Shown: positions 1-22,445 of the stretch, in pieces
How positions within the stretch are numbered: the stretch's first letter is position 1
Layout: every line of letters starts with the position of its first letter
Assembly (NCBI GenBank): GCA_964610875.1
Contig: CAZSWP010000028.1
Coordinates: 5,909-28,353 of the forward strand
Length of the DNA: 22,445 nucleotides
Reading direction: 5' to 3'
From: an uncultured archaeon
GTDB lineage: Archaea; Asgardarchaeota; Thorarchaeia; Thorarchaeales; Thorarchaeaceae
Notes under the pieces: generated by a model
Told to the model about the DNA's origin: nothing
Database searches by the model: none
The model's input: only the letters and a program-made list of their open reading frames with translations
Translations under genes and position numbers: made by a program

Positions 1-109
1 CTATATGCCTGAAACTACTTGGGAGTATTCGTACCCATTTATTCTGGTAATTATGGTATCTATTACAATTGCATTACTTGTCTATTTCAAGAGAATAAAA
101 TGGATCTAA
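1..109 (+). CDS. corA: Magnesium/cobalt transporter CorA, C-terminal end (5' partial)
   Basis: Frame from nt 2 reads YMPETTWEYSYPFILVIMVSITIALLVYFKRIKWI*, matching the CorA MPELxW loop, last TM helix and basic FKRxKW tail; TAA at 107-109. Confidence 0.85.
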   Translation, partial: YMPETTWEYSYPFILVIMVSITIALLVYFKRIKWI

Positions 110-148
110 TTAGTATCAGATATATTATGTAAATAATGAAAATCATAG

Positions 149-652
149 TTGTTGACAAAAATGAAAACAAAGAAAGTTTCTGAATCAAAGACCATCATGA
201 CGCAAGTAGTCTTTCCTAATTTTGTGAATAATAATGGCACACTATATGGAGGAAAGCTTCTCGATTGGATCGACACCATTGCAGGTGTTGTAGCTAAACG
301 CCATTGTAGAACTTCAGTTGTCACAGCTTCAATAGATTCCCTAAGTTTTTTGAATCCCATTAATCAGAGAGATATTGTGACTCTTGAAGCATGGACCAAC
401 TACGTCGGAACCACATCCATGGAAATCGAAGTCAGAGTGACTTCCGAAGATCCATTTACAGGTCAAATAAGAAAAACATGTAGAGCTTTTCTCACCTACA
501 TTAGCGTTGATGAAAAGGGAAGGCCTTCTCCGGTTCCAGAATTGGAAATTGTGAGTGAAGAAGAAAAGGAGAGACATAGAAAAGCAAAGGAGAGAAGACA
601 CGAGCGTCTTAGAAGAAGAGACCTAGAACCCATTGAATGGGAAGATGTCTAA
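149..652 (+). CDS. Acyl-CoA thioesterase (HotDog fold, YciA-like)
   Basis: Motifs VFPNFVNNNGTLYGGKLLDWID, VVTASIDSLSF, VGTTSMEIEV and DEKGRPSPVP. The start may be ATG 161 rather than TTG 149. Confidence 0.9.
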   Translation: MLTKMKTKKVSESKTIMTQVVFPNFVNNNGTLYGGKLLDWIDTIAGVVAKRHCRTSVVTASIDSLSFLNPINQRDIVTLEAWTNYVGTTSMEIEVRVTSEDPFTGQIRKTCRAFLTYISVDEKGRPSPVPELEIVSEEEKERHRKAKERRHERLRRRDLEPIEWEDV

Positions 653-678
653 TTCTAATCAAATCCAAGGATTCTCTT

Positions 679-1242
679 TTACCACAACTCTCCAGTAAGT
701 CCACCTATGAGTCTAGCCATTCCATTTATGACGAATACAATTGATAGGAATATGATAAGGGAGAAATATCCTAAACTTGGAAAGAGCTCAACAATGAATG
801 AAAGAATAATCATAATCACCCCTGCTATTATGTGAAATATTCTTGCCCATTGAACCAGATCAGTTTCATAGTAACCAAATAGAATCCTAGCAAAACCTAG
901 AATTAGGAGTCCAGCGGCAATCATCTCAATCAAGGTAATGATGGAAAGATTGGGAATTAGAATCTCAACTAATGCTAGTACTACAGCAAATAATCCACTC
1001 ACAATGTTTAGAATTCTTGTTGCTGTTTTCAAGTCTGAGAAACCAACGGCTTTAGCAATTCTCACAAATCCGAAAGATGTCAAAGTAATGGTCAATAAAA
1101 CAATAGTAGTAAGTGGTGCAAGTGTTGTATCTATAATAATCCATATTGCGACACCAATCGAAAAGACACCAATTACTGTATCAATTGCTCGCAACCAGTT
1201 AGGGTATTTCTCACAATTCGACATATAGTTTAGAGTATTCAA
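679..1242 (-). CDS. HdeD/DUF308-family membrane protein
   Basis: 187 aa with about six hydrophobic helices in repeated pairs, Gly-rich, with GxxRI motifs. Confidence 0.65.
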   Translation of the reverse strand: MNTLNYMSNCEKYPNWLRAIDTVIGVFSIGVAIWIIIDTTLAPLTTIVLLTITLTSFGFVRIAKAVGFSDLKTATRILNIVSGLFAVVLALVEILIPNLSIITLIEMIAAGLLILGFARILFGYYETDLVQWARIFHIIAGVIMIILSFIVELFPSLGYFSLIIFLSIVFVINGMARLIGGLTGELW

Positions 1243-1295
1243 ACACCTTTTTCATTCTTGCGAAGCAACCAATAGTGTTCATTGTCACGTGAATA

Positions 1296-1345
1296 ACGTT
1301 TTAATGTTTGGTAAACGTAATTACGATTTAATGTTTGATAAACGT
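1296..1345. promoter_or_regulatory. Tandem imperfect direct repeat, probable transcription-factor operator in a divergent promoter
   Basis: ACGTTTTAATGTTTGGTAAACGT (1296-1318) and ACGATTTAATGTTTGATAAACGT (1323-1345), 21/23 identical; TATA-like TTATAAA at 1354-1360. Confidence 0.55.
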
Positions 1346-1415
1346 CAAAATACTTATAAAGGAATTCATCACACATTTTCCTGTCGAGAACCAAAAAAGT
1401 GCGAGTGTCACCACC

Positions 1416-1670
1416 ATGACTGAAACAGCAACCCGCGAATACACACCCTCACAAAAGGGATACGGAACTCGTACTCTCCTCGGTCTCCTCGCATGGACAG
1501 GGGCCACTTTTGCCTCTGTCCCCTACCTGGGAGTCACAACCTTTCCATATTTGGGAATAGCATCGTTCGCCATTGCTATTGTACTCTCATTCTCTATCGT
1601 TCGTACTCTCATTCGCCAAGCGAATACGAAACATCTCTCATATGCTAAAACATGGAGGAAAGATGTGTGA
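1416..1670 (+). CDS. Small hypothetical membrane protein (about 2 TM helices, 84 aa)
   Basis: ATG 1416 lies downstream of a TATA box; two hydrophobic segments; the stop overlaps the next GTG (GTGA). Confidence 0.6.
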   Translation: MTETATREYTPSQKGYGTRTLLGLLAWTGATFASVPYLGVTTFPYLGIASFAIAIVLSFSIVRTLIRQANTKHLSYAKTWRKDV

Positions 1671-2209
1671 CTCTCAGGCAGAGTATTGATAATCAGCTCT
1701 CAGATTTTAAGAGGTCAGCTGCTAACTATATAGAACAAAACATCACAGAAGATATGCAAGCAAGAAATGGAGGTCTCTTGAAGCACTTCTTGAAATTCAT
1801 TGATGACAGTAAGGATCAATATGAACCGGTAAGTCTGTTCATTCTCGGAGAAGGAGGGATTAGATTATCTTCTGTTGCATTTGTTGAGCAAGAGATTGAT
1901 TACAATCTAGTTGCAGGATTTTTAGCAGCTATGCAAGATTTTACTGCAGAGATATTTGCTCAAAGAATTGATAGGATCAAGCTTGAAGACTATACATTGA
2001 TTGTCAAGTTCAAACCACCGTTCACCTTTGTCTACGTCTTCGTAGGTTCAGAATCATCAGCGCACAAAAAGTTAGACAAATTTCTTGACAGTCTGCATAT
2101 GTCAGAAGAATGGACAGCCCTAGAGCTTGCTAATCGAACAGGTCTTATGATTGACCATGAAACAAATATGATGATCAGAAAAAAGGTATACACAGTTCTA
2201 GCAACCTGA
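1667..2209 (+). CDS. Hypothetical protein with probable longin/roadblock-like domain
   Basis: GGAGG SD at 1654-1658, GTG at 1667. The segment SLFILGEGGIRL...LVAGFLAAMQDFTAEIF...IDRIKLEDYTLIV...FTFVYVF fits the bb-a-bbb-a longin-like pattern. Confidence 0.6.
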   Translation: MTLRQSIDNQLSDFKRSAANYIEQNITEDMQARNGGLLKHFLKFIDDSKDQYEPVSLFILGEGGIRLSSVAFVEQEIDYNLVAGFLAAMQDFTAEIFAQRIDRIKLEDYTLIVKFKPPFTFVYVFVGSESSAHKKLDKFLDSLHMSEEWTALELANRTGLMIDHETNMMIRKKVYTVLAT

Positions 2210-2287
2210 GTCAGCCAGTTCATTCATAATAACAATAACATATTCTCTCATCTTCTTCTCACTAGAATCGTCCGAAAGAAAAGAGGG

Positions 2288-2356
2288 ACCGGCAACCCTT
2301 GCGAGGTCGTCCGGTTCAGCCAATGTCTTTACGCTGAACCTTCATCCGCCGCCAGT
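2288..2356 (-). promoter_or_regulatory. SECIS element (eukaryote-like, AUGA...GA core) for vhuU
   Basis: Minus strand: AUGAA (2345-2341), stem GGUUCAGC (2340-2333), loop GUAAAGACAUUG containing AAA, GCUGAACC (2320-2313), GGAC (2312-2309); lower helix ACUGGC/GCCGGU. Confidence 0.8.
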
Positions 2357-2494
2357 CACTAACTCCTTTCTTACCACCTCGCGACCCTCATCGTCTACAA
2401 CGACGAGATGAGCGCCGCATGATAGTCAGCAGTCGTAGCAACGGACGACCATTTCCAACAGGTTCAGTAGTCCTTCAGGAATTTCGTCTGTCAT
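2342..2494 (-). CDS. vhuU: Selenoprotein VhuU, small Sec-containing subunit of F420-non-reducing [NiFeSe] hydrogenase (50 aa, UGA=Sec at codon 23)
   Basis: Manual translation MTDEIPEGLLNLLEMVVRCYDC(U)LSCGAHLVVVDDEGREVVRKELVTGGG*. The in-frame TGA (2428-2426) sits at the first Cys of the hydrogenase L2 motif RxYDPCxxCxxH; SECIS follows; purine-rich SD-like AGGGGA upstream. Confidence 0.9.
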
Positions 2495-2783
2495 TGTGCT
2501 TTGTTCCCCTAGTCACTAGGAATAGTGACTTTGGTACTGGTTACAAAATCAAACAAATTCAAATAAGAGTCTTGCTGATTGGGACAAGTAGTTAGAATCC
2601 TCAAAGATTGATAGATTCATGTAGATTTGAGATAATACGTAAAATTGCTGCTGAATGATTTTTAAGGTTCAGCAGCAGTTGTGTAAACATCAGCTAATTT
2701 TGGATGGATGTCAACAAGGCTCTGGAAGCAGCCCCAACAAGAGCTACCCTGCCCCATTGCAATCGGAACAGGGTCGGCTAATC

Positions 2784-3017
2784 TTATACCTCCTTGAGAC
2801 CATAGATCAGCTCGTGGTTCTCCTCACCAGCAACTTCGACAACTCCCCAGCGCATGAGACCCATCATATTCCATACAATGAGATCCTTGGGAAAATCAAG
2901 CATTGATGCTAGTTTTGTTACTGTGGAAGGACCGTTTTCAAGCGCTTCTTGAATTGCCTTTCTTTGCTTTCTTACATCTCCACGTTTTTGTTGGAAGAAT
3001 TGTGTAAAACTTGTCAT
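2784..3017 (-). CDS. Small winged helix-turn-helix protein at the end of the hdr/mvhD operon
   Basis: AIQEALENGPSTVTKLASMLDFPKDLIVWNMMGLMRWGVVEV fits a wHTH pattern; ATG 3017 overlaps the mvhD stop (ATGA). Confidence 0.7.
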   Translation of the reverse strand: MTSFTQFFQQKRGDVRKQRKAIQEALENGPSTVTKLASMLDFPKDLIVWNMMGLMRWGVVEVAGEENHELIYGLKEV

Positions 3018-3463
3018 CTCCATTCTCTCCTAATTGGACCCAATTTCTTTACTTGTTCAATAAGAGTATTCACTCCATCAGCAAAGATTTGAGCCTCTGA
3101 GGCACTAGCCCATTGCAATCTAACTCTGCGTGGATCTAGCCCTGATTGTTCAATAGCTCTGGCCATTAAGGCCCAACGTGCACGAAGTTTTAGATTGCCA
3201 GAAGTATAGTGACAATCTCCAGGATGACATCCTGATACGAGCACGCCATCAGCACCCATTTCAAGTGCTGAAAGGATGAATTCGGGCTTGATACGCCCAG
3301 TACAATTAACTCGAATAATACGTGCATTTGGAGCATACTGGATTCTACTTGTTCCAGCTAAATCAGCTCCTGCATATGAGCACCAGTTACAGCAATAAGC
3401 AACAATCCTTGGTTCCCAATTATCCTCTGAATAATCATTCGTAGTGGTTTCTGTTGCAGTCAT
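3014..3463 (-). CDS. mvhD: Methyl-viologen-reducing hydrogenase delta subunit, [2Fe-2S] (Cys form)
   Basis: YCCNWCSYAGADLAG, RVNCTGR, GADGVLVSGCHPGDCHY, WASASEA. Confidence 0.95.
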   Translation of the reverse strand: MTATETTTNDYSEDNWEPRIVAYCCNWCSYAGADLAGTSRIQYAPNARIIRVNCTGRIKPEFILSALEMGADGVLVSGCHPGDCHYTSGNLKLRARWALMARAIEQSGLDPRRVRLQWASASEAQIFADGVNTLIEQVKKLGPIRREWR

Positions 3464-3464
3464 C

Positions 3465-5213
3465 TCATTTTCCCTCCTCTACAGAGATACCAGGCATTAG
3501 ATATGCTCTAACCATTGAAATGATTTGCTCATCAGTTGAGTGGAGCATTCGGATTGCATCACTGGGACATGATGCAGCACATGTTCCACAACCATGACAC
3601 TTTGCCTCGGTCACGAATGCAACAGGAGGGTCTCTCGAGTGGTCCATAGTTATTGCACCATAAGGACACGAAGACACACAGGTATGACATGAAGAGCAAC
3701 GATCTGGATTAACACGAGATACTGTTGATTCAATCTCAACCTCTCCTTTTGCCATTAGGCCAACAGCTTTTGCAGCTGCACCACTTGCATCAATAACGGC
3801 TTCTTGTGCTATCTTTGCTGCTTGAGCAGTCCCAGCAATCATTATACCCGCCGTATGAGTAGTCAATGGAGCAAGCTTAATGTGTTCAGGATTAAAGAAG
3901 CCATCAGGACTTCTTGTAAGGCTAAACAGCTTCGATACACTGTCCATATCATCAGGAGGAATCATAGCGGAAGCCAGAATCAGGATATCAGGTTCCATCA
4001 CAAGGTCATCATTTGATAGAACATCCTCCCATTTCAGACTGATTCTTCCATCTTTGTAATGGACCTCAGGTTTCTTATCTACTGGAAACTTGCTATAGAT
4101 GACATGCTTTGCACGTGCCTGCCTATGGATTTCCTCATGGTTCTTACCGTAGGTTCTGATATCTTGATAGAGAATGACTACCTCATCCAGTTCATCCTTC
4201 AGTTCCCCAGCAAGTTTTGCTACTGCTGTACAACAATATCTTGAGCAATGTTCATGACCTTTAATTTCCGGTTCTCTGGATCCAACACAGCCAATGATAA
4301 CAGCAGTCTTTATCGGTTGGCCATCACTTGGTCGTACTAATTCAGCACCACTTGCTCTCATCTTTTCGAATTCAGCTAATGTTAGTATATCAGGAGTCCA
4401 ACCATATCCATAGAACCCAACAGGCTTGAAAGGTTGAAATCCAGTTGCGATGATGACAGTACCAATCTCATATTCTTCAAACTCTTTACTCTCACCATTT
4501 TCGACTGTTGCAATAAAATTCCCAATATAACCGTCAAATTCTACTACTTTACTATTTGTTAATACTCTCACATTTGGATGGTTCAATGCTTTCTCAGCAA
4601 GAGGGCCAACAACATCCTCACCAGTGGTATTCGTTGGGTAGAGCGTAGATAATTCTCTAACATGACCACCGAGCTTGAGTTCCTTCTCAATTAACAAAAC
4701 CTCAAATCCTCTATCAGCAATATCTAATGTTGCTCGTAGTCCCGCAATTCCTCCACCAAGAACAAGGACCCGAGGAGCTACACTTACAGTTTTGATTGGT
4801 AGTGCTTCTAGATTGGCAGCTCTAGCCACGGACATCCGTACAAGGTCTATGGCTTTCTCTGTAGCTTTCTCTGGCTCTCTCATATGACACCAGGAAACAT
4901 GTTCACGAAGATTTACCTGCTCAAACAAGTATCTATTCAACTCTGCTTCTTCAACTACTTTTCTAAAAGTGGGTTCATGCATTCTCGGAGAACAACTAGC
5001 AACCACAACACGGTTGAGATTATGTTCTGTGATTTTGTCTTTGATCAATTGTTGTCCTGCATCTGCACACATGAACATCTCATCAGTTGTAAAAACAACA
5101 TTTGGAAGTGAAGATGCCATCTTTGCGACTTTGGGACAATCGACTGTACCACCAATATTATGACCACAGTGACAAACGAATACACCAATTCGTACTTCTT
5201 CACTCTCACTCAT
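3465..5213 (-). CDS. hdrA: Heterodisulfide reductase subunit A-like (N-terminal FeS domain, FAD domain, C-terminal ferredoxin; no inserted ferredoxin)
   Basis: RIGVFVCHCGHNI, VASCSPRMHE, NLREHVSW, GGGIAG, CVGSR...CSRYCC, and two C-terminal CxxCxxCxxxCP motifs. Confidence 0.9.
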   Translation of the reverse strand: MSESEEVRIGVFVCHCGHNIGGTVDCPKVAKMASSLPNVVFTTDEMFMCADAGQQLIKDKITEHNLNRVVVASCSPRMHEPTFRKVVEEAELNRYLFEQVNLREHVSWCHMREPEKATEKAIDLVRMSVARAANLEALPIKTVSVAPRVLVLGGGIAGLRATLDIADRGFEVLLIEKELKLGGHVRELSTLYPTNTTGEDVVGPLAEKALNHPNVRVLTNSKVVEFDGYIGNFIATVENGESKEFEEYEIGTVIIATGFQPFKPVGFYGYGWTPDILTLAEFEKMRASGAELVRPSDGQPIKTAVIIGCVGSREPEIKGHEHCSRYCCTAVAKLAGELKDELDEVVILYQDIRTYGKNHEEIHRQARAKHVIYSKFPVDKKPEVHYKDGRISLKWEDVLSNDDLVMEPDILILASAMIPPDDMDSVSKLFSLTRSPDGFFNPEHIKLAPLTTHTAGIMIAGTAQAAKIAQEAVIDASGAAAKAVGLMAKGEVEIESTVSRVNPDRCSSCHTCVSSCPYGAITMDHSRDPPVAFVTEAKCHGCGTCAASCPSDAIRMLHSTDEQIISMVRAYLMPGISVEEGK

Positions 5214-6550
5214 GTATTGTTGCCCCCTTTTGAGAGGGTTATTGATGCACGCATAGCGGCAGCACTTCCAGCAGACACAGAGTCTGGAATGTCCTTTGGA
5301 CCATCACTACACCCACAAACATAGACTCCTGGCACATTAGTATCAACAGGGGCTACAAGACAATTGACAGTTTCAATGTAACCTTCAAAATCTGTTTGTA
5401 CGCCAAGTTGCTGAGTAAGCTCTGCTAGACCCGCTGGAGCCTGAATCCCAGGGGAGAGAACAACCATATCATGTTCATTCTCATATAGTTCACCTGTTTC
5501 TGTGTCTTCTACACTGACAATGAGATTTGCTGTGTCATAGTCTTCATTGATTTCACCGACTCTACCGCGTACGAATTTAACTCCAAATCGTGACTTTGAC
5601 CGTTCATAGAACTGCTCAAAGTCCTTACCAAATGCACGGATGTCAGCATAATAGATAGTGACATCGATATCTGGATAGTGCTCCTTTGCCATCACAGCAT
5701 TTTTGATGCCATACATACAACAAATCCTTGAACAGAGAGGAACGCCTTTGCTTACATCTCGAGCTCCTACGCATTGGATGAATCCAATGCCATTTGGGAC
5801 CTTTCCGTCACTTAGTCTAACAAGATGACCGCCAGTTGGACCTGCGGCATTGATCAACCGTTCATATTCTAAAGCATGAATAACATTTGGAAATTGTTCG
5901 TATCCCAAACGTTTGTACTTTCTGACATCAAAGAGTTGGTAGCCAGTTGCCACAATGATAGATCCAACTTTCAATTCTTCAATGACATCTTCCATAGTGT
6001 GATTGATTGCATTACGATCACAAACGCTTTCGCAACGTCCGCACCGTATGCAATTATCAACATCAATCGTCATAACTGCAGGAGTTGCTTGTGGGAATGG
6101 CATGTAGATAGCCTTCCTAAAACCAAGGTTTTGGTCGAAATCATTTGGAACTTCAATTGGACATTCAGCAACACAAGCACCACACCCAGAACACAAGTCC
6201 TCATGTACCATTCTTGCCTTTCTACGAACACTAACAGTGAAATTGCCTTCTTCTCCAATGACACGTTCTACCTCAGAGTAGGTCAATAATTCTATGTTAG
6301 GATGACGCCCAACTTCACTCAGTCTTGGTGTAAGGATACATGCGGAACAGTCCAGAGTTGGAAACGTCTTATCGAGTTGAGCCATTCTTCCTCCAATTGA
6401 AGGAGATTTTTCAACCATGTAGACTTTGTACCCTTGTTGTGCAATATCCAATGCGGCTTGCATTCCTGCAACGCCACCACCTATTACTAAAGCTTCATCA
6501 TAGAACTCCTCATGTTGTGGGAGTACGGGTGCTGCAAAATGTTTGGTCAT
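5210..6550 (-). CDS. hdrA: Heterodisulfide reductase subunit A-like (FAD domain and inserted ferredoxin; no N-terminal domain or C-terminal ferredoxin)
   Basis: GGGVAG, MAQLDKTFPTLDCSACIL, CSGCGACVAECP, CIRCGRCESVC, QCVGARD...CSRICCMYGIK, GPKDIPDSV. Confidence 0.9.
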   Translation of the reverse strand: MTKHFAAPVLPQHEEFYDEALVIGGGVAGMQAALDIAQQGYKVYMVEKSPSIGGRMAQLDKTFPTLDCSACILTPRLSEVGRHPNIELLTYSEVERVIGEEGNFTVSVRRKARMVHEDLCSGCGACVAECPIEVPNDFDQNLGFRKAIYMPFPQATPAVMTIDVDNCIRCGRCESVCDRNAINHTMEDVIEELKVGSIIVATGYQLFDVRKYKRLGYEQFPNVIHALEYERLINAAGPTGGHLVRLSDGKVPNGIGFIQCVGARDVSKGVPLCSRICCMYGIKNAVMAKEHYPDIDVTIYYADIRAFGKDFEQFYERSKSRFGVKFVRGRVGEINEDYDTANLIVSVEDTETGELYENEHDMVVLSPGIQAPAGLAELTQQLGVQTDFEGYIETVNCLVAPVDTNVPGVYVCGCSDGPKDIPDSVSAGSAAAMRASITLSKGGNNT

Positions 6551-7429
6551 TTAGTGTTGAACCTCCAAGGTCTCCAAAATGGAGTCAGGTCTAATTTTGT
6601 TCAACTCGATACCGAGTATTTCCTCCTCAATACCAAGAGCTGGACCAAGTAATTGTGTAATAGGAATAACGGGAATTTGATGGTCCTTCTCAAATCCATC
6701 TCCAAATTGAACTTGTGTAAGCTGGATGTCGCAGAATACACATGCTGTGACAATACCACTAGCTTCAGCTTCACGAACATTCATTATTTTGTCGCGGCCA
6801 ATTGCTGTAGCAACTTCTTCATTCATTGCTAACATGGGCCCACCACAACAGCGTGTCTTCCCAATGTAGTCAACTGGAACTCCACCAACTGCCGCAATCA
6901 GATTATCAATAATTGTAGGATTTTCAGGGTCATCCACCTGTACAATCTCATGTGGACGAGTGACATGACAACCATAATGGGCTGACAATCGTATCTTGTT
7001 ATATGGTTGTACAATCGAAGCGCGAATTTTTTCCAGTCCGATATCTTCGTTAAGAACTTGGAGAAGATGAAGTACGCGTACAGTACCAGAGTATTTCAAA
7101 CCCTCCTCTGTCAGTAGAGTATTAACCTCATCTCGCAGTTGCAAGTCAGTGTCTAGCATATGTTTAGTATGCTTCAACGAACCAGAACATGCGCCACAAA
7201 GAGCCAGAATATCAAGACCTTCTTTTTCTGCAAGTGCTAATATACGCCCACTCATTGCAGCAAAGGCAATTCTGTTCAAACTCTCAACATACTGTGCTCC
7301 ACAGCAATTTGCATCAACCATCTCCCGGACTCTAAGACCAAGTTTTTGGAGAACCGCAATCGACGAGGCTTCGTAAGCAGGTAGCCTCACTGGAGTTGTA
7401 CAGCCCCTATAGAGAAGAATCTCATCCAT
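6551..7429 (-). CDS. hdrB: Heterodisulfide reductase subunit B
   Basis: Two CCG domains: YRGC...CCG...CGAC and HYGC...CCG...CVFC. Confidence 0.93.
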   Translation of the reverse strand: MDEILLYRGCTTPVRLPAYEASSIAVLQKLGLRVREMVDANCCGAQYVESLNRIAFAAMSGRILALAEKEGLDILALCGACSGSLKHTKHMLDTDLQLRDEVNTLLTEEGLKYSGTVRVLHLLQVLNEDIGLEKIRASIVQPYNKIRLSAHYGCHVTRPHEIVQVDDPENPTIIDNLIAAVGGVPVDYIGKTRCCGGPMLAMNEEVATAIGRDKIMNVREAEASGIVTACVFCDIQLTQVQFGDGFEKDHQIPVIPITQLLGPALGIEEEILGIELNKIRPDSILETLEVQH

Positions 7430-7430
7430 T

Positions 7431-7925
7431 CTATTTGCTCTCCCTGAAATACTTGGCCTTCAACTTCTTCACGAACCTATCATTCCAATGCAAGTCGGGA
7501 TCCATACCAAGGTCATCTCGGTCATCTTCATTGAAATCTGTGTACGAATCCTTTAACATCCATCCATCTTCAAGTACAGTATCGACAGTCTGTTTGAAGA
7601 CTCTTGGAATATGACCTTCTCTAGCAGCTATAATTCTCACTGCCTTGAAAATATCAGCAGGACTGACTCCCTCTTGACATCGTTCTTCACAAAGTCGGCA
7701 GGTCATGCAGAACCAAGGAAGATCGCTTTGCAGAACTTCGTCACGTTTTCCAAGCAATGTTTTTTGAATCAAACGTCTTGGACGATATCTATCGGTTTCA
7801 CGAGCAATGACACAACTAGCAGTGCATATGCCACATTGTACACACTTCACTATATCTTCTCCTCCAGGTATGGATTCGATTTCTTCTGCAAACGACGATG
7901 AAGGCGTATAGCGATTGTTTCCCAT
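7431..7925 (-). CDS. hdrC: Heterodisulfide reductase subunit C
   Basis: CVQCGICTASC and WFCMTCRLCEERC 4Fe-4S motifs; directly upstream of hdrB; GGTGA SD. Confidence 0.92.
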   Translation of the reverse strand: MGNNRYTPSSSFAEEIESIPGGEDIVKCVQCGICTASCVIARETDRYRPRRLIQKTLLGKRDEVLQSDLPWFCMTCRLCEERCQEGVSPADIFKAVRIIAAREGHIPRVFKQTVDTVLEDGWMLKDSYTDFNEDDRDDLGMDPDLHWNDRFVKKLKAKYFRESK

Positions 7926-8498
7926 AGATGCTCACCAATCTGGGACTTTTTCAGGAGAGTTTAATTTTAGATAGCTCTTGATAGATTGTATCAGCTATGA
8001 CGCTATCTGGAGACCAACGGGTGTTTTGATACTATATCCTTTGCGAGTGCGGCAACGTATTATAATTTCAGAATAAATCTTTGAAAAGTGACATAGTAAA
8101 ATATCGAATGTTAGAAAACGTTCATATTGTCTCTAGTGTTAGTCCTTGGACATTTCTTGCCTTTTTGCTTTCAATTTCGAACGTACAACATATTTGAGAG
8201 ATATGGACAACTTATCAGACTTGTATGATTATCCATCCTTAGATCTGAAAGACTCTTCTTGAATCGATTCTTCAAACTAAATTCTATGAGGTACACCTTG
8301 CCAAATATTGTTTGACATTGAAATACGTTTCATGATTTTTACTAGGAATGCAATTCCAATTAGACTGCTAAGGAATGCTAAAAATAGGAATATAGCTAGC
8401 TTTCTTTTTATTTCATCACATCTTCTATACTAGGTAACTTTACTCTCATTCTCTTGAAGAAGCCGCCCCAAGTCAAATTACAATAAGACATCCATCAA

Positions 8499-8948
8499 TC
8501 AAGCAAATGGCTTTTCCGAATAACGCGATATGTTATCTAGGAACCACGATGGAACTTTTGCTCCATCTACCTTATCGGATGTGGGCATATATGGTTTGAT
8601 GTCAATGACGGGAGTTCCATCAAACGCATCCATGTGGTCAATCGTTATTCTATGATTTGTACTGTCTATATCCACAATCGCAACGATTGAATGACCGATG
8701 GGTGTAGGTCTTCTTGGAGAACGCGTTGCAAATACTCCTGAAGTTTTTGCTCCTTCAACAGGAGGGGTGCCTTTCAAATTATTTCTATCTTCTGGAGTGT
8801 CACGTCCGGTTATCCACCAAAGAACAATAATGTGTGAGAACTTTTCTAATTCCGTGGTCGCATCCCAGTATTCTGGCTTGATGTCGATATACGCATCTTC
8901 CTCATTCTTTCTAACATAACCCACTATTATTGCTTCTAATTTATTCAT
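8499..8948 (-). CDS. tsaA: TrmO/TsaA (YaeB) family SAM-binding tRNA methyltransferase-like protein
   Basis: LEKFSHIIVLWW, GVFATRSPRRPTPIG, DAFDGTPVIDIKPY. Confidence 0.88.
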   Translation of the reverse strand: MNKLEAIIVGYVRKNEEDAYIDIKPEYWDATTELEKFSHIIVLWWITGRDTPEDRNNLKGTPPVEGAKTSGVFATRSPRRPTPIGHSIVAIVDIDSTNHRITIDHMDAFDGTPVIDIKPYMPTSDKVDGAKVPSWFLDNISRYSEKPFA

Positions 8949-8987
8949 TTTGCTTACTCCTGATTGACATGCAACAAATCATCCAAA

Positions 8988-10721
8988 TTAAGATGCCGAG
9001 GTCATGAGCAATTTCATAATACTCATTCGCAAATCATCTTCCAGAACGAATCCTGTGAGTTGTTCTTGGGGAAGTTGGAGTGTTGGTAGAGCTGGCAAGT
9101 CTTCTTCAGTAACTTCTGAATTTGGGTCCTCAACATCGATTATTTCAACATAAGATCTACTTATGCCCATTTCATCCAAAATCAACATAAGAGATTCTAA
9201 AACAGGACCACAGAATATACAATGCTCTGCTTTATAGAAAGTCAATTTTGGAATGGATATTTCCTCTTTCCAGAGAGGTAGTGCAATGATGATTTTGCAG
9301 CCTTTCTCGGGATGTCCGTCAACACGATCTTCAATCCAAACTTTACCGCCTAGATTAGAAACATATCTATCAACAACAGTAAGACCTAATCCTCTTCCAT
9401 AAGACTCATTTTCGGATAATGCATCTCTTTTGAAAGCACCCACTTTCAAATCGTCACTCATTCCAAGCCCATAGTCAGCGAATTCTAAATGTATGAAATC
9501 ATTATCTCTGACTTTCGAAGCTGAAATTTCCATCTTTACTTTCTCAGATGGGTCGAACATTAATGAGTTGTGAATGATGTTAAAGAAAACATTCCAAAGA
9601 AAAGCATGGCCTGCAACCTCGAATTTGCCTTCAGTTATGTTCGAATTAACTTCGAGTTGCTTAAAATCAAAATCGCGGTCTGCTTCAACTATTGCTCTAT
9701 TGATGTGTGTATATAGGTCCGTCTTTCTTTTGGCAGGAGCTGAATACCTCAAAGCAAGTAACACCCTCATATTGGCAATCAAACGTGATGCTCTTCTAAT
9801 TCCCCAAGATGTTTCTGCTAATATCTCTCGATGACTTTCAGGGAGGTCTTCAACCATATTCAGATTTTCGATAGAAAACAGCGCATTATGATGAATTACA
9901 TTTAGGTCGTTAGTCATGATTTCAAGATAGAGGTTAGCACGACTGCTCTCTTCACGAAGTCTTTGTTCCGCTGCACGTCTTCTTGTGACATCAAAAGCAA
10001 GGAATGCAATCTCTGAAGGTCGTTGTGAGGAAGTGTCAAGAGCTCGTGATGAAATATTAACCCAGATTTTCTTTTCATCACTTCTTACCATTTCAATTTC
10101 AATGCCACGAATGGTCTTTCCCTGTAAAGCTTCATTTACTATATTTTGAGTTGGACTATACCCACCCTTTGTATCAGGAATGAAATCTGATAGAGGTCTC
10201 CCAAGTACTTCTTCTTTACAACATCCAAGCAAGCTTTCGCCAGACTCGTTTACATGTTGAATAACGCCGCTTCTATCTAATGTAAGATAAGCTCCCGGAG
10301 ACATTTCATGCAATATTGTATATTGGGATTTTATCTCAGTAAGTTCAGTTTCCAAAGAAATCTCTTTACTCTTATCAGAAACAGAAACAAGGATTGCATC
10401 ATCACCATCATACTCTACAAGAGTAGAATTAAACTCCACGTGGATTGTCTTACCACTCCTCGTATGCAATCTTGTATTGAATCTACTAAGATTATCACCC
10501 GAAAAAAGTGCATCAAACATTGCTTTGTCATGACGTCTCGATAATGAATCCACAATGTCGAGTAGAGGAAGGTCTAGCAAATCATCAATCTCATATTCCA
10601 ACATTTTGGCAAACGCATCACTGGCTTCTATAATATATTCATCTTGAATAATAATCATACCAGAATGAGTCACTGAAAAGATGTGCTTAAGCCAGTAAGG
10701 AGTTGATGATTCATTAGCCAT
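8988..10721 (-). CDS. PAS-PAS sensor histidine kinase-like protein with C-terminal thioredoxin-like CxxC domain
   Basis: Two PAS/PAC repeats ending DVTRRRAAE; HATPase N box (FFNIIHNS), G1 (ADYGLG), G2 (GRGLGL); H-box reads IMTNDL; C-terminal FYKAEHCIFC...IDVE...ALPTL. Confidence 0.85.
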   Translation of the reverse strand: MANESSTPYWLKHIFSVTHSGMIIIQDEYIIEASDAFAKMLEYEIDDLLDLPLLDIVDSLSRRHDKAMFDALFSGDNLSRFNTRLHTRSGKTIHVEFNSTLVEYDGDDAILVSVSDKSKEISLETELTEIKSQYTILHEMSPGAYLTLDRSGVIQHVNESGESLLGCCKEEVLGRPLSDFIPDTKGGYSPTQNIVNEALQGKTIRGIEIEMVRSDEKKIWVNISSRALDTSSQRPSEIAFLAFDVTRRRAAEQRLREESSRANLYLEIMTNDLNVIHHNALFSIENLNMVEDLPESHREILAETSWGIRRASRLIANMRVLLALRYSAPAKRKTDLYTHINRAIVEADRDFDFKQLEVNSNITEGKFEVAGHAFLWNVFFNIIHNSLMFDPSEKVKMEISASKVRDNDFIHLEFADYGLGMSDDLKVGAFKRDALSENESYGRGLGLTVVDRYVSNLGGKVWIEDRVDGHPEKGCKIIIALPLWKEEISIPKLTFYKAEHCIFCGPVLESLMLILDEMGISRSYVEIIDVEDPNSEVTEEDLPALPTLQLPQEQLTGFVLEDDLRMSIMKLLMTSAS

Positions 10722-10833
10722 TTTTAGCCCCTTTCATTACTTGCATTACACTTCTGATTATGAAATCTTGAGTTTCTTAATTGTATCTAGTATTGAAAAT
10801 AGGTGATAAATCTGTACTAATTGGCTATTGAAT

Positions 10834-10875
10834 GAAAAAGAAAAGGAAAATGAGCAACCCGATTGGAGTGCTCAT
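10834..10875 (-). terminator. Hairpin plus U-tract downstream of SSB copy 1
   Basis: Arms ATGAGCA (10850-10856) / TGCTCAT (10869-10875), followed on the minus strand by TTTCCTTTTCTTTTT. Confidence 0.6.
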
Positions 10876-10901
10876 ACTTCTAATTGGTTGTTCAGTTATG
10901 C

Positions 10902-11402
10902 CTAATAACTACGTCCGCCGCCACGTCTGTCTCTACCGCCATAACTACCGCCACGACGGTCTCTGCCACCATAGCTGCGGCCACCGCCACGACGGTCTCC
11001 ACCGCCGCCATAACTACGACGACGAGTGTCTTCATGTTCTTCCTCTGACATGTCAACTTCCATATTGACTTCTTCAATGGGCTCTTCAGCTTCGCTGAGC
11101 TCACCATATTTGCCAACATTTAATCTAAGATTACCTCTGAAGAGACCGGTGTAACCGTTCTTCAGCACGTATGTTTGATCGACTTCTACTGAATCGATGG
11201 AATCATCCCATAGTGGAACTTGTACTGTGCCAGTTGCATCACCAACTGTTGCATCTAAAACTCGATGAGTGGTGTTATCACGTCTTGATGTGACTTCACG
11301 TTCCTCACTTTTATCAATCACCTTGAAAGTTATGGTGATATTCTTCATTCTTGGCCGTAGTTCGGCAATAGTAGCCTCAATAGGCTCTCTTTCGTAACTC
11401 AT
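10902..11402 (-). CDS. ssb: Single-OB-fold single-stranded DNA-binding protein (crenarchaeal SSB/hSSB1-like) with RGG/SYGG tail, copy 1
   Basis: IAELRPRMKNITITFKV, VGDATGTVQVPLW, LKNGYTGLFRGNLRLNVG; start placed at MSYERE by comparison with its paralogue. Confidence 0.88.
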   Translation of the reverse strand: MSYEREPIEATIAELRPRMKNITITFKVIDKSEEREVTSRRDNTTHRVLDATVGDATGTVQVPLWDDSIDSVEVDQTYVLKNGYTGLFRGNLRLNVGKYGELSEAEEPIEEVNMEVDMSEEEHEDTRRRSYGGGGDRRGGGRSYGGRDRRGGSYGGRDRRGGGRSY

Positions 11403-11654
11403 AACGATTACTCTCGTGTTTGGAATTGCAGTGCGCTCAAAACTAGCAAGTACTTCAGGGAATGTGCGAAACGGGAATTTTTCCACCTACACGATCATTG
11501 AAAGCGCTTCTATGTTGGGAGCCTGCACTCCTGTGTTCAAAATATTTCCTTATTATCTTGTTCATTGCTGATAATGAACTATTTTCTATAGAGATTACTT
11601 CCAGCTTGCTAATGAAATGGTAATTGAAATACTGATTCTGTTTTAAAGAATAAG

Positions 11655-11700
11655 TTGAAAATAAAAAGTAGATTCTGGGAAGGAAATCAATTCCTTCCCA
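11655..11700 (-). terminator. Perfect 10-bp inverted repeat plus U-tract downstream of SSB copy 2
   Basis: TGGGAAGGAA (11676-11685) ATCAA TTCCTTCCCA (11691-11700); T-rich run follows on the minus strand. Confidence 0.65.
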
Positions 11701-11743
11701 TTTTCATGGATTCAAGATAAAATTCAACAATATATTGAAGATA

Positions 11744-12265
11744 TTAGTAGCTTCTGTCACGGCCACGATAGCCATCGCTACCGCCACTACGACGATCACG
11801 ACCACCATAGCTGCCGCCACCGCCACGACGGTCTCTACCGCCGTATCCACCGCCGCCACGACCACCGCCGCCATAACTACGACGACGAGTGTCTTCATGT
11901 TCTTCCTCTGACATGTCGACTTCCATATTGACTTCTTCAATGGGCTCTTCAGCCTCACTGAGTTCACCATATTTACCAATGTTCAACCGTAGATTTCCTC
12001 GAAATAGACCAGTATACCCATTTTTCAGAGTATAGGTCTGACCTACCTCAACTTCATCGATTGTGCTGTCCCAAAGAGGAACGGAAACACAACCAGTAGT
12101 ATCAGCAACTACAGCGTCTAACACACGGTGGGTCTCCCCACTTCCGCGAGATGATACCTCGCGTTCTTCACCAGTCTCCATCACTTTGAAGGAGATTACA
12201 AGATTTTTCATACGTGGCTTCAAATCAGCCACTACAGCCTCAACAGGCTCTCTGTCGTAACTCAT
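11744..12265 (-). CDS. ssb: Single-OB-fold SSB with RGG/SYGG tail, copy 2
   Basis: VADLKPRMKNLVISFKV, VADTTGCVSVPLW, LKNGYTGLFRGNLRLNIG; start at MSYDRE. Confidence 0.88.
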   Translation of the reverse strand: MSYDREPVEAVVADLKPRMKNLVISFKVMETGEEREVSSRGSGETHRVLDAVVADTTGCVSVPLWDSTIDEVEVGQTYTLKNGYTGLFRGNLRLNIGKYGELSEAEEPIEEVNMEVDMSEEEHEDTRRRSYGGGGRGGGGYGGRDRRGGGGSYGGRDRRSGGSDGYRGRDRSY

Positions 12266-12657
12266 TATGTATACTCTCACATAGAGATATGCAGGTGTTT
12301 CAATCATGCATAGTCCTCTTGCTTGATACCGTGTGGAAAAAAAAGTAACCAGTCGTGGAATCTAGTGGAGAATGTGCCTTTAATCTAATACCCTGCAAGC
12401 AATTCAGAAAATAATTACCTTATTAGCTTGTGTATTGGGTCAAATTGCATAGCAAAAAAAAAATCTTGATATCTAGAACTATGCAAGAACTTCCTCCTAC
12501 GCAATTCGCTCAAATTTTCATTATACGATATCTGAAATCCACCATTCATTCATGCGCTTCCTAGTCTGAGAGAATATCATTATTTCTTCCCTACTCCTGT
12601 TGAAATCTTCAGAGTACTAGATGTCAAGGACAAACCATCAAGAGAGTGCATTTCCAC

Positions 12658-12843
12658 AGCTGTCCCTCTAGTGAAGAGTAAGCGTCCATATCGAAGTGGC
12701 CATAACCAGAGAGATTAAAGAGATGACTTTCTCTTCATTAGTCTCACGCGAACTGATAGCTTTATCGATTGTATCTTTTATTGCATGTGCCGACTCTGGT
12801 GTTTGGATAATACCTTCAGCTCTAACAAAGAGTAATCCTGCAC
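12658..12843 (-). pseudogene. trpB2: 3' remnant of a type-2 tryptophan synthase beta (TrpB2) gene, frameshifted
   Basis: [40 protein letters not shown], then after a frameshift near 12721 [21 protein letters not shown]. This matches the TrpB2 C-terminus (EGIIPAPESAHA...ILFNLSGHGHFD); the N-terminal majority is absent. Confidence 0.85.
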
Positions 12844-12916
12844 TCCAATCCAATAGGTATACTCTTTGGTTAATGATAAAGAAAAAAAGAATTGAGGAAT
12901 TAAGTGATTTGAATTA

Positions 12917-13777
12917 CTAGCTATCTGACATAAGTAATCTATACATTTGGTCATATTGCTCCTTCATATTCAAATCATTATCAAGGTCTTCTCTGAGAGA
13001 AATATAGAAACGAGAGAACTTACCAAAGTCACTATCAAAAATTAAATCACATACTTTCTTCATAGTTTCCTGCAATTTACCAATTATCTCATTCTTGAAA
13101 ATGCTTCCTTTAAATAACTGCATATGAAGAAAAGCAGGTTGATGCAAAATAGCACCAGCAAGTATTGTTTGAACCCTGAATGTGGTACCGCTTAGTTGTT
13201 GTATTGTGTGCAAATCTTCATCTTTTATGACAGACAATAACATTAGATTGACGAAGTAAGACAATCCTATGGAAAACATAATCGCGCGATCGTGTAATGG
13301 AGCAGCTATCGAAACTATACTTGCCTCAGGGAAAATCATTGATGCCAGACTCATTTCGTGTTGTTCATTAGAAACCGGTATTAGAGCTATTCTCATCAGA
13401 TTGTAATCAGCACCTGGACCAAACAATGGATGGAGTGACAATACCTTTACTCCAGTTTGGGATATTCTCTCAACTACATCTATTACCTTCTCTTTTAAAC
13501 TAGATATTTCACAAATGATAGAATTCTGATGCAAATGAGGTGCAATTTCTTGGAGCACTCCGGAAACTACATCTGTTGGAACTGCAAGCATAATAAAATC
13601 CGAGTGCCTCACAACTTCAACATTACTTTTTACTATTCTAGCATCTTCCCCATTCATCAATGATAACAATTCGTCACTAGATGGATCACTCAGAGTCATT
13701 TCATATCCTTTTGATGCAAAGTACTTCATGAACCATTGACCCATAGAACCGTTTGCGCCAATTATCCCTACTCTCAT
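12917..13777 (-). CDS. tyrA: Prephenate/arogenate dehydrogenase (TyrA family)
   Basis: Rossmann motif VGIIGANGSMG, LAVP, EISSLK, SLHPLFGP, HDRAI. Confidence 0.9.
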   Translation of the reverse strand: MRVGIIGANGSMGQWFMKYFASKGYEMTLSDPSSDELLSLMNGEDARIVKSNVEVVRHSDFIMLAVPTDVVSGVLQEIAPHLHQNSIICEISSLKEKVIDVVERISQTGVKVLSLHPLFGPGADYNLMRIALIPVSNEQHEMSLASMIFPEASIVSIAAPLHDRAIMFSIGLSYFVNLMLLSVIKDEDLHTIQQLSGTTFRVQTILAGAILHQPAFLHMQLFKGSIFKNEIIGKLQETMKKVCDLIFDSDFGKFSRFYISLREDLDNDLNMKEQYDQMYRLLMSDS

Positions 13778-15168
13778 GATAAAACCTCTCTAAATGAATC
13801 GATAGCTAAAGCCAACTTGGACTTAGGTTGACATGCAGAAATTCTAATGTAGTCTTTATATAAATCTCCAAAACAGACTCCAGGAGTAACGCATATTCCT
13901 TTATCATAAAGAAGTTGATTGGATAACTGAAGACCATCTATATTCTTGTTCAATATCCTTGCAAATACATAGAATCCTCCATCAGGTCTGTGATATTCGA
14001 TAGGCAAATCCATAAGTTGTTCACAAATGAAATCTAATCTTCGTTCCATTATTCTAGAATAGCTCCGTGCATTTTCATCACATTTCAGAGCTTCCAAAGC
14101 CGCAAATTGGATGAATTCAGGGATACTTGTAAGACTGATACGCTGTAATTGGTTCATCCGTTCAATTGTGCTTTCAGTTGATATTGCATACCCAATTCTA
14201 AAACCAGTCATTCCAAAAGTCTTCGAGAAAGATGATACGCATACTGAATCACACTCCTCCAAATCCAAAATACTGCTAAATGGTGTGTAGCTGAAATTCG
14301 AATAAACTTCGTCACTTATTATCAGTAAGTTATTCTCAATTGCCAAAGATGAGATATCTCGTAGTACACTAGGTTTGATGACGTGACCAGTGGGATTTGC
14401 AGGAGAATTCAATATAATCATACTTGTAGTATTATTGATACTACGCGATATAGATTCGATAGTGGGGCTCCATTCTTTCTCATAAGAACTTGGTACATAA
14501 ACTGGTTTTCCACCGAGTAATTTAACACAGTTGGAGTATGCAGGATAACTTGGACTGAGAATGATCACTTCATCACCAGGTAACAATGTAGACATGATTG
14601 CCAAGAAGATTGCATAGCGTCCGCCAGGTGTAACTAGAACTTGTTTACAACTCAGATCCCTGGTATGTTTTTCTTTCAGCTTATTAGCAATACCCTTGCG
14701 TAAAATATCGATTCCTGAAGATTCAGTATATCTTGTGCGGTCATCAGCTAATGCTTTGATTACAGCTAGTTTTACTTTCGGAGGTGGGCCAAAGTCAGGT
14801 TCTCCAACTTCGAGATGGATTATTTTTGAACCAGTGTTTTCCAATCCAACAGCTTTATGGTGGATATCATACACACTGACATCCGTTTGTTGAGCAGAAA
14901 TGTCCATCTGAAGATTAACCGATTGTTGTATCAATTGATTTAGAAATCTTAACGAAAACATTCTGTCCACGCCATATTGGTCACTCATTTCACTAACGAG
15001 ATCTCTTAGATACTGCTCAACTTCCAAATTCTGGATGGGTACACCATTTTTCTTCTTTTCATACCCAATTCTCTTTGCAATTGATTGACGAATCCCAATT
15101 TGACGAACAACTTCAAGCGTTGATTCTACCATCTTTGCTCGGAGAATGGAGAGAGATAGTTCATCCAT
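13774..15168 (-). CDS. Chorismate mutase (AroQ-like) fused to class I/II PLP aminotransferase
   Basis: N-terminal LRAKM...IRQSIAKRIGYEKKKNGVPI (AroQ pattern), then HLEVGEPDF, NSPANPTG, SDEVY, SFSKTFGMTGFRIG. Start placed at ATG 15168 (GGAGG upstream) rather than 15246. Confidence 0.85.
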   Translation of the reverse strand: MDELSLSILRAKMVESTLEVVRQIGIRQSIAKRIGYEKKKNGVPIQNLEVEQYLRDLVSEMSDQYGVDRMFSLRFLNQLIQQSVNLQMDISAQQTDVSVYDIHHKAVGLENTGSKIIHLEVGEPDFGPPPKVKLAVIKALADDRTRYTESSGIDILRKGIANKLKEKHTRDLSCKQVLVTPGGRYAIFLAIMSTLLPGDEVIILSPSYPAYSNCVKLLGGKPVYVPSSYEKEWSPTIESISRSINNTTSMIILNSPANPTGHVIKPSVLRDISSLAIENNLLIISDEVYSNFSYTPFSSILDLEECDSVCVSSFSKTFGMTGFRIGYAISTESTIERMNQLQRISLTSIPEFIQFAALEALKCDENARSYSRIMERRLDFICEQLMDLPIEYHRPDGGFYVFARILNKNIDGLQLSNQLLYDKGICVTPGVCFGDLYKDYIRISACQPKSKLALAIDSFREVLS

Positions 15169-15301
15169 TCCACTGGGTCCCTCCAGGATCTCTACAAGGC
15201 GGGTAATAACCACTGAAATATACAGGATTGTTATCGCAGATTTCATTCATTATATTCCAAATTTTCTTACTTGCAAAATTGCGTCCATAGTTGAATACCA
15301 T
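15161..15301 (-). CDS. Putative second leader ORF (46 aa, aromatic-rich), overlapping the chorismate mutase start
   Basis: MVFNYGRNFASKKIWNIMNEICDNNPVYFSGYYPPCRDPGGTQWNG*; GGAG upstream; its TGA overlaps ATGGATGA of the next gene. Confidence 0.4.
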   Translation of the reverse strand: MVFNYGRNFASKKIWNIMNEICDNNPVYFSGYYPPCRDPGGTQWNG

Positions 15302-15314
15302 ATTTATCCACTCC

Positions 15315-15352
15315 AAAAAGAACACCTACGAAGACAAGAGTCATCGCGAGGT
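15315..15352 (-). terminator. Putative attenuator terminator (hairpin plus U-tract) in the leader of the CM-aminotransferase/tyrA operon
   Basis: Minus strand ACCU-C-GCGA-U-GAC-UCUU-GUC-U-UCGU-AGGU followed by GUUCUUUUU, beginning 11 nt after the leader ORF stop. Confidence 0.55.
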
Positions 15353-15363
15353 TAATTCCTGCA

Positions 15364-15444
15364 TCATAGAATGAAATAATAGAATCCACTATAGCAGGGT
15401 CTCTTCCCCTTAAACAGTGCTATAGTTTTTCTACTAATTTCCAT
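15364..15444 (-). CDS. Putative Tyr/Phe leader peptide (26 aa)
   Basis: MEISRKTIALFKGKRPCYSGFYYFIL*; ATG about 31 nt downstream of TATA-like TTATAA (15481-15476, minus strand); YSGFYYF cluster near the 3' end. Confidence 0.55.
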   Translation of the reverse strand: MEISRKTIALFKGKRPCYSGFYYFIL

Positions 15445-15451
15445 GATGAAG

Positions 15452-15545
15452 TCCTGTTTCTGCCAAGTTATTGGCTTATAACATTTATGGCTAATGATGT
15501 ACATTTATGGCTAATGATGGACAGAAACGGGGAAACCTTTATATT
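15452..15545. promoter_or_regulatory. Divergent promoter region: two TATA boxes flanking a 20-bp tandem repeat
   Basis: Minus-strand TTATAA (15481-15476); plus-strand GGAAACC-TTTATATT (BRE-TATA, 15531-15545); ACATTTATGGCTAATGATG twice (15481-15499, 15501-15519). Confidence 0.6.
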
Positions 15546-15577
15546 CCTTCAAGTTTGCGCTCAACTTGGTGAAAGCT

Positions 15578-15628
15578 ATGACAAGGCGGGGATGCCTTTA
15601 TTGTAGGCGGGATTGCCATTGGCAATAA
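15578..15628 (+). CDS. Putative trp leader peptide (16 aa)
   Basis: MTRRGCLYCRRDCHWQ*; GGTGA SD at 15568-15572; about 33 nt downstream of the TATA box; Trp is the penultimate codon. Confidence 0.5.
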   Translation: MTRRGCLYCRRDCHWQ

Positions 15629-15674
15629 CGATGAAGAAATTCGGACACTAGGTGTTCATACTAATTTTGAAGGA

Positions 15675-17006
15675 GTCAAACTCAGAAAACTAAGTATATC
15701 AAATTTTGACCCTCTCACTGCGTATATTTCACTAAAGGAGATATATCCAGGAGATAGTTTTCTCCTTGAATCAATGGAGGGGCCAAAAAAGACAGCCCGA
15801 TTTTCATTCATGGGCTTCAAACCAATTCTAACATTCTCCTCAAAACATGAGGATATCATGATTAACGATGAACGATTGAAATCGAGTAATCCATACGATT
15901 GTTTACGTCGTGTTTTCAACCATCTCGGTTCATCATTTGAACATAACCTACCGTTCACTGGAGGATTAGTAGGCTATATTTCATATGACATGGTTAGATT
16001 TTTTGAACGGATTCCAGCTGAATCAAAAGACGATTTGGATTATCCAGATTCCTATTTCATTCTTCCTTCTGTCATTGTATGTTATGATCATCTCGAAAAA
16101 GAAGTATATAGTATTTCTCGAGAGAAAGATTTGGAGAACAGTATAGAAACAGAACAACACTTTGGAGAACTGTCAATAGGAAAAGCAAAACAAAACATGA
16201 CACAGGAGTATTTTGAAGAGAGTGTAAGAAAAGCTAAGGAATACATCCTTGATGGTGATATTTTCCAAGTCGTTCTTTCAAGAAGGAGTCATCTCTTATA
16301 CAAAGGCGATAAGTTGAGAATTTACCAAACCCTGAGAAATATCAATCCATCACCATACATGTTCTTCCTTGATTTCGAAGATCATAGTTTGATTGGTTCC
16401 TCTCCTGAGATGTTAGTACAATTACGAGGGAGAGAACTAACTACCAAACCAATCGCGGGAACTAGACCAAGGTCCCCTGATCCAGAAGAAGACGAGAAAC
16501 TCAAAGTGGAGATGTTTCTCGACCCAAAAGAAAGAGCCGAGCATGTAATGCTTGTCGATTTGCATAGAAATGACTTGGGAAGAGTATCAGAGTATGGAAC
16601 TGTAAAGGTAGACCAATTTATGGATGTTGAGAAATTCTCACATGTTCAACATATCGTTTCCAGAGTACGAGGAATAATTCGACCCAAGTACTCTGGTTTT
16701 GATGCACTCAAAGCATCATTTCCTGCAGGAACGGTTTCTGGGGCACCTAAAATAAGAGCTATGGAGATTATTGATGAATTAGAACCAACTCAAAGAGGAC
16801 CTTATGCAGGCGTTGTAGGTTATTTTGATCTTAATGGTAACATTGACTTTGCAATAACCATTCGTTCAATATTCACAAAATGTAACTCACTGTATATCCA
16901 AGCAGGCGCAGGTATTGTCGCAGATTCTAACCCAGAAAGAGAATTTTTCGAAACAGAACATAAAATGGAGGCAATGGTCCACGCTCTTGGAGGTGTTGAA
17001 AATTGA
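15675..17006 (+). CDS. trpE: Anthranilate synthase component I (start uncertain; homology extends upstream of ATG 15774)
   Basis: In-frame upstream VKLRKLSISNFDPLTAYISLKEIYPGDSFLLES, then ARFSF, GGLVGYISYD, GDIFQVVLS, NPSPYMF, KPIAGTRPR, EHVMLVDLHRND, FPAGTVSGAPK. Confidence 0.92.
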   Translation, partial: VKLRKLSISNFDPLTAYISLKEIYPGDSFLLESMEGPKKTARFSFMGFKPILTFSSKHEDIMINDERLKSSNPYDCLRRVFNHLGSSFEHNLPFTGGLVGYISYDMVRFFERIPAESKDDLDYPDSYFILPSVIVCYDHLEKEVYSISREKDLENSIETEQHFGELSIGKAKQNMTQEYFEESVRKAKEYILDGDIFQVVLSRRSHLLYKGDKLRIYQTLRNINPSPYMFFLDFEDHSLIGSSPEMLVQLRGRELTTKPIAGTRPRSPDPEEDEKLKVEMFLDPKERAEHVMLVDLHRNDLGRVSEYGTVKVDQFMDVEKFSHVQHIVSRVRGIIRPKYSGFDALKASFPAGTVSGAPKIRAMEIIDELEPTQRGPYAGVVGYFDLNGNIDFAITIRSIFTKCNSLYIQAGAGIVADSNPEREFFETEHKMEAMVHALGGVEN

Positions 17007-17563
17007 GCAATGCATTGATTGTAGATAACTACGATTCATTTGTGTACAACATTGCTCAATACATTGGTGAACTTGGTGCCTCTGTTTCAGTTGTTCGTAA
17101 TGATACCGCAATTAAACAAGCACTTCTTGCCAGTCCAGAACGGATAATATTGTCACCCGGACCAGGTCATCCAAGAGACTCAGGACTGTCATTGGATCTT
17201 ATTGAGACAGCAAAAGTTCCAATCCTTGGTATTTGTTTAGGTCATCAAGCAATTGGGTATAGCTTTGGAGCAAAGATCGTTAGAGGGAAAAAGCCAATCC
17301 ACGGAAAAACATCTGCCATTATTCATAAACAACAAGGAATCTTCGCAGGATTAGAGTCGCCTATTAATGCCACACGATATCATTCACTTGTGATTGACGC
17401 AGATACAATTCCTAGCGATATGTATGTCTTAGCTAGAACATATGATGGAACGATTATGGCAATACAGCATCAGAAACGTCCCATAGTGGGGGTACAGTTT
17501 CATCCTGAGTCAATACTAACTCAGGGTGGAAAACGTATGCTGAGGAATTTCATGGAGATGTAG
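17003..17563 (+). CDS. trpG: Anthranilate synthase component II (glutamine amidotransferase)
   Basis: VDNYDSFVYN, LSPGPG, LGICLGHQ, RYHSL, VQFHPES. Confidence 0.95.
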   Translation: MSNALIVDNYDSFVYNIAQYIGELGASVSVVRNDTAIKQALLASPERIILSPGPGHPRDSGLSLDLIETAKVPILGICLGHQAIGYSFGAKIVRGKKPIHGKTSAIIHKQQGIFAGLESPINATRYHSLVIDADTIPSDMYVLARTYDGTIMAIQHQKRPIVGVQFHPESILTQGGKRMLRNFMEM

Positions 17564-17566
17564 TCA

Positions 17567-18658
17567 ATGACCAGCACATGTTTCACTGTATCATCACAAA
17601 GTAGAACATACGACGTTATAATCTGCACAGATTTCAAAAAGCATCTGTCAAAGAGAATAGAGAAAGAATCTAACCGTGTATTCATCGTAACGGATTCAAT
17701 TCTCAAAGAACTCCATCTCGAAACAGTAACACAATATTTGATTGATAATGGAATAACTGTCTTTCATCACATAATTCCTCCGGGCGAGACCTCTAAGTCT
17801 TTGGAAATAGTTGAGGAAATCTATCGTTTTCTCATTAAACACAATGCAACTCGATTCGACATGATCATTGCTTTTGGTGGAGGAGTTATTGGTGATGTAA
17901 CCGGATTTGTTGCATCGACTTTCAAAAGAGGAATGAATTTCATTCAGATCCCTACCACCCTACTTGCTCAAGTAGATTCATGTCTTGGTGGAAAAAACGG
18001 GGTTAATCTTTATGAAGGAAAGAATCTTGTAGGAACATTCTACCAACCGATTTTTGTACTTGTAGATATCTCACTTCTAAATACATTAGGAGAACGCGAT
18101 TTCAAATCAGGGCTTTCCGAAGTTGTGAAATATGCCGTTACTATGGACCAAAATCTGTTTGAGTTTCTTTATGAAAACCACGAAGATATTCTCGCAAGAA
18201 ACTCGGGAGTTTTATTTCATATTGTACAAAGGTCGCTTGAAAACAAAGCCAGGATAATTGAACTTGATGAACAGGAGCAGTTCGGAATAAGAGAGATTCT
18301 AAATTTTGGCCACACAATAGGGCATGCTATTGAAACATGTGAATCTCACAGAATAACCCATGGTGAGGCAGTAGCTTTGGGAATGATTTCCGAAACAAAA
18401 GCAGCTGTTTCAATGGGTATTGGAAATAAGCAATGCATAAAGAAACTCGTAGACTTGCTTACTTTTTTTGGTATTGCAGGGAAAATCAAAGAAACTGTAG
18501 ATATTGAACAACTTGTTTCTATTATTTCCCATGATAAGAAAATCCAAGGCAACGTACTGAATATGCCAGTTTTAACAGAAATTGGGCGTGTAGAGATGAT
18601 AAGAATAGACCACACACGCTTCTTCTTAGAAACACTCAGGAGGGAGATCTCTTGTTAG
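17567..18658 (+). CDS. aroB: 3-dehydroquinate synthase
   Basis: GETSKS, GGGVIGD, IPTTLLAQVDS, GGKNGVN, KNLVGTFYQP, LNFGHTIGHAIE, HGEAVALG. Confidence 0.95.
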   Translation: MTSTCFTVSSQSRTYDVIICTDFKKHLSKRIEKESNRVFIVTDSILKELHLETVTQYLIDNGITVFHHIIPPGETSKSLEIVEEIYRFLIKHNATRFDMIIAFGGGVIGDVTGFVASTFKRGMNFIQIPTTLLAQVDSCLGGKNGVNLYEGKNLVGTFYQPIFVLVDISLLNTLGERDFKSGLSEVVKYAVTMDQNLFEFLYENHEDILARNSGVLFHIVQRSLENKARIIELDEQEQFGIREILNFGHTIGHAIETCESHRITHGEAVALGMISETKAAVSMGIGNKQCIKKLVDLLTFFGIAGKIKETVDIEQLVSIISHDKKIQGNVLNMPVLTEIGRVEMIRIDHTRFFLETLRREISC

Positions 18659-19677
18659 TAGTGATGAATAAAAATGCAACAAATGAACAGGTAGAAAATG
18701 TAGTAGAAGCTATTATAAAAATGGGACTTGTGCCACATCCAATTCCAGGAAAACAAAGAGTAGCGATAGGAATTACCGGAAACACAAGGAGAGTAGAGGC
18801 AACCAGGATCCAAGCACTTGATGGTGTAATGGAAGTCATTCATGTGACTAAGCCATATAAACTGACAAGCTTGGAAATGAAACCAGAACGCACCATAATA
18901 GAAGTTGGTGGGATTGAAGTTGGTGGTAGTACACCTGTAATTATCGCAGGACCATGCTCTGTGGAGTCATACGATCAACTTCTATCGACTGCAACAATAG
19001 TTCAAGACTTAGGTGCAGATATTCTTCGGGGAGGAGCATACAAACCGAGAAGTTCACCATATTCATTCCAAGGTTTAGGTTTGAAAGGTCTAAAGATACT
19101 TGCTGAAGCAAGAGAGAAAACTGGTTTACCTGTTGTATCTGAAGTTCTGAGTACTGATACATTCCATCTTGTGGAGAGATTTGTGGATATCATTCAAATA
19201 GGAGCAAGAAATATGCAAAATTTTGAGCTCCTGAAAAGAGCAGGTCGTTCTAACAAACCCATCTTTCTAAAAAGAGGGATGTCTGCTACAATAAATGAGC
19301 TATTACTAGCTGCAGAATATATCATGGCTGAAGGTAACTATAATGTCATGTTATGCGAGAGGGGAATTAGAACTTTCAGCGAGCATACTAGATTCACTTT
19401 GGATCTTAGTAGTATCCCTGAATTAAGAGAGCTTACTCATCTTCCATTGTTGGTTGATCCAAGTCATGCAGCTGGCAAAAGGAAAATGGTGATGCCGTTA
19501 GCACGCGCTGGAATGGCAGTTGGTGCTGATGGCCTCATGATTGAAGTTCATCCAAATCCTGCAGAAGCCCTTTCTGATGGCCCTCAATCCTTGACTCCTG
19601 AGATGTTTGGTCAGTTGATGTCAGAAATTAGGAGAATTCCTTTGATATCAAAAGAAATTGTAATGGAGGTGTTTTGA
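18652..19677 (+). CDS. aroF: DAHP synthase, class I-beta with N-terminal regulatory domain
   Basis: IAGPCSVES, LRGGAYKPRSSPYSFQG, QIGARNMQNF, LCERGIRTF, VDPSHA, GLMIEVHP, SDGPQS. Confidence 0.93.
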   Translation: MLVVMNKNATNEQVENVVEAIIKMGLVPHPIPGKQRVAIGITGNTRRVEATRIQALDGVMEVIHVTKPYKLTSLEMKPERTIIEVGGIEVGGSTPVIIAGPCSVESYDQLLSTATIVQDLGADILRGGAYKPRSSPYSFQGLGLKGLKILAEAREKTGLPVVSEVLSTDTFHLVERFVDIIQIGARNMQNFELLKRAGRSNKPIFLKRGMSATINELLLAAEYIMAEGNYNVMLCERGIRTFSEHTRFTLDLSSIPELRELTHLPLLVDPSHAAGKRKMVMPLARAGMAVGADGLMIEVHPNPAEALSDGPQSLTPEMFGQLMSEIRRIPLISKEIVMEVF

Positions 19678-20700
19678 TTGATACGTGAATCAATATTGAA
19701 ACTAGTGGACAGCATTGATCTCTCTGAAGATGAAGCATATAACGCAATGACAAACATCATGACAGGGAAAACCACTGATACCTTGATAGCGAGCTTTCTA
19801 ACAGCGCTGAGGATGAAGGGGGAAACAACAGATGAAATCTATGCATTTGCTAAGACTATGAGAGATTTTTCTGTTCGTATCAATGCACCTCAACATGCAA
19901 TTGATACATGTGGCACCGGAGGAGATGACAAAAATACCTTCAACATTTCAACAGCAGCCGCATTTGTGATTGCAGGCGCGGGAATTCCCATCGCAAAGCA
20001 TGGAAATCGTAGCGTATCTAGTAAATGTGGCTCAGCAGATATTCTAGATGAACTAGGTGTTTCCATCTCACTTACTCCCTATGCGGTTGAAAAATGCCTA
20101 GAGGATGTGGGAATCGGATTTCTTTTTGCCCCAGTTTTCCATAAAGCCATGAAGTATGCCATTGGCCCACGTAGAGACCTCGGAATGAGAACGGTGTTTA
20201 ACCTCCTAGGTCCATTGACTAATCCTGCAAATGTGGATTATCAACTGGTCGGAGTTTTTGATCCGGAACTGACTCTAACATTTGCCAAAGTCCTCCAAAG
20301 GCTTGGTTTGAAACATGCTCTTGTTGTACATGGTTCAGGACTTGATGAAATAACCACAACAGGTGAAACGAAAATTACTGAGTTGAAAGACGACAAGATA
20401 ATCAACTATTATGTTGAACCAGAGCAATTTGGTATTCCAAAAACACGTCTATCGGATATTCAAGGAGGATCCCCAAAGAGAAATGCATCTATTTTGGATG
20501 ATGTTCTTGAGGGGAAGGAAACTCCATACTTGGATGTTGTTCTTCTAAATGCAGCAGCTGGTTTGTACACTGCTGATTCCGTGAGTAGTATTACTGAAGG
20601 AATAGAACTTGCCAGAGATTCAGTCTTAGAAGGAAAGGCATGGAGAAAATTGGAATCACTGAGAAATCTAACACAGGAATTGAGTAGTGATAACATATGA
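19678..20700 (+). CDS. trpD: Anthranilate phosphoribosyltransferase
   Basis: LRMKGET, DTCGTGGD, FNISTA, KHGNRSVSSKCGSAD, RTVFNLLGPLTNP, GLDE. Confidence 0.96.
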   Translation: MIRESILKLVDSIDLSEDEAYNAMTNIMTGKTTDTLIASFLTALRMKGETTDEIYAFAKTMRDFSVRINAPQHAIDTCGTGGDDKNTFNISTAAAFVIAGAGIPIAKHGNRSVSSKCGSADILDELGVSISLTPYAVEKCLEDVGIGFLFAPVFHKAMKYAIGPRRDLGMRTVFNLLGPLTNPANVDYQLVGVFDPELTLTFAKVLQRLGLKHALVVHGSGLDEITTTGETKITELKDDKIINYYVEPEQFGIPKTRLSDIQGGSPKRNASILDDVLEGKETPYLDVVLLNAAAGLYTADSVSSITEGIELARDSVLEGKAWRKLESLRNLTQELSSDNI

Positions 20701-21506
20701 GTAATATAATGAAAATATTGGGAGAAGTAGTTGGCTCCATCACTGAGAAGAAAATTGAAACAAGAAACCCATCAAGAAATCTATCCAAAATTCTCTATGA
20801 AGGTTGTAGAACAAGGGTCCATGTTATAGCAGAAATCAAGCCAAAGACTCCAAAGAAAGGTCATATTCAGGATAAAGACCTCAACTATGATACTATTACA
20901 CAAGCTTACAACCGCGGATTGGCTTCAGCAATATCAGTTCTTGTAGAGGAAGAATACTTTGGAGGTTCTTTCGACTTACTTCGAAATATTAGAGAAAAAA
21001 CAGACTTGCCTATTCTTGCAAAGGGATTTTTCCTTACTCTTACAGACATAGCAAGATGTGCTGCTGCAGGTGCTGATGCATATTTGCTGATGGTAAGAGT
21101 ACTCAATGCTGTGAATAGTGATTTAGAACAAATGATTTCTTTTGGCCGCAAGCTTGGATTGGAACCTGTTGTTGAAGTAGCATCAATAGATGAATTACAA
21201 TATGCAATCGATATGGATGCAAAAATAATAGCCGTCAATTCTAGAAACATATACAGTGATCTGTCTATAGACCTAACGAATATTTCAATCGCAAAGGAAT
21301 TGCCCATGGACATAGTTTTGATAGGAGCATCGGGAATTAATAGTACAGACGATATTCGAAAAGTGTGGGAGATTTCTGAATATAGAATTGATGCAGTTCT
21401 TGTTGGCACAAGTCTGATGAAATCATCAGATCCTGAGAAATCACTGAGGGGATTTGTGAAAACCGGATCTGAATTGGTGAGACTGAGGAGTGAACCCACC
21501 GCATGA
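20697..21506 (+). CDS. trpC: Indole-3-glycerol phosphate synthase (divergent)
   Basis: IAEIKPKTPKKG, AISVL...YFGGS, LPIL.K, GADA, VVEV, VNSRN, SGI, AVLVGTSLM; lies between trpD and trpF. Confidence 0.85.
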   Translation: MSNIMKILGEVVGSITEKKIETRNPSRNLSKILYEGCRTRVHVIAEIKPKTPKKGHIQDKDLNYDTITQAYNRGLASAISVLVEEEYFGGSFDLLRNIREKTDLPILAKGFFLTLTDIARCAAAGADAYLLMVRVLNAVNSDLEQMISFGRKLGLEPVVEVASIDELQYAIDMDAKIIAVNSRNIYSDLSIDLTNISIAKELPMDIVLIGASGINSTDDIRKVWEISEYRIDAVLVGTSLMKSSDPEKSLRGFVKTGSELVRLRSEPTA

Positions 21507-22162
21507 CAAGAGTACAGGTTTGTGGAGTCACAAGTGTTCATGATGCACTCATGTGTGAGTCAGCAGGTGTTGATGCCGTTGGATTGGTTTTGATTAAAGG
21601 AAGAAGTAGAAGCATAAATGCTGAGAAAGTTAAGGAGATTGTCAAACATCTGGGACCTCTTACAACGTCCGTTGCTATAGTTCACAATGAAGACATTGAT
21701 ACCATCAGCGACCTGGTTAACAAAACAGATGTCGATGCTCTTCAACTATATCTATCCAATGCATTAGACATTGAGAATCTCAAGGAGAACGGTAGCAAGA
21801 TAATTTCAGTGATATTGGTTGATTCAAGAACTGGAGAACTGGGCTATGGTCCTGAAACATTTCGAGAGATAGTAGAAGTGTCTGATTTAGTGGTATTTGA
21901 ACCTACTCGAAACGGGATATATGGGGGGATGGGTATAGAATATGATTATGAAGCATTGCTGCACGACTATTGTGGATTTTGTGACAGATTTTCAATAGCA
22001 GGTGGTCTAACCCCATATAATGTGGAAAAAGCACTCAAACTAAGACCCTACTCAGTTGATGTTTCATCCGGTGTCGAGTCATCAATAGGAAAGAAGGATC
22101 CAACCCTAGTACAGCAATTCATTCAAAAATGTAAGCAACAAGATAGGAGGAATAATTTGTGA
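21503..22162 (+). CDS. trpF: Phosphoribosylanthranilate isomerase
   Basis: [42 protein letters not shown]. Confidence 0.9.
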
Positions 22163-22445
22163 CCATGCATATGCATGGACCCTATTTTGGTGAGTTTGGA
22201 GGGAGATATGTTCCTGAAACACTCATGCCAGCACTTCAAGAACTAGAGCAAGCATATAGAAAGTTCTCAGCGGATAGAGAATTCCTTGCAGAATATGAAA
22301 AACTTCTTGGAGAATTAGTGGGAAGACCTACTCCATTGTATTTTGCAGAGCGACTTGGTCACACACATAACGATTCTAAAATATACTTGAAGAGAGAAGA
22401 CCTATGTCATCTTGGCTCACATAAAATAAACAATACAATTGGTCA
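22159..22445 (+). CDS. trpB: Tryptophan synthase beta chain, type 1 (3' partial)
   Basis: GTG 22159 overlaps the trpF stop; [18 protein letters not shown]...[13 protein letters not shown]...[18 protein letters not shown]. Confidence 0.95.

Follow-up and report, generated by a model that had tools for sequence, protein, structure and literature searches.

Whether an archaeal ribosome can report on amino-acid supply while translating a short leader is the question raised by the DNA preceding a tyrosine-biosynthesis operon in a 3.75-Mb Thorarchaeota (Asgard) MAG. Leader-peptide attenuation is a textbook bacterial mechanism, exemplified by the transcription attenuators trpL, pheL, hisL, thrL and ilvL of E. 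coli, and archaeal amino-acid operons are described as regulated by proteins such as TrpY. A full-text literature search returned published leader-peptide attenuation from bacteria only and found no archaeal case. Comparison of the window (the whole stretch of 22,445 nucleotides that was analysed) with related genomes suggests that its leader is probably a ribosome-read tyrosine sensor of the operon and the most diverged member of a leader type belonging to one Thorarchaeota family. The sensor part of the leader is well supported; the read-out is not.

Operon, promoter and leader peptide

12917 to 13777, minus strand: prephenate/arogenate dehydrogenase of the TyrA family, PDH_N (Pfam)
13774 to 15168, minus strand: CM_2 and Aminotran_1_2 fusion, chorismate mutase / class I/II aminotransferase (Pfam; ortholog N-termini)
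15364 to 15444, minus strand: uORF1, read from sequence, leader peptide MEISRKTIALFKGKRPCYSGFYYFIL, with orthologous uORFs in 24 of 24 operon-bearing genomes
15373 to 15393, minus strand: regulatory codon cluster TAT AGT GGA TTC TAT TAT TTC (Y S G F Y Y F)
15476 to 15481, minus strand: TATA-like box TTATAA in the sequence context GTTATAAGCC, counterpart of the conserved AAAGTATAATAGG of relatives
15482 to 15520, minus strand: two tandem copies of CATCATTAGCCATAAATGT, read from sequence, directly upstream of the TATA-like box

The preliminary description had placed genes for Tyr/Phe precursors downstream of the leader, and the Pfam domains agree, with the fusion gene followed by the PDH_N protein. 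The TyrA-family gene overlaps the upstream fusion gene by 4 nt and adjoins it in relatives too. Tyrosine is the product of an operon that combines chorismate mutase, aminotransferase and prephenate dehydrogenase, in agreement with the codons of the leader. The start of the fusion enzyme is most likely ATG 15168 (MDELSLSILRAK...) rather than the longest-ORF ATG 15246, because the orthologs align there; the annotation is thereby corrected to 15168, and two previously unannotated small ORFs are added to it. A tRNA search of the locus found no tRNA element, no relevant Rfam family matches the leader at the gathering threshold, and a metagenome scan with the enzyme as query returned a single distant locus and no close relative of the Thorarchaeota genome. 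That the palindromic leader stems from a MITE or repeat was considered and ruled out, as this intergenic DNA occurs once in the genome.

The TATA-like box TTATAA was found where it had been described, at 15481-15476 on the minus strand. Its distance to the uORF1 start is 38-39 nt in the window and 32-33 nt in six relatives, and from this spacing the transcript is predicted to be leaderless or to carry a 5' UTR of about 5-7 nt. The tandem CATCATTAGCCATAAATGT copies sit in the promoter region common to the divergent trpE and form a ATGTACAT palindrome at their junction; they are a candidate operator. Elsewhere in the family a TGTACA box lies directly upstream of the TATA box (G001), and two such boxes lie upstream of trpE (G012 and G019).

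uORF1 runs from ATG 15444 to TGA 15364 on the minus strand. The five Tyr/Phe codons reported within a span of seven codons are indeed there (Y, F, Y, Y, F), and the family comparison separates the two amino acids: the Tyr signal is family-wide and specific, but Phe is an occasional substitute only. In 24 of 24 operon-bearing genomes the uORF is 23-32 codons long with the Tyr cluster at its end, the C-terminus reading ...YSGYYSYY in the family consensus and ...CYSGFYYFIL in the window, each directly before the stop codon; the cluster consensus across the family is Y-S-G-x-Y-Y/S-S-Y. Tyr takes on average 3.9 of the ten final codons in the 24 leaders (39%), a share that is 3.9% over the earlier part of the uORF and 3.7% in the long ORFs of the genome, taken as a proteome proxy. 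The window uORF fits the family motif [YF]SG-x-Y-[YS] and carries further Tyr codons. When the motif [YF]SG[FYVIS]Y[YS], built from the other 22 leaders, is searched in the six-frame translation of the 3.75-Mb genome, it occurs three times, once in the leader, where 1.3e-4 occurrences are expected in the 330-nt leader stretch (p about 1e-4).

The reading frame is conserved along with the peptide. Frame 0 is open and both remaining frames are closed in all 24 leaders, the start codon of the relatives is ATG or GTG at a fixed place 32-33 nt from the TATA start, and the motif varies synonymously (TAT/TAC, AGT/AGC, GGC/GGT/GGA). A codon-position periodicity test on uORF substitutions gave no 3-nt periodicity (entropy 23.4, 27.7 and 25.9 for positions 1, 2 and 3), hence no coding signal beyond the open frame. 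The ratio of TAT to TAC is 88:5 in the uORF tails against 2:1 in the genome, an excess that may reflect constraint at the RNA level. Such constraint could explain part of the peptide conservation, and is possible for YSG because its 'AGUGG' lies within a helix arm.

Family distribution and the hairpin around uORF1

The operon of chorismate mutase-aminotransferase and prephenate dehydrogenase is present in 24 of the 86 species genomes of the Thorarchaeota family. Conservation of the uORF in orthologous leaders had been proposed as a check, and the 23 other genomes, which span seven genera, share the hairpins and the uORF together with its Tyr/Phe codons in frame; each genome has one copy, always directly upstream of the operon. 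The fusion enzymes of genomes that share the leader are merely 41-46% identical. A search of 125 genomes from 26 other families of the phylum gave no leader match, and by an identical criterion a Tyr-rich uORF was found at none of 26 fusion-gene loci from other archaeal phyla (Bathyarchaeia or Nitrososphaeria). Among the genomes searched the leader family is confined to one Thorarchaeota family. Where the operon has been lost (G083), a decayed relic of the leader persists with its TATA box, start codon (GTG to GAG) and Shine-Dalgarno (SD) sequence mutated. A genome-wide screen for amino-acid-rich uORFs gave output too noisy for use.

The window's leader is the most diverged of the family. It has no match to family covariance model R1 at E up to 1, and with model R2 it scores 7.9 bits at the correct place (15348-15447), which is not significant (E = 9.2); the G007 leader likewise goes undetected by both models. 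Nucleotide identity of the window leader to the others is 0.57-0.64, no better than shuffles. The window copy nevertheless belongs to the family as judged by synteny, by the peptide motif (p about 1e-4) and by the architecture and order of its parts.

uORF1 lies within a long hairpin, built of the following elements:

15362 to 15371, minus strand: P1 3' arm UUCUAUGAUG, including the uORF1 stop codon (MFE and centroid fold; P1 covaries in relatives)
15439 to 15448, minus strand: P1 5' arm CAUCAUGGAA, including the uORF1 start codon (MFE and centroid fold)
15377 to 15384 and 15429 to 15436, minus strand: extra tier below the 9-bp stem, UAGUAGAA (15436-15429) with UUCUAUUA (15384-15377)
15388 to 15426, minus strand: upper hairpin, a 9-bp stem ACUAUAGCA/UGCUAUAGU equivalent to P2 with a GGG...CCC cap equivalent to P3

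The perfect 9-bp inverted repeat described earlier (15426-15418 with 15396-15388) is present, but it is just the middle tier of this longer hairpin, in which the region of the start codon (15448-15439) is paired with that of the stop codon (15371-15362). The predicted fold of the RNA from 15455 to 15300 has an energy of -48.1 kcal/mol; dinucleotide shuffles give -33.3 +/- 3.4, and none of 200 does as well (z = -4.4). Covarying hairpins, also part of the proposed check, are seen in the relatives as compensatory pair types in P1, P2 and P3, the 3' side of P1 being across the family the segment around or just after the uORF stop codon. RNAalifold on MAFFT alignments recovered the apical hairpin at most, as helix positions shift from genus to genus; covariation was therefore read from anchor-based pair tables and structure-pair counts. 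By these, 77.5% of cells are paired; sliding the partners brings the figure down to 33-45% and the covariation score from 0.324 to 0.117 or less, and none of 500 shuffles scores as well as the real pairing.

The strength of this covariation, together with the lack of codon-position periodicity in the uORF, raises the alternative that the leader is a structured RNA binding a protein, a tRNA or a small ligand, with the uORF tolerated and the Tyr codons a by-product of a UAUAG-rich motif. Constraint on the RNA is suggested by the extreme preference for TAT and by UAUAG words that recur, the AGUGG of the motif is itself a helix arm, and the TGTACA palindrome by the promoter in two genomes hints at extra protein control. 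An RNA that merely tolerates its uORF, however, leaves several features of the frame unaccounted for: frame 0 is open in 24 of 24 leaders with both others closed, the start codon keeps a constant distance from the TATA box and is lost in the G083 relic, and most Tyr codons fall in the single-stranded segment that separates the P2 arm from the P1 arm. The codons fit the pathway product, and no Rfam family matches. This alternative is thus improbable, and the leader probably lets the ribosome sense tyrosine supply.

A proposed route from ribosome position to operon expression

Downstream of the uORF1 stop codon lie the parts that would turn ribosome position into an output:

15324 to 15352, minus strand: P4 hairpin ACCUCGCGAUGAC...GUCUUCGUAGGU (predicted fold)
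15315 to 15322, minus strand: U tract UUCUUUUU, read from sequence
15306 to 15314, minus strand: Shine-Dalgarno-like GGAGUGGAU (GGUGAU or GGUGGU in relatives)
15161 to 15301, minus strand: ORF2, a relay ORF of 46 codons, MVFNYGRNF...PVYFSGYYPPCRDPGGTQWNG

By sequence comparison the order of parts is promoter, uORF in P1-P3, P4, U or pyrimidine tract, SD, ORF2 and enzyme. The layout of uORF, hairpin and U tract thus stands as first described, but the relay ORF coupled to the enzyme start had not been linked to it. ORF2 occupies the 147 nt between the U tract and the enzyme ATG 15168; its stop codon TGA overlaps that ATG (ATGGATGA), and the enzyme's own SD, GGAGG, lies inside it. At 23 of 23 loci an ORF2 of 25-52 codons stops -8 to +5 nt from the in-frame enzyme start, and its sequence is not conserved between genera. 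The SD before ORF2 directly abuts the U tract, and an AUG follows it within 5-10 nt in 24 of 24 leaders.

The hairpin plus U tract noted at 15352-15315 was located as a stem at 15352-15324 and UUCUUUUU at 15322-15315, beginning 2 nt past the stem end (15324). A hairpin of unrelated sequence is predicted at the P4 position in most relatives; with the truncation tested, it is not predicted in G007, G085 and two g8 genomes. The U tract of relatives is CUCGUUUU, UUCUUUCU or CUUGUUCU, short or interrupted in many family members; in most relatives it is interrupted and stands apart from P4, by a spacer estimated by eye at about 3-15 nt. The distance from the uORF1 stop to the U tract is 43-45 nt in non-g6 relatives with the consensus leader, 44 nt in the window and 36 nt in G007.

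Control of read-through by a stalled ribosome had been proposed for this region, with the caveat that no convincing antiterminator helix was identified, and the folding models do not show the hairpin plus U tract to be a regulated terminator. The pairing probability of P4 is equal (median 0.75-0.78) in free RNA, with a ribosome stalled at the Tyr codons and with a terminating ribosome. No 2:3-type antiterminator competing with P4 was found by folding with ribosome positions, because P4 forms in silico wherever the ribosome sits; the sole competing pairings involve the post-stop segment. Archaeal termination needs no hairpin and can depend on aCPSF1/FttA (PMC8716108, PMC11616081), and aCPSF1, the Lokiarchaeota ortholog included, binds the U tracts of terminators (PMC8716108). 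The genome encodes a 637-aa beta-CASP protein, and oligo-T is weakly enriched after its genes, with T5+ runs past 13.9% of stop codons compared with 8.3% for A5+.

In the proposed mechanism, the first ribosome would load on the nascent 5' end ahead of hairpin closure. With charged tRNA-Tyr plentiful it would reach the stop codon and depart, and the leader would take its closed form; with tRNA-Tyr scarce it would stall on the Tyr codons, keeping the hairpin open and the post-stop segment free to pair elsewhere. The state of the segment holding the U tract and SD would in this manner depend on where the ribosome is, and that state would govern how ORF2, the fusion enzyme and TyrA are expressed.

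Modelling bears on this switch in several ways. In 18 of 24 leaders the post-stop segment shows complementarity to the 5' arm at p<0.05, and masking the 5' arm lowers U-tract accessibility to 0.39 from 0.58. When no pair may span the ribosome, the U tract and SD are more paired with a Tyr-stalled than with a terminating ribosome in about 21 of 24 leaders; equilibrium folding with ribosome-spanning pairs allowed shows no consistent difference between the two states. Compared with composition-matched shuffles, a helix between the post-stop segment and the U tract and SD reaches p<0.05 in 4 of 24 leaders, with z = +1.0 in the window, and this alternative pairing with the U tract is weakly supported by the models. 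In every member the SD is predicted to take part in base pairing, the median probability that all four of its bases are unpaired together being 0.005.

Two outputs can be drawn from these models. The one tentatively favoured, though less likely than not, is premature 3'-end formation at the exposed U tract, of the archaeal aCPSF1/FttA-dependent type. A stall would suppress this 3'-end formation, the free post-stop segment pairing with the U tract, and ribosomes translating ORF2 would then be passed on to the enzyme gene. The other, only slightly less likely, is masking and unmasking of the ORF2 ribosome-binding site. The modelled stall opens the SD of the window's leader (0.07 to 0.7), whereas about 21 of 24 leaders respond with further closure; in most members the predicted sign is wrong, a stall meaning more masking. 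Taken as a whole, the chain in which an Asgard archaeon carries out ribosome-mediated attenuation, with the exposed U tract as an aCPSF1/FttA terminator, the stall-formed helix that hides it as the antiterminator and a relay uORF leading into the enzyme, is likewise rather unlikely.

A modelled ribosome at the stop codon covers the post-stop segment and exposes the U tract and SD, as would suit an arrest peptide of the TnaC or fungal arginine-attenuator type, in which ...YSGYYSYY together with free Tyr holds up the ribosome on or close to the stop codon and free Tyr is sensed in the exit tunnel instead of tRNA-Tyr charging. Repression at high Tyr would follow if the exposed U tract means termination, and the conserved motif, C-terminal and beside the stop codon, does include the non-Tyr residues S and G. 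These two residues, however, are encoded by a helix arm, and the last one to three residues vary freely (YL, YS, SL, GA, RA, TL, IL, H, Q), whereas in known arrest peptides the residues before the stop are not freely variable. Uniform enrichment for the codons of one amino acid is a hallmark of hungry-codon sensing, and an arrest peptide seems quite improbable. A chance combination of a short F/Y-codon ORF and inverted repeats in an AT-rich intergenic region is very improbable, for although AT-rich DNA favours TAT and TTC and the window leader has no significant nucleotide similarity to the others, the fold (z = -4.4), the peptide motif (p about 1e-4) and the identical ordered parts in 24 of 24 operon-bearing genomes and 0 of 26 outgroup loci all argue against it.

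Relation to known systems and significance

As a putative tyrosine sensor read through tRNA-Tyr, the leader resembles the attenuators of the E. coli trpL type in having a short ORF before an amino-acid operon, codons for the end product near the end of that ORF, and alternative RNA pairings that embed the ORF and precede a hairpin and U-rich tract. It differs from them in its archaeal (Asgard) host, in a leader ORF that is probably leaderless and whose own start and stop regions pair together, in a P4 hairpin lacking a competing antiterminator, in a short U tract that abuts the SD, and in the relay ORF, coupled to the first enzyme, between leader and operon. In the erm and cat translational attenuators a stall in the leader ORF refolds the hairpins by which the downstream SD is hidden, and antibiotics are sensed through the nascent peptide. 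The alteration of such hairpins by a stalled ribosome would be shared, but erm and cat do not sense amino-acid supply and have no relay ORF.

Eukaryotic regulatory uORFs, such as the multiple uORFs of GCN4 and the arginine attenuator peptide of arg-2/CPA1, offer a further parallel, as two successive uORFs precede an amino-acid biosynthesis gene and translating ribosomes would in Thorarchaeota, too, read amino-acid status; the Thorarchaeota host belongs to a lineage related to eukaryotes. The Thorarchaeota leader has neither the scanning nor the eIF2 logic of these systems: initiation appears to depend on an SD or to be leaderless, the stop/start overlap is that of prokaryotic coupling and the mRNA is polycistronic. 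Leaderless polycysteine short ORFs make up the mycobacterial 'Cys ribulon' (Canestrari et al., bioRxiv 10.1101/834739), where a sensory short ORF opens a biosynthetic operon as its first cistron and holds a run of cognate codons, as the putative sensor ORF of Thorarchaeota does. A stalled ribosome there blocks a structure that sequesters the ribosome-binding site (10.1101/834739), whereas in Thorarchaeota unmasking is modelled in the window copy only and not in most relatives. The Thorarchaeota codons are moreover Tyr rather than Cys, a relay ORF of non-conserved sequence follows as next cistron in place of the enzyme, and the host is of another domain of life.

If the proposed reading is true, ribosome-read metabolic sensing exists outside Bacteria, and the two-uORF layout would stand part-way from bacterial attenuators to eukaryotic uORF control. 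The leader would also offer a natural setting in which to study how transcription and translation are coupled, and how termination depends on aCPSF1/FttA, in the prokaryotes most closely related to eukaryotes. Together with a conserved frame-shifted trpE start nearby, the full attenuation chain with an aCPSF1/FttA terminator, if it holds, would indicate that Thorarchaeota read their aromatic amino-acid supply largely via the translating ribosome.

Gene layout and distribution of the leader

The source MAG (3.75 Mb, 41% G+C) belongs to the Thorarchaeota, a phylum of the NCBI kingdom Promethearchaeati (Asgard archaea). On the minus strand of the window, a gene encoding a chorismate mutase type II domain fused to a class I/II aminotransferase shares a 4-nt overlap with the gene for prephenate dehydrogenase, and the three enzyme activities of this operon yield tyrosine from chorismate. 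The divergent plus-strand genes are trpE, trpG, aroB and the gene for DAHP synthase. The elements that precede the fusion gene are as follows.

15481-15476, minus strand: TATA-like TTATAA, from sequence
15444-15364, minus strand: uORF1, the Tyr-rich leader ORF of 26 codons, product MEISRKTIALFKGKRPCYSGFYYFIL and stop, from sequence
15352-15324, minus strand: hairpin P4, from sequence and fold
15322-15315, minus strand: U tract UUCUUUUU, after P4
15301-15161, minus strand: ORF2, which overlaps the enzyme ATG 15168 (ATGGATGA)

The fusion enzyme probably starts at ATG 15168 rather than at 15246, since the N-termini of its orthologs align at 15168.

The preliminary description had proposed a Tyr/Phe leader peptide for this operon, with the reservation that AT-rich DNA inflates such codons. 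The leader ORF is borne out by comparison: despite only 41–46% identity of the fusion enzyme, every one of its closest orthologs has upstream a uORF that ends in a Tyr cluster (for example QYSGVYYSYYS, QFSGYYSYSYSL, RYSGYYSYYL and QYSGSYSYRA, each before the stop). A covariance model trained on the leaders of six relatives matches once, and no more than once, in each of 23 genomes among the 86 of the family, and an enzyme N-terminal profile finds the fusion gene in 24 of the 86. The leader set and the gene set coincide. Twenty-two matches precede the fusion gene (in G090, leader and gene lie on two contig ends), and the leaders of the window genome and of G007 are too diverged for the model. 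The 23rd match is a relic (L054:1501-1611) adjoining a methyltransferase gene in G083, a genome without the Tyr operon. The relic carries mutations in the TATA box, in the start codon (GTG to GAG) and in the Shine-Dalgarno (SD) sequence. An ArsR-type HTH gene lies upstream of this relic. The model has no match in 125 sampled genomes from 26 other families of the phylum, and by the same criterion the Tyr-rich uORF is absent at all 26 fusion-gene loci of Bathyarchaeia, Nitrososphaeria and other archaea. Given conservation within the family and absence at the outgroup loci, AT-richness does not account for the pattern. The chorismate mutase-aminotransferase fusion itself is more widespread: MAGs of Bathyarchaeia, Nitrososphaeria and other archaea encode it, without a Tyr leader, at 31–45% identity in the N-terminal part.

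Judged by its sequence, the window leader is the most diverged member of the family. It fails both covariance models, the second scoring 7.9 bits (E = 9.2) in the correct position, and its nucleotide identity to the other leaders (0.57–0.64) is no better than that of shuffles. A peptide motif derived without the window copy has three occurrences when the genome is translated in six frames, with 1.3e-4 expected at the leader. Membership of the window copy rests on synteny, the peptide motif and the identical order of parts.

RNA structure and the leader reading frame

The RNA 15455-15300 folds at -48.1 kcal/mol, compared with -33.3 ± 3.4 kcal/mol in dinucleotide shuffles (z = -4.4). The inverted repeat reported earlier inside uORF1 is present as a perfect 9-bp repeat; it is not a stand-alone element, since it forms only the middle part of a longer hairpin. 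In this hairpin CAUCAUGGAA, around the start codon, is paired to UUCUAUGAUG, around the stop codon. Anchor-based indexing of the leaders reveals compensatory changes in all three tiers of the hairpin enclosing uORF1 (P1–P3). One pair of P1, which joins the start region to the post-stop region, is CG 11 times, AU six, GC three and UG once; one pair of P2 is GC 14 times and AU six; and one pair of the apical helix P3 takes five standard pair types. In a model-fitted alignment, where some misaligned rows count against the structure, 77.5% of cells are paired vs 33–45% with slid partners, 48 cells are changed on both sides vs 5–28, and the covariation score is 0.324 vs at most 0.117; none of 500 shuffles attains the observed pairing and covariation values. 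P4 follows P1–P3 in most members, and its sequences are unrelated. The leader has no tRNA or Rfam family match, and its origin as a repeat element is rejected because the intergenic DNA occurs once in the genome.

Conservation of uORF1 appears to be in part at the RNA level, because substitutions in it have no three-base periodicity, one arm of a helix is AGUGG, which encodes part of the conserved Y-S-G, and TAT:TAC is 88:5 in the leader tails. The same features keep alive a less likely alternative, that the leader is conserved as a structured RNA only and not through sensing by uORF1, yet they are also what is expected of a leader peptide, in which the frame and the sensing codons alone matter. 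That uORF1 is a reading frame is supported by a frame that is open in 24 of 24 leaders while the other two contain stops in all 24, by a mean of 3.9 Tyr in the last 10 codons (3.7% in the long ORFs of the window genome, 3.9% in the first part of uORF1), by the fixed TATA-to-start spacing, and by the synonymous alternation of TAT/TAC, AGT/AGC and GGC/GGT/GGA within the motif. The identification of the sensor is robust: a translated leader with Tyr codons, in which RNA pairing links the start to the stop. Ribosome-mediated tyrosine sensing by the leader is judged probable.

The ATG or GTG of uORF1 lies 32–33 nt from the start of a conserved AAAGTATAATAGG box in six relatives, and the TATA-to-start distance is 38–39 nt in the window and 42 nt in G007. 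In an archaeal promoter, spacing of this size predicts a transcript that is leaderless or almost so. A 20-bp tandem duplication (two copies of CATCATTAGCCATAAATGT; 15482-15520, minus strand) abuts the TATA box upstream, with a ATGTACAT palindrome at the copy junction; a TGTACA box has the same position in the leader promoter of G001, and in G012 and G019 two such boxes precede trpE. The duplication and palindrome are a candidate operator for an aromatic amino-acid regulator.

The proposed relay ORF and the modelled read-out

The pyrimidine/U tract after P4 is CUCGUUUU, UUCUUUCU or CUUGUUCU in relatives and lies 43–45 nt after the uORF1 stop in those outside genus g6 with the consensus leader. 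Directly 3' of it stands GGUGAU or GGUGGU, which can pair with the 3' end that archaeal 16S rRNA usually has, and an AUG occurs 5–10 nt further on. ORF2 has 25–52 codons and a sequence that is not conserved between genera. Because it ends within -8 to +5 nt of the in-frame enzyme start in 23 of 23 loci, with an NTGA overlap of stop and start in twelve, ORF2 looks like a translational relay into the fusion enzyme. In its first ~12 codons (L032-L053) a nucleotide motif, ...UCUAAC/UCAACAG...ACUCCAUA..., is kept across genera with differing peptides. Translation of ORF2 might unmask the enzyme's SD, since ACUCC in this motif is complementary to the GGAG(G) at the ORF2 3' end. The window ORF2 also holds YFSGYY (15203-15220, minus strand), which nearly repeats the YSGFYY of uORF1. 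ORF2 is Tyr-rich in genus g12 too (DYLSYIVYT, AYLSYTVYTYPLQY) and not so in the remaining genera; in some lineages it may add a second level of sensing.

In simulated-ribosome folding, P4 is equally probable in free RNA and with a ribosome on the Tyr codons or on the stop codon. As P4 forms in the model wherever the ribosome sits, the bacterial 2:3/3:4 attenuator scheme does not fit this leader. The post-stop segment is clearly complementary to the 5' arm (p<0.05 in 18 of 24 leaders), and is also pairable with the U-tract/SD region, though this second helix scarcely exceeds composition-matched shuffles (p<0.05 in 4 of 24; window z = +1.0). With the 5' arm masked, U-tract accessibility is 0.39 vs 0.58. 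When no ribosome-spanning pairs are allowed, about 21 of the 24 leaders have the U tract and SD more paired if the ribosome is stalled on Tyr codons than if it is terminating; when such pairs are allowed, folding does not differ. Taken at face value, a Tyr stall would hide the U tract and SD, the wrong sign in the model for simple SD unmasking. Unmasking on stalling is the mechanism shown for mycobacterial leaderless poly-Cys ORFs (bioRxiv 10.1101/834739), whereas most Thorarchaeota Tyr leaders are modelled to do the opposite; the window copy is an exception, and its modelled stall opens the SD.

The physiologically right sign is that starvation turns the operon on. A Tyr-stalled ribosome that hides the U tract would give it only where exposure of the tract brings about 3'-end formation. 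Terminator U tracts are bound by aCPSF1, which cleaves, and its Lokiarchaeota ortholog acts in a similar way (PMC8716108); according to another proposal, FttA/aCPSF1 monitors how transcription and translation are coupled (PMC11616081). The window genome encodes a beta-CASP protein of 637 aa. Two observations count against termination: oligo-T is only slightly enriched after genes in the window genome, and the U tract is interrupted in many members. For the output, RNA termination or cleavage in the U tract is a tentative proposal, masking of the ribosome-binding site a slightly less probable one, and the remaining probability goes to other or mixed outputs. In full-text literature searches, leader-peptide attenuation was described for bacteria only, with nothing for Asgard or other archaea.

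TrpE and patchy aromatic biosynthesis

In the region 15566-15774 of the plus strand (L136, L137, L138), trpE has no in-frame ATG, GTG or TTG upstream of the essential FLLES motif. Its frame opens at 15582, directly after TGA 15579-15581, which overlaps the ATG at 15578. This ATG begins a short -1-register ORF (MTRRGCLYCRRDCHWQ and stop) with its own GGTGAA SD. A full trpE is found in four family genomes, each of a different genus; all four lack the start codon, show the overlap ATGA and keep a Trp codon (window 15620-15622) a few codons before the short ORF stop. The arrangement resembles programmed +1 frameshifting, conserved in these genomes, that would lead into TrpE and might occur at a hungry UGG. 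Aromatic biosynthesis is patchy in the family, with the Tyr operon in 24 and trpE in 5 of the 86 species genomes; this distribution points to frequent auxotrophy or to frequent gain and loss of genes.

Follow-up and report, generated by a model that had tools for sequence, protein, structure and literature searches.

The best-supported reading of the region upstream of trpE in the window (the whole stretch of DNA that was analysed, 22,445 nucleotides) is a tryptophan-sensing +1 frameshift start, an arrangement that appears to be widespread in Archaea and that is undescribed within the literature searched. The gene is probably expressed by a programmed +1 frameshift out of a short leader, of the kind found in bacterial prfB, with a hungry Trp codon that would sense charged tRNA-Trp. 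The anatomy of the leader, its frame relation to trpE, the missing trpE start codon and a coding type of evolution in the +1 frame from the site on are observed features of the DNA. A search of the open full-text literature turned up no report that connects archaeal frameshifting with trpE or anthranilate synthase.

Leader and trpE frame in the window

The leader and the operon contain the following features.

15568-15572, + strand: Shine-Dalgarno (SD) sequence GGTGA, 5 nt 5' of the leader ATG
15578-15628, + strand: leader ORF in the 0 frame, 16 codons with one Trp codon, from ATG 15578 to TAA 15626-15628
15584..15601, + strand: first repeat, with a G-rich stretch complementary to the anti-SD (15584-15592), CTT (15596-15598) and TAT (15599-15601)
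15605..15613, + strand: second repeat, with the internal SD-like stretch AGGCGGGAT, 3 nt 5' of the P-site codon
15617..15623, + strand: proposed +1 shift site CAU_UGG_C, with CAT 15617-15619 (P site), TGG 15620-15622 (A site) and GGC 15621-15623 (+1 frame)
15621..17006, + strand: trpE reading frame that would be entered by the shift, about 25 linker codons followed by anthranilate synthase component I
15631-15651, + strand: mini-ORF in the third frame, 6 codons, from ATG 15631 to TAG 15649-15651, just 3' of the leader stop
17003..22443, + strand: downstream operon with trpG, aroB, DAHP synthase, trpD, trpC, trpF and the start of trpB

From position 15774 the + strand encodes anthranilate synthase component I (TrpE). 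This position is the first in-frame ATG, GTG or TTG of trpE and it lies inside the conserved domain. The Pfam domain Anth_synt_I_N begins at 15705, which corresponds to residue 42 of the frame and to profile position 3 of 140, placing 15774 a full 23 codons inside this N-terminal domain, and the conserved LLES motif is also located 5' of 15774. The codon at 15774 can therefore not be the start of trpE. The trpE frame is open from 15582, right after a TGA that overlaps the leader ATG. It is in the +1 relation to the leader ORF and overlaps it across the TGG. A gene caller that requires a start codon would truncate such a trpE inside its conserved domain or call it broken.

The GGTGA sequence, the 16-codon leader, the 21-nt repeat, the equivalence of Tyr and Trp within it, the TATA box and the mini-ORF had all been described in the original prediction and were recovered in place. 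The leader had also been seen there as a separate upstream ORF, a view that has to be given up since it overlaps the trpE frame and no canonical trpE start precedes the domain. The GGTGA at 15568-15572 is complementary to the 16S 3' end ..GGATCACCTCCT of two genomes of the phylum and is kept in relatives of the same family. The leader holds a single TGG among its 16 codons. A contig from one DNA sequencing run, possibly of the source sample itself, was found to match 15450-15719 without differences.

According to the proposed mechanism, ribosomes would start at ATG 15578 with the help of the GGTGA and read 14 codons, which would bring UGG (15620-15622) into the A site while CAU occupies the P site. 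With plentiful charged tRNA-Trp, UGG would be decoded and translation would stop at the UAA two codons later, yielding no TrpE. With scarce charged tRNA-Trp the A site would stay empty and pairing of the G-rich stretch 15605-15613 with the 16S 3' end would add a push; the ribosome would then move +1, read GGC (15621) and pass the linker of about 25 codons into TrpE. Translational coupling may carry ribosomes on into the rest of the packed operon. We infer the occurrence of the shift, its efficiency and its tryptophan response from this arrangement, and UGG would presumably be slow to decode under tryptophan limitation.

The 12-nt window 15605-15616 was calculated to pair with the 16S 3' end ..GGAUCACCUCCU at -8.7 kcal/mol; the latter sequence was taken from two genomes of the phylum, the assembly of the host being without a 16S rRNA. 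The main weakness of the proposal for the host locus is its P-site codon CAU, a poor candidate for re-pairing at +1. Instead of slipping in the P site, the ribosome would at this locus depend on the incoming Gly-tRNA binding out of frame.

The genes of the operon overlap by 4-7 nt or abut, with a gap of 3 nt between trpG and aroB, and this tight packing could allow coupled translation. Genes for a chorismate mutase-aminotransferase and a prephenate dehydrogenase are divergent to the operon. TrpE contains no Trp residue, and the seven complete operon enzymes hold two in total, so that they could be made during a shortage of tryptophan.

Occurrence of the cassette in related archaea

A TrpE search among 400 genomes of the host phylum gave 15 trpE loci, and all 15 displayed the same layout: an SD sequence, ATG or GTG, four further codons (five with the start) and TGG. 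In the family of the host, TGG is codon 14 or 15. In these loci the trpE frame is +1 and open from the base following the start codon, and in 8 of the 15 a canonical start is absent upstream of the domain. Three more distant TrpE-like genes in the phylum have ordinary SD sequences and ATG or GTG starts, with no such leader.

In its general form the cassette has three parts in this order: a start codon, a segment able to pair with the 16S 3' end, and NUU_UGG. It was found at 93 distinct loci, excluding those of a gene-blind whole-genome pattern search. All of them share the leader start, the TGG and the frame relation, which bears out the conservation of the leader ORF and its TGG before trpE expected in the original prediction; the loss of the Trp codon, which would have spoken against it, is not what was observed, the codon being conserved.

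UGG occupies the A site in 93 of 93 loci, a figure set by the filter, which required UGG, and is followed by C in 60. The P-site codon was CUU in 43 loci, GUU in 35, AUU in 8, UUU in 5 and CAU in 2, with U always next. NUU_U is thus present in 91 of the 93, and CAU_U in the window and in L012. For 74 loci the pairing of the 12 nt before the P codon with the anti-SD was calculated, giving a mean of -8.1 kcal/mol compared with -3.4 kcal/mol inside genes. Values of -6 kcal/mol or lower were reached by 86% of the cassettes and by 15% of the background windows. The SD-like stretch of the Nitrososphaeria-type class, GGUGAUC, is a perfect complement.

In scans of metagenome contigs and species genomes, the cassette was present in 23 of 27 archaeal-titled records and in none of 53 bacterial-titled ones, a prevalence inflated by the query, an N-terminal alignment that included cassette-encoded residues. 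The titles of the cassette-bearing archaeal records were Bathyarchaeia, Nitrososphaeria/Thaumarchaeota/Nitrososphaerales and a Thermoplasmata MAG. Two further data sets are unaffected by this bias. The first is a Pfam-based sample of Nitrososphaeria, the class holding a Nitrososphaerales record, in which trpE was detected in 124 of 151 genomes; among the best 30 loci of this sample, 20 had the cassette and 10 had a plain ATG and no cassette. The cassette-bearing genomes of this sample include several that consist of a single contig. The second is the gene-blind search with a 19-nt pattern in 201 whole genomes of the class holding a Bathyarchaeota record, which gave one match in each of 26 genomes, and none with the reversed control. 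At 25 of the 26 matches, a TrpE frame of 460-474 codons opens at the GGC after TGG. The chances are about even that the cassette is the normal way of translating trpE in large parts of Archaea, serving as a gauge of charged tRNA-Trp, with its duplicate in the host family, where the first copy has a Tyr codon and the operon has acquired aroB and DAHP synthase, possibly gauging two aromatic amino acids.

The placement of the cassette also bears on whether tryptophan is sensed. A constitutive +1 frameshift or recoding at a set ratio would be indifferent to tryptophan, and UGG would be kept in such a case because the new frame needs UUU_GGN. U_UGG_N is at the same time the pair of +1 codons UUU_GGN, and conservation of the two readings is inseparable by sequence alone. 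Against a constitutive shift, the cassette was confined in the gene-blind search to the gene that begins tryptophan synthesis (25 of 26 matches). Moreover, Phe is TTT and never TTC in the 91 NUU loci of the 93, a count that is partly circular as the filter required TT, and the one TTC case, L078, has an ATG start of its own. A constitutive shift is accordingly considered to have only a slight chance.

In relatives that lack the cassette (L063, L083, L084, L145 and L007-L009), trpE has an ordinary start. Two variants lack the UGG: L078, with AUU_CGG, has its ATG at the natural N-terminus, and L062 has CUU_UAG plus an in-frame GTG. When the host genome was searched with up to two mismatches, one exact cassette match was obtained, at trpE. 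The five near-matches that were inspected are either internal to long, unrelated ORFs or lead nowhere. No cassette was seen before another Trp gene in the sets examined, where trpE is the first gene of the operon. The trpB2 loci of the family all have a canonical start 10-19 codons 5' of the profile start (30 of 30), and the fused +1 layout was found in none of them.

Point of frame entry and parallels in other systems

The frame relation was evaluated with a motif that takes no account of frame: a start codon, RG[GT], seven free bases and TTTGG, located 60-260 nt before LLES. All 88 distinct matches had trpE at +1, with only 2 matches elsewhere in 417 kb. The distance from the cassette to LLES took 17 values between 87 and 141 nt, every one a multiple of three. 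Comparison of 13 independent pairs of related loci over the ten codons that follow the site showed 26 synonymous changes among 66 differing codons when read in the trpE frame; the leader frame gave 9 of 61 and the third frame 9 of 62. The low share in the leader frame indicates that the leader tail is not under selection at the protein level. The leader stop was found from 2 to 27 codons after TGG across loci.

A canonical start is absent throughout the open trpE frame in 36 of the 93 loci, including that of the host, and some ATG, GTG or TTG is present within the linker in 26. The ATGGGTG class comprises 24 of the 93 loci; in these, the open trpE frame contains a GTG 4 nt past the ATG, and this GTG could be a plain direct start of trpE.

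Sensing of the classical type would need no recoding. The leader would be a separate uORF, a stall at UGG would alter RNA structure or accessibility, and trpE would start at a non-canonical codon of the linker, for which ATA 15696 or a CTN codon after AAGGAG 15670-15675 are candidates. The conserved leader with its Trp codon fits this explanation, as do the SD-like character of AAGGAG in the host linker, a host leader that folds somewhat better than shuffled sequences (z = -2.04) and the presence of TTG, GTG or ATG near the natural N-terminus in some loci, for example L072, L106 and L132. Its linker start, however, has no conserved non-canonical codon or SD at a fixed place, and a trpE frame open back to UGG in every locus, 17 linker lengths that are all multiples of three and coding-type substitutions beginning right at the site are left unexplained. 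The hairpins are not conserved and a terminator is absent. Leader sensing without recoding is thus judged unlikely.

A shift before UGG is the other way of placing the entry point. The frameshift would occur at the first elongation step, that is at the start codon followed by [AG]GG (in the window AGG 15605), and G-[IV]-x-[FI]-G would be the N-terminus of TrpE, with UGG in the 0 frame having another purpose or none. In the commonest class of loci, the variable positions between the start and UGG are the third positions of the +1 frame, which reads G-[IV]-x-F-G, and substitutions of the +1 residues are conservative (I/V, A/T/V/I). This variation looks like +1 coding upstream of the proposed site and would suit an earlier shift; with a shift at UGG, the only explanation offered for it is constraint on the SD-like stretch. 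AGG and CGG are also rare codons here (6.4 and 2.3 per 1000, respectively).

In six loci (L070, L079, L106, L132, L141 and L235), which represent two or more lineages, UUU_GGN is immediately preceded by a TAG in the +1 frame, so that between the start codon and this point the +1 frame is closed. Their leader frame reads ..[UC]UA_GUU_UGG.., and in these six loci the trpE frame opens only at NUU_UGG. In L070 the leader ends two codons past TGG, leaving a window of three codons. The early shift also fails to fit the ATGGGTG class, in which the first +1 codon is Val and not Gly, and the P-site codons before AGG, which are unrelated between classes. It gives no account of the invariant U_UGG or of the canonical starts in the two UGG-less loci. 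For these reasons an early shift is regarded as very unlikely, and the shift at UGG is preferred. The TAG variants argue against an earlier shift, but only for their own class.

Three further ways of producing the protein were considered and rejected. Readthrough of the TGA from an upstream in-frame start was discarded because such starts are not conserved. Initiation at the Ile codon of G-I-A-F-G does not agree with the variation of this codon and is excluded by the TAG variants. The TTT run is too short for transcriptional slippage.

The proposed shift at UGG was compared with known recoding sites. In bacterial prfB, which encodes release factor 2, an SD-like stretch is followed after 3 nt by CUU_UGA_C, the site of a programmed +1 frameshift. 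Like prfB, the trpE cassette has a short 0-frame ORF at the beginning of the gene, a protein in the +1 frame without a start of its own, an internal segment a few nucleotides upstream that can pair with the 16S 3' end, and, at 91 of the 93 loci, a slippery NUU in the P site followed by U (CUU in 43 of the 93 trpE cassettes). The logic of a feedback sensor is also shared. In contrast to prfB, the A site of the cassette holds not a stop but UGG, the sense codon for the end product, and the factor sensed would be charged tRNA-Trp and not the product of the gene itself. The cassette differs further in its archaeal hosts, in a leader of 5-14 codons instead of about 25, in the CAU of the host locus in place of CUU, and in being known here from sequence comparison. 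The prfB frameshift is reviewed in PMC5009743.

Hungry-codon +1 shifts have been described for CUU_AGG_C of yeast Ty1 and, as starvation-induced shifts, in E. coli (PMC5009743). They share with the cassette an empty A site at a codon for a scarce aminoacyl-tRNA, a P site of the CUU type and Gly as the next +1 codon. In Ty1, unlike in the cassette, the scarcity is that of a tRNA of fixed low abundance, resulting in a set ratio. For hungry-codon frameshifting that yields a functional trans-frame protein, the 2016 review says that "no examples are known" (PMC5009743). Frameshifting at Trp codons is reported to be induced by tryptophan limitation in human cancer cells (PMC13751296). The +1 frameshift of antizyme, a polyamine sensor, resembles the proposed system in that the shift itself both senses a metabolic signal and effects the feedback, and in its short ORF1 before the +1 ORF; unlike the cassette, it is eukaryotic, takes place at a stop codon and is stimulated by a metabolite, not by lack of an aminoacyl-tRNA (PMC5009743, PMC8211752). 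A 2021 review lists one archaeal programmed frameshift, the -1 shift of fucA1, and mentions neither tryptophan nor anthranilate (PMC8211752).

If the proposed shift takes place, synthesis of the TrpE enzyme would rise when tryptophan runs short, with the reading frame of the ribosome acting as a switch that responds to the amount of charged tRNA available. Besides repressors and attenuation or T-box sensing, amino-acid synthesis would then have a third principle of control. Such a shift would also be without natural precedent as starvation-induced frameshifting that produces a functional enzyme, and no regulatory +1 frameshift would have been known from archaea before it. With a length of about 20-45 nt and a sharp prediction, the cassette can be tested directly by reporters.

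Repeats, RNA structure and promoter

The leader contains a direct repeat, 15584-15599 and 15605-15620, with 81% identity over 16 nt and a spacing of 21 nt. A weaker third copy (75%) was found at 15525-15540. TAT (15599-15601) in one leader copy corresponds in position to TGG (15620-15622) in the other. The G-rich stretch of the first repeat forms a duplex of -8.5 kcal/mol with the anti-SD, at a place where the trpE frame is already open. The 21-nt duplication is confined to the family of the host, where all four trpE-bearing genomes have it. The second copy reads CAU_UGG in the host and L012 and GUU_UGG in L013 and L014. The first copy reads CUU_UAU in the host, CUU_UAC in L012 and CAU_UAC in L013, and is decayed in L014; NNU_UAY is accordingly present in three of the four.

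The gene order trpE-trpG-aroB is shared by the four operons with duplicated leaders, and trpE-trpG-trpD is found in two short-leader operons of another family. The Tyr codon of the first repeat might be a second shift site by which tyrosine is sensed too, a speculative and rather doubtful idea that rests on one evolutionary event. The sensing of tyrosine suggested in the original prediction survives as this extra, with NNU_UAY in three of four family members and aroB after trpG in four of four operons in its favour.

The copies could also be read as a DNA operator, two sites two helical turns apart that bind a repressor 3' of the promoter. The direct repeat with its spacing of 21 nt suits such a reading, and operator-like TGTACA boxes are nearby. 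The duplication, on the other hand, occurs in one family only, and elsewhere the relation of single copies to the trpE frame is strict (88 of 88). A DNA site would need neither a start codon nor SD spacing nor TGG, yet all three are conserved, and the candidate operator boxes sit 5' of the TATA box instead. The operator had been put forward as an alternative in the original prediction; it is held to be extremely improbable, since the strict +1 relation and the coding-type substitutions just after TGG would be left without an explanation.

The third-frame mini-ORF at 15631-15651 is specific to the family. An ATG in the third frame, -1 to +8 nt from the leader stop, was detected in four of four family loci and in 7 of 93 overall. 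A general function of the mini-ORF as a "relay" was rejected, as the 7 of 93 loci compare with 12 of 279 control windows.

The minimum free energy (MFE) fold of 15566-15700 was determined as -31.8 kcal/mol, and 4 of 200 shuffled sequences folded equally well. Both local hairpins of the leader, foreseen as competing GGC/GCC hairpins, are present in this fold; as competing structures, however, they are not conserved. For the hairpin around TGG, inspection by eye showed no conservation in at least L012 among the three relatives of the family, and no conserved alternative hairpins were seen by eye in the leaders of the relatives. A terminator scan of 15250-15850 gave no terminator-like site, in agreement with the earlier proposal that control is translational. 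No Rfam match at the gathering score, including to the Trp_leader model, was obtained in the whole window. Classical attenuation is not supported, as there is no terminator and the leader hairpins are not conserved.

Enterobacterial trpL acts by transcription attenuation and has two tandem Trp codons. The host leader is similar in being a short ORF with a Trp codon before trpE, in which pausing of the ribosome for tRNA-Trp would be the sensor. It differs from trpL by its one Trp codon, by the lack of a terminator, of conserved alternative hairpins and of an Rfam match, and by its overlap with a trpE frame that has no start codon.

Upstream of the leader, the promoter region contains the following features.

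15481-15520, + strand: two 20-nt tandem repeats with 95% identity
15481..15523, + strand: TGTACA (15498-15503) and TGGACA (15518-15523), in or at the 20-nt repeats and just 5' of the TATA box
15538-15545, + strand: TATA-like box TTTATATT

In the window, one exact TGTACA and one TGGACA adjoin the trpE promoter, and many relatives have two exact TGTACA boxes immediately 5' of the TATA box. These boxes may be related to the "TRP box" of TrpY. The region 15481..15523, with its TGTACA-type boxes, is a candidate operator for a separate layer of transcriptional control, which probably acts as well.

In Methanothermobacter thermautotrophicus, TrpY represses trpEGCFBAD through the TRP box (PMC6737238). 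This is likewise a control of archaeal trp genes, and TGTACA-like boxes lie by the trpE promoter in the host and its relatives. In contrast to the cassette, control by TrpY is transcriptional and mediated by a protein, and the leader is not involved (PMC6737238). Control of archaeal trp genes is described as known only for TrpY, to which the same 2019 paper adds the Tar regulator, and a further regulator or mechanism is suspected there for Crenarchaeota (PMC6737238).

A TATA-like box at an equal distance is found in the relatives. From the usual spacing of archaeal TATA boxes, the transcript is predicted to start near 15568, about 30 nt 3' of the TATA-like box. In the AT-rich members of the ATGGGTG class, the TATA spacing suggests a leaderless transcript that begins at the ATG.

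TGTACA boxes at the trpE promoter

The sequence directly 5' of the trpE TATA box was compared with that of the relatives' trpE loci.

15481-15523: TGTACA-type boxes on a 20-nt tandem repeat, directly 5' of the trpE TATA box

In the window, this repeat carries one exact TGTACA and one near copy. TGTACA boxes were also found 5' of the TATA boxes in the relatives' loci L013, L014, L015-L022 and L026-L065, and in most relatives there are two of them, spaced by 5 nt. They look like the TRP boxes bound in Methanothermobacter by TrpY, an archaeal trp repressor. TrpY homologues are mostly absent from the lineages having these boxes, according to a 2019 paper (PMC6737238).

Elements following the leader

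A short ORF in the third frame lies close to the stop codon of the 16-codon leader.

15631-15651: third-frame mini-ORF

Equivalents are present in L012, L013 and L014, so that all four loci of the window genome's family have such an ORF, with a length of 4-6 codons and a start at -1 to +8 nt from the leader stop. Among all cassette loci, it was found in just 7 of 93. The trpE linker contains a strong SD-like AAGGAG (15669-15675); no canonical start was found downstream of it, and it is not kept in the family relatives.

Aromatic pathway genes around trpE

The aro genes of the trp operon were compared with those of three family relatives (L002-L004).

17567-19677: aroB and DAHP synthase region

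In each of the family's four operons the gene after trpG is aroB, which in the window is followed by DAHP synthase. In two operons of another family, trpG is followed by trpD with nothing between. On the minus strand, a Tyr/Phe-rich mini-ORF (15363-15443) lies 5' of the divergent chorismate mutase-aminotransferase gene.

Variant trpE loci

In L062, from a metagenome contig, the leader ends in CUU_UAG, with a stop codon at the position of UGG in the other loci. A stop at this position is exactly the arrangement of prfB, the bacterial release factor 2 gene (CUU_UGA_C); an in-frame GTG is present as well. The trpE of family relative G019 (L004/L014) has an internal TAA that shortens the open frame to 246 codons. 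Possible explanations are that the gene is a pseudogene, that the assembly is wrong here, or that a further recoding event takes place. L090 has ACG in place of the leader ATG of its close relative L069, and the rest of the cassette is intact.
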